This document shows, piece after piece, positions 1 through 64,000 of a DNA stretch of 64,000 bases. The DNA comes from Candidatus Krumholzibacteriota bacterium (lineage in GTDB: Bacteria > Krumholzibacteriota > Krumholzibacteriia > JAJRXK01). The number at the start of each line of letters is the position of its first letter. Within the stretch, counting starts at the first letter, position 1. The notes below the pieces were generated by a model. That model made no database searches. It was not told the DNA's origin and saw only the letters and a list, made by a program, of their open reading frames with translations. Position numbers and translations under genes: made by a program. The DNA is taken from NCBI GenBank assembly GCA_963764625.1, contig CAVXTH010000003.1:32001-96000 (forward strand). Direction: 5' to 3'.

Positions 1-2
1 CT

Positions 3-119
3 TGGGCAACTCCCGAGTTGATCCCACTCAAGATCCCCATGTTGGGCAAAGCCGATTCTCTCAACGTCAACGTCTCGGCCGCGATCCTTCTCTTCGAAGC
101 GGTGCGCCAGAGGGCGTGA
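3..119 (+). CDS. TrmH/SpoU-family RNA methyltransferase, 3' end only (truncated by window edge)
   Basis: Frame 3 reads ...LIPLKIPMLGKADSLNVNVSAAILLFEAVRQRA*, the SPOUT motif-3 C-terminus (IPM.G...SLNV..AA.ILLFE..RQR). Not in the ORF track because no start is present. Confidence 0.8.
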   Translation, partial: WATPELIPLKIPMLGKADSLNVNVSAAILLFEAVRQRA

Positions 120-182
120 GTGCAAGCGAGCACGCCCCGCCGCCCCTCTCCAGCTTACATCCTGGGACTCAGAGGGTCGAGT

Positions 183-1650
183 TCAGGCGACGACGGTCTC
201 GATCCGCGCGATCCCGCTGCGCGTGAGTACGATGCGGTAACGCTTGAGCGTCGGGTTTCCCTCGTGCACCAGCCGTGCCACCAGGTTGAGGTGGTATACC
301 CGCGTGCCGTGAATGCGCTGGTAGCCCTCGTCATCCATGATGAACAGCTCCTTCTTGGGATCGTCCATCTTGCGCAGGAACTCCTGGATGTTGAGCCGCA
401 TGATGTCGTTCACGCCCGCGATTTCGTGGTCCGAGAAGATCTGCCGCACCGAGCCGAGGAGAGAGCTGGACGCGCTTGCGGTACAGCAGGGTCTGTTCGC
501 CACCCCATCCGTTCTCGATCTCCGTGATGTGATCGCGATCTCGCATCGAGTGAATCTCCGCCGGGATCTTCCGCTCCGGAACGAATTCACAGCTCTCCCT
601 GCAGAGGCCGACCACGCCGCGCGAGGCGCTCTGGATCTTGGTCTTGTGATCGAAGAGGGCGCGCGTCACCCGTCGCGAGATATAGAGGCGAAGGATATCC
701 TTGATCCGGTCCTTGAAGATGTAGCTGATCACCAGGGCCATGAAGAACGGCGCGGTCAGGGTCCCGTAAACAGATTGCGAGATGAACGCCGCCCCGGTGG
801 CAAAGACCATCGCCAATCCAGCCGCGAGCCCGAACAGAGTTTGCTCGAGCCACACGCCATCCCGCCGTATCTTGGTGTCGAGAAAGAGAATGCTGGCCAT
901 GTACTTCTTGAGGACGCTCCGGCGAAAGACGAGCGTCTCGTTGTCGCGCTCCTCTTCCGGGATCGATGGATAACCGCGGCTCTCGCGATACTGGACTTCG
1001 TTCTCGCTCACCGCCAAGAGCTCCTCCCTCAAATCCTGGCTGAGAGCCTCCGCGAACCCCCGCAAACCCTCGAGCAGGTGAAAGGTGTAGTCCTCGACCA
1101 GCAGACTGATGTACTCGTCACCGAACGAATAGAGCTCGAGCGCACGCTCTTCGATCCCCGGCATCTGGATGAATTTCCGGAGTTCTCGATACTCCGTGGT
1201 GATGGATTGAAGCGCGGTGACGTACTCCTTGACCAGACGCCGGCGATCCTCGCGGCGTTCGGTCCTCAGGATGTATTTCACGAAATCGCGCGTCGCGCTC
1301 TTCAGGATGCAACAGAAGATCTTGATCTCGTTTTCGAACGAGTGGGGAAGCCGCACCGGAAGTGCGTTCTCCACCGCCTCGATAGTGCTCCGCAGGAGTC
1401 CCATGGGACTCCGCGGCCCCCGGTCGATCAATAGCAACGGCACCAGGGGAGTCTTCAGTCGAATGTAGGTCTGCAGATCGGTGTAGAACTGTTGCTTGGA
1501 ATAGGTCGAGGGATTGATGCCCAGACTTCTGGGTGCATAGAGATAAAGATCGAGCTCGTACGAGGTGGACCTGACCTCTTCCGGAAGGGTATACCCCAAC
1601 TTCAGTTCGATCTGATAGCGGTCATGAATCCCAATCGACGCTTCCAGCAC
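183..1650 (-). CDS. Conserved hypothetical membrane protein, one frameshift near 450
   Basis: ORF 331..1650 (IHDRYQIELKL..., two hydrophobic helices FGLAAGLAMVFA / FFMALVISYIFKDRIK) becomes nonsensical after RKRVQLSPR. The protein-like tail VRQIFSDHEIAG...RYRIVLTRSGIARIE* continues in ORF 183..590 after removing one base. Confidence 0.7.
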
Positions 1651-1680
1651 GTTCTTCTCGCTCCGTTCCCATCGAGTCTA

Positions 1681-1720
1681 AAAAGAAAATGCGCCCCACC
1701 CTCGCGAAAGAGTGGGGCGC
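1681..1720 (-). terminator. Rho-independent terminator downstream of the DUF1579-like gene
   Basis: GCGCCCCAC...GTGGGGCGC stem-loop (1691-1720) followed on the minus strand by ATTTTCTTTT. Confidence 0.75.
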
Positions 1721-1740
1721 CTCACTTTCCGCGGTTACTC

Positions 1741-2274
1741 TCAGCTCTTGCGGCGATAGGTCATCTTCATGTTAGTCATCCAGGTCTTGCCCTGATCCAT
1801 GGACACCGACATCTCCAAGTACACTTCGTCGTCGCCCCTCTTTTCACCCCACGCTTTCGTCAGCTGGGTCCGACCCATCATCATGTCCTCGCCGGACATC
1901 ATGAGTTTTCCGTCCTTGAAGTTGCCGGCCATCTTGGACATGTGGGCCGACATCGTATCGACCCAGTACGATTCGTACTGGCCCGTCTCGCGGTTGAAGG
2001 TGTCGAGTCCGACTCCCTTGAACGGCATTCCCATGACTTGGCTCGTGAAATCCATTCTCTGCATGCATCCATCGAGGGTGGATACGACGCTGGCTTCACC
2101 GGTGTACGATTCCCAGTCCGCCGAGGGATCCATTCTCGCCTGCATGTCCACCGTCCACTCCCCTTGCATGAAAGCGATGTCCTTCATCTGCGCGGGCGGA
2201 CCCATGGGAGGCATGGTGGCGTCGCTCTCCTCGGCCTGGGCCGGGATGTGAAAGGACACCATCGAGAAGAACAC
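1741..2274 (-). CDS. DUF1579-like secreted beta-barrel protein; true start probably ATG ~2383 via a frameshift
   Basis: M.G.W.V...GEA......G........GMPFKGVG...FN..TG.YES.WVDTM...M pattern. A hydrophobic signal LAWIGFLAVVSLVFF lies upstream in frame, and a GGAGA RBS precedes an out-of-frame ATG at ~2383. Confidence 0.7.
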   Translation of the reverse strand: MFFSMVSFHIPAQAEESDATMPPMGPPAQMKDIAFMQGEWTVDMQARMDPSADWESYTGEASVVSTLDGCMQRMDFTSQVMGMPFKGVGLDTFNRETGQYESYWVDTMSAHMSKMAGNFKDGKLMMSGEDMMMGRTQLTKAWGEKRGDDEVYLEMSVSMDQGKTWMTNMKMTYRRKS

Positions 2275-2477
2275 GAGGGAAACGACCGCAAGGAATCCGA
2301 TCCACGCAAGAGCGCGGTGAGCGCCCTGAGCTCCATGAGCCCATGGAGTTTCGTAGTCGCATCGATCGCATCCAACTGATCATTGGAGTCTCCATTCAGC
2401 TCGGGGGATGAAGGCCAGTACGAGAGCCTAGCTTAGCTGGCCCTCCATTTCATCTCATACTTTGGGCCGAGTCGCAA

Positions 2478-5400
2478 TCAGGCGTTGAAATAGCGCGCCG
2501 CGGGGTGATGGAACACCATTGCGGATACACTCGCCTCGGGGCTCATCATAAAGCCCTCGCTCAGTTCCACCCCGATCTCCTCGGGACGAAGCAGGCGAAA
2601 TAACTCGCCCTGCGACTCCAAATCGGGACAAGCCGGGTACCCGAAGCTGTACCGCTTGCCCCGGTACTTGGCCTGGAAGCGCTGCGCCATGGTCATCTCC
2701 TCCGGATCCGGAAAGCCCCACAATGCGCGCAGCTTGCCGTGCAACCACTCCGCCGCCGCCTCGGCCGTTTCCAGCGCCAGCGCGGCCAACACGTGACTTC
2801 GCAGGTATTCCCCCGCCTCCTTCAGGGCCGCGCTCTCATTCAGGATTCCCGCCCCCGCCGTCACCACGAAAAGGGCCACATGGTCGCGACGCCCCTCGCG
2901 CGGCGCAAGGACGAAGTCGGCCAGGCAGAGTCCCTCCCCCGTCCTTTGCCGTGGGAATTGCCAGCTGGCCAGAGCTTCCCCACTGCCGGTGCGCTCCTGA
3001 GCAAAGAGGCGGATCTCCTCACCGCTTGCCTCCGCGGAAAAGAACTGCCACACCGCCTGCACTCGCATGCTTCCCTCGCGGCACTCCTCCTGGACCGCGT
3101 GCACGACTTCCTCGAGCTTGCGCGCTTTCCCATCCCCCGCATCCCGCTTCCTCGTAAAATTGCCTATGAAGCCGAGGTGCTTGCCGTACAGCATCTGCGG
3201 ATTGAGGTAGGACCAGATCTCGTCCAGATCCTCTGAGCTCTCCAGGTGGCGGTCCAGGTCGGGAACTTCGGGGGTAGCGTCCAGAGCGAACACGCTCCTG
3301 TCGCGCGGCGCCGGTTTCGCCGCGGCGGAAGCCTCGTCGCTCGCATCGCTCTCGCCGCGGGCGGCGCGAAACGCCTTCGCCCTCTCCTCCTGTTCCGCCA
3401 GCACCGGACCGGGGCCCTGTTGGCCCAAGGCCCGTTGGAAAAGATCGAGCCCTCCCATCGCATCCTTGGCGTAGAGCGTGGGGCCGGAATAGGCGGGCGC
3501 GATCCGCTCGCGCGTGAAGCGCGAGGAAAGCGCAGCACCGCCCACGAACAGCGGCAGATCGATTCCCGCCTCCTTCAGATCTTGCGCGGTCACCACCATC
3601 TGCTGGGCGCTCTTCACCAACAGTCCCGAAAGTCCGATGGCCGCCGGCTTCTCGCGTTGCACCGCCTGGACCAGGGTTTCCGGAGCCACCTTGATGCCCA
3701 GATTCACCACCTGAAAACCATTGTTGCTCAGGATGATGTCCACCAGGTTCTTCCCGATGTCGTGAACGTCTCCCTTCACCGTGGCCAAGAGCACCTTGCC
3801 GCGGCTAGCGCTGTCCTTCTTCTCCATGAACTGCTCGAGGTGCGTGACCGCGGCTTTCATGGCCTCGGCGCTCTGCAACACCTCGGCCACGATCAACTGA
3901 TTGTCGTTGAAGAGACGTCCGACTTCCGCCATCCCGTCCATCAGGGGACCGTTGATGATGTCGAGCGGCTTGCTCTCCTTGCGCTTCAACTCCAGATCGG
4001 CGACGAGTCCCTCCTTGCTTCCCTCGATGATGTAGCGCTGCAGTCGCTCATCGAGCGGCAGCTCGGCGGAGGGAACGCGGCTGCGGCTCTTGGCGCCCCT
4101 GAAGTGAGCCGCGAACGCGGCCACCGGATCTTCGGTGCGGTTGAATAGCAGATCCTCGGCCAGCTCCAGCTCCTCTTGCGGAATGGAGGCATATCGCTCG
4201 AGTTTCTGAGAGTTCACGATGGCCAGGTCGAGACCGGCCTTCGTGCAGTGGTACAGGAACACCGCGTTGAGAACTTCCCTTCCTGCGGTGGGAAGCCCGA
4301 AGCTCACGTTGCTGATCCCCAGGATGGTCCGGCAGTGTGGGAACGCCTCCTTGATGAGACGCAATCCCTCCACCGTTTCGCGCGCGCTCCCCACGTACGA
4401 CTCGTCGCCCGTGCCACAGGGAAAGGTCAGAGGATCGAAAATGATGTCTTCGTCGCGTAGACCGTATTTTTGCGTGAGCAGTTCGCGGCTGCGCCGCGCG
4501 ATCTCCAGTTTCCGCTGACGCGTGACCGCCATCCCCTGCTCGGGATCTTCGTCGATGCAGCCGACCACCACCGCGGCGCCATACCGGTGCACTAAGGGCA
4601 GCACCTGTTCGAAGCGGCTCTCCCCGTCCTCGAGATTGATCGAGTTGAGGATGGATTTCCCCTGACAGTAGGGCAGTGCGATCTCGAAGACTTCCCGGTC
4701 GGTGCTGTCGATCATCAGGGGAAGCTTCACTCTCTTGATGACCTCTTCGAGAAAGGCTCTCATGTTCTGGCGTTCGTCGGCGTCGGGATCCGCCAGACAG
4801 ATATCGAGAATTTGGGCTCCCGCCTTGGCCTGCGCGCGCGCGATTTCGCTCGCCTCTTCGAATTTTCCCTCGGCGATGAGCCGCTTGAAGCGCCGACTTC
4901 CGATGACGTTCGTTCTCTCTCCCACGAGCAGAGGACGGTTGTCCGCGGTGGACTCCACCAGATCGATTCCAGAGTAGAGGGCGCGGGAATGTTCGGGCAC
5001 TCTACGGGGCGTCTTCCCGGAGACCATCTTCGCGATGGCCTCGATGTGCTCCGGAGTGGTTCCGCAGCATCCCCCCACCAGATTCACCCAACCCTCTGCC
5101 ACGAAGCGACTCAGCTCGTGGGCCATCAGGCTCGGACTCTCGGGGTAGTTCCCATCGGTGTCGGGCAGACCAGCGTTGGGGTGCACACTGACGCGCGTGC
5201 GTGCGATCTCGCTCATCGAACGGAGAGAATCGGTCATGAACGTCGGTCCGGTGGCACAGTTCAGGCCGATGGCCAAAAGGTCGAAGTGCGCCATGGAGGC
5301 CACGAAGGCCTCCGCGGTCTGGCCGGCCAACATGGTCCCGGTGGCTTCGATGGTTCCCGAGAGAATGATCGGGAGCTCGATCCCGCTCTTTCCGAAGGCC

Positions 5401-5948
5401 CTTTGTGCGCCCAGAATCGCCGCTTTCGCATTGCGCGAGTCCTGTTGCGTCTCCACCAGCAGAAGGTCGGCTCCTCCTTCGATCAATCCCATCGCCTGCT
5501 CGAAGAAGTGGTCGAGCAACTCCTGGAAGGTCACGCCGCCGGTGACGCTGATGGCCTTGGTGGTGGGCCCCATGCTGCCCGCGACGAAGCGTGGGCCGGT
5601 GGAGAAAAACTCCTCGCAGGCCTGTCGTGCGAGTTGCGCCGCTTTCTGGTTCAGCTCGCGACAGCGCTCGGCGAGGCCGTACTCGGCCAGGACCAACGGC
5701 GTGCCCCCGAAGGTGTCGGTCTCGACGATGTCCGCGCCGGCGCGCAGGTACCCGCGATGGATGTCCAGAATGAGGTCGGGGCGGGTGTCGACCAGGATTT
5801 CGGGACAGCCTTCCTGTGCCGGCCCACCGTAGTCGTCTTCGTTCAGCTCGGCGGCTTGGATGGCGGTGCCCATGGCACCATCGAGTACGAGGATTCTCTC
5901 ATCGAGCAGGCGCTTCAAGAGGGGGGTAGATTCACGGAACTTCACCAC
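2478..5948 (-). CDS. metH: Cobalamin-dependent methionine synthase
   Basis: LDGAMGT, GGCCGTTPEHI (Hcy/Zn), GERTN pterin domain, ATVKGDVHDIGKN B12 motif, RYSFGYPACPD activation domain; 1156 aa. Confidence 0.97.
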   Translation of the reverse strand: MVKFRESTPLLKRLLDERILVLDGAMGTAIQAAELNEDDYGGPAQEGCPEILVDTRPDLILDIHRGYLRAGADIVETDTFGGTPLVLAEYGLAERCRELNQKAAQLARQACEEFFSTGPRFVAGSMGPTTKAISVTGGVTFQELLDHFFEQAMGLIEGGADLLLVETQQDSRNAKAAILGAQRAFGKSGIELPIILSGTIEATGTMLAGQTAEAFVASMAHFDLLAIGLNCATGPTFMTDSLRSMSEIARTRVSVHPNAGLPDTDGNYPESPSLMAHELSRFVAEGWVNLVGGCCGTTPEHIEAIAKMVSGKTPRRVPEHSRALYSGIDLVESTADNRPLLVGERTNVIGSRRFKRLIAEGKFEEASEIARAQAKAGAQILDICLADPDADERQNMRAFLEEVIKRVKLPLMIDSTDREVFEIALPYCQGKSILNSINLEDGESRFEQVLPLVHRYGAAVVVGCIDEDPEQGMAVTRQRKLEIARRSRELLTQKYGLRDEDIIFDPLTFPCGTGDESYVGSARETVEGLRLIKEAFPHCRTILGISNVSFGLPTAGREVLNAVFLYHCTKAGLDLAIVNSQKLERYASIPQEELELAEDLLFNRTEDPVAAFAAHFRGAKSRSRVPSAELPLDERLQRYIIEGSKEGLVADLELKRKESKPLDIINGPLMDGMAEVGRLFNDNQLIVAEVLQSAEAMKAAVTHLEQFMEKKDSASRGKVLLATVKGDVHDIGKNLVDIILSNNGFQVVNLGIKVAPETLVQAVQREKPAAIGLSGLLVKSAQQMVVTAQDLKEAGIDLPLFVGGAALSSRFTRERIAPAYSGPTLYAKDAMGGLDLFQRALGQQGPGPVLAEQEERAKAFRAARGESDASDEASAAAKPAPRDRSVFALDATPEVPDLDRHLESSEDLDEIWSYLNPQMLYGKHLGFIGNFTRKRDAGDGKARKLEEVVHAVQEECREGSMRVQAVWQFFSAEASGEEIRLFAQERTGSGEALASWQFPRQRTGEGLCLADFVLAPREGRRDHVALFVVTAGAGILNESAALKEAGEYLRSHVLAALALETAEAAAEWLHGKLRALWGFPDPEEMTMAQRFQAKYRGKRYSFGYPACPDLESQGELFRLLRPEEIGVELSEGFMMSPEASVSAMVFHHPAARYFNA

Positions 5949-5975
5949 GACCTTCCGGCTGATGTTCTGGGCGGC

Positions 5976-6826
5976 TCAGAGCGAATCGACGGGCGCCGGT
6001 ACCATCTGCGAGTCAGCGGGCGCCATCTGCGAGTCAGGGGCGCGGTGCCATCGGCGAGTCACCAGTCTTCACCGCACCGCTTTCGGAGAGCAGGAACTGG
6101 TAGAGCTGCCCGACGGCGCACGCGTTGGCCCGCTTGAGGGCGGCCGGGAGGAAACGTTCCGCCAGCTTCTTGTCGTCCCTGGCGGAAATGGAGATCGAAA
6201 CCTTTTTCTGCTCCGAACCGGTGCAAGTCGTGCTCCAGACCAGCTCGTCGGTCTTCTGGTCCCGAAGTTCGAGGTGGAGCTCGACGATGCCTTCGGTCTC
6301 CGTCGGCAGCGGAATGAAGGTTCCCAGCACGACTCCCACCAGGCCCACCTTGATCCCGTGGCCCACGTCAGCTCCGGCCCCGGCCGCGAAGCCGATGCCG
6401 ATGCCCGCCAGAATCGGTACCGCGAACTGCTTTCCACTGCGCTTGAGCTTCGTCGTCATGCTCAAGACCTGCGTGTGCAGCAGGAAGTCGGCGTTCTCCG
6501 GGTTCTGCACCAAACGCGCCACGCGCGTGCTCAAGATATCCTGCATCAGCGCCCGTCGCACTACGCTGACGATGGGAACGTCGAGCCGGTCGTCGGCCGG
6601 AAATCGCAAACTGACAAAGGCTCCCTTGCCCTCGCGCTCCTTCTGGGAGCGCAAATCGGCCGGTTGCGCCACGTAGAGCGAGGTCGCCGGCCGCTCCTCG
6701 AAGATGTTGGCCGACTCCTTGGGGTAGCGAAGGACGACGGTATAGCGCGCGCACCCGGCCAGTCCGGCCACGATCAAGATGAGCCCGAAGAGAGCTAACG
6801 GTGGATTTCCAATTCAATGGACTCAT
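5976..6826 (-). CDS. Putative lipoprotein (core ORF 6034..6777; probable frameshifts near 6800 and 6042)
   Basis: Lipobox LAGC after hydrophobic LALFGLILIVAG; internal glycine-zipper-like hairpin. An ATG with RBS at 6826 is out of frame, and a DSxMxPA repeat tail continues in a shifted frame to TGA at 5976. Confidence 0.6.
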
Positions 6827-6863
6827 CCCTTCCGGCCCGCGCGTTCGAAGTACGGTGTCCTCC

Positions 6864-7613
6864 TCAGAGCTCCAGCGTCATGCCATCGGAAGCCAGGACG
6901 ACTTCACCATCGTAGTGATTGCGCACCTCCCGCTCGACCACCGCTGGATCCGTGCGCGGATAGAGGTGTGTGATCACGAGCTTGTCCACCTGCGCCGCGC
7001 GAGCGATTTGTCCCAGGCGACTGGGCGCCATGTGGGCCGCCTCCGCCATCGCGTCGGTGAACGAGCACTCGGAGATCAAGATATTGGCTCCCTTGGCCAG
7101 ATTCAAGAGGCCCTCCCCGCGCTCGGTGTCGCCGGTGTACACCACGCTCTTTCCCTCGCTGTCCACGCGATAGCCCAAATTGGCCATGCTGCCGTGATCG
7201 AGGAAGGCGGTGCTGATCTTGGCCCCCCCCTCTTCGAACTCGCATTCCTCCGCTTCCCGCAGGTGAAGCGGGTAGGAAGGATCGAGCCATTTCCAGCCGC
7301 GCCGCAGATTCTCCAACAGGTTCGAAAGCCCTTCGGGAGCCGTAATGTGGAGAGGCTCGGTGCGCGCGGGCTGGGGCGCGTAGCGCAACGCGAAGAGCAG
7401 AGGAACGAGATCGCAGCAGTGGTCGGGATGCAAATGGGTCAGATGGAGGTACTTCAGGGCCAGGGGATCCAGCCCCGCTTCCGCGTAGCGATTGAGCACT
7501 CCCCGTCCCAGGTCGAATCCCAGGAGTTCGCCCTGCGTTTCCACCGCCAGACCGGCCGACGCTTGATGAGCGACCGGGTGGAGAGTTCCCGTACCGAGAA
7601 TGATGATCTTCAC
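6864..7613 (-). CDS. MBL-fold metallohydrolase, RNase Z/BN-like
   Basis: VKIIILGTGT start, THLHPDH metal motif, YTGDT, ECSF, HM, THLYP. Confidence 0.85.
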   Translation of the reverse strand: MKIIILGTGTLHPVAHQASAGLAVETQGELLGFDLGRGVLNRYAEAGLDPLALKYLHLTHLHPDHCCDLVPLLFALRYAPQPARTEPLHITAPEGLSNLLENLRRGWKWLDPSYPLHLREAEECEFEEGGAKISTAFLDHGSMANLGYRVDSEGKSVVYTGDTERGEGLLNLAKGANILISECSFTDAMAEAAHMAPSRLGQIARAAQVDKLVITHLYPRTDPAVVEREVRNHYDGEVVLASDGMTLEL

Positions 7614-7725
7614 TTCGATGGTCCTTTCGCATTGACGGGGCGGATCGCGATTTCCGCTCCCACTTGAATCCCCAGAGTCTCTGCCGCGCTCGTGTTTCGC
7701 AACGTGAAATCGTAGCTGAAGGCGA

Positions 7726-9744
7726 TCATCCCCCATCACCTACCGGCCGGCCCACGAAACGAATGAGCGCGGCCACCGCCGCGATCGCCAGTGGCAAGCT
7801 AATCCACGGACTGATACTGAAGCCGGCGGGCAGAGTCCCCAAAAGGATCGTGAGTCCGCCCGCGCTCAGCGCGTAAGGAAGCTGCGTGCGCACATGATCG
7901 ATGTGATCACTGCCCGATGCCATCGAAGACATGATCGTGGTATCGCTGATCGGCGAACAGTGATCTCCCCACACCGACCCACCCAGGACGGCGGCGATGC
8001 TCGCCACCAGGATCCCCTGCGCGTGCGGCGCCGGCAGATGGGCCAGCTCGGGCAAACGGTGCGCCAGGGGAATGACGATCGGCATCAGGATCGCCATCGA
8101 AGCCCATGAGGTGCCGGTGGAGAACGCGATGAACGCGGCCACCGCGAAGGTGACGCTGGGGAGCAGCTGCGCCGGGAGATTTCCGGTGGTCCAGTCCACC
8201 ACCACCGGACCCGTTCCCAGTTCGGAGCACACGTCTTTGATCGACCAGGCGAGCACGAGGATGATGAGCGCCGCCATCATCGCCTTGCACCCTCCCACCC
8301 ACGCATCGACCGCGCGATGCAGGCTCAGGCTGCGCCCGCCGACCGCCAGCCCGATGGCGGTGATGGAGCCCGCGATCGCGGCCCAGAACAGGGCGCGCGC
8401 CGGGTCCGCGTGCGAAAAGAACTCGCGCAGCGGCATCTCGGCCAATCCCGCCACGCCTAGCTGGGCGATCAACTGCTGCCTTCCGTCCCAGAACAGTCCC
8501 ACCAGCGAGGCCAGCAGCAAGACGAGCACGGGAACCACCGCTCGATGCGCCCGTGAATTGGGCGCGTCGTTTTCGTTGAGCTGCTCCGCCACCTCATCCA
8601 TCAGCGGACTCGCGCCCTCGCGCACCACCTGGCCCAAGTGCCGAGCGCGGCGTTCCGCTTTCAGCATGGGACCGAAGTCGCGGTCCATGAGAGCCACCAG
8701 AAGCACGAACGCGATGGCCAGCCAGGAATAGGTGGAGTAGGGAATGCTTTGGATGAAGATCGCGTAGGCCGATCCTCCGTCGCTCCCGATCTCCTGCAAG
8801 CCCTCCCGGATGAGACTCACCTGATAGCCCACCCAGGTCGAAATCAGTGCCACCGTGGTCACTGGCGCGGCGGTCGAGTCCACGATGTAGGAGAGTTTCT
8901 CGCGGCTGACCCGCATGCGATCGGTGATCGGGCGCATGGTGTTTCCCACCACGAGGGTATTCGTGTAGTCGTCGAAGAAGATGAGGAGCCCCAAGAACCA
9001 GCTCATGACCTGAGCGCTCTTTACTCCGCGGATGAGATGGCTCACCCGATCGACCACTCCCTGCGTCCCGCCGCTGCGGGCCATCACTCCGACCATGCCC
9101 CCCATACTCGCGGTGAACAGGATGATGGTCGCCTGGAAGGGGTCCGCGAGTGCGCCCACGATGTAGACGTCCAGGGTGTGCAGAAGGCCCAGGAACGGAC
9201 TGCCCACCAGGATCCACGCGCCCACCCAGATTCCCGCCGCCAGGGCCAGGACCACCTGGCGGAAGATGAGCGCCAGCACGATCGCCAAAAGCGGGGGCAC
9301 CACCACCATCCACTGGGGCGCCGCCTTCAGACTGCCCTGAACCTGCTCTCCGTCGCCAAGGCGCAGCGTGAACCCACCGTGCCCTTTCACCACGAGCACA
9401 TCGTTCAGCGACACCACGCCCGCGCCGTCGGTGGTGAGGGTCCAGTTCGAATCCGCTTCTGATCCGCTCCAGTCCCCGTGGGGGGTGATCTTGACTGTCC
9501 GGTGCACGAGGGGGCGGGCGTGATCGTCGGAGAGAACGAGACGCGCCGTGCCGGTGCGTCCGTGGAGGATCTTCGTCTCGCTCTCCACTCTCAGGTGCAG
9601 ACCGGCGGCTGCCAGTTCCGGACGTGTCGAATCGGCGGGGCTGGTGGTGGCGTCCGCCTCGCGCGCCGCCAAGCAGAGGAGAAGTCCCACTCCCAGCAGC
9701 GTCCGGGTACGAGAAAGCCACGAGGCGAACTGCGGGGAGAACAC
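7726..9744 (-). CDS. Na+/H+ antiporter NhaC-family transporter with N-terminal soluble extension
   Basis: IFFDDY, REKLSYIVDSTAAP, FSTGTSW, GDHCSPISDTTIMSS, HVRTQLPYA. Confidence 0.9.
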   Translation of the reverse strand: MFSPQFASWLSRTRTLLGVGLLLCLAAREADATTSPADSTRPELAAAGLHLRVESETKILHGRTGTARLVLSDDHARPLVHRTVKITPHGDWSGSEADSNWTLTTDGAGVVSLNDVLVVKGHGGFTLRLGDGEQVQGSLKAAPQWMVVVPPLLAIVLALIFRQVVLALAAGIWVGAWILVGSPFLGLLHTLDVYIVGALADPFQATIILFTASMGGMVGVMARSGGTQGVVDRVSHLIRGVKSAQVMSWFLGLLIFFDDYTNTLVVGNTMRPITDRMRVSREKLSYIVDSTAAPVTTVALISTWVGYQVSLIREGLQEIGSDGGSAYAIFIQSIPYSTYSWLAIAFVLLVALMDRDFGPMLKAERRARHLGQVVREGASPLMDEVAEQLNENDAPNSRAHRAVVPVLVLLLASLVGLFWDGRQQLIAQLGVAGLAEMPLREFFSHADPARALFWAAIAGSITAIGLAVGGRSLSLHRAVDAWVGGCKAMMAALIILVLAWSIKDVCSELGTGPVVVDWTTGNLPAQLLPSVTFAVAAFIAFSTGTSWASMAILMPIVIPLAHRLPELAHLPAPHAQGILVASIAAVLGGSVWGDHCSPISDTTIMSSMASGSDHIDHVRTQLPYALSAGGLTILLGTLPAGFSISPWISLPLAIAAVAALIRFVGRPVGDGG

Positions 9745-9838
9745 GGTGGTCTAGAACTCCAACGGGGGGCCGAGGGACTCGGCTTCAGGGAAGCGCTCCA
9801 AGTCCTTGACAATACGAGAGCTTAATCATTGCTGCGGA

Positions 9839-9866
9839 AGTGTAGCGGAGTGGCCGGACGGGTCAA
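9839..9866 (-). promoter_or_regulatory. Putative sigma70 promoter for the NhaC gene
   Basis: TTGACC-16 nt-TACACT on the minus strand, ~95 nt upstream of GTG 9744. Confidence 0.5.
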
Positions 9867-9889
9867 GTCTCAGCTTCTCAGGCCTTAGC

Positions 9890-10786
9890 TCAAGTCTTCT
9901 GGCTGTCTTCGTCGCGCGCGGGCGTCAGCGGAACCGCGCCTTCGAAGGGCTCGCCCAGAGGCCAGTGTTCGGGCTGCTGATGGGCATCGTGAAGCATCGC
10001 CAAAAGCTGGGGATGCAGCGCCGGGCCCGCGGCCGCGATCCGCCCCGACCACAGAAAGTGGGGTCCGCCCTCATAGTCGCTGACCTGCGCCCCCGCTTCC
10101 GTCGCGATCAGGGTCCCCGCCGCCACGTCCCACGGCTTGAGGGTGGCCTCCCAAAAGCCGTCGAGACGACCGGCCGCCAGATAGCAGAGATCCAGGGCCG
10201 CGCTGCCCGCACGACGCACGCCCTGCGCGCGAGCCAGGGCCTCGGCCACGCAGCGGAGATTCATGCGGCAGTCGGACCCGCGCCGGTAGGGAAAGCCGGT
10301 CGCCAGCAGCGCCTCCTTCAAGTTCGAGCACGGGCGGAGGCGGAGAGGACGGGCCTTTCTGCGAGCACTTGGATTCTCTAAAGTCGCTCCCTCACCTTTA
10401 GTTGCAAGAAACAGCTCATCCAAAGCTGGAGCATAGACCACTCCGGCCACCGCCGCTCCCTTCACCCAACCCCCGATGGAAATCGCGTGGAAGGGATGGC
10501 CGTGCACGAAGTTGGTGGTGCCGTCGAGCGGATCCACGTACCAGCAGGCCTTGCCCTCCTCCACCTCGTCGCGCGCCCTTCCCTCCTCGCTGAAGACGGA
10601 CCATTCGGCAAAGCGCGCGCGCAGGGCTTCCACCAGAATCCTCTCGAGCGCCAGGTCGACTTCGGTGACCAGATCCACCGGACCCTTGGTCGACACTTTC
10701 AGGTGCGTGCGCTCCTCCAACAGCTCACGACCCGCCCGCAACACGAGATCCCGCAAGAACGAGCGAAGCTCTGCGCCGCTGCTCAT
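9890..10786 (-). CDS. suhB: Inositol monophosphatase family protein
   Basis: DLVTEVD, SEE, WYVDPLDGTTNFVHG, RRAGSAALDL, WDVAAG. Confidence 0.9.
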   Translation of the reverse strand: MSSGAELRSFLRDLVLRAGRELLEERTHLKVSTKGPVDLVTEVDLALERILVEALRARFAEWSVFSEEGRARDEVEEGKACWYVDPLDGTTNFVHGHPFHAISIGGWVKGAAVAGVVYAPALDELFLATKGEGATLENPSARRKARPLRLRPCSNLKEALLATGFPYRRGSDCRMNLRCVAEALARAQGVRRAGSAALDLCYLAAGRLDGFWEATLKPWDVAAGTLIATEAGAQVSDYEGGPHFLWSGRIAAAGPALHPQLLAMLHDAHQQPEHWPLGEPFEGAVPLTPARDEDSQKT

Positions 10787-11367
10787 CCCTTATTCCACCC
10801 TTCGGCGCACAGTTCGAGCAGCACTCCACTCATCAGCTGCGCTTCGAAGGCCGCGAGTCGGCAATCCTCTTGCTCCCAACTGTAAGGCGGAAGGCCTGCT
10901 TTGCGGGCCAAGGCGTTCAAGAATCCGAGTCGATCCAGGCCATGCTCGCGCGCCACCTGGGGCAGCAGCAGGCCACGCCGCCCCCCCAGCTCGATGAGCA
11001 GACCGTGTCGTCCCACCACGACCTCTTCGGGTGCGATCGGTCGGCTCGGGCTGAGAACCGAGAGCTCCACCTCGACTTCCTTCAGGGCACTCGCCTCAAT
11101 CCTCTCGAAGCGCGAGTCCTGCAGCGCCGCGGCGCGCGCCGCGGCCCGCACCGTCTCCCACAGGGCATCCTCGGACTGGACGTATCCGATGCAGCCGGCC
11201 AACACCCCCTTGCGCTTGAGGGTCACGAAGGCGCCTCCCGCCCTCAGCAGAGCCGCATCGGGGCACGGCTCTTCGGCGACCACCTCGTCCAAAAGGCATG
11301 CGGCGCACACCCGTGCGGCCCGACGCAAGAGCAGCCGCATCGATTCCAAGTTCAATGGTGAGTCCAT
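10783..11367 (-). CDS. AMMECR1-domain protein (AmmeMemoRadiSam protein A)
   Basis: GAFVTL...LAGCIG, DSRF, VELSVLS, GRHGL, GLLLPQVA. Confidence 0.88.
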   Translation of the reverse strand: MDSPLNLESMRLLLRRAARVCAACLLDEVVAEEPCPDAALLRAGGAFVTLKRKGVLAGCIGYVQSEDALWETVRAAARAAALQDSRFERIEASALKEVEVELSVLSPSRPIAPEEVVVGRHGLLIELGGRRGLLLPQVAREHGLDRLGFLNALARKAGLPPYSWEQEDCRLAAFEAQLMSGVLLELCAEGWNKG

Positions 11368-11409
11368 GCGCCAACTCCCCGCTCCGATTTCAACGCCTCG
11401 CGTTTCGAT

Positions 11410-13047
11410 TCAGCGCAATCGACGTAACTCGTAGCGCTCGCCGCGCCACACCAGGGTTCCCAGATTGGCGGGCGCGCGCGCGTCTCCGCGAAAGAGAACC
11501 ACTTCCTGCACCCCGGTCCGCAGGAGATCGTCCACGCAGTATTCGTTCAGACCCCGGCAACAGGCTCGCCTGAGCTGCCGCACTTCCATGGGGACGAAGC
11601 CGCTGCTCCCTCCCGCCACAGGGCGGCCGACGAGGACCGACCAGAGCATGCACCGCGCGTCCAGACTTGTCTCGTCCTCTTCGGTGCACGGAGTGGGGAG
11701 AGCGATCCACGCCCCCTGGTCGGGATCACTTCGCAGGGCCGAGAGTAAGGCCTGCTCTTCGGCGTCCGGCTGCGCCCGCACTCTCTCGAGTCCCGAGGGC
11801 ATGAGATCCAGGAGCGCGAGCGTCAGGCCCAGCAGCAGAAGCAGATGGAGCGGGGTCGAGCCGTGGGCGCGCCAATTTCCACGGAGCCTCATCGCGGCGT
11901 GACTCCCGGCCAGGGCGAGGAAGAGCGCGCCGGGGAGAAAAAGCCGGGTGGGAGCGCGCAGCGATTGCAGGGCCCAGAACCGGTCCTGGAGCCAGGCCAG
12001 AGGAAGCGGCACCTCTCCGAAGGGAGGCAGGGGCATGCTCCGTCCGAAGCTGAGGATCAGGCCCGCCAGGGCGGCCACCGCCATGGCCCACCACAGCGAA
12101 CGAATCGCGGCGCCGTGCTTGCCGCGCAGGGCGAGAACGAATCCGCAAAGGGCCACCCAGGGCCACAAGAGGCCGGCGTAGAGCACCGGCCGTTCGGGCA
12201 CGGGCTTGGGCCAGGGCAAAAGATGGACGGCGGGTGGATGCAGCAGATCGAAGGGACGGCCCGCGAACGGACCCACCGAACCCGGCCCGCGGACGAAGCC
12301 GGCCACCGCATCCGCCGCGTGCTGGTAGGGAGTGCCACTCTCGCGCGCCCACAAGAGGCCCAGCGCCAAAAGCAGCGTGAGCCCCAGCGCCTGCCGGGTC
12401 TTCAGAGCGTGCAAGGAGAAGAACGCAGCCAACAGAAGCGTCACCCACAGCGAGGCCAGATTGTAGAAGCCCCACAGCGGTTGCAAACCGAGCGCCAGCC
12501 CCAAGAACAAGAGCCCATCCCATCGCCCCTTGCCCAACCGCAACAGTCCCCACAGAGCCAGCGGCAAGAACGGGGTGGGAAGTTGGTTGAGATGGTGATA
12601 GTGCCCCGCCGCGTGCGGCCCGGCAGTGAAGACGAACGCGGCTAGAAGGGCCGCGGCTCGATCCAGGCCCAGCTCACGCGCCAGGCGTACGGTCGCCAAG
12701 AAAGCGAGGAGAAGAGTTCCCACGAGGCACAGGTTGTACGCCAGAGCAGGCAGAACGCGCATGCCGGGCAGAAACCGCACGAGCAACGACTGCCCGAAGA
12801 GCGAATCCATGTAGGCCAGACTGAAGGGAGCCGGCCAGAAGAATGGAGCCTGCCAGGCGCTCGCGTGCAGGGGCGAATGACGCACCACCCACTGCAGAAT
12901 TCCACACTGGAGCAGGGGATCGAGTCCCCCCGCGAGCGAGGGGAGATCCCGCAGCGGATTCGCGCGCGCGAGAAGCAGCGGCAACACCGCCGCGAAGAAT
13001 CCAGAGGCGAGCTGGAGGATCAGCCATGACCTGTCGCGACTTCGCAT
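11410..13047 (-). CDS. Polytopic membrane protein, YfhO/GT-C glycosyltransferase-like
   Basis: GGLDPLLQ..ILQW, APFFWP...LAYMD, LAYN, many TM helices, LRAPTRL, GGSSGF; topology typical of GT-C-like proteins. Confidence 0.6.
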   Translation of the reverse strand: MRSRDRSWLILQLASGFFAAVLPLLLARANPLRDLPSLAGGLDPLLQCGILQWVVRHSPLHASAWQAPFFWPAPFSLAYMDSLFGQSLLVRFLPGMRVLPALAYNLCLVGTLLLAFLATVRLARELGLDRAAALLAAFVFTAGPHAAGHYHHLNQLPTPFLPLALWGLLRLGKGRWDGLLFLGLALGLQPLWGFYNLASLWVTLLLAAFFSLHALKTRQALGLTLLLALGLLWARESGTPYQHAADAVAGFVRGPGSVGPFAGRPFDLLHPPAVHLLPWPKPVPERPVLYAGLLWPWVALCGFVLALRGKHGAAIRSLWWAMAVAALAGLILSFGRSMPLPPFGEVPLPLAWLQDRFWALQSLRAPTRLFLPGALFLALAGSHAAMRLRGNWRAHGSTPLHLLLLLGLTLALLDLMPSGLERVRAQPDAEEQALLSALRSDPDQGAWIALPTPCTEEDETSLDARCMLWSVLVGRPVAGGSSGFVPMEVRQLRRACCRGLNEYCVDDLLRTGVQEVVLFRGDARAPANLGTLVWRGERYELRRLR

Positions 13048-13062
13048 GGTGGAAACCGCTCT

Positions 13063-15084
13063 CTAGTTGACGTAGCCGAGCGAACGCAAACGTTCCCGCA
13101 GCGCGGGATCGTCGATGATCTCGTGGGGGATCTTGCTCGCCTCGTGCCGCCAGCGATCGAGCGCGTCCAGGAGAGTTCGTTCGCGCGCACTCAGCTCGCT
13201 CGCCTCCAGCGGCACGTCCACTTCGGCCATGGGGCCGCAGGCGTCGATGCGAGAGAAGGTGAGCAACTCGTCGTCGCGCAGGATCCCCTCTCCTCCCTCG
13301 AAGAGGAAGCGGGTGCGCTGGGTTCCGTACAGAAGGTCTTCCGCCAAGAGGGCCGGAGGGGAACAGCCAGTTTCAGTTTCGGTTTCAGGGTCGGCGTTCT
13401 CACCCTCCACCTGACCCGCCCGCTGCAACTCTGCGCTTCGGTCCACCCCGAAGACGTAGGGCGCGAGGATCGAGTCCACCGCCGCCAGTGCCCTTCCCTT
13501 GGGCTGCATCGCGGGCAGACCCAGAAGCGAGAGGACGGTGGGCCCAACATCCTCGAGTTTCATTCCTTTTGCGGTGGCCCCCTCGGGCAGGCCGTTCCCA
13601 CCGAAGACGAGCGGAACCCGCAACAACTCGCCGTAGAGAGTGTGCCCGTGCTCGAATCCTCCGTGCTCGAAGAACTCCTCCCCGTGATCGCTGGCCAGGA
13701 CCCAGAGCAGCGGCCGATCTCCGCTGCCGATTTGCGCGGCGTGCAGGAGCGCGAGCACCTGCCGGTCGAGGAAGAAGATCTCGCGCTGGTAGAGTTCGCG
13801 CAGCGCCGCCTCGCCCAGTGGCCCCAGACTTTGTGCCGCCCCGCGAATAACGCGGAGATTTCGTACCGCTCCGCGAATGAGGTAGGGCTTGAGCGGATCC
13901 AGCCAGGGGCCGGGATGAGGATCCGTCGTCTCCCCGTGTGCCCCCCGAAGGTGATAGGGCATGTGGGGATCGATCACGTGTACCCAGACCATCCAGGGGC
14001 CGGCTTCGCCGCGGTTCAGCCACTTCACCGCCTTGTGGATGATGCGGTCCCCGCGCTCCAGTCTCTCCTGGAGTTTCCGGTGTAGGGTGCGGACCCAGAT
14101 CATCTGCTCCACCGGCTCCAGCGACTCCAGACGGCCAGCATGATCGAAGTGATCGAACCCGCGGCCAAAACCAAGCCCCGCTTCGAGGTGAGGATTGCTG
14201 ACGTAGGCCCGGGTCTGCCAGCCTTGCTCTTGAAGGACCTGGGGCCACCACGAAACCTCGGGAGAAACCCCGCGCTCGCGGTTGGCTCCGTGTCCGGTGG
14301 GCGCGACACCCGAAAAGAGCGAGGCAAAGCTGGGCCTGGTCCACGGCGCGCAGCTGAATCCCTCGCAGCGTACCCCCTCACCAATCCACTCGTCGAATCC
14401 CGGGGTGGCGGGTCCACCATAACTTCCCAGAGCGTCGGGACGCAGGGTGTCGATCGTGAAGAGAAGGAGATTGGGAGCGTCCGCCGGCGCGACGCGGGAG
14501 CTTCGCGGCGAGGACGGAACTCCAAGCGAGAGAAGAGCGGCGCCGATCAGAACCACCAGAACCACTCCCAATCCGGCAAGCAGCGGGAGCCCCAGGTACA
14601 TTCGCGCGCTGAAGCGCAGCCAACCCCGGCTCAGCACGACGGCCACCACGCCGGCGCAGAGCGCGGCCACACACGCCAGCCCGAGAGTCTCCCAGGCGAA
14701 CAGGGTCTCGTGGTAATAGCTCAACAGCGGCCAGTGGGAAAAGCGAGCCAGATGATCCAGATCGACCCAGAGGGTGGGAAAGAGCGCCGCCACCCAACAC
14801 AGGAAGAGCCCACTCGATGAGGCGCCCGAGCGAGGGCGAGAGAACCCGGCGCGCACTGCCATCTTTGCCAACAGAGCGAGCAGCGCGGGCAGCAGAAACA
14901 ACAGAGCCTGCAGGCCGATGATTCCCAGCCACGATGCGCCGTCGTGACGCGGATGACCGATCGGAGGCGGACCGCTCCGGTGGTAGAAGCACTCCGCGGC
15001 GCCCAGGAGCGCGCCGCAAAGTCCGATCAAAGGAAGCACACGGAGGAGCGAAGGAGCTTCTCCACGATCGGAAGGAACACGCAA
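13063..15084 (-). CDS. Membrane-anchored sulfatase-like (alkaline phosphatase superfamily) hydrolase/transferase
   Basis: About 5 N-terminal TM helices, then PNLLLFTIDTLRPD, APWTRPSFASLFSG, DPHMPY, SDHGEEF.EHG, LRSLGYV. Confidence 0.85.
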   Translation of the reverse strand: MRVPSDRGEAPSLLRVLPLIGLCGALLGAAECFYHRSGPPPIGHPRHDGASWLGIIGLQALLFLLPALLALLAKMAVRAGFSRPRSGASSSGLFLCWVAALFPTLWVDLDHLARFSHWPLLSYYHETLFAWETLGLACVAALCAGVVAVVLSRGWLRFSARMYLGLPLLAGLGVVLVVLIGAALLSLGVPSSPRSSRVAPADAPNLLLFTIDTLRPDALGSYGGPATPGFDEWIGEGVRCEGFSCAPWTRPSFASLFSGVAPTGHGANRERGVSPEVSWWPQVLQEQGWQTRAYVSNPHLEAGLGFGRGFDHFDHAGRLESLEPVEQMIWVRTLHRKLQERLERGDRIIHKAVKWLNRGEAGPWMVWVHVIDPHMPYHLRGAHGETTDPHPGPWLDPLKPYLIRGAVRNLRVIRGAAQSLGPLGEAALRELYQREIFFLDRQVLALLHAAQIGSGDRPLLWVLASDHGEEFFEHGGFEHGHTLYGELLRVPLVFGGNGLPEGATAKGMKLEDVGPTVLSLLGLPAMQPKGRALAAVDSILAPYVFGVDRSAELQRAGQVEGENADPETETETGCSPPALLAEDLLYGTQRTRFLFEGGEGILRDDELLTFSRIDACGPMAEVDVPLEASELSARERTLLDALDRWRHEASKIPHEIIDDPALRERLRSLGYVN

Positions 15085-15096
15085 GATGATGGTCCC

Positions 15097-16563
15097 TTAG
15101 AAAGTGCGCGCCAATGCCGCCGCTCCGAGACGCGCCAAGTCGGCGACCGACGAGGGGAACAACCCGATCCACAAGAGCAACACCGCCGCGACTCCCATCG
15201 CCGCCGCGGCCTGCACGTCGTCACCGATGTAGGCTTCCTCGCCCGGCGACCTCATGTAGAGATAGACCACGACGCGCAGATAGTAGAAAGCCGCCACTGC
15301 GCTGTTCAAGAGAGCGACCACGGCCAGACCGATCATGCCCTTGGAAATGACCGCGCCAAAGACGTAGAACTTGCCCCAGAAACCCGCGGTGGGTGGCACT
15401 CCAGCCAGACTCAACATGCAGATCGTCAGGTACAAGCTCACCCAGGGATGCCGCTTGGCCAGGCCGGCGAATCCCTGCAGTTGCATGCGCTCTCCGCGAC
15501 CGCGGCTCACGAACGTGATGGCCCCGAACGCTCCGATGTTCATGAGGGCGTAGACCGCCAGGTAGAATAGAATGCCACTGGTGGCCGCGTCGTGGGTCTC
15601 CGATCCCACCGCCACCACCCCCAGCAGCAGATAACCGGCGTGGGCGATGGCAGAGTAGGCCAGCATCCGTTTCAGGTTGCTCTGAGCCAGAGCCACGATG
15701 TTACCGAAGCTCATGGTCAGGATCGAGAACGCGATGAGCAGAGGACCCAGCTTGTCGCTCAGGACGGGCAGCCCGGTCCAGACCACGCGCAAGAGGACCG
15801 CGAAGGCGGCGGCTTTCACTCCCGCCGCCATATAGCCGGCGACCGGGGCCGGCGCACCGGCGTAGACGTCCGGGGTCCACTGATGGAAGGGGACCATCGC
15901 GATCTTGAAGCCCAGGCCCACCACCAAGAGGCCCCAACCGGCCCAGAACACCGGATTGCTGCGTAGCAGGGCGTTCCCCCCCATGCGCGCGCCCAGGACC
16001 TCGAGCTGCGTGGTACCGGTCGTGCCGTAGATCAACCCGATGCCGTAGAGCAGGAAGGCCGAGGCGAAGGCCCCCAGGATGAGATACTTGAACCCGGCCT
16101 CCTGGCTGTGGATGGAGTCCCGCTGGAGCGCCGCGAGCACGTAGACCCCGATCGACATCAGCTCGAGCGAGAGGAAGATCGCCACCAAATCGGTAGAAGA
16201 CGCCAGGAGCATCATGCCCGCGGTGGCAAAGAGAATCAGGGGATAGAACTCCGGCATCGGCCGCATCTGGCGGCGCAGATAGACCGCCCCCAGGCTCACC
16301 GTCAACAGTCCCGTCATCACGAACACGAGCTCGAAGAACGACGAGTACGCATCAGCGCGGATGACCCCGTGAAACAGGGTGTTGCCGCCGCGAACGATCG
16401 AGGCATTCGCGGCGAGTCCGGCCAGAACCAGAAACAGCGCCGAAAGAATCGACAGATGGTCGGAGTCACGGCGCGGCCAGAATGCCTCGACCATGAGCAC
16501 CACGACTCCGCCGAGCACCAGCCACAGGATGGGAGTGATCTGCCCGAGTTCGGACCAACTCAT
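15097..16563 (-). CDS. nuoN: NADH-quinone oxidoreductase subunit N
   Basis: EAGFKYLILG, FKIAMVPFHQWTPDVY.GAP, KRMLAYSAIAHAGY; ATG 16563 overlaps the nuoM stop. Confidence 0.95.
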   Translation of the reverse strand: MSWSELGQITPILWLVLGGVVVLMVEAFWPRRDSDHLSILSALFLVLAGLAANASIVRGGNTLFHGVIRADAYSSFFELVFVMTGLLTVSLGAVYLRRQMRPMPEFYPLILFATAGMMLLASSTDLVAIFLSLELMSIGVYVLAALQRDSIHSQEAGFKYLILGAFASAFLLYGIGLIYGTTGTTQLEVLGARMGGNALLRSNPVFWAGWGLLVVGLGFKIAMVPFHQWTPDVYAGAPAPVAGYMAAGVKAAAFAVLLRVVWTGLPVLSDKLGPLLIAFSILTMSFGNIVALAQSNLKRMLAYSAIAHAGYLLLGVVAVGSETHDAATSGILFYLAVYALMNIGAFGAITFVSRGRGERMQLQGFAGLAKRHPWVSLYLTICMLSLAGVPPTAGFWGKFYVFGAVISKGMIGLAVVALLNSAVAAFYYLRVVVYLYMRSPGEEAYIGDDVQAAAAMGVAAVLLLWIGLFPSSVADLARLGAAALARTF

Positions 16564-18141
16564 CGCCGCACCTCCTGCCCGCTCGTGACCTCGGGCTCCA
16601 CCGCCTCGAGCTCGGCCCACTTCGCCGTCGCGTTGTCGTCCTGCCGAGCGAGTTGGGTCCGTTGATATTCGATGACCGCGCGAAGATCGGGTTCCATCTT
16701 CTTGAGCCAGGGAGAGGGTTGCACGCCCATCCAGAGAATGAAGAAGAACAACGGCACCACCACGAGCACTTCGCGAAGACTGAGATCTTTGAGGCCCTTG
16801 TTCTCGCTCTTCACGCAGTCGCCCAGGAACACCCTCTGGTACACCCACAACATGTAGAGGGCCCCGAGAATGACCCCTAGGGCCGCGATCACAGTGAAGC
16901 CGGTGGCCCAATTCAAGCTGAGACTCTTGAACGAGCCGACCAGTACCAGAAATTCTCCCACAAAACCCGAGAGCCCGGGAAGGCCCACGCTGGCCAACGT
17001 CGCAATCATGAACGCCGTCGCGTACAGCGGCATCACGCGCGCGATGCCGCCAAACTCCGAGATCTCACGCGTGTGTCTCCGCTCGTAAATGAAGCCCACC
17101 AAGAGGAAGAGGCTTCCCGTGGCCAGACCGTGACTCAGCATCACGAAGACTGCACCCGACATCGATTCCACCGTCAATGCGAAGAGCCCCAGGACGACGA
17201 ACCCGAGATGGCTCACCGACGAGTAAGCCACCAGCCGCTTCACGTCCTTCTGCACCATCGCCACCAGGGCCCCGTAGACGATCCCGATGACCGCAAGGAC
17301 ACAGAGGAAGGGAGCGAAGCGCGCGACGGCGAGGGGAAAGAACGGAATGGCGAAGCGGACCAGACCGTAAGTCCCCATTTTCAGCAGACACCCCCGCCAG
17401 CACCACCGAACCGGCGGTGGGGGCTTCCACGTGTGCGTCGGGAAGCCAGGTGTGCAGGGGAAAGATCGGCACCTTGATGGCGAACGCCACCACGAACGCG
17501 CCGAAGAGCCAGGCCTGTTGCGATCCGGTGAGGGTCAGGTTTCTGAACGCGAACCAGGAGAACGAACCCGCCCCGGCTTTATACATGTACAGAATCGCGG
17601 CGAGCATCAGGACGCTGCCCGCGAAGGTATACAGGAAGAACTTCACCGAGGCGTAGACGCGGCGCTTCCCGCCCCAGATCCCGATGATCAGGGCCATCGG
17701 GATGAGCATGGCTTCCCAGAACACGTAAAAGAGTACCATGTCGGTGGCGCAGAAGGTCCCCAGCATCGCGGTCTGCAGAAGAAGCAAGAACGCCATGAAC
17801 TCCCGGACCCTCTCGCGCACCGCGTTCCAGGTGGAGACCACCAGGATCGGACCCAAAAAAGTGGTGAGCAAAAGCAACCACAGGCTGATGCCGTCCAGCC
17901 CCAAGGCGTAGTGAATCCCCAAGCGCGGGACCCAGTTGACGTTCTCCACGAATCGGAAGCCAACTCCAGATTCGAAACCGGCCAGGAGTTTCAGGCTCAG
18001 GATGAAGTCCAGAACCAGCACCACGGCCGCGAGGACTTTGGCGCTGCGGTCACAACCCCGCGGAAGCAAGAGGAGTGGGATGACTCCGAGCAAGGGCAGG
18101 AAGATCACCCAACTGAGGAGATGATTTGCGATCGCTTCCAT
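16560..18141 (-). CDS. nuoM: NADH-quinone oxidoreductase subunit M (one-base insertion near 17388)
   Basis: FAIKVPIFPLHTWLPDAHVEAPTAGSVVLAGV in one frame, LLKMGTYG...KRLVAYSSVSHLG in the next. Removing one base restores LAGVLLKMG. Confidence 0.93.
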
Positions 18142-18150
18142 CTTCCCTTC

Positions 18151-20163
18151 CTAGAGGTGGCGGATCAGGTAGAAGAGGATCACCAACGCGCCGAAGGTGA
18201 ACGAATACGCGTACCAACGCAGCATTCCGTTTTGCAAGAGCCGCAGGACCGAACCCAGAATCCCCAACAACCTCGCGGGGCCGTTGACCAGTACCCCGTC
18301 GATCAGAGTGGAGTCGGTGAGCCGGTAGAACACGTTTTCGCTGATCCAGTACCCCGGCTTGACGATGAGCGTCTCGTAGATCTCGTCCACGAAATACTTG
18401 CCGCTGAGCAGCCAGTACACTCTTCCGTTGGCCATCGAGCGTCCTCTTTGGGCGAGCTCGAAGCGCTTCGTATAGATCAGGGTTCCGGCCACGATTCCCA
18501 CGATTGCCAGAGCCAAGGACAGAAGGGCCAGAGTCCATTCGGTCGCCGCGGCTCCGTGCGCGGCCACCGTGTGCGCGGCCTCGGCGCCGGTAGTCATGGC
18601 CGCGTGCGTCACCGTCTCACCGTGCGCCGCTTCGGCCGTGGAAGCGCTGCCGTTGAAGACCGGCTCGAGCCAGGCCTCGAAGCGGTTTCCGCCGCCCAGG
18701 AAATGGGGCCAGCCGATCCACCCGCCCACCAGACTTCCCACCCCGAGCAGGATCAAGGGGATCGTCATCACCGCGGGACTCTCGTGCACATGGTGCGCGT
18801 GCTCTTCATCCCCCCGGCTCGTCCCGAAGAAGGTGAGGGCCATGAGGCGCATCATGTAGAAAGCGGTCAGACCCGCCACCGCGAAGCCGATGAGCCAGAG
18901 CACTCTCGAATCGAGGAAGGTCCGGTAGAGAATCTCGTCCTTGGAGAAGAAGCCCGCGAAGGGGAAGACTCCCGCGATGGCCAGGGTTGCCATGGACATG
19001 GTGACGAAGGTGATGGGCAGCTTTCCCCTCAGCCCGCCCATGTGTCGCATGTCCTGCTGATGGTGCAGGGCGTTGATCACCGAGCCGGCGCCGAGGAAGA
19101 GCAAGGCCTTGAAGAACGCGTGGGTCATCACGTGGAAGATGCCGGCCGCGAACGCACCCACTCCGCAGGCCAGGAACATGTAGCCGAGCTGGGACACGGT
19201 GGAATAGGCGAGCACCTTCTTGATGTCGTTCTGGGTGAGGGCGATCGTCGCCGCCACCAACGCGGTCAGAGCGCCGATGACCGCCACCACTCCCATCGCC
19301 ACCGGCGAGAGCACGAAGAGGAAGTTCAGCCGCGCGACCATGTAGACACCGGCCGTGACCATGGTCGCGGCGTGGATCAAGGCCGAGACCGGAGTGGGAC
19401 CCGCCATCGCGTCGGGCAACCACACGAAGAGGGGGATCTGGGCGCTCTTCCCGGTCGCGCCCATGAAGAGAAGGAGACAGACCGCGGTCGCCACCGGCGC
19501 CAGCAGCTCCTTGTGCTGCGCCAGAACGGTGAACGAGAAGAGGTTCTCCCCGCCGACGTGTCCGCCCAGAGTGCGCGCGATGATGAGCATCCCCAACAAA
19601 AACCCGAAATCGCCCACGCGATTCACGAGGAAGGCTTTCTTTCCCGCCGCGCTGTTCAGCAAGTCCTCGAACCAGAATCCGATGAGCAGATAGGAGCAGA
19701 GCCCGACTCCTTCCCAACCCACGAAGAGAAGCGGCAGGTTGTCGCCCAACACCAGGATCAACATCATGCCCACGAAGAGATTCAGGTACGCGAAGTAGCG
19801 TTGGACTCCGCGGTCTCCCTTCATGTAGCCGATGCTGTAGATGTGGATGAGAAAGGCAACTCCGGTGACGAAGAGGATCATGACGGCGGTGAGCTGATCC
19901 ACCATGAACGAGACGTCGATCCGCAGATCCCCGACCGGTATCCAGGGATACACGAAGTCAGTCAGCAGCCGATCGCCCACCGGCAGGGCGCGCAGGTCGA
20001 GAAAAGCCTTCAGCGAGAGCAAGAACGAACCCAGTACCGTGAGCGAGGCGATCGACCCCGCGAAGATCCTGGGCAGTCGCCGGTTCAGGATTCCGTTGAG
20101 CGCCGCCCCCGCCAAGGGCAGGAGCACGATGAAGCGCAAGTACTCGGCCATGGTGGCGTGCAT
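18151..20163 (-). CDS. nuoL: NADH-quinone oxidoreductase subunit L
   Basis: GKSAQIPLFVWLPDAMAGPTPVSALIHAATMVTAG, DIKKVLAYSTVSQLGYM. Confidence 0.96.
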   Translation of the reverse strand: MHATMAEYLRFIVLLPLAGAALNGILNRRLPRIFAGSIASLTVLGSFLLSLKAFLDLRALPVGDRLLTDFVYPWIPVGDLRIDVSFMVDQLTAVMILFVTGVAFLIHIYSIGYMKGDRGVQRYFAYLNLFVGMMLILVLGDNLPLLFVGWEGVGLCSYLLIGFWFEDLLNSAAGKKAFLVNRVGDFGFLLGMLIIARTLGGHVGGENLFSFTVLAQHKELLAPVATAVCLLLFMGATGKSAQIPLFVWLPDAMAGPTPVSALIHAATMVTAGVYMVARLNFLFVLSPVAMGVVAVIGALTALVAATIALTQNDIKKVLAYSTVSQLGYMFLACGVGAFAAGIFHVMTHAFFKALLFLGAGSVINALHHQQDMRHMGGLRGKLPITFVTMSMATLAIAGVFPFAGFFSKDEILYRTFLDSRVLWLIGFAVAGLTAFYMMRLMALTFFGTSRGDEEHAHHVHESPAVMTIPLILLGVGSLVGGWIGWPHFLGGGNRFEAWLEPVFNGSASTAEAAHGETVTHAAMTTGAEAAHTVAAHGAAATEWTLALLSLALAIVGIVAGTLIYTKRFELAQRGRSMANGRVYWLLSGKYFVDEIYETLIVKPGYWISENVFYRLTDSTLIDGVLVNGPARLLGILGSVLRLLQNGMLRWYAYSFTFGALVILFYLIRHL

Positions 20164-20166
20164 GCC

Positions 20167-20472
20167 CTACTCCATCAGTTGGCGGAAGTGATCGACGTCC
20201 ACCGTGTCACGTTTGCGGAAGATCTCGACGAGAATGGCCAACCCCACCGCGGCCTCAGCCGCGGCCACCGCCAGAACGAAAAGCACGAGCACGTGCCCCG
20301 TGTGATCACCCAGATAGCGACTGAACGCCAGAATGCTGACGTTGGCTCCGGTGAGCATCAACTCGATCGACATGAACATCACCAGAGCGTTCCGCCGGAA
20401 GATCACTCCGGCCACTCCGATCGAAAACAGCAGAGCGGAGAGGATGAGATAGTGATTCAGGCCGATGGTCAT
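20167..20472 (-). CDS. nuoK: NADH-quinone oxidoreductase subunit K
   Basis: RRNALVMFMSIELML, VAAAEAAVGLAI. Confidence 0.95.
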   Translation of the reverse strand: MTIGLNHYLILSALLFSIGVAGVIFRRNALVMFMSIELMLTGANVSILAFSRYLGDHTGHVLVLFVLAVAAAEAAVGLAILVEIFRKRDTVDVDHFRQLME

Positions 20473-20473
20473 T

Positions 20474-21004
20474 TCAGGACTCCCCCCCGTCGTCCGGGGA
20501 GATCCCGGCCGCCACGGCCGGCCTCTTGCGGGCGATGTAGACCGCGCCGATCACCGCCACCAAGAGCAGAAGGCCGGCCACCTCGAAGAGAAACAAGTAA
20601 TCGACCAGGAGCTTTTGGCTGACCGCGTTCACGGTGCCGTAAGTGGAGGAAACCACTCCCATTTGCCGCGGGTCGTCGCCCATGAATCTGGAGAGCAGAG
20701 CCGCGAACGCGAGCACGGTCAAGGACGCCAGCAGCGGCACCAGTCGGCCACGCGAGACCCTGATACGGCTCGAGTCGCCCAAGAACATGGTCACGAAGAG
20801 GAAGAACACCATGATCGCCCCGGCGTAGACCAGAACCTGAAGCACCGCCAGGAAATGGGCCGAGAGGGTCGCGAAGATCGCGGCCACGTTCAGGAAGCAG
20901 GCGATGAGCCAGAACACTGAAGTCACCGCGTCGCGGCGCGTCACCATGGCCAGGGCGCAAATGACCGACAGAGTGGCGAAGACGTAGAACAAGACGGCTT
21001 GCAT
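20474..21004 (-). CDS. nuoJ: NADH-quinone oxidoreductase subunit J
   Basis: FLAVLQVLVYAGAIMVFFLFV, FEVAGLLLLVAVIGA. Confidence 0.94.
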   Translation of the reverse strand: MQAVLFYVFATLSVICALAMVTRRDAVTSVFWLIACFLNVAAIFATLSAHFLAVLQVLVYAGAIMVFFLFVTMFLGDSSRIRVSRGRLVPLLASLTVLAFAALLSRFMGDDPRQMGVVSSTYGTVNAVSQKLLVDYLFLFEVAGLLLLVAVIGAVYIARKRPAVAAGISPDDGGES

Positions 21005-21525
21005 CAGGACTTCACCCCGTCAGTGGTGTTGTTGAGGAGGAAGTCGAGATCGACCACGAACTTCTCACGCGAATCTGCGGCGATCTCGAAAATTCCGGTA
21101 TCCATTCGGATCGCGTCGCACGGACAGGCTTCGACGCACATGCCGCAATAGACGCAGCGAAGCAGATCGATCACGAAAGTCTCGGGACGCTTCTCCACGT
21201 CGTTGCGATCGTCGGCCATGGCCACGATGTCGATGCAATCGGCCGGGCACACGGTGGAGCACATCTGGCAGGCCACGCAACGCGGCGACCCGTCCTCCCT
21301 CTTCATCAGACGATGCCGGCTTCGAAGCCAGGTGCCATAGTTGGGCTTCTCGTCGGGATACTGCAGGGTCGGCATATCGCTCATGTGAAAGAGATTCGTC
21401 ACGAAGTGACGCGCGGTGATGTACATCCCCCTGAGAATTTCTTTCAGATACCAGAGTTCAGCGCCGCGCATTTTCGCGCCGCGCCCGCCGGTCTTGGCTT
21501 CTGGTCCGTGGATCGAGTACGGCAT
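21004..21525 (-). CDS. nuoI: NADH-quinone oxidoreductase subunit I
   Basis: Two CxxCxxCxxxCP 4Fe-4S motifs (CVACQMCSTVCP, CVYCGMCVEACP). Confidence 0.95.
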   Translation of the reverse strand: MPYSIHGPEAKTGGRGAKMRGAELWYLKEILRGMYITARHFVTNLFHMSDMPTLQYPDEKPNYGTWLRSRHRLMKREDGSPRCVACQMCSTVCPADCIDIVAMADDRNDVEKRPETFVIDLLRCVYCGMCVEACPCDAIRMDTGIFEIAADSREKFVVDLDFLLNNTTDGVKS

Positions 21526-21537
21526 CCAGTCGGCCTC

Positions 21538-22821
21538 CTACGAACGCGCCAACAGCACGGCGGCCGCGGTTACGAGAAAGTTCAAGAGGCCAAGCGGAAG
21601 CATGACCTTCCAGCCCAAATTCATGAGCTGATCGTAACGGAAGCGGGGAAGCGTCCAGCGAACCCAGATGAAGAGCCACGAGAAAAAGACCGTCTTCAGG
21701 ATGAAGCTGCCGACCTGAGCCACGGTCGCAAAATTGGCCGAGCCCTGCGCGTTGAGTGCCCACGGGGAGGCCAGAACCAAGAAGCCGAGGCAGCCCATTC
21801 CCAAGAGGAAGAAGACCACTCCGAGAATCAAGGGCTCGAGTTCACGGCGATCGCCGAGCAATCCGCGCTCCTTGTCGAAGCGCCGCCAGAGCAAGGCCGC
21901 GAACAGCAAGTTGAACAGGACCCCGAGGGAGAGGGTGACGGTGAGGAGCATGGGGGCGTGCTCGCGCAAGGTGGCCGTGTCCAGCCAGGGAATCTGCCAA
22001 CCTCCGAAATAGAGACTGGCGATGAATCCAGCCGAGATGATCATGCTCGCGTACTCCGCCATGAAGAAGAGCGCGAACTTCAGGCTGCTGTACTCCAGGT
22101 TGTAGCCCGAAACCAACTCGCTCTCCCCCTCCGCCAGGTCGAAGGGTGTACGATTGGTCTCGGCGAAGACCGCGACCAGGAAGATGATGAAACCCAGCGG
22201 TTGCAGAACCACTCCCCAACGCGGCAGGAATCCCCAGAGAAGTTGCCCCTGTTCCACTACCATCGCGTCCACCCGGGTGGAGCCGTAGACCAGGAACAGC
22301 GCCAGGACGGCCAGCCCCATGTTGAGCTCGTAGGAGATCATCTGCGCGGTGGCCCGGATTCCGCCCAGGAAGGTGTACTTGTTGTTGGAGGCCCATCCCG
22401 CCAACACGATTCCGTACACCCCGAGGCTCGTGATCGCGAGCAGATACAGAATTCCCACGTCGAGATTCGCGATGCGCAACGGGATCACTCTGTCACCCAG
22501 ATACAGTGCATCCCCGAAGGGAAGAATCGCGAAGGTGCAGAGCGAGACCACCATCACCAAGAACGGGGCCAGAGTGTAGAAGAAACGGTTCACTCCGGCG
22601 GGGACGACGTCTTCCTTGAAGATCAGCTTCAACACGTCGGCCAAGGGATGGATCATACCTCCCAGACGGATCACTCCGCCCAGGCTCGCGCGGTTGGGTC
22701 CCACGCGATCCTGAATGAATGCCGCCCCCTTGCGCTCACCCCAGATCATGATTCCCAAGAGGCCCATCACGAAGACCAGCATGAACACGATCTTGCCCAG
22801 AGTCCAAGCCAGTTCAGCCAC
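21538..22821 (-). CDS. nuoH: NADH-quinone oxidoreductase subunit H
   Basis: ERK...IQDRVGPNR, AQMISYE, AETNRTPFDLAEGESELV, RWTLPRFRYDQLM; GTG at 22821 after GGAGG. Confidence 0.95.
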   Translation of the reverse strand: MAELAWTLGKIVFMLVFVMGLLGIMIWGERKGAAFIQDRVGPNRASLGGVIRLGGMIHPLADVLKLIFKEDVVPAGVNRFFYTLAPFLVMVVSLCTFAILPFGDALYLGDRVIPLRIANLDVGILYLLAITSLGVYGIVLAGWASNNKYTFLGGIRATAQMISYELNMGLAVLALFLVYGSTRVDAMVVEQGQLLWGFLPRWGVVLQPLGFIIFLVAVFAETNRTPFDLAEGESELVSGYNLEYSSLKFALFFMAEYASMIISAGFIASLYFGGWQIPWLDTATLREHAPMLLTVTLSLGVLFNLLFAALLWRRFDKERGLLGDRRELEPLILGVVFFLLGMGCLGFLVLASPWALNAQGSANFATVAQVGSFILKTVFFSWLFIWVRWTLPRFRYDQLMNLGWKVMLPLGLLNFLVTAAAVLLARS

Positions 22822-24406
22822 GCTCCACCTCCTCCACCGTTTCTCCGCGGGAGAGCGAGACCCCGTGGGCCCCAATCCCCCCCGCGATCGCCGCGAACTC
22901 GGGAAGCCGAGCCGAAAGTTCGCTCGTGAGATCGTGGTCGGCACGCCAGGTGGGCGCGTGACCTAGCATCTCGCCCATGCGCGCGATGAGCCGCCAGTTC
23001 TCCTGCGATTGCTTGGGACCGTCGACCGCTTTTTGCAGGGTCTGCGCGCGCTGGTTCCGGTTGACGAAAGTCCCGCTCTTCTCGGCGTAACTCTGGCCGG
23101 CGAGCACGAAATCTGCCCGGGCGGAGGTGGCGTTGTCCCGGCACCCGAGGTAGGCGATGAGACCGAAGCCGTCCAGGGCCTCCGCTGCCGCGGGGGCGAG
23201 GCCCGCCAGATCATTCTCCAGCACGACGAGAAGCGTCTCCTTCGAGGCGAGCGCATGAAGATCTTGCGCCTGAAAACTCGAGTACCCGAGAAGGCGCGCG
23301 CCCGCGTCGTTGGGCGTACGATCGGCCGAGAGAAGGAACTCGTCCGCCTCGTCCATCTCGGCGCCCAGGAGGCGATGCCCGAGCACCGTTCCTCCCACTG
23401 CGTCCTGAAGCAGACTCTTGAGGGCGTAGAGTTCTTCGAGCGTCGCGTGCGGACTTCCCACCAAAACGATTCGTTTCGAGTCGCCGAGCTCTTCGACACG
23501 CCGCTGGAATTCGTTCCACAGGTGGTCCCAACCCACCGGCACCTGCTCACCTTCGGTCTTGACCCGGGGCTCTTGCAGACGATCGTCCCCCTGGACGAGT
23601 CGGTAATGCAGACGTCCCGGATCGCACATCCAGTAGTCGTTCACCTCGAGATTTTCGCGTGGCTGCTGCCGGAAGATCCTGCCTTCGCTATGCCCGATGA
23701 TCATGTTGCACCCGGTGGCGCAGCCGGGACAGATGCTCTGTGTGGTCTTGAGCCGATAGACTCGCTTCTCGAAGCGGAAATCCCGGCTCGTGAGCGCCCC
23801 CACCGGACACAGATCGACCACGTTCAGGCTGTAGTCGTTGTCCAGAGTCAGCCCCGGCGCGACCCCGATTTCGCTGTGGTTGCCGCGGTTGAAGATCCCG
23901 AGTTCGTTCGTCTTGCTGAGGTGCTCGGTGAATCTGGTGCAGCGCGCGCACAACACGCATCGTTCCGCGTCGAGCATCACGTACGGCCCGATGGACTGCA
24001 CCTTTCGCTTGGCGAGCTTGTCTCCCACCTCGATGTCGGCCTCGTAGAGCCCGTATTTCATGTACTGGTCCTGCAGAGCGCACTCGCCCACCTGATCGCA
24101 AATGGGGCAATCGACCGGGTGGTGCAGAAGATGGAATCCCAGGATCTGGCGAACCGTGCTCGCGAGACGCTCGGTGCGAGTGTGCACCACCATTCCCTCA
24201 CGAACCGTCGAGTTGCAGGCGATCTGCAGCTTGGGAACGCCTTCGATCTCGACCTGACACATGCGACAGACTCCGGCGATGGGCAAACCGGGGTGATAGC
24301 AGAAGTGAGGCAGCTTCTCTCCGCCCCGGGCGATCGTGCAGGCTTCGAAGAGGTTCATGCCCGCTTCGAAATCCCATTCCTTGCCGTCGATGGTGATCTT
24401 CGCCAC
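22814..24406 (-). CDS. nuoG: NADH-quinone oxidoreductase subunit G (short form, 530 aa)
   Basis: FCYHPGL..AGVCRMC, HPVDCPICDQVGEC, RCVLCARC, CPVGAL, CPGCATGC...CDPG. Confidence 0.92.
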   Translation of the reverse strand: MAKITIDGKEWDFEAGMNLFEACTIARGGEKLPHFCYHPGLPIAGVCRMCQVEIEGVPKLQIACNSTVREGMVVHTRTERLASTVRQILGFHLLHHPVDCPICDQVGECALQDQYMKYGLYEADIEVGDKLAKRKVQSIGPYVMLDAERCVLCARCTRFTEHLSKTNELGIFNRGNHSEIGVAPGLTLDNDYSLNVVDLCPVGALTSRDFRFEKRVYRLKTTQSICPGCATGCNMIIGHSEGRIFRQQPRENLEVNDYWMCDPGRLHYRLVQGDDRLQEPRVKTEGEQVPVGWDHLWNEFQRRVEELGDSKRIVLVGSPHATLEELYALKSLLQDAVGGTVLGHRLLGAEMDEADEFLLSADRTPNDAGARLLGYSSFQAQDLHALASKETLLVVLENDLAGLAPAAAEALDGFGLIAYLGCRDNATSARADFVLAGQSYAEKSGTFVNRNQRAQTLQKAVDGPKQSQENWRLIARMGEMLGHAPTWRADHDLTSELSARLPEFAAIAGGIGAHGVSLSRGETVEEVERG

Positions 24407-24415
24407 GTGCGTCTC

Positions 24416-25732
24416 CTAAACTGGGTCCTCGGCGGCCCGAGCGGTGGGCACGAAATCCTCGAGTTCCTCACCCTTGGGCAGAAGCGCCTCGAATTCCTCG
24501 CGGAACTTGCTGATGAAACTGCGCGTGGGCATGACCGCGGCATCGGCCAACACGCAGATCGTGGTGCCCATCATGTTCCCGCAGAGTCTCTCGATGATTT
24601 CGAGATCCCCGGGCCGGCCCTCCCCGTCGAGCATGCGCTGCAGAATCATGTCCAACCAGCCGGTTCCCTCCCGGCAGGGGGTGCATTGTCCGCAACTCTC
24701 GTGGTGATAGAACTGGAGGAGCACCTTCAGGATCTCGGGCATCTTGGCGTCGTCTCCGATCACGATGCACCCGCCCGAACCGAGCATGGTGCCCAGCTCC
24801 GCCAGCGACTCGTAATCGAGCATGGCCGCCATGGTCTCCTCGGCGTTGAGAATCGGCACCGAGGAGCCTCCGGGAATCGAAGCCTTCAGTTCGATTCCGG
24901 GCAACATTCCCTGACCGTATTCTTGACCGAAGATGAGTTCGCGCAGGGGCAGGCCCAACGGAACTTCGTAGACTCCCGGACGCTTCACCGGTCCGCTCAA
25001 ACTGAAGAGCTTCGTACCAGGGCTCTTGTCGGTGCCAATCGCCCGGTACGCATCCGCGCCGTGGCGAATGATCCACGGCACCGACGCGATGGTCTCCACG
25101 TTGTTGACGACGGTGGGAGAATCGAGAAAGCCGACCAGGGCGGGGAATGGCGGTTTGATGCGCGGCTGGCCCTTCTTGCCCTCGAGACTGTTGATGAGTC
25201 CAGTTTCCTCGCCGCAGATGTACGCGCCGGCGCCCTTGTGCACGATGACTTCGAGTTCATAAGCGGTGCCGAGAATGTTCTTGCCCAGAAGATTCGCCTC
25301 GTAGGCCTCATCCACCGCCTGCTGCACCCGGTCGACGAGCCAACCGTACTCCCCACGGATGTAGATGAACGCGTCGTTGCAGCTCACCGCGTAGCTGGAG
25401 AGGATGATCCCCTCGATCATCTTGTGGGGATCGTAGTCGAGGATGTCGCGGTCCTTGAAAGTTCCCGGTTCGGATTCGTCGGCGTTGACCAGAAGGTAGA
25501 CCGGCTTGGCGGAATTCTGCGGTACGAACCCCCACTTCACGCCGGTGGGAAATCCCGCGCCCCCACGTCCGCGCAGACCGCTCTCCTTCACCACTTTCAT
25601 CACGTCCTGGGGTTGCATCGTCTTGAGGGCCTTCTCGACCATCTCGTAGCCGCCGCGGGAACGATACACCTGCAGGGTATGACTGCCCTCGACACCCATG
25701 TTGTCGAGCAGGATCTTCGGAAAGTCACTCAC
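24416..25732 (-). CDS. nuoF: NADH-quinone oxidoreductase subunit F
   Basis: GLRGRGGAGFPTG, NADESEPGTFKD, GAGAYICGEET, ESCGQCTPCREG. Confidence 0.97.
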   Translation of the reverse strand: MSDFPKILLDNMGVEGSHTLQVYRSRGGYEMVEKALKTMQPQDVMKVVKESGLRGRGGAGFPTGVKWGFVPQNSAKPVYLLVNADESEPGTFKDRDILDYDPHKMIEGIILSSYAVSCNDAFIYIRGEYGWLVDRVQQAVDEAYEANLLGKNILGTAYELEVIVHKGAGAYICGEETGLINSLEGKKGQPRIKPPFPALVGFLDSPTVVNNVETIASVPWIIRHGADAYRAIGTDKSPGTKLFSLSGPVKRPGVYEVPLGLPLRELIFGQEYGQGMLPGIELKASIPGGSSVPILNAEETMAAMLDYESLAELGTMLGSGGCIVIGDDAKMPEILKVLLQFYHHESCGQCTPCREGTGWLDMILQRMLDGEGRPGDLEIIERLCGNMMGTTICVLADAAVMPTRSFISKFREEFEALLPKGEELEDFVPTARAAEDPV

Positions 25733-26294
25733 TCTTATCCCACTCCTCGATGAGTGCGTCCACTTTCTCCACCGTCAGGTTCTCGTAGTAACGGTCGCCG
25801 ACCTGCATCATGGGTCCGTACCCGCAAGCGCCGAGACACTCGGCCTCCTCCAGACGCCATTTTCCGTCGCTCGAAGTCTGGCCCACTTCGAGTGAGAGGT
25901 GGTCCTTGATGTGGTCGATGATCTTTCTCGCCCCCATGAGATGGCAGCTGATGTTGCGGCAGACCTGCAGGTTGTAACGTCCCGGATCCTCGGTGTAATA
26001 CATGGTGTAGAAGGTGATGAGTTCGTATACGCGGGTCACCGGCACTTCCAGGCGCAGGGCGACCCACTCCGGCACGCCCGGCCGCAGCCAACCCCATTCG
26101 GCCTGGCACAGCCAGAGCGTGGGCATGATGGCGCTGGTGCGCGTGGGATAGCGGCGCACGATCTCCTGGAACTTCTCTTCGCGCTCCGTACTGAAGGCAA
26201 AGCCGTCCGGGGCCGTCGGGCCGGCAGCGTTCTCGGTGGCGGCGCTGGTTTCCGCCGCTTCGACGCCCTCGTTCGTTTCCTGGTTCTCGCTCAT
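25725..26294 (-). CDS. nuoE: NADH-quinone oxidoreductase subunit E
   Basis: VCRNISC...ECLGAC 2Fe-2S motif. Confidence 0.95.
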   Translation of the reverse strand: MSENQETNEGVEAAETSAATENAAGPTAPDGFAFSTEREEKFQEIVRRYPTRTSAIMPTLWLCQAEWGWLRPGVPEWVALRLEVPVTRVYELITFYTMYYTEDPGRYNLQVCRNISCHLMGARKIIDHIKDHLSLEVGQTSSDGKWRLEEAECLGACGYGPMMQVGDRYYENLTVEKVDALIEEWDKSE

Positions 26295-28042
26295 CGATCC
26301 AACTCTCCAGCGACGATATTCAGTCCACCCAGAATGGCGACGGCATCGGGCACCATCAAGCCCTTGGTGAGCGTGGGAAAGGACGAAAATATGGGGAAGC
26401 AGGGCGGGCGAACCTTCACCCGGTAGGGATGCCCCGAACCGTCACTCACGCAGTAGAATCCCAACTCACCGTTGGCGGCCTCGGTGAAGCCATAGGCCTC
26501 ACCCTTGGGGATGAGGATGCCCTCGAAGATCAGTTTGAAGTGGTTCATCATCCCCTCGATGGAGTTGTAGACCTCGTCCTTGGGGGGCAACACGCAGCGC
26601 CGATCCTCGGCCTGGATGGGACCGCCGGGCAGATTCTCCACCGCCTGCTGGATGATGGAAATCGATTGATAGATCTCCTCGATTCTCACCATGATGCGAT
26701 CGTAGGCGTCGCCGTTCTCTCCCACCGGGATGTCGAACTCGTAGTTCTCGAAGCCCGAATAGGGGAAGGCCTTTCGCACGTCGTACGGTACGCCGCTGGC
26801 GCGTAGACACGGACCGGTGTAACCCCAGCTCACCGCGTCCTTCGCGTTTATCACGCCCACGCCGACCGTCCGATCCATCAGAATTCGATTGCGCTGCACC
26901 AACCCCATCATGTCGTTGACGCCCGCTTCCACCTTGGGCAAAGCGGCTAAGAGGTCGCGTTCGAATCCCTCGTAGAGATCGCGGTAGAGCCCGCCGATCC
27001 GCGTGTAGCTGGTGGTGAGACGTTCGCCACACAGACGCTCTACGATGTCGTACAGATATTCACGTGCGTTCCAGGTGTACCAGTAGTTGGTGAGAGCGCC
27101 GATATCGACCAGGTTGGTGCCAGTGCACACCAGGTGGTCCATGATGCGCCCCATCTCGCTCACGATGACGCGGATCGCCTGCGCACGCGGAGGAATCTCC
27201 ACCCCCAACAGCTTCTCCACCGCGAGCACGTAGCCCACGTTGTTGGTCAAGGCGCTCACGTAGTTCAGGCGGTCGGTGTAGGGAATCACCTGGTGCCAGG
27301 TGTGATCCTCGGCCTCCTTTTCGAAGCAGCGGTGAAGATACCCGATCTCCGCCTTGCTGCTCACGATGGTTTCCCCGTCGAGAAGCGCTTCGATCCGGAG
27401 TGCGCCGTGCGTCGCCGGGTGGCTCGGACCGATGTTCACCGGGAGATAGTCGGAGTGCATCTCATCGCTGAGCTGGACCCCCATCGTGCCTTCCCAACCG
27501 CCCTCATTGCTCCAGTGTCCCTCGTGGGCGGATTCGCGACCGGGAAGCACTTCCTCGTCGGTGAGGAGCTTCTCGACCGTGTAGCACATCTGACCCTTTT
27601 CGATTGGGTAGTCCTTGCGCAGCGCGTTGCCCTTGAACTCGTGGTGGCAGAGCAGACGCCGCAGGTCGGGATGACCGGAGAACTTCACCCCAAAGAGATC
27701 GAAGACTTCCCGCTCGTGCCAGTTCGCCGAGTTGAAGAGTCCGCTGGCCGAGGGAACCGCTTCGTTCTCGTCGACCCGCGTCCTCAGGCGGATGCGATGG
27801 CCGTGCTGCAGGCTGCGCAGATTGTAGATCACTTCGAAGCGCTTCTCGCGCTCCGGGAAATCCACCCCGATGACGTCCAGGAGCAGATCGCAATCGCACT
27901 GCGGATCGTCGCGCAGAAAGCGCAGGACGGCGGGAAGATCGGCCGGCGCTACGTCGATGCTGCTGTCTTTTAGAGTGTCGCTGGACGAGAGGATCTTCTC
28001 GCCGAATTCCCCCTGGACCAGCTCAGACAGTCTTCTGGACAC
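26291..28042 (-). CDS. nuoCD: NADH-quinone oxidoreductase fused subunit C/D
   Basis: WHEREVFDLFG..F.GHPDLRR (NuoC) fused to NIGPSHPATHG, GYLHR, DRLNY, GELDR (NuoD); GTG 28042. Confidence 0.94.
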   Translation of the reverse strand: MSRRLSELVQGEFGEKILSSSDTLKDSSIDVAPADLPAVLRFLRDDPQCDCDLLLDVIGVDFPEREKRFEVIYNLRSLQHGHRIRLRTRVDENEAVPSASGLFNSANWHEREVFDLFGVKFSGHPDLRRLLCHHEFKGNALRKDYPIEKGQMCYTVEKLLTDEEVLPGRESAHEGHWSNEGGWEGTMGVQLSDEMHSDYLPVNIGPSHPATHGALRIEALLDGETIVSSKAEIGYLHRCFEKEAEDHTWHQVIPYTDRLNYVSALTNNVGYVLAVEKLLGVEIPPRAQAIRVIVSEMGRIMDHLVCTGTNLVDIGALTNYWYTWNAREYLYDIVERLCGERLTTSYTRIGGLYRDLYEGFERDLLAALPKVEAGVNDMMGLVQRNRILMDRTVGVGVINAKDAVSWGYTGPCLRASGVPYDVRKAFPYSGFENYEFDIPVGENGDAYDRIMVRIEEIYQSISIIQQAVENLPGGPIQAEDRRCVLPPKDEVYNSIEGMMNHFKLIFEGILIPKGEAYGFTEAANGELGFYCVSDGSGHPYRVKVRPPCFPIFSSFPTLTKGLMVPDAVAILGGLNIVAGELDR

Positions 28043-28529
28043 GATGACGCTCCTTGGCGGCTTCCACTCCCTCACGCTCGATCTTCTTCTGAAGTTGGAC
28101 CAGCGCGCTGAGCAAATTCTCGGGCGTGGGCGGACAGCCCGCGACGTAGAGATCGACCGGAATGATCCGATCGATTCCCTGCAGAGTGCCGTAGTTGTTG
28201 TAGAAACCACCCGAGCTGGCGCAGACCCCCATGGCGATGACCCACTTGGGTTCGGCCATCTGCTCGTAGATGCGCTTGAGGATCGGCGCTTGCTTGTAGG
28301 AAATCGTTCCCGCCACCAGGAGCAAATCGCTCTGCCGCGGACTGAAGCGCACTGCCTCGGCCCCGAAGCGAGAAATGTCCGACATCGACCCCACGACGCC
28401 CATGAATTCGATGGCGCAGCAGGCCGTGCCGAACGGCATGGGCCACAGACTGTACTTTCTGCCCCAATTCAGCGCGTGTCGAAGACTAGTGGTGATGTAG
28501 TTGGAAGGATGATCGAGACTCACTCCCAT
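28023..28529 (-). CDS. nuoB: NADH-quinone oxidoreductase subunit B
   Basis: FGTACCAIE, SPRQSD, MGVCASSGG, VAGCPPTPE. Confidence 0.96.
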   Translation of the reverse strand: MGVSLDHPSNYITTSLRHALNWGRKYSLWPMPFGTACCAIEFMGVVGSMSDISRFGAEAVRFSPRQSDLLLVAGTISYKQAPILKRIYEQMAEPKWVIAMGVCASSGGFYNNYGTLQGIDRIIPVDLYVAGCPPTPENLLSALVQLQKKIEREGVEAAKERHRVQKTV

Positions 28530-28888
28530 TCCAACGCCCCCTTCTTCCATTCATAGAGGAGTCCAACCACTAGGAGCAGGAAAAACGCGATCATGGCAAG
28601 GAAGAGTTGCATGCCGGCGCCCATCTCGACGAAAGAGCGAAAGTTGACGGCCCAGGGCACCAGAAATACCGTCTCGAGATCGAAAAGAAGGAAAAGAAGG
28701 GCAACCACGTAGAAGCGAACGAAGAACCTGACCTGGGTGTTTCCGCGGCTGGGAACCCCGCACTCGTAGGTGGTCAGCTTTCCCGGGGTTTCGTTGCGGG
28801 GACCCAGGACACGCGAAAGAACGACGAAGAACAGGCTGAAAGCGGTCGCGATCCCCACTACCAGGAGAATGGGAAAATAGTCGTTCAT
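28520..28888 (-). CDS. nuoA: NADH-quinone oxidoreductase subunit A
   Basis: YECG, FYVVALLFLLFDLETVFL.PWA, YEWKKGALEW. Confidence 0.96.
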   Translation of the reverse strand: MNDYFPILLVVGIATAFSLFFVVLSRVLGPRNETPGKLTTYECGVPSRGNTQVRFFVRFYVVALLFLLFDLETVFLVPWAVNFRSFVEMGAGMQLFLAMIAFFLLLVVGLLYEWKKGALEWE

Positions 28889-28971
28889 CGTGGACGCACT
28901 CCGTCAATCGTGGGGACGGGAAGCCGGGATTCAGGGGTCGCCCCACCCCGTGCCCGACGAAACTCATCCGG

Positions 28972-29004
28972 TGCAGAGCCAATGCACAGCCAATGCACAG
29001 GATA
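28972..29004. repeat. Three imperfect 11-bp tandem direct repeats in the nuo leader
   Basis: TGCAGAGCCAA TGCACAGCCAA TGCACAGGATA. Confidence 0.7.
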
Positions 29005-29021
29005 GCTGCTTGCGGGGCGCA

Positions 29022-29050
29022 AACCTATACATCATACAGAAGGAAGTCAA
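29022..29050 (-). promoter_or_regulatory. Putative sigma70 promoter of the nuo operon
   Basis: TTGACT-17 nt-TAGGTT on the minus strand, in the only AT-rich patch of the nuoA/pabB intergenic region. Confidence 0.6.
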
Positions 29051-29084
29051 CTCAAGCCCACGGCCCTCCCCCGGTCCCCCGCGC

Positions 29085-30548
29085 ATGCATTCTACCTCCT
29101 TGAGCATCCCCCTCACCCTCGATCCCCTGCAGGCGGCCCGGGGACTGGCCGCGTGTCCCGGGACGCTTCTCTTGCACACCCAGCGTCCCTGGGGAAGCTA
29201 CCGGCGGTCCGCTCTGCTCTTCTCCCCGCGCTGGATCCTGCGGCAGCGCGCCGGACAGCCGCCACACTGGTCGGGAGAGGTCCCCGCTCCGAAGCCCCCG
29301 GCCCTTTCCACGGACCGGCTGGTGGGAGATCTGGCCGCTCTGTGGCCCAGAGAGCCCTTTCTTCAGGCCCCTTTCACCGGCCTGGCCGGCTGCCTGAGCT
29401 TCGAGTTGGGGAGCGCCCGCGTCAACGCCCGGCCCGGCGCCCCTCCACCCTTCCATTTCCCCGACGCCTGGATCGGCGCCTACGACCTGGCCCTGGTCTT
29501 CGGCCCCGGGGAGACTCCGCGGCTCGTCGTCTCCGACCTGTACCCCGTGGTGCCCCGGCGCACGAAGCTGACCGGGGCGGCCAAAACCCAGCCGCTGCGC
29601 GCCCGCGCCGAGGAGGCCCTCGAGCGCTTGCACGCGGCCACCGCGATCGGCGCCCAAGCGTCGAAAGGATCGATCCCTCCCACTCCACCCTCGGCGGGCC
29701 GCACCGCTTCGCTGGAGTTCTTCGACGCGCGGTGGCACGAGGGCGCGGTCGACCGGGTAAAGCGGTATCTGCGCGCGGGGGAGGTCTACCAGGTCAACCT
29801 GACGGGAATGGCGACCGCCCGCGCGAGCGTTTCTCCCTTCGAGGCTTTCCTCGATCAGGCGAAGCGCAACCCGGTGCCGTTCGCGGCCTACCTGAATGCG
29901 GGGGAAGCCGTGATCTGTTCGCATTCCCCCGAACTCTTGCTTTCGCTCGACGGCGAGCGCGCCGAAACCGCGCCGATCAAGGGGACGAGAGTGGAGTCGC
30001 TGGGCGACCTCGAAGCTCTCCATCGCAGCGACAAGGACCGCGCCGAGCACGTGATGATCGTCGACCTGTGCCGCAACGATCTGGGGATCACGGCGAAGTA
30101 TGGTACGGTCAGGGTCGAGGAGTTCATGCAACCCCTTCGCCTGCACCATCTCGTGCACCTGGTGAGCCGCATCACGGCCACCATTCCCCGAGAGCGCCAA
30201 GCTCGCTTGCTCAGCGATCTCTTTCCGGGAGGAAGCGTGACGGGCGCTCCCAAACGACGCGCGATCGAGATCATCTCGCAGCTCGAACTCAGCGCGCGTG
30301 GTCCCTACACCGGGAGTCTCGGATTCTGGGACCGGAGCGGCCGCGCCCTCTGGAACATCGCCATCCGCACCGCGGTATGGCAGGAGCAAACCGTCTCCTT
30401 TGGGTGCGGAGGGGGGATCGTGCTCGACAGCGATCCGGCCCACGAGTACCAGGAGGCCGTATTGAAGGCCCGCTCGTTCTTTGATACCTTGAATGCTCTC
30501 GGTGCGCAGGATCCTCACGCGAGGCCCGTGGCCCAACAAGGAGCATGA
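29085..30548 (+). CDS. pabB: Aminodeoxychorismate synthase component I (chorismate-binding family)
   Basis: GEVYQVNL, SPELL, PIKGT, KDRAEHVMIVDL.RNDL, FPGGSVTGAPK, NIAIRT, GGGIV; PIKGT motif and pabC neighbour. Confidence 0.8.
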   Translation: MHSTSLSIPLTLDPLQAARGLAACPGTLLLHTQRPWGSYRRSALLFSPRWILRQRAGQPPHWSGEVPAPKPPALSTDRLVGDLAALWPREPFLQAPFTGLAGCLSFELGSARVNARPGAPPPFHFPDAWIGAYDLALVFGPGETPRLVVSDLYPVVPRRTKLTGAAKTQPLRARAEEALERLHAATAIGAQASKGSIPPTPPSAGRTASLEFFDARWHEGAVDRVKRYLRAGEVYQVNLTGMATARASVSPFEAFLDQAKRNPVPFAAYLNAGEAVICSHSPELLLSLDGERAETAPIKGTRVESLGDLEALHRSDKDRAEHVMIVDLCRNDLGITAKYGTVRVEEFMQPLRLHHLVHLVSRITATIPRERQARLLSDLFPGGSVTGAPKRRAIEIISQLELSARGPYTGSLGFWDRSGRALWNIAIRTAVWQEQTVSFGCGGGIVLDSDPAHEYQEAVLKARSFFDTLNALGAQDPHARPVAQQGA

Positions 30549-31432
30549 TGAAAGTCCACCTCAATGGCGAACTCGTCGAAGCCGAGGAGGCGCGGGTCTC
30601 TCCATTCGACGCCGGCTATCTCTACGGCGACGGGCTCTTCGACACCCTGCGGAGCTATCGCGGATTCATCTATCTGCTCGCCGAGCACGTGCAACGATTG
30701 GCGCGCGAAGCGGAGCTCTTACAGATTCCCTTCGACCCGTCTCCGGGAACCTGGGACCACCTCATCGGCGAAGTTCTCGACGCGAACGACCTCAAAGGGG
30801 TGGACGCGCGGGTGCGCATCCAGGTCAGCCGCGGCGGCGGACCGCAAACCGATCACGTGCAGGTCGACCCCGAGCAGATGCAACCGTTGGTTTTCATCTT
30901 CGCCACTCGGGTCTCCGACCAGATCCAAGCCCTGCAGACCCGCGGCGCGCGCATCCTCTCGATGCAGAGCACTTTCGCTCGCGGCAATTTTCCGCAGATC
31001 AAGTCGCTCAACTATCTGCCCAGCATCATGGCCCTTCGTTTCGCGCGCGCCCGCGGCTTCGACGAGGCGTGCCTGCTCAACCGCCAAAACAAGGTCCTGG
31101 AGTGCGCCTCGTCCAACATCTTCCTGGTGAAGGGCAAAGTCCTCCGCACTCCCTCGCGGCGCCTGGGAATTCTGCCGGGAATCACCCGCGGAAGAGTGCT
31201 GCAGCTGGCGGAGGAATTGGGCCTGAAAGCCGAAGAGGCCGCCAGCGAGCTGCGCGACCTGGTGACCGCGGACGAGGTCTTCCTCACCGGTTCCGTGAAA
31301 GAGATCGTCCCCGTGGTGGGTCTGGACGAAGGTCCCATCGCCGGCGGCACGGCCGGAGAGTGGACGCGCCGCCTGCAGGACGCCTACCACCAAGACATCC
31401 AGCTGACCCGCGGCGCGCAGGCGACGGGTTGA
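30545..31432 (+). CDS. pabC: Class IV PLP enzyme, probable 4-amino-4-deoxychorismate lyase
   Basis: D.GYLYGDGLFDT, IKSLNY, E...SNIF, ILPGITR, DEVFLTGS; ATGA overlap with pabB. Confidence 0.75.
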   Translation: MMKVHLNGELVEAEEARVSPFDAGYLYGDGLFDTLRSYRGFIYLLAEHVQRLAREAELLQIPFDPSPGTWDHLIGEVLDANDLKGVDARVRIQVSRGGGPQTDHVQVDPEQMQPLVFIFATRVSDQIQALQTRGARILSMQSTFARGNFPQIKSLNYLPSIMALRFARARGFDEACLLNRQNKVLECASSNIFLVKGKVLRTPSRRLGILPGITRGRVLQLAEELGLKAEEAASELRDLVTADEVFLTGSVKEIVPVVGLDEGPIAGGTAGEWTRRLQDAYHQDIQLTRGAQATG

Positions 31433-31435
31433 GCG

Positions 31436-31465
31436 AAGCCCCGGCCACACCGTGACCGGGGCTTT
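31436..31465. terminator. Hairpin between convergent pabC and PPIase genes
   Basis: AAGCCCCGG...CCGGGGCTTT inverted repeat. Confidence 0.6.
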
Positions 31466-31473
31466 GGAGATTC

Positions 31474-32289
31474 CTACTTATAGCGCTTGATGATATGGAA
31501 GCCGAAAGGCGTTTCCACAATTGCACTTACCTCGCCAACCTTCAGGGCGAACGCCGCGTCCTCAAAGGCGGGAACCATCATTCCGCGCCCGAAGGAACCC
31601 AGATCGCCTCCCCGCACTTTGGTGGGTCCGTCGCTGTATTCCTCGGCCACCGTGGCGAAGTCCTCCCCGGCCTTGATCTTGGCCAGGGCAGAGTCGGCGC
31701 GTGCCAGCGCTTCTTCACGGCTCCGCGTGATCTCGGGCGGTTTGCGGGTGGAGCCCTCGTGCATCACCAAGATGTGACGGCACGAGATCTTCTCGACCTT
31801 CTTCCTGAGGATCACGTGATAGCCGAAGGGGGTCTCCACCGGATCGCTGATGCTTCCGATCGGCAGCTTCTCGATCGCGGCATCGAACTCGGGAACCATG
31901 CGACCTTTCTCCCAGATCCCCAGGTTCCCGCCGCGCGAGGCGGAGGGTCCGTCGGAGTATTCCTTCGCGAGTTCCGCGAAGTCCTCACCCTTGCGAGCAC
32001 GCTCGGCAATCTGCTTGGCGAGGGTGAGCGCTTCTTCCTTCGTGCGGGTCACGGTTGCCGGCGCTCGCTGACTGCCCTGGTACATGATCAGGATGTGCGC
32101 GCCCGCGAATTCGACGGGTTCCGCCTCTGTCCCGCTCATGCTGTCGCCCGACGCGTCCTGAGCCGTGGCTTGCTGTGAGCCGTTGTCTGCGCTGGTGGCG
32201 TCTCCGTCCGCCTCGGCCTTCTTGCCATTGCAAGCGCTCAGCGCAACGAGGAGAATCGCCAGGGCGAGCATAATGTGACGGTGCTTCAT
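31474..32289 (-). CDS. Lipoprotein peptidyl-prolyl cis-trans isomerase with two parvulin domains
   Basis: Lipobox LSAC; two copies of HIL...F..LA..YSD....GG.LG....MVP.F......ETPFG.H. Confidence 0.92.
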   Translation of the reverse strand: MKHRHIMLALAILLVALSACNGKKAEADGDATSADNGSQQATAQDASGDSMSGTEAEPVEFAGAHILIMYQGSQRAPATVTRTKEEALTLAKQIAERARKGEDFAELAKEYSDGPSASRGGNLGIWEKGRMVPEFDAAIEKLPIGSISDPVETPFGYHVILRKKVEKISCRHILVMHEGSTRKPPEITRSREEALARADSALAKIKAGEDFATVAEEYSDGPTKVRGGDLGSFGRGMMVPAFEDAAFALKVGEVSAIVETPFGFHIIKRYK

Positions 32290-32312
32290 TCTCTTTCCTC
32301 AAGGGTGTGGGT

Positions 32313-33308
32313 TCAGCCGACCATTTTGCTCAGCAAATCCACGACCCGGTTCGAGTAGCCCCATTCGTTGTCGTACCAGCTCACCACTCGTGCCATCCCG
32401 ATGGGGTGGCTCTGGGTGATGGGTGCATCGAAGATGCTCGAATGGGAGTTGCCGATGATGTCGCTGGAAACCAGCGCCTCCTCGGAGTACAGAAGGACGG
32501 AAGCCATGGGTCCAGCTGCCGCCTCTTTCATTGCTCGATTGATTTCTTCTACGCTCGCCGGCCGCTCCAGTTCGACCGTAAAGTCCACGATCGAACCGTC
32601 GGGTACCGGAACCCGCATGGCCATTCCGTCGAGCTTGCCATCGAGAGCGGGCAGTACCTTACCCACCGCCCTTGCCGCGCCGGTAGTGGTGGGAATGATG
32701 TTCTCCGTCGCCGCGCGGCTCCGGCGGAGATCCTTGTGTGGCACGTCGGCCAGTCTCTGATCATTGGTGTAGGCGTGAACCGTGGTGACCAGCCCTTTCA
32801 CGATGCCGAAGTTCTCGTGCAGGACCTTGGCCACCGGAGCGAGACAGTTCGTGGTGCAGGAGGCGTTGGAGACGATGCGATGCTCCGGCTTCAACGCGTC
32901 GTCGTTCACCCCGAGCACGATCGTGGCATCGATGGCATCCTTGGCGGGAACGGTGAGCAGGACTTTTCCCGCGCCGGCTTTGAGGTGGGGTTCGAGGGTT
33001 TCGCGGGTTCGGAAGCGCCCGGTCGATTCAATGACCAGATCGACCCCGAGTTCCTTCCACGGCAACTCCAGGACCTCTCCGATCGCGGTCATGCGTGGAC
33101 TCTGCGTGCCGGCTTTCAACACGCCGTCCAACAGCTCGACTTTTCCCTCGTAGGTGCCCATTACCGTGTCGTACTTGAAGAGATAGGCCAAGGCCTCGTT
33201 GGAGGCGATGTCGTTGATCGCGACGACCTGGATGTCTTCGCGCCGCGAGAGAATGCGGAACACGCTTCGCCCGATTCGTCCGAAACCGTTGATGGCTACC
33301 GTGATCAT
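32313..33308 (-). CDS. gap: Type I glyceraldehyde-3-phosphate dehydrogenase
   Basis: INGFGRIGR, SNASCTTNCLAP, HAYTNDQ, NIIPTTTGAA, WYDNEWGY. Confidence 0.95.
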   Translation of the reverse strand: MITVAINGFGRIGRSVFRILSRREDIQVVAINDIASNEALAYLFKYDTVMGTYEGKVELLDGVLKAGTQSPRMTAIGEVLELPWKELGVDLVIESTGRFRTRETLEPHLKAGAGKVLLTVPAKDAIDATIVLGVNDDALKPEHRIVSNASCTTNCLAPVAKVLHENFGIVKGLVTTVHAYTNDQRLADVPHKDLRRSRAATENIIPTTTGAARAVGKVLPALDGKLDGMAMRVPVPDGSIVDFTVELERPASVEEINRAMKEAAAGPMASVLLYSEEALVSSDIIGNSHSSIFDAPITQSHPIGMARVVSWYDNEWGYSNRVVDLLSKMVG

Positions 33309-33311
33309 CGC

Positions 33312-34352
33312 CTACCTCCCTCCCATCTTCACCGGCGCCGCTTCGCGCAGCCCGAGAATTCGTGTGATCAACTCGACCACCCGCGTGGCATATCCCCAAC
33401 CGTTGTCGTACCAGATCACCGACTTGGCCAAGTTGCCTCCGATGACGAGAGTCGAGAGACTGTCGAAGATCGCGGAGTGAGAATTCCCGATGATATCGCT
33501 GCTCACCACGGCGTCTTCGCAGTACTCGACGATCGAGGCATAGGTAGTCTTCGCCGCCGATCGAATCACCTCGTTGATCTCCTCCCGCTTCACCTCGCGT
33601 TCGAGCAAGCACGTGAGATCGATGTTCGATCCATCGGGCACCGGCACGTTGAGCGCCATACCATCCAACTTGCCCTCGAGCTCGGGCAGCACGCGCCCGA
33701 TTCCGTCCGGCGAATAAGTGGAGGTGGGAATGATATTTTCCGCTGCCGCTCGGCTGCGCCGCAGATCCGCCCCGGGCACATCCGCCAACCGCAGAGCGTT
33801 GGTATAGGCGTGCACCGAGGTCATGACCGCGTGTGCGACTCCGAAGTTGTCGTCCATGAGGCGCAGAATGGGGGCCAGCGCGTTGATGGTGCAAGAACCG
33901 TTGCTCACGATCCGATGACTCGACTCGAGGATGCCGTCGTTCACTCCGGTCACCACCAGGGCGTCGACGTCCTCGGGAGTCTTGGGCGGGTAACAGAGGA
34001 TGACGGCGTGCGCGCCTTTGTCCAGGTGACGGCGAAGCATCTCGCGGGTCCGGTACTTGCCGGTGGCTTCGATGACCAGGTCCACTCCCAGAGCGCCCCA
34101 GTCCACGTCGCCCGGTTCCTTGGCCGTGATCATCTGGATCTGGCGACCCTTCACGTACATCGCGCTGCCCACGACCGAAACCGGGTCGCGGAAGCGGCCG
34201 TGCACCGTGTCGAACTTGAGGAGATATTCCAACCCCTTGGGGTCGGCCACGTCGACGATCGCGCTCACTTCGATGTCATCGCGGGGATACACGATGCGGA
34301 AGATGTTCCGGCCGATACGCCCGAATCCCATGATTCCAATCCGTACGTTCAT
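33312..34352 (-). CDS. Divergent GAPDH paralogue
   Basis: GFGRIGR, SNGSCTINALAP, HAYTNAL, NIIPTSTYSP, WYDNGWGY. Confidence 0.9.
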   Translation of the reverse strand: MNVRIGIMGFGRIGRNIFRIVYPRDDIEVSAIVDVADPKGLEYLLKFDTVHGRFRDPVSVVGSAMYVKGRQIQMITAKEPGDVDWGALGVDLVIEATGKYRTREMLRRHLDKGAHAVILCYPPKTPEDVDALVVTGVNDGILESSHRIVSNGSCTINALAPILRLMDDNFGVAHAVMTSVHAYTNALRLADVPGADLRRSRAAAENIIPTSTYSPDGIGRVLPELEGKLDGMALNVPVPDGSNIDLTCLLEREVKREEINEVIRSAAKTTYASIVEYCEDAVVSSDIIGNSHSAIFDSLSTLVIGGNLAKSVIWYDNGWGYATRVVELITRILGLREAAPVKMGGR

Positions 34353-34499
34353 TTCCGCCCTCACTTCCTGAAACCCCTGCGCGCAACGAGAACGCGCGGG
34401 TCCCTCGCCACCACGCGGGAACTCAAGCTAGCGCGGATGCCCCAGATAATCCAGTCCCGCTTGGGGCCGGGGCGGCCGGGCGGCCCCGTTCAGGCCATC

Positions 34500-34528
34500 T
34501 TGCCGCCTCGTCGAACTAGTGGTAGTGT
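34500..34528 (+). promoter_or_regulatory. Putative sigma70 promoter upstream of the dehydrogenase gene
   Basis: TTGCCG-17 nt-TAGTGT with TG extended -10. Confidence 0.4.
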
Positions 34529-34646
34529 GCCTTGCCGCCTCGGGGAAGTCCCTCGAGGCCGTGGTTTGGGGCCCCTCCGCTGTGGCGGACGAGGGGCGAG
34601 AAAACGGCGCTCTGAATCCGATTTCAAGTCTCTCAAGGAGGACGAA

Positions 34647-35765
34647 GTGGCGAAGTATCGCATCGCGTGGATGCCCGGCGACGGAGTGGGCAAGGAAGTC
34701 ATGGAAGCCGCGCGGATTTGTCTGGATGCTCTGAAGTTCGACGCGGACTACGCGGACGCGGAAATCGGCTGGGATTTGTGGATGCGCGAGGGCAATCCGC
34801 TGCCCGATCGAACCCTGGAGATCTTGCGCGGCACCGACGCCTGCCTCTTCGGCGCCATCACCTCCAAACCCAAAGCCGAGGCCGAGGCGAGCCTGCCCGA
34901 GAGCCTCAGGGGAAAGGGGCACGAGTACTTCAGCCCCATCGTGCGGCTGCGGCAGGAGTTCGACCTGCACACCAATTTGAGGCCCTGCAAAGCCTATCCG
35001 GGGAACCCGTTGAACTACCGGGACACCATCGACCTCGTCGTGTTCCGGGAGAACACCGAGGGTCTCTACGTCGGCATCGAGTGGAGTCCGGTGCCGCAAG
35101 AACTCTGGAAAGCCATTCGGTCGAATCACAAGAAAGCTGCGCGTTTCGACTCCACCCCATTGGATGAAATGGCGATGAGCGTGCGCATCATCACCCAGAA
35201 AGGCGCGCGCCGCATCGTCACGCAGGCATTCGAGTATGCCAAGCAGCATGGCCGCAAGAGCGTGACCCTGGTGGAAAAGCCCAACGTGCTGCGCGAAACC
35301 AGTGGACTCATGACGAGGGTCGCGCGCGAGGTCGCGGCCGACTACCCGGGCATCGAGCTATGGGAAACCAACATCGACGCCATGATGATGTGGCTGGTGA
35401 AGAACCCGGAGACCTACGACGTCATCGTCACCTCGAACATGTTCGGCGACATCACCAGCGATCTCTGCGCTCAGCTGGTCGGTGGACTGGGCTTCGCCTG
35501 CAGCGGAAACATCGGCGACGAATACGCCGTCTTCGAGCCCACGCACGGCAGCGCACCCAAGTACGAAGGGCTGTACAAGGTCAACCCGATCGCCGAGATT
35601 CTCACCGCCAAGATGATGTTGGAATGGCTGGGCGAGAGCCAGTTGGCGAAACGGATCGAAGACTCGGTGGCGGAAGTCATCGCGGAAGGCAAGGTGCGCA
35701 CCTACGACATGGGCGGCAACAACACCACCTTGGAGCTCGCCAAGGCCATCGCCGCCAAACTCTAG
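34647..35765 (+). CDS. Isocitrate/isopropylmalate (homoisocitrate-like) beta-decarboxylating dehydrogenase
   Basis: PGDGVGKEV, LFGAITS, SPIVRLR...NLRP, RENTEGLY, NMFGDITSDL, FEPTHGSAPK; GTG after AAGGAGG. Confidence 0.9.
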   Translation: MAKYRIAWMPGDGVGKEVMEAARICLDALKFDADYADAEIGWDLWMREGNPLPDRTLEILRGTDACLFGAITSKPKAEAEASLPESLRGKGHEYFSPIVRLRQEFDLHTNLRPCKAYPGNPLNYRDTIDLVVFRENTEGLYVGIEWSPVPQELWKAIRSNHKKAARFDSTPLDEMAMSVRIITQKGARRIVTQAFEYAKQHGRKSVTLVEKPNVLRETSGLMTRVAREVAADYPGIELWETNIDAMMMWLVKNPETYDVIVTSNMFGDITSDLCAQLVGGLGFACSGNIGDEYAVFEPTHGSAPKYEGLYKVNPIAEILTAKMMLEWLGESQLAKRIEDSVAEVIAEGKVRTYDMGGNNTTLELAKAIAAKL

Positions 35766-35773
35766 GAGAGCGC

Positions 35774-37252
35774 GTGCTGCTTTCTCCGCTCGACATATTC
35801 GTCGTCGCCCTCTACGCCGGGGCCGTACTCGGCCTCGGCGCTCTCGCGTCGAGAAGACAATCGGCCACCGGGGAATTCTTTCTCGCCGGGCGTTCGCTCC
35901 CTTGGCCCCTGGTCGGGGCATCCATTCTGGCCACCGCGTTCTCCGCCGCATCCCTTCTGGGCGGTCCCGGCGAGGCTTTCGGCCACGGACTGTTGTGGCT
36001 GCAACTCCAGATCGGCGACCTGCTGGCCATCCTGATCGTGTGCTGGCTCTTCCTTCCCTTCTATCACTCCCTCAGCACCACCACGGCCTACGAGTACCTC
36101 GAACGGCGCTTCGGCCCTCGAGCCCGCGTCCTCGCGGCGCTCCTCTTCCAACTCCAGGTGGTCTTTCGCTTGGGCGTCCTGCTCTACGGTCCGGCCCTCG
36201 CCCTCGCCGCGCTCAGTGGACTCGACCTGAGAGCTGGCGATCGTGAGCGTGGGAATGGTGGCGACCGCCTACACCCTCATGGGAGGCCTGGCCGCGGTGG
36301 TGTGGACCGACCTCTTGCAGCTGGTGGTGATCGTGGTTGGGGTCGCACTGTGTGCCCGCGTCGCGGTCGAGGGCATCCCCGGGGGACTCTCGGCCGCCCT
36401 CCACATCGCGCGCGAGCATGGCCGCCTCACCCTGATCGATACCTCGCTTCCGCCAAGTTCGGTGCGCTCGCTCCTGGGAGCCGTGGTGGGCTACGGAATT
36501 CTCTCGCTCTCGGTGGCGGGAACGAATCAGCAACCGGTACAGCGCTATCTCGCCTGCAAATCCACCGCGGACGCGCGACGGGCGGCACTGACCGGCTGGG
36601 CGGTGGGTCTCTTCGTCACTCTGATCACACTTCTTCTGGGTGTGCTGTTCTTCGCGTTCTATCGCATCCACTTGGGCGAGCTTCCGGCAGATCTCTCTCC
36701 CGACGCGGTGTTCCCCGCTTCGCGGCCGATCATCTCCCCCCGGGAATCCTGGGGCTGGCGGTCGCCGCCATCTTCGCCGCCGCCATGTCCAGCCTCGACT
36801 CCGCCCTGCACTCTCTGAGCACTTCGAGCGTGGTCGATCTCTACCAGCGCTTTCTGGTCACCGGCCGCGCCGATGCCCATTACCTGAAGGTCGCGCGCAT
36901 CGCGATTCTCCTCTGGGGACTCCTCGGGATCGTCGCCGCCCTCTACGTCGCCGGCCGGGGTTCGCTTCTGGCGATGGCGGTGCGCTACGTGGGGTACTTC
37001 GCGGGTCCGGTGCTCGGACTCTTCCTGCTCGGACTCCTGGTCCGGCGCAGCAACGAGCCGGGCGCGGTGAGCGCAGTCGCGTTGGCCTTTCTCGCGGTGG
37101 TGCTCAGCGTGAACGCCGAGAAAATCTTCGGCGCGCCCAGCCCGATCGGCGGGATCTGGATCGCGGCTCTGGGATGCGGAGTGACTCTGGGGTTTGGGAC
37201 CCTGCTCAGCCTCCTGTGGCCGACCGTCAGCGCAGACCGCGCTGACTCTTGA
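35774..37252 (+). CDS. Sodium:solute symporter (two compensating frameshifts, ~36232 and ~36715)
   Basis: FFLAGRSLPW, AYEYLERRFG, (shifted frame) YTLMGGLAAVVWTD and QQPVQRYL, then AAAMSSLDS. Confidence 0.88.
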   Translation: MLLSPLDIFVVALYAGAVLGLGALASRRQSATGEFFLAGRSLPWPLVGASILATAFSAASLLGGPGEAFGHGLLWLQLQIGDLLAILIVCWLFLPFYHSLSTTTAYEYLERRFGPRARVLAALLFQLQVVFRLGVLLYGPALALAALSGLDLRAGDRERGNGGDRLHPHGRPGRGGVDRPLAAGGDRGWGRTVCPRRGRGHPRGTLGRPPHRARAWPPHPDRYLASAKFGALAPGSRGGLRNSLALGGGNESATGTALSRLQIHRGRATGGTDRLGGGSLRHSDHTSSGCAVLRVLSHPLGRASGRSLSRRGVPRFAADHLPPGILGLAVAAIFAAAMSSLDSALHSLSTSSVVDLYQRFLVTGRADAHYLKVARIAILLWGLLGIVAALYVAGRGSLLAMAVRYVGYFAGPVLGLFLLGLLVRRSNEPGAVSAVALAFLAVVLSVNAEKIFGAPSPIGGIWIAALGCGVTLGFGTLLSLLWPTVSADRADS

Positions 37253-37964
37253 TCTCCTCGTAGGCGGCCTGGATTTCCTTGAACCGGGTCTCGGCCAGCT
37301 CCACGAATTCCTGGGGCAGTCCCTTCCCGATGATCTTGTCGGGATGATATTCGCTCACCAGGTGCCGGTAGCGAGTCTTGATCTCCTCCGGCGTAGCGGA
37401 GGGCTCAAGGCCCAAGACCGCATAGTGACGGCTCGGGTCGCCGCCTTTGCCCGCGAGCATTCCGTCGAGCGCGTGCGCGTCCATGCGGAAGATCCGCGCG
37501 GCCGCGCGCAGCATCTTCTCCTCCTTCGGATGCACCTTCCCGTCGGCCGCGGCCAGGCGCACCAGGAGATCGAGCATCACTTCGTACATGCGCGGCTCCG
37601 CCGCGAAGATGGTGGCGAACTGCTGCGCGTAGTCCTCGAAGCGATCGGGACTCTCCTTGGCTCTGCGAAAGATCTCGATGGCGTGGTTCTGATCCTGAGG
37701 CGAGAGCCGCAGCTGGTTCTGCATGAAATCGCGCACGAGTGCGATTTCCTCGTCGCTCACCCGGCCATCCGCCTTGGCCAGCTTGGCGAGCATGGAAAAT
37801 GTGGTGACGAAGAAGGCCGCCTGGGCCTGCTGCCTCGCGTCGGCGATCTTTCCCCCGGCCCCCTCCCCCAGTTTGTGCCCGACCACCGCACCCAAAAGGC
37901 CGCCAATCGGTCCTCCCAGGGTGAAGCCGATCGCTCCGCCGAAGATGCTTCCGATGAGACCCAC
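37227..37964 (-). CDS. djlA: DjlA-like co-chaperone (TM + TerB-like + C-terminal J domain)
   Basis: GGAIGF.LGGPIG, AKLAKADGRVSDEE, YAVLG...YR.LVSEYHPDK. Confidence 0.88.
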   Translation of the reverse strand: MGLIGSIFGGAIGFTLGGPIGGLLGAVVGHKLGEGAGGKIADARQQAQAAFFVTTFSMLAKLAKADGRVSDEEIALVRDFMQNQLRLSPQDQNHAIEIFRRAKESPDRFEDYAQQFATIFAAEPRMYEVMLDLLVRLAAADGKVHPKEEKMLRAAARIFRMDAHALDGMLAGKGGDPSRHYAVLGLEPSATPEEIKTRYRHLVSEYHPDKIIGKGLPQEFVELAETRFKEIQAAYEEIKSQRGLR

Positions 37965-37975
37965 TCGAAGTCCTC

Positions 37976-40900
37976 TCAGTCTTGCAGGACGCGAACCGCA
38001 CCTCGCGCGCGTCGCCACGGCCACATCACAATTCGTCCCATGCCAGCCACGGTGTCCTCGACGAGCGTGGCGGTGGTGGGGAGCAATACCGAAGTCAGGA
38101 AGGTGCTCAGCGAGAGGCCCCCCATGATCACCAGGGCGATGGAGTAATAGTAGACCCCCCCAATCGTCGGCTTCTGCACCACGATGGGAACCAGGCCGAT
38201 GAGGGTCGTCAACGCGGTCATCAGAATGGGCCGCAGCCTCTCGCGACCGCCTTTGAGCATGGCCTCCTCGCGCGGCATCCCCGCCCGCCGGTAGGAATTG
38301 ATGTGCTCGAGCATGACGATTCCGTTGTTCACCACGATGCCGATCAAGAGCAAGAGCCCGACCGCCGCCGGTTGGTCGAAATCGGTGCCGGTGAGGTAGA
38401 GAGTCCACATCGCTCCGGCCAGAGCGAAGGGCAAGGCGACCATGAGGGCGATGGCCTGACGCACCGACTCGAAGAGCCCGGCCATGACCGCGAACACCAG
38501 GAGCAGGGCCAGGCCGAGATTCACCAGGAACTCGCGCGATTTCTCCTTGTTCCTCTCCTGCCAGCGTCCGAAGGTCCAGCGGTAGCCATAGGGAAAGTCC
38601 ATCGAGTTCAGCGCCGCGGCCACTTTGGGCGTGTAATCCTCACCGCGGCCCTCTCGATAGCTCGCGCCAACCCACAGACTGGTGAGTCGATTGTCGCGTT
38701 GAATGCGCTGTGCCCCGGGAACTTGCTTCAGTGCGGCCATCGAGGCCAAAGGGATGCGAGTGCCGTCTTCGGTCCAAATGGGCAGGTTATTGAGCTGCGC
38801 GAAGCTCTCGACTTTCTTTTCGTCGAGAGTGAGCCGCATCTCGCGTTCTCCCTCGGGAGTGCGGTAGCGCGGCAGGCGTCGCCCGCGATAGGTGAGCCCC
38901 ACGATCTGCGCGGCCTGCGTGGGCGAAACTCCGTAGCGGGAGAGCAACTCGCGGTCGAGCTGGACGTGGATCTCCTGGTTACCCTCATCCATGCTGGAGA
39001 AGGGCTCCACCAGCCCGTCGATCTTCGACAGGCGATCCTTGGCCTCCTCCGCCAGACGCGCCAGGACCTCGGAGTCCTCCCCCACGATCTGGAACGCGAC
39101 CCGCTTCCCCCGGTCCATCCGCCACTGCTGGCGGTTCTCCTCCACTTCCACTTTCACCCCGGCGATGGGGGGAATGATGGACGGCAGCGCTTTGCGAACT
39201 CTGGCGAAGTTCTCGTTATTGGCCTCTCCTTTCTTCAAGTAGATGCGGGTGAGAGTACAACGGTCGCTCCAGAACGAATAGATCGAACGCGCTTTCAACT
39301 CGGCCTTGTGTTTGCGCAGAGCCGTCTCCACCCGGCTGACTACTTCTTCCTTGCGGGCCAGACTCATGTCTTCGCTGAAGTCGTAGCGCATCCCCACGAA
39401 GAGCTCGGTCTGGGTGGTATCGAAGTTCTTGTCGACTCGCATGAAGGGAATGTAGCCCGACGCCAGAATCGCGACGCCGATCACCGGCGCCAACCAGCGA
39501 TGGTGCAAATTGAATGCGAGAAGCGACTGGTAGTGATCCTCCAGTTTGACCATGAACCGGCCTTTGGGTCCCGGACGTCGACGCACGAACCAGGAGGTCG
39601 CCATGGGGATGAGGGTCTGGCTCACAAAAAGGGACGCGAGGAGCGAGATACACACCGTGATGCCCAGCTCGCGCAGATAGATGTTCATCTCGCTGGGCTT
39701 GTTGAAGATGAGCGGCAGGAAGACGATGACGGAAGTCAACGTCGCCGCCACCACCGCGGTGGAGACCTCCTTCGCCCCCAGCCGCGAAGCGACTTTCTGG
39801 TCCTCCCCCATCTCGCGATGGCGGAAGATGTTCTCCATCACCACGACCGCGTTGTCCACCAGCATCCCCACCCCCACGATCAATCCGAGGAGGGTGAGCG
39901 TGTTGAGGGTGTGCCCCTGGCTCCACAGAATCCCGCAGGTCACCACCAGCGAGAAGGGAATGCACATCACCGCGATCAGCGTGATTCCCACCCGGCGCAA
40001 GAACAACAGAAGCACCAGTCCCGCCAGGATGGTCCCGAACACTCCGCTGAACGCGAGGTCGCGCAGGGTGTTCTCGATCTCCTCTCCCTGATCGAACCAG
40101 ACCAGGAAGTTGACCCCCTCCAGCTCGGGATCGGCGTTCATTGCGGCGATGCGCTTCTTGAGGGCCCGACCCACTTCTACCGTGTTGGCCTTCGCCTCCT
40201 GGGTGACTTCGATGCCCACCGCGAAGCGACCATCGAGGTGCCGTCCGTAGTCCAGCGGTGGCTCTTCGTATTGCACCTCGGCCACGTCGGAAAGGCATAG
40301 GCCATCTTCCCGCAGGGGAAGGTCCTTGATCTGCTCCACGCTAGCCAGAGTGGAGATGGTGCGTACCGAGTAGCGCTGGTCGCCCTCTTCGACCTTACCC
40401 AGGCTCATGTCGAAATTCGAACCCTGCAGAACGCGCAACACCTGGCGCACGTCCATCCCGTAGAACTGCAGCGCGTCGACTTTGAGGTTGATCCTGACTT
40501 CCTTCGGGGCCACTCCGTCCAGGCGGACTTGCGCCACTCCCGGAATTCGCTCGAGGGGCCGCACGATGCGCCGATCCAAGAGCTCGTAGCTCGCACTCAA
40601 ATCGCGTTCGCTGGAGAGTCGTCCCTCCAGGATGGGCGCGTCGGCGCCGCGATCGTCCCAGTCGTTGGAGACACGAATGTCCCCCAGATCGTCGGGGAGA
40701 TCGCGCCGCACCCGGTCGATCTTTTCCCAGATCTCCGTGCGCGCCACGTTGAGGTCGGTACTCCAGGAAAATCCGAGACGAATTCGTCCGCCGTCCGAAC
40801 TGCACATGGACCACATCTCGTTCAGGCCCTTGACCGATCCCACCGCGTCCTCGACCGGCCGCACCACCATGCGCTCGACTTGCTCGGGAGAGGCGTTCTC

Positions 40901-41053
40901 GTAGGGAAGCGTGATGAAGAGCTGAGGCCGCTCGAACTCCGGCATGAAAGCCAAGGGCAGGCGCACGAGCGCGACCAAGCCCAGGACGAGCAGGCTGACC
41001 AGAACCATCAGGGTGGTGACATGACGGCGGATGGCTAGCTCGGGAAGCGTCAT
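37976..41053 (-). CDS. RND efflux permease (AcrB family), second subunit
   Basis: GMLVDNAVVVMENI, GIVVNNGIV, RLRPILMT; ~1025 aa. Confidence 0.92.
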   Translation of the reverse strand: MTLPELAIRRHVTTLMVLVSLLVLGLVALVRLPLAFMPEFERPQLFITLPYENASPEQVERMVVRPVEDAVGSVKGLNEMWSMCSSDGGRIRLGFSWSTDLNVARTEIWEKIDRVRRDLPDDLGDIRVSNDWDDRGADAPILEGRLSSERDLSASYELLDRRIVRPLERIPGVAQVRLDGVAPKEVRINLKVDALQFYGMDVRQVLRVLQGSNFDMSLGKVEEGDQRYSVRTISTLASVEQIKDLPLREDGLCLSDVAEVQYEEPPLDYGRHLDGRFAVGIEVTQEAKANTVEVGRALKKRIAAMNADPELEGVNFLVWFDQGEEIENTLRDLAFSGVFGTILAGLVLLLFLRRVGITLIAVMCIPFSLVVTCGILWSQGHTLNTLTLLGLIVGVGMLVDNAVVVMENIFRHREMGEDQKVASRLGAKEVSTAVVAATLTSVIVFLPLIFNKPSEMNIYLRELGITVCISLLASLFVSQTLIPMATSWFVRRRPGPKGRFMVKLEDHYQSLLAFNLHHRWLAPVIGVAILASGYIPFMRVDKNFDTTQTELFVGMRYDFSEDMSLARKEEVVSRVETALRKHKAELKARSIYSFWSDRCTLTRIYLKKGEANNENFARVRKALPSIIPPIAGVKVEVEENRQQWRMDRGKRVAFQIVGEDSEVLARLAEEAKDRLSKIDGLVEPFSSMDEGNQEIHVQLDRELLSRYGVSPTQAAQIVGLTYRGRRLPRYRTPEGEREMRLTLDEKKVESFAQLNNLPIWTEDGTRIPLASMAALKQVPGAQRIQRDNRLTSLWVGASYREGRGEDYTPKVAAALNSMDFPYGYRWTFGRWQERNKEKSREFLVNLGLALLLVFAVMAGLFESVRQAIALMVALPFALAGAMWTLYLTGTDFDQPAAVGLLLLIGIVVNNGIVMLEHINSYRRAGMPREEAMLKGGRERLRPILMTALTTLIGLVPIVVQKPTIGGVYYYSIALVIMGGLSLSTFLTSVLLPTTATLVEDTVAGMGRIVMWPWRRARGAVRVLQD

Positions 41054-44000
41054 TCCGTCGTCTCCAATCATCCCGGGGACTCACTCGCGAGGGAACGAGG
41101 GAGTACGCGGCGGGGATGACCACCAGGGTCAACAGGGTGCTCAGAGCCAGACCGGAGGCCACCGTCACCGCCAGCGGTGCGCGCAACTCCGACCCTTCCC
41201 CGAAGGCAAGCGCCATCGGGAGAAGCCCCAGGATGGTGGTAATCGTGGTCATCAGGATGGGTCTCAGCCGCAGATGCGCCGCTTGGATCACAGCTTCGCG
41301 CTTCTCCACTCCGGCCCGGCGGCGGCGGTTGATGGCATCGATGAGAACGATCGCATTGTTCACCACGATTCCCACCAGCATGATGACGCCGATCATCACG
41401 ATGACGCTGATCTGCGTATGGGTCGCGTAGAGGCCGGCCACCACGCCGACCAGGGCCAAGGGAATGGTGAAGAGCACCAGGAAGGGATGCAGAAAGCTCT
41501 CGAAGGTCGCGGCCATGACGATGTAGACCAGGAACACGGCCAGAATCAAAGCGAAGCGCAGACTCGAGAAACTGCGCGCCATTTCTTCCTCCTGGCCTCC
41601 GAGGTCCACCGTGGTCCCCGGCGGCGCCGGGACTTTCGCCAGAACACTCTTCACCGCCTTGACCGCGGCGCCAAGGCTCTGCCCCTTCAGTCCCGCACTG
41701 ATCACGGCGGCTCTCTGCTGCTGCACGCGGTGGATTTCGGCCGGCCCCGTCCCCATCCGCACTTGAGCCACCGTGAGGAGCCGAATGGGCTCGCCGTCGG
41801 GTCCGGGCAACACCAGGTTACGCACATCTTGCATGGAACTGCGGTCCCGCTCGAGATTGCGCACGCGGATGTCGATCTGCCGGTCGCCTTCCTTGAAGCG
41901 AGTGGGCACCGTCCCCTGAATTCGATCGCGGAGAGTCTGCGAGAGCTGACCCAAATCGAGACCGAGGGATGCCACGCGATCGCGGTCGAAGATCACTTCC
42001 AATTCGGGGCTTCCCGCCTCCAGGGAAGAACGGACGTCGACCAGGCCGTCGATCTCCGACAGTGCGCTCTTCACGCGCAGCGACCAGTCACGGAGTTCAT
42101 CCAAATCCTCTCCAAAGAGATACACCTCGACCGGAGTCTGCAGGCTGAAGTAGGTGGGCCGGCCGCTGTGCACTTCGGTATCGGGTACGCCTTCGAATTC
42201 GCCGCGCAGGGCGGAGAGAACCCGCGCTTCGGCCTTGTCATCCCCTCGATCCTTCATCACCACGTTGAGCTGACCGAGGTTTTCCGCCTTGGTGTTCAAA
42301 CTCATGCCACCGGCCACGAGGCGACTTCCCGTGGTGGAGTAGATCGTCCCCACTCCTTTCTGCGCCTCCGCTTGCGCTTCCATGCTCTTCATCTGGCGAT
42401 CGGTCGCCGCCAGAGAAGCGCCTTCAGGCATCTTCAACTCGAAGAAGAACTCCCCCTCGGTGAGCGAGGGAAGCAGCTGCGTCCCAAGTCCCCTCACCGA
42501 AGCGACCGACACCCCGAAGAGAACCAGTGCGATCAAAAGAGTGGGCGCCGGACGGCGGGTCGCGCCACGGAGCAGCCGGTCGTAGTAGCGTTCGAAAGCG
42601 CCCAAGCGAAGCGAGGTGTCCTCGATCTCGTCGACTGCCTCACCCTCTCCTTGCGGCCGATCCGTTCCCAGACCGCTCAGCATGGGAATGACCGTGAGCG
42701 CCACCACCAACGAGGCCAAGAGACTGAAGGTGACCGTGAGCGCCTGGTCGCGGAAGAGCTGACCCGACACTCCTTCCACGAAAACCAGGGGCAAAAAGAC
42801 GGCGACGGTGGTGAGGGTCGAGGCGACTACCGCGGCCCCCACCTCGACGGTGCCCTCGACCGCGGCCTTGCTTCGTCGAAATCCGCTGCGTCTCTTGCGA
42901 TCGATCGATTCCAGAACGACGATCGAGTTGTCCACCAGCATTCCGATTCCCAGAGTGAGCCCTCCGAGCGACATGACGTTCAGCGAGATGTTCGCCCGGT
43001 ACATGAGCAGGAAGGCCGCCACCAGCGAGAGCGGAATCGAGGTCGCGATCACCAGGGTGGACCGCCAGTCCTTGAGGAATGCGAACAGCACGAGCACCGC
43101 CAGGATGCCCCCGATCACCGCGGCGGACTTCACTTCGCCGACGGCCTGCTTGATGAATTCGGATTGATCGAAGAGTCCGGTGAGCTTGTAGCCCTTGGGC
43201 AGCTTGCTCGTGTTCCAGCCATCGATGCGTTTGTGCAAGCGCCGTGCGAGCTCCACCGTGTTGGCGTCGCCTTCCTTGAAGATGTCGATCTCGACCGCTT
43301 CCTTGCCGTTGACGCGGGTGATCTCCTCGCGCTCCTTGGCTCCGCGCTTGACGGTTGCCACGTCCCCGAGCCGCACCACCCCACTCTCCCCCCGGTAGAC
43401 GATCAGGTTGGCGATCTCGTCCACGTTGTCGAACTCGTTGATCGTGCGAATGAGATAGTGGTTCTGCGAGCCACGGAGCGAGCCACCCGGCAGGTTCACG
43501 TTCGAGACCCCGACCGTCTGCGTGATGCGCTCCAGGGGGATCCCGAGGGCGGCGAGACGTTCCTGGTCCACGTCGATCTGGATCTCGTCTTCGAGCCCCC
43601 CCTTCACCGCCGCCGAGGCCACGCCGGGGATGGACTCCAGATCTTGCTTCAGCTGTTTGTCGGCCAGGCGCCGCAGCGCGGCCAGATCGTCGCTCCCCGA
43701 AAGAGCCAGGCGCACGATGGGGTCGAGCGAGGGATCGTAACGGAGGACGATCGGGTCCTCGGCTTCCTGGGGCAAGACCAGACGATCGAGTTTCTCCCGC
43801 ACGTCCATGGACAGCATGTCCATGTCCGTCTTCCAGTCGAAGTTCAGGGTGACTTCGCTCACGCCCGAACGGCTCACCGAGTGGATCTCCCGCAGACCGC
43901 GCAGAACTCCCACCGCCTCCTCCACCGGACGCGTCACCAGAGCCTCGACTTCCTCGGGCGCGGTGTCAGGAAACTCGGTTTGCACCGTGAGACTGGGATA

Positions 44001-44126
44001 GGAGATGTCGGGGAAGAGCTCCAGTGCGAGCCGCTGGTATCCGACGAGGCCGAATGCGGTGACGGCGAGCGCCACCATGACAACAGTGACGCGCCGACGA
44101 ACTGCGGTGGCGACGAGAGCGCGCAT
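41050..44126 (-). CDS. RND efflux permease (AcrB family), first subunit; frameshift near 41067 hides the stop
   Basis: GMLVDNSIVVLE, GIVVNNAIV, RLRPILMT. Adding one base gives ...DDLETTE* with an ATGA overlap to the next gene; the ORF-track extension to 40395 is read-through. Confidence 0.9.
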
Positions 44127-45310
44127 CAGGACGCGGACCGTTTCTGGGCTTGGTCATCGTCGGACGGAGGGGAGAGGGTCACCCCATCGTCCTCCACCAC
44201 GTGGAGGGTCTGCCCTTGCTTCAGGTTCCCCTGGCCTTTGACCACTACTTTCTCGCCGTCCTGGACGCCGCTGAGAATCTCGGCGTTGTCATCGTCTCGA
44301 AACCCTACCTCCACCACTCGTCTCTCCGCCGTCGAATCCACCGCGACGTAGACCACTTCTTCCCCCCTTTCACTCACCACCGCGCCGCGGGCCACCAGCA
44401 CGTTTCCTTCCCGGCGCTGGGTCTGCACTTTCACCTGAGCGAAATCACCCGGGCGCACGTTCGGGGGGAACTTGTCGATTTCGATCGTCACCTTGATTGT
44501 GCCAGTGGTGGCATCGATCACCGGACTGATGAGGGTGATGTGACCCTCCAGTGTGAGATCGTCGCTGTCGAGCGAAAGATCAACCGGCTGGTCCACGCTC
44601 AGGTTTCTGAACTCCCGCGCGGGCACGTGCACTTTGGCGAGCAGGGGGTGGAAGTCGGCCAGGGCGAAGAGAGGGGTGCCCACGCTCACGGTTTGCCCCA
44701 GCTCGATGAAACGCTGCGTGACGCTTCCCGCGAAGGGAGCGGTAACTTTGGTGTAGGAGACATTCAGGCGCGCGAGGTCTTCCTGCGCTCTCGCGCTCGC
44801 GAGATCGCTCTTCGCCGTCTCGAACTCCTCCACCGAGACCAGATGTTGATCCACCATGTTCTTCAGGCGGTCGAAGTTCGACTCGAGCTTGGCTCGGTTC
44901 GCTTCGGCTTCGCGGAGCCGATAGAGATATTCGTTGTTGTCGAGCTGCAGGAGGACCTGATCCGCGGCGACTTTGTCCCCCTCCTCACAGTTCAGCGTCT
45001 TCACGACACCCTGGACCCTCGCGAGAATCTGGGCCTGCTTCTGCGCCTGCAGGGTCGCGGTCGAGCTGTAGTAGCTCGCGATCGATCCTCGGTGCGCCGA
45101 CTCGACCGCCACGTTGGCCGGTGGCGCCTTCGGTGCGCCCTGCTTGGCGGCCGTCGCTCCTTTCTCGTGAGAGGACTCCGCCGCTTGCTTGCCGCGCTGG
45201 CACGAGCTCAGAAGGGCGATCGTGGCCAGCAGGAGGAGACAGAGCTTGAGCGGGCGCGAGAGGCCGGGGAAAAAGCCCCGCCGGGTGTGCTGACGCGAGT
45301 GGAAAGGCAT
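44126..45310 (-). CDS. RND periplasmic adaptor (membrane fusion protein), lipoprotein
   Basis: Lipobox LSSC, G.V......EGDKV, APFAG.V, ISPVID..TGT, RPGDF, G...GEKVV..G. Confidence 0.92.
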   Translation of the reverse strand: MPFHSRQHTRRGFFPGLSRPLKLCLLLLATIALLSSCQRGKQAAESSHEKGATAAKQGAPKAPPANVAVESAHRGSIASYYSSTATLQAQKQAQILARVQGVVKTLNCEEGDKVAADQVLLQLDNNEYLYRLREAEANRAKLESNFDRLKNMVDQHLVSVEEFETAKSDLASARAQEDLARLNVSYTKVTAPFAGSVTQRFIELGQTVSVGTPLFALADFHPLLAKVHVPAREFRNLSVDQPVDLSLDSDDLTLEGHITLISPVIDATTGTIKVTIEIDKFPPNVRPGDFAQVKVQTQRREGNVLVARGAVVSERGEEVVYVAVDSTAERRVVEVGFRDDDNAEILSGVQDGEKVVVKGQGNLKQGQTLHVVEDDGVTLSPPSDDDQAQKRSAS

Positions 45311-45560
45311 GAAGCTTCCTCGGGAGAGGGTCTGAAGAGTCGTGGATCGCCGGGGTCCCGCGTCACGCGGGAAACCCAGCCAAAACTAACGCCGCGCGGG
45401 CAGCCTGCCACAATACGCCGATCCCGGCGGGAAGGTTGCTGCCCAATCCGGGTCGGGACAGGTATAGTACCGTCAATGCCCGTAAGTTGCGAACGCGACG
45501 GGGCTGAGCGGAAGCGAAGGGCCAGAAACCAGAAAAATCCGCCCCAACCAGCGCGGTGCC

Positions 45561-46793
45561 ATGTTCATTCGGTTTTGTATCTATTCAGTGCTCAAGAACC
45601 TGCGCTTCTTCGAGCCTTTCTTCGTGCTCTACCTGCTCGCTCCGGCCTCCAAAGGCGGTGCCGAGCTCAGTTTTCTGGCCATCGGTACGCTGGTGGGCTA
45701 CCAGAAGTTCCTCACCGGCTTGCTGGAGATCCCACTCGGCGTCGCCACCGACCGCTTCGGACGGCGCAGCGCGCTGGTCCTGTGTTTCTCCTTCTACACC
45801 CTGGCGTTTCCCTGCTTTGCTGCTGCCAGCCGGCTTGACGGCACCACGCTGCTCGCCGTCCTCTATCTCGCGCAAACTCTCTTCGGCCTGGGCGAGGCCC
45901 TGCGCACCGGAAGCCACAAGGCCATCATGCTCGACTGGGCCACCCGCGACGGTGGGCCGAGCGAGGTCACGCAACTCATCGCGAAGACGCGCTTCTTCTC
46001 CAAGCTCTCCTCCGGGGTGGGCGCGCTCGTGGGCGGGCTCCTGGTCTGGCGCACCGCATCGTTCACCCCGCTCTTTCTCGCCGCCACCTTTCCCGCCTTG
46101 GGCGGGGTGGTCCTCATGCTGAGCTATCCCCGCTGGCTCGAGGGAGAGCAAAGGCGAAGCGCCGAGCCGGCGGTTCCCCTGCGTCAGGGATTGCGCCGTC
46201 TCCTCGGGCATCCGGGCCTGGTTCCCATCTTCGTCGCCTCGCTGCTCTTCGAGAGCCAGGTGAAGCTGGCGCAACACTACCTTCAGCCCTTCCTCTCCGC
46301 CGACCTGCACCAGCGGGACATCGTCCTGGTGGGAGGCGTGGGGGCGGTCGTGGTCGGCCTGTTCTATTTGGGACAGGATTTCTTCGGAGCGATCAGCGCG
46401 CGCCTGGCCTCTCACGCGGAAGAGGCGTTCGGGGGAACATCTCAGGGGCTCCGGGGGATCTACCTCATGCTCTGTGTGGTCAGCGGGATCATGGCCCTGG
46501 CGTTTTCTCTGGGCTGGCTCTCCGTGGGTCTTTTGGGGTTCTTCGCGGTGGCCGCCCTGCAGAACCTCCGCCGTCCCATCTTCGTCTCCGGTCTGAATCT
46601 GGTCTCCGATCCCGCGCAGCGGGCGACGACGCTCTCTCTGGAGAGCCAGGCCCGATCGTGGTCCGTCGCGCTCCTCTCACCTCCGGTTGGCTACCTGGCG
46701 GACCGCTTCGGCATCGCGGTCGCGTTCGTCGCCATCACCCTGCTTCTGCTGTTGGGCCTGCCCTTGCATTTGCACTCAGGGCGTGGCCGGTAG
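45561..46793 (+). CDS. MFS transporter
   Basis: LEIPLGVATDRFGRR motif A, GEALRTG, RATTLS, GYLADRFG; about 12 TM. Confidence 0.88.
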   Translation: MFIRFCIYSVLKNLRFFEPFFVLYLLAPASKGGAELSFLAIGTLVGYQKFLTGLLEIPLGVATDRFGRRSALVLCFSFYTLAFPCFAAASRLDGTTLLAVLYLAQTLFGLGEALRTGSHKAIMLDWATRDGGPSEVTQLIAKTRFFSKLSSGVGALVGGLLVWRTASFTPLFLAATFPALGGVVLMLSYPRWLEGEQRRSAEPAVPLRQGLRRLLGHPGLVPIFVASLLFESQVKLAQHYLQPFLSADLHQRDIVLVGGVGAVVVGLFYLGQDFFGAISARLASHAEEAFGGTSQGLRGIYLMLCVVSGIMALAFSLGWLSVGLLGFFAVAALQNLRRPIFVSGLNLVSDPAQRATTLSLESQARSWSVALLSPPVGYLADRFGIAVAFVAITLLLLLGLPLHLHSGRGR

Positions 46794-47654
46794 CTTCTTG
46801 AGCACGACCCCATCCCCGCCGTACACCACTTCGTCCTTCTTGCTATAGGCCGCCTCGATCCAACTCGAGCGTACCGCCACTTGCTTGAGGACCGCCTTCA
46901 CCTGGGTGGCCGCGAAGGCGGCAACCAATTCGTCGGGAATCCAACCGCCCACCGAAGTGGCGACGGTCCAGGCGAGGAGAGTTCGATTCTCGTCGAGTTT
47001 GAAGCAGATGTACGCGCCGTAGTTGATGGGAACCCAGATCGCCTGTTCCATCATCTCGCGGGTCACCGCATCGTGCTTGCCCGAGGAGACGAGTTCTTGG
47101 GCGATGCGCTTTTCATCGGGAGCGATGTCCCAGCTCTGGGCCCAGATCCAGCCCTGTGAGACTTTCGCCAGGTCCAGCTCGTTGCGGGCCGTGACCACGG
47201 TCTGCCGGTCCTTCACCGGCCAGGGGGCGTGGATGTACACGTAGTCAGTGCTACCCCCCTTACCGTCATTCGCGTAGCGCTGCAGGGTATAGGTATCATT
47301 GTGCGCGTATTCGGGGTCGATGCCGGACAGCCAGACCGAACGCACCGGCTGCGAGATCACGAAGTAGCCGAACACGCGGTGAGTCACCTGGTCGCTGTCC
47401 CGGTGCCTTCCCTCCTTGCGCCGGATCACCACCACCTCACCCGAAAGCAGATTCCGCAGCTGCTCGGGGCTCAGACCGACCAGGGAATCCTGGGCGTGCG
47501 CGTTGTAGAACTCGATCGCGCCGGGGATGGCGAGGGCCAGCTGGGAGTCAGCCAGCGCCGCTACCGGCTCTCCTCGAGCCGTGCCGACGGCGAAAGGCAA
47601 AGCGAGGGCGAGCCACGCGAGGCAGAGAATTAAAAGCGGGCGAGTAGAGCGCAT
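46776..47654 (-). CDS. Secreted START/SRPBCC-like lipid-binding protein
   Basis: Signal peptide ending ARG; YVYIHAPWPVKDR and GGWIPD.LV typical of START domains. Confidence 0.55.
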   Translation of the reverse strand: MRSTRPLLILCLAWLALALPFAVGTARGEPVAALADSQLALAIPGAIEFYNAHAQDSLVGLSPEQLRNLLSGEVVVIRRKEGRHRDSDQVTHRVFGYFVISQPVRSVWLSGIDPEYAHNDTYTLQRYANDGKGGSTDYVYIHAPWPVKDRQTVVTARNELDLAKVSQGWIWAQSWDIAPDEKRIAQELVSSGKHDAVTREMMEQAIWVPINYGAYICFKLDENRTLLAWTVATSVGGWIPDELVAAFAATQVKAVLKQVAVRSSWIEAAYSKKDEVVYGGDGVVLKKLPATP

Positions 47655-47844
47655 GAAGCCTACCGAGAGAAGGGCTCCTGGAAGCGATCCGCGAGGGGTG
47701 GAAACAGGGTAGCCGCAAGTCGACCACCCCGAAAGGCCGCCGTCTCTTGATCCCATCGGTACAAGGGGCTAGCTTTGCCCGGATCCTCTTCGGACCGTCT
47801 CGGGGTCCGGCTCGTGTTTCACCTTTTGGAAAGGATGCGCCGGC

Positions 47845-49044
47845 ATGAAGCTGGTCGAACATCTCGGCAAGCGCCTCGTTTCGCGCTCGGGAATCCAGAC
47901 CCCGAGAAGCGAGCTTGCGAACTCTCCCCAAGAGGCGCGCCGCGCGGCGGAATCGCTCGAGTGCCCGGTGGTGGTCAAGGCCCAGATCCTGGCTCCGGGC
48001 CGGGGCAAGCACGGCGGGATCCTCTTTGCCGACACCCCAAAGGCCGCCGCCGAGGCCGCCGAATCTCTCTTGAACAAGAGCTTCGGTCCCGAGCTGTGTC
48101 GCAGCGTGCTGGTCGAGGAACGACTCGAGATTGAGGAAGAACTCTACCTTGCCTTCACCGTCGACGCTTCGCGGCGTCGACTCAGTCTCATTCTGACGCG
48201 GCACGGCGGAGGAGAGGTCGAGACCGTCTTTGAGACGAGACCCCAAGACGTCCTCGTGGAACCGGTGGGCGCCTTAGAGACCTTTCATCCGTTCAAGGGG
48301 AGAGAGCTGGCGCTAAAGATGGGCCTTCGCGGCAAGGCGGTGGTGAAAGTCGGCGACGCCATCACCAAGCTCGTCGCCTGTGGACGCGCGAACGATTGCC
48401 GCCTGGCCGAGATCAATCCTCTGGTCCTCACCAAGGACGGGCGCGTCGTCGCCGCGGACGCAGTTCTGAACGTCGATGAGGACGCCCACTTTCGCTTGGG
48501 GTGGATGAGCGAATTCGGTCTGTCGATGGAAGAAGAACGTCCCCGCCAGGCCACGCAGCGCGAGCTGGAGGCGGCGGAAATCGACCGCGTCGACTACCGC
48601 GGCTCGGTGCACTACCAGGACATCGACGAGAACGGGGATGTGGGAACCGTCACGGTGGGGAGCGGGTTCTCCATCACCATGCTCGACGTCCTGGGAAACT
48701 ACGGCCTCAAGCCGGCCAACTTCTGCGACTGTTCGGGCAGCCCGCCGGCCGAGAAAGTCCGCCAGAGTTGCGAGATCGTGCTGAGCATCAGAGGGATCAA
48801 AGCTTTCCTCTTCCTCAGCGGAATCATGACCCAGGATCTCACCGTCACCGCGCGCGGCATCATCGACGCCTACGAGAAGCTCTCCCCCACCATTCCCTTC
48901 CTCGTGAAACTGGCGGGCAATCGCGATCGCGAGGCCTACCAGATGATGGTCGACGCGGGACTGCCCCACGTCTACCAGCGGGAGGTGGCGGTGGAGACCA
49001 TCGTGGAAGATTGCGTTCGTCTCATGAAAGAGGGGAAGAGCTGA
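47845..49044 (+). CDS. Succinyl-CoA synthetase beta-like ATP-grasp subunit (divergent; citryl-CoA synthetase large subunit-like)
   Basis: MKLVEHLGK, VVKAQI..GRGKHGG, VLVEE, ELYL, AEINPL, KPANF.D; substrate loops deviate from SucC. Confidence 0.85.
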   Translation: MKLVEHLGKRLVSRSGIQTPRSELANSPQEARRAAESLECPVVVKAQILAPGRGKHGGILFADTPKAAAEAAESLLNKSFGPELCRSVLVEERLEIEEELYLAFTVDASRRRLSLILTRHGGGEVETVFETRPQDVLVEPVGALETFHPFKGRELALKMGLRGKAVVKVGDAITKLVACGRANDCRLAEINPLVLTKDGRVVAADAVLNVDEDAHFRLGWMSEFGLSMEEERPRQATQRELEAAEIDRVDYRGSVHYQDIDENGDVGTVTVGSGFSITMLDVLGNYGLKPANFCDCSGSPPAEKVRQSCEIVLSIRGIKAFLFLSGIMTQDLTVTARGIIDAYEKLSPTIPFLVKLAGNRDREAYQMMVDAGLPHVYQREVAVETIVEDCVRLMKEGKS

Positions 49045-49958
49045 TGGCGATCCTCGTGAATCGAGACACCCGTTGTGTCATTCAGGGAGCCACCGGTCAG
49101 GGAGGCAAACGGTTCATCCAGCGCATGATCGATTTCGGTTCGCCGCCGGTGGCCGGAGTGACTCCGGGCAAGGGTGGGGATGAGGTCGCGGGAGTGCCCG
49201 TATTCGACACGGTCAAGGAGGCAGTGGAAGCCACTGGCTGTGATTTCTCCTCCATCAACGTCCCTCCTGCCCTGGTGAAGGACGCCGCGTTCGAAGCGTT
49301 CGACGCCGGCATCCGCAAGATCTTCATGTACGCCGAGCGCGTGCCCTTGCACGACGCGATGGAGATCATGGCCTACGGCGATATGATCGGAGCCACCATG
49401 GTCGGTCCCAACAGTCCGGGCATCGTCAGCCCCGGCAAGTACCGCCTCGGCGGATTGGGCGGCGACAAGGAGTACGTGGCCGAGATCTTCAAGGAAGGTG
49501 AGGTAGGTCTGTGCAGTCGCAGCGGAGGCATGACTTCCACCCTGGGCTACACGATCAGCCAGGGGGGTCTGGGTCTCTCCACCGCGGTGGGGCTGGGCGG
49601 CGATGCCATCATCGGATCCCCGTTCACCAAAGTGCTGCCGCTCTTCGAAAGCGACCCCGAGACCAAAGCCATTTGCATGTTCTGCGAGATCGGAGGGAGC
49701 ATGGAAGAGGAGGCGTCGGAGCTCATCAAGAGCGGCGCCATCACAAAGCCCATCGTCGCGTTCATCGCGGGCCGCGAGGCGCGGGCCGGGTTCCGCTTCG
49801 GCCACGCGGGCGCGCTGGTGGAACGCGGCCGCGGCACCTACCAGAGCAAGGTGGACTCCCTCTCCTCCGCCAAGGTCGCCATCGCCAAGAACCTGCGGGA
49901 CATTCCAGTTCTCTTGCGCGAAGCCCTGGGAATGCCGCCCCGCGAGGAGCAATCATGA
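49044..49958 (+). CDS. Succinyl-CoA synthetase alpha-like CoA-binding subunit
   Basis: QGATG, GVTPGKGG, GPNSPG, SRSGG, GLGGD, EIGG, FGHAGA (phospho-His). Confidence 0.9.
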   Translation: MAILVNRDTRCVIQGATGQGGKRFIQRMIDFGSPPVAGVTPGKGGDEVAGVPVFDTVKEAVEATGCDFSSINVPPALVKDAAFEAFDAGIRKIFMYAERVPLHDAMEIMAYGDMIGATMVGPNSPGIVSPGKYRLGGLGGDKEYVAEIFKEGEVGLCSRSGGMTSTLGYTISQGGLGLSTAVGLGGDAIIGSPFTKVLPLFESDPETKAICMFCEIGGSMEEEASELIKSGAITKPIVAFIAGREARAGFRFGHAGALVERGRGTYQSKVDSLSSAKVAIAKNLRDIPVLLREALGMPPREEQS

Positions 49959-50740
49959 CCGATTACAGTTGGAAGACGAGTCTGAGCAAAGTCCTGCCCA
50001 ACCTCATTCGCATCCGCGGCTACGACATCAACGAGCTCATGGAGAAACTCACCTTCCCCGGCGCGCTCTTTCTGCTGTGGACGGGCGAGGTCCCCGACGA
50101 GCCCACCGCGAAACTCATCTCCGCCATCATGGTCTCGAGCATGGATCACGGCGCCTCTCCCCCCTCGGTGAACGCGGCCCGCATTGTCGCCTCCACCGGC
50201 GGCTCTCACAACGCGGCCATCGCGGCCGGTGTGCTGGCTCTGAACAAGTACCACGGCGCCGCGGTGGAGGACTGCATGCAGATGCTCGTGGACTTCCGCC
50301 GGCTCAAAGAGGAGAGCGGCCGCGACAACCGAGAGGTCGCGAGCGAGATCCTCGCGCGTCTCAAGGCGAAGGGCGACCGCGCCTGGGGGATCGGCCACCG
50401 CCTCCACACCGCCGACCCGCGGCGCGAGACCCTCTTCCGCCTGTGCCGAAAGTGCGGGGTGGACGGAAAGTACATCGAGGCGGTGGAAGCCATCGCCAGC
50501 GCGGTGACCGAGAGGGCCGGACGGCCCATGCCGGTGAACATCGACGGCTGCGTCGCGGCCTGCCTGTGCGAGATCGGCTTCCCCAAGACCATGGCGAACG
50601 CGCTCTTCATCCTGTCGCGTTCGGCCGGGATCGCGGTGCAGGCGCGAGAGGAAATGGATACCCAGAAGCCGATGCGCAAGATCCACCCGGCTGGCTTCGA
50701 GTATGATGGTCCGGACGATCGCAGCCTCCCGTCGAAGTAG
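49955..50740 (+). CDS. ccl: Citryl-CoA lyase (citrate-synthase small-domain family)
   Basis: WKTSLS...IRIRGY, DHG..PPS, HGAAVE, GIGHRLH..DPR, PVNIDG; 261 aa; ATGA overlap. Confidence 0.8.
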   Translation: MTDYSWKTSLSKVLPNLIRIRGYDINELMEKLTFPGALFLLWTGEVPDEPTAKLISAIMVSSMDHGASPPSVNAARIVASTGGSHNAAIAAGVLALNKYHGAAVEDCMQMLVDFRRLKEESGRDNREVASEILARLKAKGDRAWGIGHRLHTADPRRETLFRLCRKCGVDGKYIEAVEAIASAVTERAGRPMPVNIDGCVAACLCEIGFPKTMANALFILSRSAGIAVQAREEMDTQKPMRKIHPAGFEYDGPDDRSLPSK

Positions 50741-50799
50741 ACGGGGGCAACTTTATCCTTTCCCGGAAAGACCAGGTCGTTTCATGCAGAGACCGTCAC

Positions 50800-52629
50800 T
50801 TGCCCGCAGAGTCCCGGCTCCGCTTCTTCGTCCTTTTGGCCTTCTCGTTCCTCGCCTCGCTGCTCGCGCATCCCGGTGGAGCGGCGGCCCAGCTGAAGCA
50901 GATCCTCCCTCCCGCCCTCCCCTGGCACGGCAAGAGCGAGGAGCTCATCGCCGCAAAGGACGATCCCTGGATCACGCCGGCCGAACAGATGCATCTGCGG
51001 GACAGTCCCTCCTACGAGCTCACGCGCGATTGGCTCATCCAGCTAGTCGACGCCTCGCCGCAGCTGAACCTGGTCTCCTTGGGCAAGAGCTACCAGCAAC
51101 GCGAGATCTGGATGGTCATCGCGAGCAAGGAGGGCGCGAGCACGCCGGAAGCTCTGCGGGCCAACGGACGTCCCACCCTTCTGGCCCAGGCCGGAATCCA
51201 CAGCGGGGAGATCGACGGCAAGGACGCCGGACTCATGTTGCTTCGCGACATGACGGTGGACGGTCGAATCCCCGAACTTCTGGACGGCGCGAACTTTCTC
51301 TTCATCCCCATCCTGAGCGTGGATGCGCACGAGCGCCGTTCGGCGACTTCCCGCATCAACCAACGCGGACCGCGCTATCAGGGCTGGCGCACCAATGCGC
51401 GCAACCAGAACCTGAATCGCGATTACGCCAAGTTGGACACACCGGAGATCCGGGCCGTGGTCGAGGCACTCAATCCGTGGCCGGTGGATCTGTACGTCGA
51501 CATCCACGTCACCGACGGAGCCGACTACCAGTACGACATCACCTACGGCTTCAACGGGAGCTTCGGGTGGTCGCCCTCCATCGGGGCCTGGCTGGAGGAC
51601 AGTTTTCGTCCCGCCCTCGACCGTGACCTGAAGCAGATGGGACACGTGCCCGGCGATCTGATCTTCGCGGCCAACGGCAAGGACATGGTCGGCGGCGTGT
51701 ATTCCTTCACCGCCACACCCCGCTTCTCCAACGGCTACGGAGACGCGCGCCATCTGGCCACGGTTCTGGTGGAGAACCACTCTCTGAAAGACTATCGCCG
51801 GCGCGTGCTGGGAACGCGCGTGTTTTTGGAGGGCGCGCTGCGTCTTCTGGCGAAACAGGGACAGAGCCTGCGCGACTCGACGGCGCGCGATCGCATCCGG
51901 CGCCGCCGGGAAATTCCCAGCTCCTTCGAAGTCGGCGAGTCCAAGCCCGAGCTCGTCGACTTTCTGGGGGTGAAGTCCAGGCGCGTCTTTTCCGAGCTAG
52001 CCGATGACAGCGTGGTCCAGTGGCTTGGAGAGCCCGAGACGATCCGCATCCCCCGCATCGTGGCCGACCACCCGACCGGCATGCTCGCGCGTCCGAAAGC
52101 CTACTGGGTACCCGCCGCCTGGCCGGACGTAATCGAACGCCTGAAGCTGCACGGGGTGAAGATGGAGGTCCTGGGTGAGGAGCAGACCCCTCGTCTCAGC
52201 TTCTACCGGCTGCAGGAGCCCAAGCTCACGGCAGAGCCCTACGAGGGACACGAGCGCGTCACCGCGACCCTCCGCGAGGAGATCCGCACGCAGCGCTTCG
52301 AACCGGGGGCCGCCCGCATCTCCACCGACCAAGCGCTGGGTGACCTGGTCATGCTGCTCCTGGAACCCCGGAGCCCGGACTCCTTCTTCCAGTGGGGGTT
52401 CTTTTCGACGGTTTTGCAGCGCACCGAGTACTTCGAGAGCTATGTCCTGGAACCCATGGCCCGTGCAATGCTAGCAAAGAACGATACTTTGCGTGTCGAG
52501 TTCGAGCAAAAACTGAAGGATGACGTGGCCTTCGCGAAGGACCCCAGGGCGCGGCTGGAGTGGTTCTACGAGAAGACGCCCTACTACGACCAGCGCTACC
52601 GACTCTACCCGGTGGGGGTCGAGCGCTAG
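50800..52629 (+). CDS. Secreted M14-family zinc carboxypeptidase
   Basis: Signal peptide; GIHSGEIDG, NLNRD, DIHVTDG. Confidence 0.88.
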   Translation: MPAESRLRFFVLLAFSFLASLLAHPGGAAAQLKQILPPALPWHGKSEELIAAKDDPWITPAEQMHLRDSPSYELTRDWLIQLVDASPQLNLVSLGKSYQQREIWMVIASKEGASTPEALRANGRPTLLAQAGIHSGEIDGKDAGLMLLRDMTVDGRIPELLDGANFLFIPILSVDAHERRSATSRINQRGPRYQGWRTNARNQNLNRDYAKLDTPEIRAVVEALNPWPVDLYVDIHVTDGADYQYDITYGFNGSFGWSPSIGAWLEDSFRPALDRDLKQMGHVPGDLIFAANGKDMVGGVYSFTATPRFSNGYGDARHLATVLVENHSLKDYRRRVLGTRVFLEGALRLLAKQGQSLRDSTARDRIRRRREIPSSFEVGESKPELVDFLGVKSRRVFSELADDSVVQWLGEPETIRIPRIVADHPTGMLARPKAYWVPAAWPDVIERLKLHGVKMEVLGEEQTPRLSFYRLQEPKLTAEPYEGHERVTATLREEIRTQRFEPGAARISTDQALGDLVMLLLEPRSPDSFFQWGFFSTVLQRTEYFESYVLEPMARAMLAKNDTLRVEFEQKLKDDVAFAKDPRARLEWFYEKTPYYDQRYRLYPVGVER

Positions 52630-52792
52630 GCGCGGCTGTCTCCCTCGAGCACCCGCGCCGCCCGTGAGCTCACCGCCTGGCGCTGAGCGGCCTCAATCTG
52701 CTAGGATCGCCAAGGCCCTTCCCCATCGGCCGCGCCTTCCCCCTGGCGTGTCGTCGACCCGCCTGCCTCTCGCGCCCACTTGGAGACTGTTC

Positions 52793-55207
52793 ATGAATTT
52801 CGACTGCCGCTCATTGGATCCCCGCATCTCTTCCGCACGTGCTCTCTTGGTCATCACCTCTCTGCTCTGGATGCTCGTCCCGCTGGAGGCGATCGCGGGC
52901 GTCGAACCCGTAGCCCTTCCACGGCTGGCTCGTGGCCCCCTTGGGGAATGCCGTCCTGGGCGACGTGGGCCCCCCAGACTACCTGGACGTGAACAACCTC
53001 GGGAGCAGCGGACAGGACGGGGTGCGTCTGGACCTCGGTTCCACCCGGGGACGCATCGGTCCCGTGCGCTGGATGGCGCCCGAGAGTCTCTCCGGTCGAA
53101 GGTACCGGGTGGTGTCCGAGGGAAGCGACGCGGCGGGGACTCTGTGGTGGGCGACGGACGCCGTGGACCGGGGGGACCTCGTCGAGTTCAGCATCGACCC
53201 CGGCAACCTGGTGGTCGACGGGTCCAACGTGGTGCTCACCCTGACCCAGAATGGGATCGCCGTCACCACCGCCGAACTGAACAACACCTGAGTCCTCTCT
53301 TCAGCTCCAGCGCTCCGCCCATCGGCGTGAGCGAGGGACTCGGCGAGATCGAGGCGGACTTCGAAGCGAGCGGCGCGAGCAAGGCGTTCGTCCCCCCGCG
53401 ATTGGACGACCGCAACTTCGAGTTTCCTCCCGCAACGCAGTTCACGATCGCCGGCGTGGGGAGCTTCACCGCCGATGGGGTGCGCATCTCCCACCGGCTG
53501 CGCCATCGGGATCGCCTGGTGCTGCACCACCTGGATCTGCTCTTCACCGAGCCGGTCGGCGTTGTGGGTTCGCAGCGACTGCGCGATGTGGCCATGGGAC
53601 CCTACTTCGGAACGACCCGCGGCCGCGGGGGAGTGTTGCTTCAGAGTTCCTCGGTGGGCTCTCAGGATCAGTTGACGGTCAGCAACATCGGCAGTAGCGG
53701 TCAGGATGGAGTCGCTTGCGACTTCGAGGAGGATGAAGTGGGGGTGGCCCTGCAGTGGGCCCCTTCGACTCTGCCCCCGCCGAGCGATGGGGCCAGCATC
53801 GGCCTTTCCGGGGACGCGGGCCGGGATACCGCGCCAGAGGATCCCGTCGTCGCCTGTTCCGCCCAATACGGGAACGCGCAGTTCGAGATCGTTCGGAGCG
53901 CCGCCACGACCGGCCCGCCATTGAAGGTGGTCTTCTACCTGGATGACCTCATCGTGGGTGTCGCCTCCGATCCCACCGCCGCGCTGCAGGTGAGCACGAG
54001 CGAGTGGCCCAGCAGCGCCGGAGTCGAGAACGGGGACGCGCCGGGGATGTCCACCGTTTCCTGGGGCTGGGATGCGCCGGTTTCCATGCAAGTGGGAACC
54101 GAGCCGGCGGTGCAGGCCGATGAGGTACGGCTGGTCTTGCCGAGTCTGGTCGCGCCGAACCAGGAGGCCCAGCGCCTCATCCTGACTCCCCCTGGCAGCG
54201 CCAGCGCGTATGGGCTGACGATCCTGGGGCGTCGAACCGTGATCAAGCCTCCGAACCCCAATTATCCCTACACCGAGTTGCGTGGCCTGCATGCGGAGGG
54301 CATCGTGCATCGAGACATCGCCACTCGCATCTCCAACATCGGGAGTAGCGGCGAGGACGGCGTCATGGTGGAATTCGAACCCACATCCGCGCTGGGAATC
54401 CAATGGCACTCGTCGTCCACCGGAGCCGGATCGCCCGGGGAACGCATCATGATGCCGACCTACGGCACCACGAGTGGCGATCCGGATCGACCGATCATCC
54501 TCGGGCAACTCTGGAACGAGAGCACCGGCAGTGAGGTGTACGTGGGAGCAGACCTGAGCCCCTTGGGCGTCGGTGGACTGATCTTCAACCTCTACGACAA
54601 TGGCATGCTGGTGAACAGCATCACCGCGGTGAACGACGCCCCGGCGCTGAGTATGCCCCTACCCCCGACCGGGATGACCGCGAGGACCGGCGCGAACGGT
54701 CCGGTTTTCTACCTAGAACTCGTTCCGGACACCCAGGTCAGCGTGGTCAGTGCGCCCACCAAGCGGATGAACAAGGCCGATCTCATCGAGGTTCTCCCCA
54801 GCGAGACCCCCAGCGTGGTTCCCACCGAGCTGGTCGCGCTCTCCCTTCGTGCATCCTCGATCCCCTGGGTCGTGATCGACAGCGCCAACCCCGCCTACCC
54901 GGTCGATGCGCCACCGTCGCGCGCCACGCCGACGCTGACCCTGTATCCCAACGCGCCCAATCCCTTCAACCCGCGCACCAGCATCGCCTTCGATCTGGAT
55001 CGCTGGGGTCCGGTGAGTCTGCGCATCTACGACGTGCGCGGGCAGCTGGTGGATGTGCTCCACGACGGCTTTCTCGAGGCGGGGCACCACCTCGGGGTCT
55101 GGGATGGGATGGACAGTGGAGGCCACAGCGTGGCTTCGGGAGTCTACTACCTGCGGCTCGAGGCCGCGGGGGAGAGCCAGACGAGAAAGATGAGCTTGGT
55201 GCGCTAG
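52793..55207 (+). CDS. Secreted three-repeat protein with C-terminal FlgD-Ig/CTD sorting domain (compensating frameshifts ~52919 and ~53288)
   Basis: GGAG RBS, signal peptide ending AIA; three (S/N)N(I/L)GSSG(Q/E)DGV repeats; tail YPNAPNPFNPRT.I.FDL...LRIYDVRGQLV...WDG.D..G..VASGVYYLRL. Coding from ~52919 to ~53288 runs in the frame of ORF 52932..53291. Confidence 0.85.
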   Translation: MNFDCRSLDPRISSARALLVITSLLWMLVPLEAIAGVEPVALPRLARGPLGECRPGRRGPPRLPGREQPREQRTGRGASGPRFHPGTHRSRALDGARESLRSKVPGGVRGKRRGGDSVVGDGRRGPGGPRRVQHRPRQPGGRRVQRGAHPDPEWDRRHHRRTEQHLSPLFSSSAPPIGVSEGLGEIEADFEASGASKAFVPPRLDDRNFEFPPATQFTIAGVGSFTADGVRISHRLRHRDRLVLHHLDLLFTEPVGVVGSQRLRDVAMGPYFGTTRGRGGVLLQSSSVGSQDQLTVSNIGSSGQDGVACDFEEDEVGVALQWAPSTLPPPSDGASIGLSGDAGRDTAPEDPVVACSAQYGNAQFEIVRSAATTGPPLKVVFYLDDLIVGVASDPTAALQVSTSEWPSSAGVENGDAPGMSTVSWGWDAPVSMQVGTEPAVQADEVRLVLPSLVAPNQEAQRLILTPPGSASAYGLTILGRRTVIKPPNPNYPYTELRGLHAEGIVHRDIATRISNIGSSGEDGVMVEFEPTSALGIQWHSSSTGAGSPGERIMMPTYGTTSGDPDRPIILGQLWNESTGSEVYVGADLSPLGVGGLIFNLYDNGMLVNSITAVNDAPALSMPLPPTGMTARTGANGPVFYLELVPDTQVSVVSAPTKRMNKADLIEVLPSETPSVVPTELVALSLRASSIPWVVIDSANPAYPVDAPPSRATPTLTLYPNAPNPFNPRTSIAFDLDRWGPVSLRIYDVRGQLVDVLHDGFLEAGHHLGVWDGMDSGGHSVASGVYYLRLEAAGESQTRKMSLVR

Positions 55208-55980
55208 GCGGTTTCGCCGTCGTTGAGAGCGCGCGCGATTTCCTCGGCCACGATGCGGGCCAATCGCTGGGCTTCGTCTGCTCCGTTCTCTCCCGCAGCG
55301 CGGCACGAGCTGGCGCGCTCAGGATTGGGTCCGCCCCCGCTGCTCGCCACCAGAGCACCCACCTCGTCGCGGCTCAGGACGCGGGCGCCGCCGGCGAGCT
55401 CGGCCAGCAGGGTGATCTCGGCCAGATGCTCCACCGTCTCCAGCGTCTGGAACGCAGTGAAGGGATCCGGCCCACAGGCCACCACGCCGTGATTGGGCAT
55501 GAGCACCGCGTCGTGGCTCACGATGTGTTCACACACCGCGCGGGCCACCTCGTCGGTTCCCGGGGTCGCGTAGCGGGAGAGCGGCACCTTTCCCAGACCG
55601 AGAACGACCTCGGGTAAGAGGCAGTCCGTAAGCCCGCGCCCGGCGGTGGCCAGAGCGGTGGCCCAACTGGGGTGCCCGTGCACCACCGCGCCCACCTCGG
55701 GGCGCACGCGAAAGATGGCCAGGTGCATCTGGATCTCCGAGGACGGACGACCCTGCGCGGCGCGGCCGTCCATGCCCACCTCGATGAGGTCCTGGGGCTT
55801 CAGGAATCCCTTGGCCGCTCCGGCCCGGGTGGCCAGCACGGTGGTCTCGTCAAGCCGGGCGGAGAGGTTCCCCTCGCAGGCCACGATGAGCCGGTGCTGA
55901 TACATCAGCGCGCCGACCCGGATGAGTTCGCGGGTGGCGTCTTCACGGGAAAGTCGGCCATTCCTCACGGCAAGTCCCAC
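55204..55980 (-). CDS. Class II aldolase/adducin family protein
   Basis: EGNLSAR, PSSEIQMH, VVHGH, YATPGT, MPNHGVV. Confidence 0.9.
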   Translation of the reverse strand: MGLAVRNGRLSREDATRELIRVGALMYQHRLIVACEGNLSARLDETTVLATRAGAAKGFLKPQDLIEVGMDGRAAQGRPSSEIQMHLAIFRVRPEVGAVVHGHPSWATALATAGRGLTDCLLPEVVLGLGKVPLSRYATPGTDEVARAVCEHIVSHDAVLMPNHGVVACGPDPFTAFQTLETVEHLAEITLLAELAGGARVLSRDEVGALVASSGGGPNPERASSCRAAGENGADEAQRLARIVAEEIARALNDGETA

Positions 55981-56008
55981 CGGTCAGGGTTCCACCACCG
56001 CGCCACGC

Positions 56009-56503
56009 TCAGAGCTTCGCCAGCTCCGCCAGCGCTTCCACTCCGTTACGCTTGAGGTAGGCCACGATGCCACCCTCGTCGCGAAGTTTCAACATCAGGG
56101 GCGAGAGCTCGACGGGGATCTTCTTCTCCTGCGTCTGGTTCACCAGACACCTCTGATGGATGTCCAGTTTCAGTTCGTCGGTTTCCGCGATTCCGTCCGT
56201 ATCGGCTATGAGCAACAGCAGGCCCTGGTTCATGCAGTTGCGGTAGAAGATGCGCGCGAAACTCTTGGCCACGATGGCTTCGATTCCGGTGTGGCTCAGC
56301 GAGGTGACGGCGGTCTCGCGGCTGCTGCCGCAGCCGAAATTCCGGCCGGCCACCACGAAGTCACCCTTCTTCACTCTGGGAGCGAAGTCGGGGCGATGCT
56401 CGATGAAGCAGATCTTGGCCAGCTCCTTGGGGTCGGTGGTCTGATTGTAACGACCCGGAGTGATGAGGTCGGTGTTGATGTTGTCGCCGAAGAGCCAGTT
56501 CAT
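56009..56503 (-). CDS. 3-isopropylmalate dehydratase/homoaconitase small subunit (archaeal-type)
   Basis: [37 protein letters not shown]. Confidence 0.92.
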   Translation of the reverse strand: [164 protein letters not shown]

Positions 56504-56504
56504 C

Positions 56505-57767
56505 TCAACCTCGCACCGTTTCGGGAAGATACTGGCGCGGATCGGTGAGCACTCCGGTCAGCGCACAGGCGGCCGCAGTAGCCGGGCTCGCCAGATAGAT
56601 CTGGGCGGTGGGACTGCCCATCCGGCCCCTGAAGTTGCGGTTGGAGGTCGAGACGCACACCTCTTCGTCATCCAGCACTCCCCCCTGCCGGCCCAGGCAG
56701 GCCCCGCAGCCCGGGTTGGTGATCGCGGCGCCCTTGTTCAGGAAGAACTCGATGAGGCCCTCCTGCATCGCCTGCAGGTACACGCTCCGGCTGGCCGGGG
56801 TGATGACCACGCGCGTTGCGGGATCGAGCTCGTGTCCTTCCCACATCGCCTTCACGATGCGCAGGTCCTGGATGCGACAGTTGGTGCACGAACCGATGAA
56901 GACCTGATCGACGTGACGGCCGGCGACTTCGCTGACTTTGGCCTCCTGATCGATGTCGTGGGGACAGGCCACGGTGGGCACGAGTTCGTCCACCGCGATC
57001 TGAATGGTCTCGTCGTAGCGTGCGTCCTCATCGCTGCCGTTTGGGATCCAGTCCCCTTCGCGCCCCTGCTCTTTCAGGTACTCGCGGGTGCGCTCGTCGC
57101 TGGGCACGATCGCGGTCTTGGCGCCCAGCTCGGCGCACATGTTGGTCAGTGTCAATCGATCGGGAACCGGCCAGCGCTCTACCAACGACCCCCCGAACTC
57201 GATGATCTTGTAGGTGCAGTACTCGGTGCCGAGTTTTCCCGCGATGTGCAGGATGACGTCCTTGGCGAACACCCCGTGCGGAAGCTCGCCCTCGATCTCG
57301 ATCCGAATGACCTCCGGCACGCGAAACCAGAGCTTCCCGCTCGCGAGCGCCACCGCCGCATCGGTGGATCCCACCCCGATGGTCAGAGCACCGAGCCCCC
57401 CGCCGGTGGGCGTGTGACTGTCGGCGCCCAACACCAGCATCGAGGGATGAATGTAATCCTCCGCCAGAAGTTGATGGCAGACCCCATCGGTGCGGATTTC
57501 GATGCCCTGTTCGTGGGCGAAAGCGCGCACTTTCTTGTGCAGGTGCGCCATGGCGGTGCTGGGGGCGGGATAGGCATGATCGAAAGGGATCACGATTTTC
57601 TTGGGGTCGAAGACCCGGTCAGCGATCTCGTAGAAGGGATCGACCGCCCACGCTCCGGTCGTATCGTGCGCCATGACGAGATCCAGGTCGCAGATCACCG
57701 TGTCGCCGGGATGGACCTCACGCCCACAATGCGCGGAGAAAATCTTCTCCGGAAGATTCTGTCCCAT
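56505..57767 (-). CDS. 3-isopropylmalate dehydratase/homoaconitase large subunit (archaeal-type, 420 aa)
   Basis: AHDTT, FDH, GVCHQ, GADSHT, FIGSCTN, PGCGACLG, SNRNFRGRMG. Confidence 0.93.
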   Translation of the reverse strand: MGQNLPEKIFSAHCGREVHPGDTVICDLDLVMAHDTTGAWAVDPFYEIADRVFDPKKIVIPFDHAYPAPSTAMAHLHKKVRAFAHEQGIEIRTDGVCHQLLAEDYIHPSMLVLGADSHTPTGGGLGALTIGVGSTDAAVALASGKLWFRVPEVIRIEIEGELPHGVFAKDVILHIAGKLGTEYCTYKIIEFGGSLVERWPVPDRLTLTNMCAELGAKTAIVPSDERTREYLKEQGREGDWIPNGSDEDARYDETIQIAVDELVPTVACPHDIDQEAKVSEVAGRHVDQVFIGSCTNCRIQDLRIVKAMWEGHELDPATRVVITPASRSVYLQAMQEGLIEFFLNKGAAITNPGCGACLGRQGGVLDDEEVCVSTSNRNFRGRMGSPTAQIYLASPATAAACALTGVLTDPRQYLPETVRG

Positions 57768-57776
57768 GAATTTCCT

Positions 57777-57998
57777 CTAGCCGCCCGCGACCGGGCGTAC
57801 GAGTTCGAGCCGATCCCCCTCGCGCAAGACGACCGTCGCGAAGGAGTCCCGGCCCCGTGGTTCACCGTTGCACTCGACCACCAAGAAGCGCTCGTCGAGC
57901 CCCATCCTCTCGATCAGGTCCTTGAGCGTGGCTCCGCGGGAAACTTGTCGTTCCTTGCCGTTCACGCTCAGCTTGATCTGCCGTTCATCCGACCCCAT
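57777..57998 (-). CDS. thiS: Sulfur carrier protein ThiS
   Basis: VNG...VVECNG...LREGDRLELVRPVAGG, C-terminal GG. Confidence 0.9.
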   Translation of the reverse strand: MGSDERQIKLSVNGKERQVSRGATLKDLIERMGLDERFLVVECNGEPRGRDSFATVVLREGDRLELVRPVAGG

Positions 57999-59109
57999 GC
58001 AGCGTCGCCTCCCAGTCCTTCCACACCGGTTGCAGACCCAGCTCCGCGAGACGACGCGCCACCTCCGCCGGAGTGCGTTGGTCGGCCACCTCAAATTGTT
58101 CCGCCTGATCGTTGGGATCCTCGTAGCCGCCGGGTTCGGTGTGGCTCCCGGCCGAGATCTGCGTGATCCCCAAGCGCACCAGACCGTCGCGGAAGGCGGG
58201 TCTCTCTCGGGTGGAGAGAACCAGACCGAGATCACAGAGACAGATCCGCAGCGCGCAGACCAGTTGCACCAGCTCGGCGTCCTTGACCGCGCTGGGGGCG
58301 TCGATCGCCTGCAAAGCCGTCTGCAGGCGTGGCACCGACACCGAGATCCGACAGCGCCAACAGTGTTTTTGAAGCCACTGTGCGTGCAGGAAAGTGGCCA
58401 GCGAATCCGAGCGCCAGTCGCTCAGTCCCAACAGACTTCCGATGCCGATCTGTTTCATTCCGGCGCGCGCGGCACGCTCCGGCGTTTCCAGGCGCCAGTC
58501 GAAGTTTTTCTTGCGTCCGCTCAAGTGGAAACGGGCGTAGGCCTCGCGGTCGTAGGTCTCCTGATACACCGAGAGTCCGTCGACGCCGGCTTTCACCAAC
58601 TCGCGATATCCCGCTTCGTACTGAGGCGCAACCTCGATGGCGAGCGAAGCGAAACGCGGACGCAATCGCCTCACGATCTCGCTCAGGTACCCGGTGGAGA
58701 CGATGCGCGGGTGCTCTCCCGAAACCAGGAGGATGTGCCGGAACCCCTGCCCGCGCAGAATCTCCGCCTCGCGCACCACCTGCTCTGCGTTCAGGGTGAC
58801 GCGCTCGATCCTATGCTCCCGGCTGAATCCGCAGTAGGTGCAGGTGTCGATGCACTCGTTGGAAACGTAGAGCGGAGCGTAGAGTTGGACGATGCGGCCG
58901 AACCGGCGCACCGTGGTGCTCTGGGCCGCCTCGGCCAGATCTTCCAGGCGTTCCTGGGCGGCGGGAGAAATCAGCCTCGCGAAGCGCTCGATGCTGCTGC
59001 CCGACGAGCGCAGTGCCTCTTGTACCTGCTTGGCCGAAGTCCTCAGCGAGAATTCACGCCAGAAGGCGAAGTCCGTCGCATCGAAGAGATCCTGGAAGCG
59101 GGCGTTCAT
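57985..59109 (-). CDS. thiH: 2-iminoacetate synthase (radical SAM)
   Basis: [51 protein letters not shown]. Confidence 0.94.
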
Positions 59110-59888
59110 CCCTCTCTCGCCTCGAGGAATCCAGTGAGAGGACTCGAAGCCTCCGCCGTCTCGCGCCGCGGAGCCAGTCCCGCTGCGTAGGCGACCCGTC
59201 CGGCTCGCACCGCTTCCCTGAACGCACCGGCCATCGCGGCGGGGTCGCGTGATACCGCGATCGCGGTATTGACGAGCACCGCATCCGCTCCCATCTCCAT
59301 GGCGCGGGCCGCGTGACTCGGAGCACCGATGCCCGCGTCCACCACCACCGGCACCGTGGCCTGCTCGATGATGATCGCGAGGCTCGCCTCGGTGCGAAGA
59401 CCCTGGTTGCTCCCGATCGGGCTTCCCAACGGCATCACGGTGGCGGCGCCCGCCTCTTCCAGACGCTTGGCCAGAACCGGGTCGGCCGGCATGTAAGGAA
59501 GCACCGTGAAGCCGTCGGCCACCAGCAGCTCGCAGGCCTTGAGGGTTTCGACCGCGTCGGGCAAGAGGTAGCGCAGATCGGGCGTGACCTCGAGCTTCAC
59601 CCACGAGGGCAAGCCGCTGGCCCGCGCTAAACGCGCGAGCCGCAGCGCCTCGTCTGCGTTCTGCGCTCCACTCGTGTTGGGGAGAAGCAAGACCTGGTCG
59701 GGATCGATGAAGTCCAGAATATCCTCGCCCGAAGACTGCGGGTCCACGCGTCGCAGGGCCACCGTCACGATCTCGGTCCCACTCGCCGCGATTGCCTCCC
59801 GCATGGAGGGGCCCGTGGGAAACTTGCCCGTGCCCAGGATGAGACGGCTGGTGAAGCTACGGTCGGCGATGATCAGTGGCGAGTTCAT
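59106..59888 (-). CDS. thiG: Thiazole synthase
   Basis: [43 protein letters not shown]. Confidence 0.96.
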
Positions 59889-59925
59889 GGTGTCCGTCCT
59901 GGGGCTGGGTGATCCTCCGAGGGGC

Positions 59926-59953
59926 AATCTAGCAGAGCCTGGGGCCAAGTCAA
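59926..59953 (-). promoter_or_regulatory. Putative sigma70 promoter of the thiG operon
   Basis: TTGACT-16 nt-TAGATT with TG extended -10, 37 nt upstream of the thiG ATG. Confidence 0.55.
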
Positions 59954-60120
59954 TGTGTCCCGCCCCCGGGACCTCGGCCCTCTTCGGGACAGCTCCCGTC
60001 CGGCGAGAAACGGCCTTGTGCCCCTGGCGAGCATTTCGCAACTCACTTGAGTACAGAAGATTTCGCGATCGACATCAAGCAAGTTCCGAGTTGGCCCGTC
60101 CCCTGCCTCTGTTAGGGGGC

Positions 60121-61230
60121 ATGCGTCGATTTCCGTACCCACTGCTCTCTTGGCTACTCTCTGGGCTGCTCTCTTGGCTACTGCTCGCCGGCTGCCGTTT
60201 CCCCTTGGTGAGCTCGCCGCCGGCCGAGGTGTCGCGGCCGGAGGACCTCACGGCCGCTCCACTCTCCGTTCTGCTCCATGACACCCTGACTCTGCGCCTG
60301 CGCGTCGTCGATCCCGACCCCACTCTGCGGGGTCTGCGCGTGAGCTGGGGCGCGCAACGCGTCACCCTGAACGGAAGCGCGCCCTCCGAGCTTTCGCTCC
60401 TCCGTTTGCCGAGTTCGCCCGCCGATCTCCGGGTCGATCCCCTACCCCTCAGCGCCCCCTTCACGCCCCTCTTCCTGCCCCTCTTCGAAGATCGCCAGGA
60501 ATTCGAAGTGGCCCTCCTACCGCTCAGCGACTCCGCGGGGCAGGTCTACGCGAAAGACCTCGATCTGCTCACCGAACTGGTCCGTCCCTTCGACGGGGGC
60601 ATCATCCGCCGCTGGCCGCTGCAAACCCTGCGCGTCGCGCTGCCCGCGCCACAGTCAGAGGTCGACTACCTGGGAACTCTCCGCAACGCGGTGGCAATCT
60701 GGAATCAACTCCTCCAGGTGGAGCGCTTCGTTCTGGTTCCCCTGGGAAGCGAGGCGGAAGTGGTGTGCGAGGTGTCGGAGGAGAGCAGTCTGGGTTACAC
60801 GCGCCTCGTCTCCCGAGACTCCCAGCGTCGTCCTCTGAGTATGCTGGTGCACCTGAGTCCGCGCTGGACGTCCGGGGCCGAGCGTTACGTGCAGAGAGCA
60901 TGGTTGCACGAGCTGGGTCACGTCCTGGGTCTATGGGGACACTCCCAAGATCCCACGCACGTACTCTACGCGCATTTCATCGCGGTGGACACGCCCTCGG
61001 CGCAAGAGGTGAAGATCGCGCGCTGGCTCTGGTCCGTCCCCTCGGCCACCCATCTGGGCTGGTACGACCGGCCCGATTCAAATCAGGATGGGCGCCGCGT
61101 CGTGCTCGTACCGACCACTCGCTTGATCATTCGACCCGCAACTGCCACGGCAATCGAAACTGTGGAGTGCCATCCATGGCCGCCAGACTCGAGCGCTCGG
61201 CCAAAAGCAAGCTCTGCAGCAAGGGACTGA
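60121..61230 (+). CDS. Lipoprotein zinc metallopeptidase (matrixin/metzincin-like)
   Basis: Lipobox LAGC; HELGHVLGLWGHS zinc motif. The 3' end overlaps sppA by ~100 nt, so the true stop may be earlier. Confidence 0.7.
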   Translation: MRRFPYPLLSWLLSGLLSWLLLAGCRFPLVSSPPAEVSRPEDLTAAPLSVLLHDTLTLRLRVVDPDPTLRGLRVSWGAQRVTLNGSAPSELSLLRLPSSPADLRVDPLPLSAPFTPLFLPLFEDRQEFEVALLPLSDSAGQVYAKDLDLLTELVRPFDGGIIRRWPLQTLRVALPAPQSEVDYLGTLRNAVAIWNQLLQVERFVLVPLGSEAEVVCEVSEESSLGYTRLVSRDSQRRPLSMLVHLSPRWTSGAERYVQRAWLHELGHVLGLWGHSQDPTHVLYAHFIAVDTPSAQEVKIARWLWSVPSATHLGWYDRPDSNQDGRRVVLVPTTRLIIRPATATAIETVECHPWPPDSSARPKASSAARD

Positions 61231-62974
61231 GAGAGTCCGCGCCGGTGGGCATCTGGGCCGAGCTGTTCCACAAGAGTCCGCGGACAATGCTTTGCATCAT
61301 GCTCGGACGCGGCCGGTAACTCACCAGACCGACGGTCTCGTCGGCAGGAATCCCCGCCAGCTTCTTGGCGGTCTGCAGAGCTTCCTCGAGTCCACCCAGT
61401 CCGTCGACCAGTCCAAGTTTCATCGCGTCTTCCCCACTCCACACTCTCCCCCGCGCGATCGAGTCCGCCTGCGCGAAACTCATTCCCCGGCCTTCCGCCA
61501 CCCGGTCGACGAAGCGCTCGTAGAAGCGTCTCAGTTCGGCGCGAATCTCCTCGCGCTGCTCGTCGGAGAACGGTCTGAGATCGGTGAAGAGATCGGCGTT
61601 GTCTCCACGAGCGATCACCTCGTGATTGATCCCCACTTTCTGGTACAGACCGGTGAGATCGGCCTTGCCCACGAAGACCCCGATACTTCCGGTGAGGGTC
61701 AGGGGCTCGGCCACGATCGCGTCCGCGGACATCGAGATATAATAGGCTCCGCTGGCGGCAAGATTCCCCATGCACACCACGAGCGGCTTCTGCGCGCGGA
61801 GACGCTCCAGCTCGCGCCAGATGAGATCGCTCGCCAGGGTCGATCCACCGGGGGAATCGACGCGTAAAACCACTGCCTTGACCTGATCGTCCTCGCGGGC
61901 CCGCCGCAGGCGCTGGATCAAGGTGTCGCTTCCCATGAATCCGGAACCGGGGCGCGCGTGCCCGGGAACGATGTCCCCCGTCGCGTAGATCAGCGCCAGG
62001 CGGACCCGGCGGTCGCGGTGAGGAGCCCGGTAGGCCGCGTCCAGATAGTCCAGGGCACCGATCGTCACCAGGTCCTCTCCACCACTCCCCAGTTGCGCCC
62101 TCAGATCGACGGAATCCACCAGGCGATCGACGAGACCTTCCTCGACCGCGCCCTGCGCGTCGAAATGCCCCCGGTCGACCAGGTCTTCCATGTGGTCCTT
62201 GGAGAAGCCGCGCGCCTTCGCCAGCGCCCGGATCCAGGCGTCGTAGACCGCGTCGACGTAGACCTCCACCTCCTGGCGCGCGGGGTCGCTCGGCCCCTGG
62301 CGCGTCCAGGTTTCCGGCGCGGACTTATAGGCTCCAATTGCAATGAAATCAGCCTCTACGCCCAGTTTACTGAGAAGTTCCTTGTAGTAGGTCATCTTGG
62401 CCTGAAGCCCCAGGACGAGCAGATTGCCCTCCGGTGCCATCGCGATGGAATCGGCGGCGGTGGCGAGAAAGTAGGCGCGCGATCCAGCCAGACTCAGATA
62501 GGCCCATACCGGCTTACCCGCCTCGCGTAGCTGCTGGAGGAGAGTGCGCAGCTCCTGCGCCTGTGCCCACCCTCCCGGATAGAGGTCGGGGCGCAGGAGC
62601 ACGCCCTTGATGCGCGGATCGACCTTTGCCCGGCGCAGGGCCCGCACGAAGTCCTCGTGGCTGGGCTCCTCGGGCCGCAGGAGAGAGGAGAGACTCAGGG
62701 CCTCGCTGGTCTGCTCGGGATAGGTCTGGCCGAAGGAGAGTTCGAGCCAGCTCCCCTTCTCCACCGTGGGCCGTCCGCCGAAGAACAGCGAGCGAAACCC
62801 CAGATAACCCACAACGACCAGCAGTGCGAGAAGCACGAGGCCCAGCCACTTGCGTGAGGGCCGCCCGGAACGCGGCCTTCGGCCCCGGCCACCCCCTGTG
62901 GGCTGGGAAGAAGTGGGAATCGATGGAGTTTCGGTTCTCCTGCCGCCTGGCGGCGGAGGCGGGAATTGACTCAT
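61127..62974 (-). CDS. sppA: Signal peptide peptidase A, long two-domain form
   Basis: GAYKSAPE, LRVDSPGG, MGNLAASGAYY, TGSIGV, GRVWSG. Confidence 0.93.
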   Translation of the reverse strand: MSQFPPPPPGGRRTETPSIPTSSQPTGGGRGRRPRSGRPSRKWLGLVLLALLVVVGYLGFRSLFFGGRPTVEKGSWLELSFGQTYPEQTSEALSLSSLLRPEEPSHEDFVRALRRAKVDPRIKGVLLRPDLYPGGWAQAQELRTLLQQLREAGKPVWAYLSLAGSRAYFLATAADSIAMAPEGNLLVLGLQAKMTYYKELLSKLGVEADFIAIGAYKSAPETWTRQGPSDPARQEVEVYVDAVYDAWIRALAKARGFSKDHMEDLVDRGHFDAQGAVEEGLVDRLVDSVDLRAQLGSGGEDLVTIGALDYLDAAYRAPHRDRRVRLALIYATGDIVPGHARPGSGFMGSDTLIQRLRRAREDDQVKAVVLRVDSPGGSTLASDLIWRELERLRAQKPLVVCMGNLAASGAYYISMSADAIVAEPLTLTGSIGVFVGKADLTGLYQKVGINHEVIARGDNADLFTDLRPFSDEQREEIRAELRRFYERFVDRVAEGRGMSFAQADSIARGRVWSGEDAMKLGLVDGLGGLEEALQTAKKLAGIPADETVGLVSYRPRPSMMQSIVRGLLWNSSAQMPTGADSLSPLLQSLLLAERSSLAAMDGTPQFRLPWQLRVE

Positions 62975-63117
62975 GGACAGTCTCCTGCTCGTGCGGATCC
63001 GCACGAAAGTATGCGGCAAGACTCGGCTCTCCGCAGCCAGCAATCTTGAAGCCAGTTGTCTCCTTGTCCGTGCTTCGCGCTCGTGCTTAGTTCTCTACTA
63101 ACCGCAAGGAGGAGAAA

Positions 63118-63543
63118 GTGGCGCATCATCACTACCGTTTCCGGGTTCCCTTCGCTGACGTCGATCACGCGGGGATTGTCTACTACCCGCGGCTCTTTCA
63201 CTACTTCCATCTCGCCTACGAGAGCTGGTTTCACGACGCGCTACACCGGCCGTTTTCGGACTTGTTCTCCTCGGTGGGGATCAGCACCCCCGTCGTCCGG
63301 GCCGAGGGCAATTTCTCCGCTCCCCTCCGCCACGGCGACGAGGTGGAAGTCGAGACTTGGGTCGGTTCTCTGGGAGGAAAATCGTGGACCCTCCGGTTTC
63401 GTCTGAATGCCGGAGGAACTCTCTGCGCGGAAGGTTCCGTGGTTCACGCGTTCGTCCGCGTTCCTGCGATGACCCCGATCGAGATCCCCACCGAGTGGCG
63501 GGGGGCCGCCCTAAAGTGGCTCGATGCGGAGCCAAAGGCCTAA
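63118..63543 (+). CDS. Hotdog-fold acyl-CoA thioesterase (4HBT/YbgC family)
   Basis: RVPFADVDHAGIVYYPRLF, PLRHGD; GGAGGAG RBS. Confidence 0.88.
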   Translation: MAHHHYRFRVPFADVDHAGIVYYPRLFHYFHLAYESWFHDALHRPFSDLFSSVGISTPVVRAEGNFSAPLRHGDEVEVETWVGSLGGKSWTLRFRLNAGGTLCAEGSVVHAFVRVPAMTPIEIPTEWRGAALKWLDAEPKA

Positions 63544-64000
63544 CCGGTCGCACCGAGCTCCCGATGAAGATAGGCGCGCGCCTTGATCCAGTCGCGGCGC
63601 ACCGTGCGATCCGTGATCCCCAGGGCGGCCGCGGTCTCGATCTCGCTCATGCCCGCGAAGAAGCGGCATTCCACCACGCGAGTCAGCCTCTGGTTCAGCT
63701 CCGTCAGTTTGCTCAGCGCCCGGTCGAGGTCCAAAAGGAGATCGGCCTGTTGCTCGACCTGCAGGGTCTCGATCTCCAGATCGACCCGTTGCCAGCTCCC
63801 GCCGCGCTTCTGCGACGCGTGCCGGCGGGCGTGATCCACCACGATCTGGCGCATGGCCGTCGCGGCCACCGCGTAGAAATGGCAGCGGTCGTTCCAGTCG
63901 GGCGACTGCGCCGCCGCCAGCTTGAGAAAGGCCTCGTGGACCAGAGCGGTGGTGTTGAGAGTGCGGTCCTTCTTCTGTCCGATGAGCTGACGTCGCGCGA
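63540..64000 (-). CDS. ECF sigma factor (TIGR02999-type), 5' end beyond the window
   Basis: TLNTTALVHEAFLKL, HFYAVAATAMRQIVVDHAR, VVECRFFAG, TVRRDW..AR. Confidence 0.9.
   Translation of the reverse strand, partial: ARRQLIGQKKDRTLNTTALVHEAFLKLAAAQSPDWNDRCHFYAVAATAMRQIVVDHARRHASQKRGGSWQRVDLEIETLQVEQQADLLLDLDRALSKLTELNQRLTRVVECRFFAGMSEIETAAALGITDRTVRRDWIKARAYLHRELGATG

Follow-up and report, generated by a model that had tools for sequence, protein, structure and literature searches.

The window, by which we mean the whole 64,000-nucleotide stretch of DNA analysed, contains a gene for an exported surface protein built from three repeat modules, two of which carry short peptides resembling the catalytic core of TK/TKL-type kinases. 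To judge by its sequence and by a structure model, the protein is non-catalytic and has no kinase domain. The best explanation, and one we consider probable, is that core peptides of TK/TKL kinases were grafted onto a non-catalytic three-module surface protein.

Translation places the peptides where a preliminary description had put them: on the forward strand at 53058 and 54287, ∼410 codons apart and in different frames (Table 1). The reversed order emphasised in that description holds in one respect, namely that the VIII-like peptide precedes the VIb-like peptide, but it does not reflect a rearranged kinase: the order arises because each peptide belongs to a separate copy of a repeated module.

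Table 1. Features of the host gene and its peptides (positions in the window).
Feature	Positions	Strand	Remarks
Host gene, Sec-exported surface protein	52793..55207	+	804 codons including out-of-frame module 1
ATG start and signal-peptide region	52793..52909	+	39 codons in the frame of the long ORF; from translation
First frameshift site	52910..52913	+	1 base more than in orthologs, which puts a TAG into the true frame immediately 5′ of module 1
Module 1	52914..53288	+	125 codons, +1 frame only
NLGSSGQDGV, hallmark motif of module 1	52995..53024	+	
GPVRWMAPESL, like kinase subdomain VIII (P+1 loop/APE)	53058..53090	+	Module 1, after the NIGSSG motif
Second frameshift site	53288..53291	+	1 base missing behind 53288; TGA at 53289-53291 in the module-1 frame
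Gene remainder	53294..55207	+	637 codons plus stop; modules 2 and 3, sorting domain
PLFSSSAPPIG, family word NPL[YF]xSSxPP	53294..53326	+	
NIGSSGQDGV, module 2	53684..53713	+	
LHAEGIVHRDIATR, like kinase subdomain VIa/VIb (end of helix E and catalytic loop)	54287..54328	+	Start of module 3, before NIGSSG
NIGSSGEDGV, module 3	54335..54364	+	
FlgD-Ig-like / T9SS type A sorting domain	54935..55204	+	Residues ∼715-804

Module 1 and its peptide are out of frame because of two compensating 1-bp indels, at sites that are read through in the intact orthologs P0002, P0003 (804 aa) and P0004 (778 aa). The product of the first 39 codons aligns with the N-termini of intact orthologs, the ortholog model has a helix at residues 11-28, and the signal peptide would be cut after AIA-G. 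Module 1 is 79-82% identical to the intact orthologs; the ORF at 52932..53291 is the part of its 125-codon stretch that follows a GTG. Behind the second site, reading resumes in the frame of the start codon, and the long frame (52520..55207) contains the second peptide. It is because of the two indels that the gene call for the present genome (P0001, 626 aa) drops the whole domain, the module-1 peptide with it: just the omission by automatic annotation that had been foreseen for a motif in an alternative frame. Contigs of related strains have neither indel. In a relative's contig from run X2 one base is missing at 52910 and positions 52906, 52911 and 52913 carry substitutions; in contigs of runs X1, X3 and X4 an additional G follows 53288. 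None of the sequencing runs searched for the exact stretch holds it (best share 0.27). The two indels may be real mutations or local assembly errors.

Direct tests on the protein returned fragments of kinase signal at most. A regular-expression scan of the three pieces found no Gly-loop, VAIK or DFG motif, only DLG; the HRD loop and APE motif are both present but not collinear, with APE 410 codons upstream in another module. The alternative-frame piece scored 12.3 bits (E 0.11) against PF07714, below the cut-off of 23.1, as did the orthologs with 14.9-17.3 bits, and the remaining pieces, including that with the second peptide, had no match to PF07714 or PF00069 at E ≤ 10. Fragmentary matches to this profile (PK_Tyr_Ser-Thr) were what the preliminary description had led us to expect. 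Because the pieces in the window are sub-threshold, the case against chance rests on relatives and on other loci. A PDB search at E ≤ 10 with a profile of 13 family members yielded no kinase, and profile comparisons with kinases were local, spanning just 15-16 columns; TK/TKL-type kinases made up 59 of the 60 best PDB matches displayed for the alternative-frame piece. No bilobal kinase fold was present among the listed Foldseek and VIA-align matches (weak evidence alone), and the ortholog model is all-beta. The missing motifs, the model and the fold searches together uphold the earlier judgement that the protein is not a kinase.

The three modules are homologous, with pairwise hhalign probabilities of 98.7-99.2% (E 2.6e-16 to 1.7e-19). 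All three follow a pattern of ∼140-220 aa containing LGxAxL...GxLxVSNIGSSGxDGV and a conserved Trp ∼25 residues after it, a pattern common to 88 modules of other family members. The body of the protein lies outside every named family, and the NIGSSGxDGV module family is itself unnamed. An AlphaFold2 model of ortholog P0002 (78% identical) is all-beta, with a pLDDT of 79.8 and a pTM of 0.68. To the question of loops or strands, raised earlier, the model answers strands: the first peptide occupies a strand at residues 87-94 plus a turn, where confidence is modest (pLDDT 65-71), and the second occupies strands 503-507 and 510-514. Module 1 folded poorly alone (pLDDT 66, pTM 0.42). Model residues ∼485-702 matched concanavalin-A-like folds with Z of 8.2-9.2 (rmsd 3.4-4.3 over 146-167 residues), a match rated middling by the tool, and the model suggests that the modules are probably concanavalin-A-like jelly rolls. 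Foldseek with the whole P0002 model gave low-TM multi-domain beta matches only. A search of the ESM Atlas gave no usable match for the ortholog body or for one of the kinase remnants described below, and a pattern search of the genome contig collection with P0005 gave 80 matches, none of them a relative.

Both peptides stand out within the family and within the genome. The 12-mer GPVRWMAPESLS is the second most conserved of the subfamily (0.86), and NPL[YF]xSSxPP is the sixth. The peptides belong to the best-conserved regions of the family, and this speaks against the part as raw material for diversification that the preliminary description had also considered. Six-frame scanning of the genome (3.57 Mb) found HRD[LI]A[AT]R once, in the present gene, and WMAPE twice, here and in one stop-interrupted frame.

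The same two peptides occur in kinase order and spacing in proteins of ∼215 residues from Planctomycetota that have a signal peptide and a PEP-CTERM anchor. At least 41 clusters (198-263 aa, Phycisphaerae/Planctomycetota) consist of such proteins, under the automatic public name ‘protein kinase’. Searching genome contigs with the second peptide alone found 119 loci, 25 of which were judged to be credible ORF contexts; nine of these 25 are signal-peptide/PEP-CTERM proteins of ∼200 aa in which the first peptide, exact or slightly varied, follows 45-47 residues later, at the spacing of Tyr kinases. The PK_Tyr_Ser-Thr cut-off was passed by eight of 16 remnants scanned and by two more in another scan; the best, L068 (E 9.4e-20, 71.4 bits), covers profile positions 58-180 of 258. 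An alignment of the remnants matched the Hanks kinases of the genome under study over 139 columns (98.8%, E 1.4e-16). These proteins are truncated kinases, collinear over subdomains III-VIII, that cannot be catalytic. PLFSSSAPPIG is possibly a third word common to them and the window protein, given a likeness by eye to NPLY/NPLF. An endogenous donor was sought in five Planctomycetota genomes with 6-29 kinase matches each, and no full-length kinase with HRD[LI]A[AT]RN was identified in them; the motif has six sites there, five at known remnants and the sixth a second site in G210. If the graft explanation holds, it becomes testable whether the public name of the remnants is wrong, what their source is, and what binds the peptides.

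With an HMM of the nine remnants, the 31,907 six-frame ORFs of the genome (≥ 60 aa) were ranked: the alternative-frame piece (E 1.6e-4) came out on top, followed by the long ORF (E 7e-3), both above all 28 true kinases (best E 0.017). The remnants had been found by the second-peptide pattern, which partly predetermines how well they match that peptide; only the match to the first is independent. To remnants above the Pfam threshold, the first peptide is identical at 10-11 of 12 residues and the second at 14 of 14. The full identity of the second is to remnant L137, and 11 of its 14 residues recur in kinase L176. At the DNA level its match to L137 falls to 33 of 42 nucleotides: the sequences indicate that conservation is at the protein level, with synonymous sites scrambled, and hence that selection is on the protein.

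The first peptide can be followed further. BLASTP aligned the alternative-frame piece with a full receptor TKL-type kinase, L190, over 45 ungapped residues (18 identical, E 3e-9), in a match that runs from NLG through DFG and APE to SD and keeps the DFG-to-APE spacing. The remnant alignment matched module 1 over 36 columns only (92.6%). The 88 peptide-free modules had an hhalign probability of 0.2% to kinases and remnants; since modules without the peptides carry no kinase signal, the peptides appear to have been grafted onto a scaffold of unrelated origin. The earlier impression of eukaryote-type kinase fragments is supported by the peptide identities to remnants and the 45-residue match to a full kinase. 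Descent of the whole NIGSSG module from subdomains VIb-VIII, suggested by H-to-NIG and NIG-to-W spacings that look kinase-like by eye, was rejected on that hhalign result. A DNA patch from the genome's own kinases was rejected as well: searched against the genome with blastn-short, the two peptide regions had no non-self match longer than 17 nt, and no such match fell in a kinase gene.

Occurrence of the peptides is not restricted to NIGSSG proteins. Elsewhere they are carried by RHS (5), FG-GAP (4), beta-helix (3) and HU-like (2) proteins and by one TIG protein with a FlgD C-terminal domain; at least six other scaffold types have them. Across phyla they are constant at the protein level only. 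Among the papers listed by full-text searches of the literature, none was found to describe these proteins.

Under the graft explanation, module 3 would open with LHxEG[IV][IV]HRDIAxR, taken from the end of kinase helix E and the catalytic loop. In module 1 the NIGSSG motif would be followed by an activation segment and P+1 loop of ∼45 residues, ending in GP[VI]RWMAPES[LI]..[RK]Y. Both would have entered a pre-existing, unrelated scaffold, and their ultimate source would be a eukaryote-type kinase. They would belong to a set of cassettes that recur, near-unchanged as protein and scrambled at synonymous sites, in a wide range of unrelated secreted proteins from environmental bacteria; in the Planctomycetota remnants they are still collinear at kinase spacing. 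Motif type and metagenomic kinases, the latter judged eukaryotic only by low G+C and architecture, suggest a eukaryotic donor, as well as how many transfers took place and in which direction. If the explanation is true, pieces of kinase core of 14-45 residues have moved into unrelated extracellular beta scaffolds and stayed near-unchanged across phyla through selection on protein rather than DNA, an unusual mode of protein evolution; an interaction common to many sediment and soil bacteria would be implied.

What the peptides are kept for is a more tentative matter. They may be retained as a putative shared binding epitope for a common partner, with no enzymatic role, a suggestion to which we give less than even weight. 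A broader and rather doubtful reading treats them as entries in a portable vocabulary: short peptides, nearly invariant, displayed on a wide range of unrelated surface scaffolds by environmental bacteria and by some archaea. Its sources would be core segments of TKL kinases together with phage tail-tube gp19 and VgrG OB motifs; it might also take in pairs of NPxY stretches that resemble the tail of integrin beta, with DYNSSRSN, RKRPDLL..EWD, GHVTVLKAF and HWTLEVRVNR among possible further words. The fragments would be displayed for recognition by a common partner as putative bait, decoy or docking sites. Such a system, if true, has gone previously unrecognised.

Of the other explanations, chance or convergence deserves most space. 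Native beta strands of the modules could have drifted, or been locally selected, to a kinase-like form with no kinase ancestry. At the two peptide positions ordinary modules already show G[LI]xH and W..P, the latter conserved, with similar spacings, so that drift to such a form would take fewer steps than from random sequence. Sub-threshold Pfam scores of pieces and orthologs, and a family profile that has no kinase match and touches kinase profiles over 15-16 columns only, point the same way; the match was also picked by eye in a very large scan, where one such match is expected somewhere. We nonetheless regard a chance likeness as unlikely: two independent matches fall within one protein, both peptides are identical or nearly so to peptides of proteins above the kinase threshold, the two pieces outrank 28 true kinases among 31,907 ORFs, the 45-residue match to a full kinase is ungapped and keeps its internal spacing, and the same peptides recur in at least six other scaffold types. 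Mimicry, the functional reading offered in the preliminary description, in which the displayed peptides imitate a TKL kinase of a protist or host and bind or divert whatever targets it, is quite improbable. It would fit the type of the peptides, which is TK/TKL, unlike the Hanks type of the bacterium's own 28 kinases, and their display on secreted or anchored proteins with protein-level constancy across phyla; near-identical peptides also occur in low-G+C receptor TKL-type kinases of the same metagenome collection. Within a folded kinase, however, most of what these segments form is buried, in the core and the active site, rather than exposed as surface epitopes; kinase domains are cytoplasmic, but the carriers extracellular; the runs with close relatives are salt-marsh and soil metagenomes; and no partner is known.

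That the peptides meet in space to rebuild a kinase-like site, the protein being a cryptic, split or permuted kinase or pseudokinase, appears very improbable. The catalytic loop does contact the P+1 loop in Tyr kinases, and several carriers share the order WMAPES, NPLY, HRD; against this, Gly-loop, VAIK and DFG are absent, the model is all-beta, no kinase appears among the Foldseek and VIA-align matches, and many family members have just one of the two peptides. Least credible of all is an artefact, with a chimeric assembly or contaminating eukaryotic DNA as the origin of the peptides or their context. The gene does have two indels, and another surface-machinery gene of this assembly is split across frames; yet independent assemblies of different origin (P0002-P0005, P0019-P0023) carry the peptides in frame, as do seven metagenome loci and contigs of four runs, and G+C and flanks match the host gene.

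The window protein can be set beside several known systems. TK/TKL kinases (PF07714; the best solved matches being Fes, FGFR2/3, FAK and Eph receptors) have the same HRD[IL]A[AT]R and P[VI][RK]WMAPES. Unlike them, the window protein has neither the catalytic Asn at the canonical distance nor helices F-I; it is exported, all-beta by model, and its peptides lie 410 codons apart in two modules. With the PEP-CTERM remnants it has in common the two peptides, probably the NPL[YF] word, and a secreted or anchored, non-catalytic state. The remnants, however, are collinear over III-VIII, pass the Pfam threshold, lack NIGSSG modules and end in a PEP-CTERM anchor, whereas the window protein, at 804 codons, lacks both a PEP-CTERM and any collinear kinase segment, and shares with them the peptides only. 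Plant NLR integrated decoys and the guarded decoy kinases PBS1 and PBL2 are whole kinase domains tied to cytoplasmic immune receptors. They are alike in working rather than in membership, kinase pieces being kept for recognition and not for catalysis; here, unlike there, the pieces are peptides of 14-45 residues on extracellular beta scaffolds of free-living bacteria. Short-linear-motif mimicry by bacterial effectors and peptides inserted in frame, the palindromic elements of Rickettsia for example, likewise place one short peptide in unrelated proteins. Unlike the Rickettsia elements, the peptides show no DNA-level repeat, because their synonymous sites are scrambled; unlike effector mimicry, the carrier proteins are not injected and the peptides are core kinase segments rather than known docking motifs.

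In its C-terminal 90 residues the protein belongs with type A cargo of the T9SS, by family and by a PorU/PorZ-like fold, although its body, unlike that of named T9SS cargo, is in no named family. This domain passed the cut-offs of both PF13860 (34 bits, cut-off 27) and TIGR04183 (24.2 bits, cut-off 23), and its fold matches include PorU (Z 10.8, rmsd 2.6 over 91 residues), FlgD (Z 9.2) and PorZ (Z 8.9). The genome has 91 T9SS-type C-terminal domains, this one and 90 further; its best PorU match, at C6:500978-504381, extends over three frames and scores 277.9 bits against a cut-off of 420.

Both kinase-like peptides are present in a single plus-strand gene (see table): GPVRWMAPESL, which resembles kinase subdomain VIII, and LHAEGIVHRDIATR, which resembles the catalytic loop of subdomain VIb. 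The N-terminus of the product is signal-peptide-like and its C-terminal 90 residues form a FlgD-Ig-like/T9SS type A sorting domain that scores above the thresholds of both PF13860 (34 bits; cut-off 27) and TIGR04183 (24.2 bits; cut-off 23). A search of the same genome with the product returned 91 matches, the protein itself and 90 confined to the last ∼140 residues; the protein body is thus without a paralog. Downstream lie a class II aldolase and leuCD-like ORFs, and no partner is suggested by any of these neighbours or by the M14 gene. The latter also adjoins the ortholog in a same-genus genome (L010). The long ORF obtained by mechanical listing (52520..55207, plus strand, 895 aa) begins 91 codons 5′ of the real ATG; this extension is Arg/Pro-rich, non-coding in appearance, and runs into the end of the M14 gene.

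Features of the peptide-carrying gene and its upstream neighbour (window positions)
Feature	Position	Strand	Remark
Secreted M14 zinc carboxypeptidase, upstream neighbour	50800..52629	+	PF00246 E 1.2e-17
Gene, 804 codons	52793..55207	+	translation
125-codon stretch holding module 1	52914..53288	+	only +1 frame readable
First peptide, GPVRWMAPESL	start 53058	+	inside the 125-codon +1-frame stretch
Second peptide, LHAEGIVHRDIATR	start 54287	+	start-codon frame

As the preliminary description held, the first peptide lies in an alternative frame that annotation misses: the public gene call (P0001, 626 aa) begins downstream of the second of two indels and lacks module 1. Three close orthologs, taken from other assemblies and 71–78% identical (P0002 and P0003, 804 aa each; P0004, 778 aa), have an uninterrupted reading frame, relative to which the window has one base more near 52910 and one fewer behind 53288, neither site being a homopolymer. 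A related-strain contig from sequencing run X2 omits the base at 52910 and contigs from runs X1, X3 and X4 carry an additional G behind 53288; the exact window sequence was found in none of the runs (best share 0.27). The indels may be a real change in the genome, in support of which rpoB, rpoC and three uvrA genes of the assembly (∼5,580 codons) are unbroken; or they may be an assembly artefact, as suggested by a PorU-like gene of the assembly that is matched in three frames and by a different single frameshift in the same-genus ortholog. The start-codon frame has no stop throughout the shifted stretch and, if the indels are real, 125 nonsense residues replace module 1 in the product. The PorU-like (T9SS sortase) gene (G000:C6:500978-504381) matches as three consecutive pieces, below the family cut-off, and is either broken or mis-assembled. 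The frameshift in L010 (G002:C12) is uncompensated and precedes the last ∼185 residues, around the codons for ..ALSLPSPP / TGMSVRAG..; the near-identical P0003, from another source, is intact.

The protein contains three modules that are homologous to one another, and NIGSSGxDGV is the signature of each. Compared by hhalign as pieces of a 13-member alignment, the module pairs match with probabilities of 98.7%, 98.9% and 99.2% (E 2.6e-16, 2.4e-17 and 1.7e-19). An AlphaFold2 model of P0002 (28 aligned sequences; pLDDT 79.8, pTM 0.68) is all-beta except for the signal helix. To the earlier question of loops or strands the model answers with a strand and short turn for the first peptide (residues 87–99, pLDDT 65–71) and, for the second, two predicted strands directly before the NIGSSG of module 3 (503–514, block pLDDT 79–84). 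VIA-align matches residues ∼485–702 to concanavalin-A-like jelly rolls (Z 8.2–9.2, 146–167 residues) and the tail to PorU, PorZ and FlgD domains (Z 8.9–10.8); no kinase is among the structural matches listed by VIA-align and Foldseek, in agreement with the non-kinase nature proposed earlier. The protein is non-catalytic and either surface-located or secreted, with modules that are probably lectin-like. In the module alignment the VIb-like peptide stands in for a module's first strands, before NIGSSG, and the VIII-like peptide for the Trp strand ∼25 residues past it. The ‘reversed order’ noted previously is correct in that the VIII-like peptide lies upstream, but this is not a rearranged kinase: the order arises because the VIb-like peptide happens to be in module 3 and the VIII-like peptide in module 1.

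Pfam and PDB scores alone would have led to the view that the kinase likeness of both peptides is chance. PF07714 (PK_Tyr_Ser-Thr), from which fragmentary matches had been expected, gives 12.3 bits (E 0.11; cut-off 23.1) for the first piece and no match for the second; three of eight relatives reach 14.9–17.3 bits, all under the cut-off, and a PDB search with the family profile found no kinase. Against chance stand five results: conservation, the existence of kinase remnants elsewhere, their derivation from kinases, a genome-wide ranking and a match to a full kinase. Both peptides are conserved elements of the family. The core of the first is invariant in eight members of only ∼30% overall identity, and a conservation of 0.86 places the peptide second among the 12-mers of this subfamily (the sorting-domain 12-mer PNPFNPRTSIAF scores 0.90). 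The second is nearly unaltered in the very distant members L022, P0009 (dockerin-anchored) and P0052, which has both peptides and lacks GSSGxDG. The peptides are probably kept by selection.

The remnants came from scanning genome contigs with a back-translated second-peptide pattern, which hit at least 119 loci, ∼50 being expected by chance on our estimate; most are out-of-frame or antisense junk, and 25 were judged credible contexts. Nine of the 25 are ∼200-aa proteins, mostly from Planctomycetota, with a signal peptide and PEP-CTERM anchor. Here the second peptide includes its Asn (HRDIA[AT]RN), and 45–47 residues downstream comes the first peptide, exact or in a closely related form, the same spacing as in tyrosine kinases. 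RWMAPES is exact in four, varied in four and lost in one (L064); DFG, or something close to it, is present in two as well. The PF07714 cut-off is passed by 8 of 16 proteins scanned, with values for individual loci of E 9.4e-20 (L068; 71.4 bits, profile 58–180 of 258), 2.5e-12 (L137) and ∼1.5e-9 (L098, L044), and by two further proteins from a metagenome scan. The remnant alignment matches Hanks kinases of the window genome at 98.8% (E 1.4e-16, 139 columns, subdomains III to VIII), and by these comparisons the remnants are kinase-derived. They cannot be enzymes, since they are exported and have neither Gly-loop nor VAIK lysine nor anything past APE; public pipelines nonetheless label them ‘protein kinase’ (43 clusters at E ≤ 0.001, 41 of them 198–263 aa). 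L044 is from a genome flagged as unpublished (G211), which supplies one Pfam row, one of five Planctomycetota genomes and one of the nine sequences behind the remnant alignment and HMM; no conclusion rests on it alone.

When the nine-remnant HMM is run over all 31,907 six-frame ORFs of the window genome, the alternative-frame piece comes top (E 1.6e-4), the long ORF is next (E 7e-3), and all true kinases rank below both (best E 0.017). Only the top rank is independent, as the second peptide had served to find the remnants. BLASTP aligns the alternative-frame piece with L190, a complete receptor kinase of TKL type that the metagenome scan had found, over 45 residues without a gap (18 identities, E 3e-9). 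NNLG falls on ADFG, and the alignment continues across APESL and the Tyr five positions further on, ending at SD; phmmer gives the same alignment, to Fes.

We rejected a kinase origin of the NIGSSG module itself: 88 peptide-free modules give only 0.2% hhalign probability to kinases and remnants, so the scaffold is unrelated to kinases and the peptides look like additions. By eye, the His–NIG and NIG–Trp spacings are kinase-like, and native modules are already slightly similar at the peptide sites (G[LI]xH, W..P). The window genome's own kinases were likewise rejected as the source: no DNA match exceeds 17 nt and 28 of 28 kinases have HRD[LIV]KxxN. Five Planctomycetota genomes (6–29 kinase matches each) contain six HRD[LI]A[AT]RN sites: five coincide with the remnant genes described above, and the remaining one is the second such site of its genome. 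The window shares 14/14 residues and 33/42 bases with L137, and 11/12 residues and 24/36 bases with L071. Since synonymous sites are scrambled, the sharing is either old or kept by selection on the peptide.

Metagenome contigs yielded 84 loci with GP[VI]RWMAPE, sorted by a regex rule (one, L218, was reassigned by hand after Pfam). About 54 have the surroundings of an ordinary kinase (DFG ahead of the motif, DxWSxG behind it), and among these several long receptor-type kinases of low G+C are taken to be eukaryotic; seven belong to the window family and two are remnants. Pfam on 11 of the 21 in other contexts found RHS repeats (5), FG-GAP (4), a TIG repeat (1) and no match (1); the TIG-repeat carrier shares the FlgD-type tail of the window protein. 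Other carriers of the second peptide are an archaeal TSP3-repeat protein, three proteins with a right-handed beta-helix, of which two exceed the PF07714 cut-off over 21 residues, and two HU-fold proteins that have a large insert as well as a signal peptide. These last (L035 and L030; PF00216 E 2.9e-24 and 6.1e-9) have a WMAPES-type peptide directly after the signal peptide and, in the insert, NPLY words and an HRDIAAR peptide; that an HU-like protein is exported at all is already odd.

Our best guess is that the peptides form a shared binding epitope. A decoy or mimic of a kinase, as previously suggested, is possible, but must explain the imitation, outside the cell, of core kinase segments that are normally buried. 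The family is patchy: a module 1 query found it in 9 of 208 genomes of the phylum, counting that of the window, and a body query in 3 of 41. One same-genus genome has a stretch identical in translation to L050, and metagenome runs from salt marsh and soil contain close relatives.

Further short ‘words’ common to peptide carriers were seen by eye (L075, L093, L184, L233, L196, L171, L218, L035, P0009), including DYNSSRSN(T/K)T, [IL]RKRPDLLxxEWDxL and HWTLEVRVNR. Paired NPLY stretches also occur (Pfam Integrin_b_cyt E 0.076–0.095 in L137, L098 and L059, below threshold), and GHVTVLKAF is common to L184 and the window-family proteins P0019–P0023. L075 has a tail-tube gp19 piece (28.9 bits, cut-off 28.2) and a VgrG OB piece (33.8 bits), the latter also weakly present in P0009. 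Many chance HRDIA-pattern matches share one recurrent frame, ..AE[IV]AL..[DH]Q..A.R..L....GV[VI]HRDIAVR... (L057, L060, L061, L065, L067, L069, L077, L082, L086, L088, L102, L108, L109, L116, L123 and L131), which looks like a widespread conserved gene read out of frame or in antisense, unconnected with the kinase peptides.
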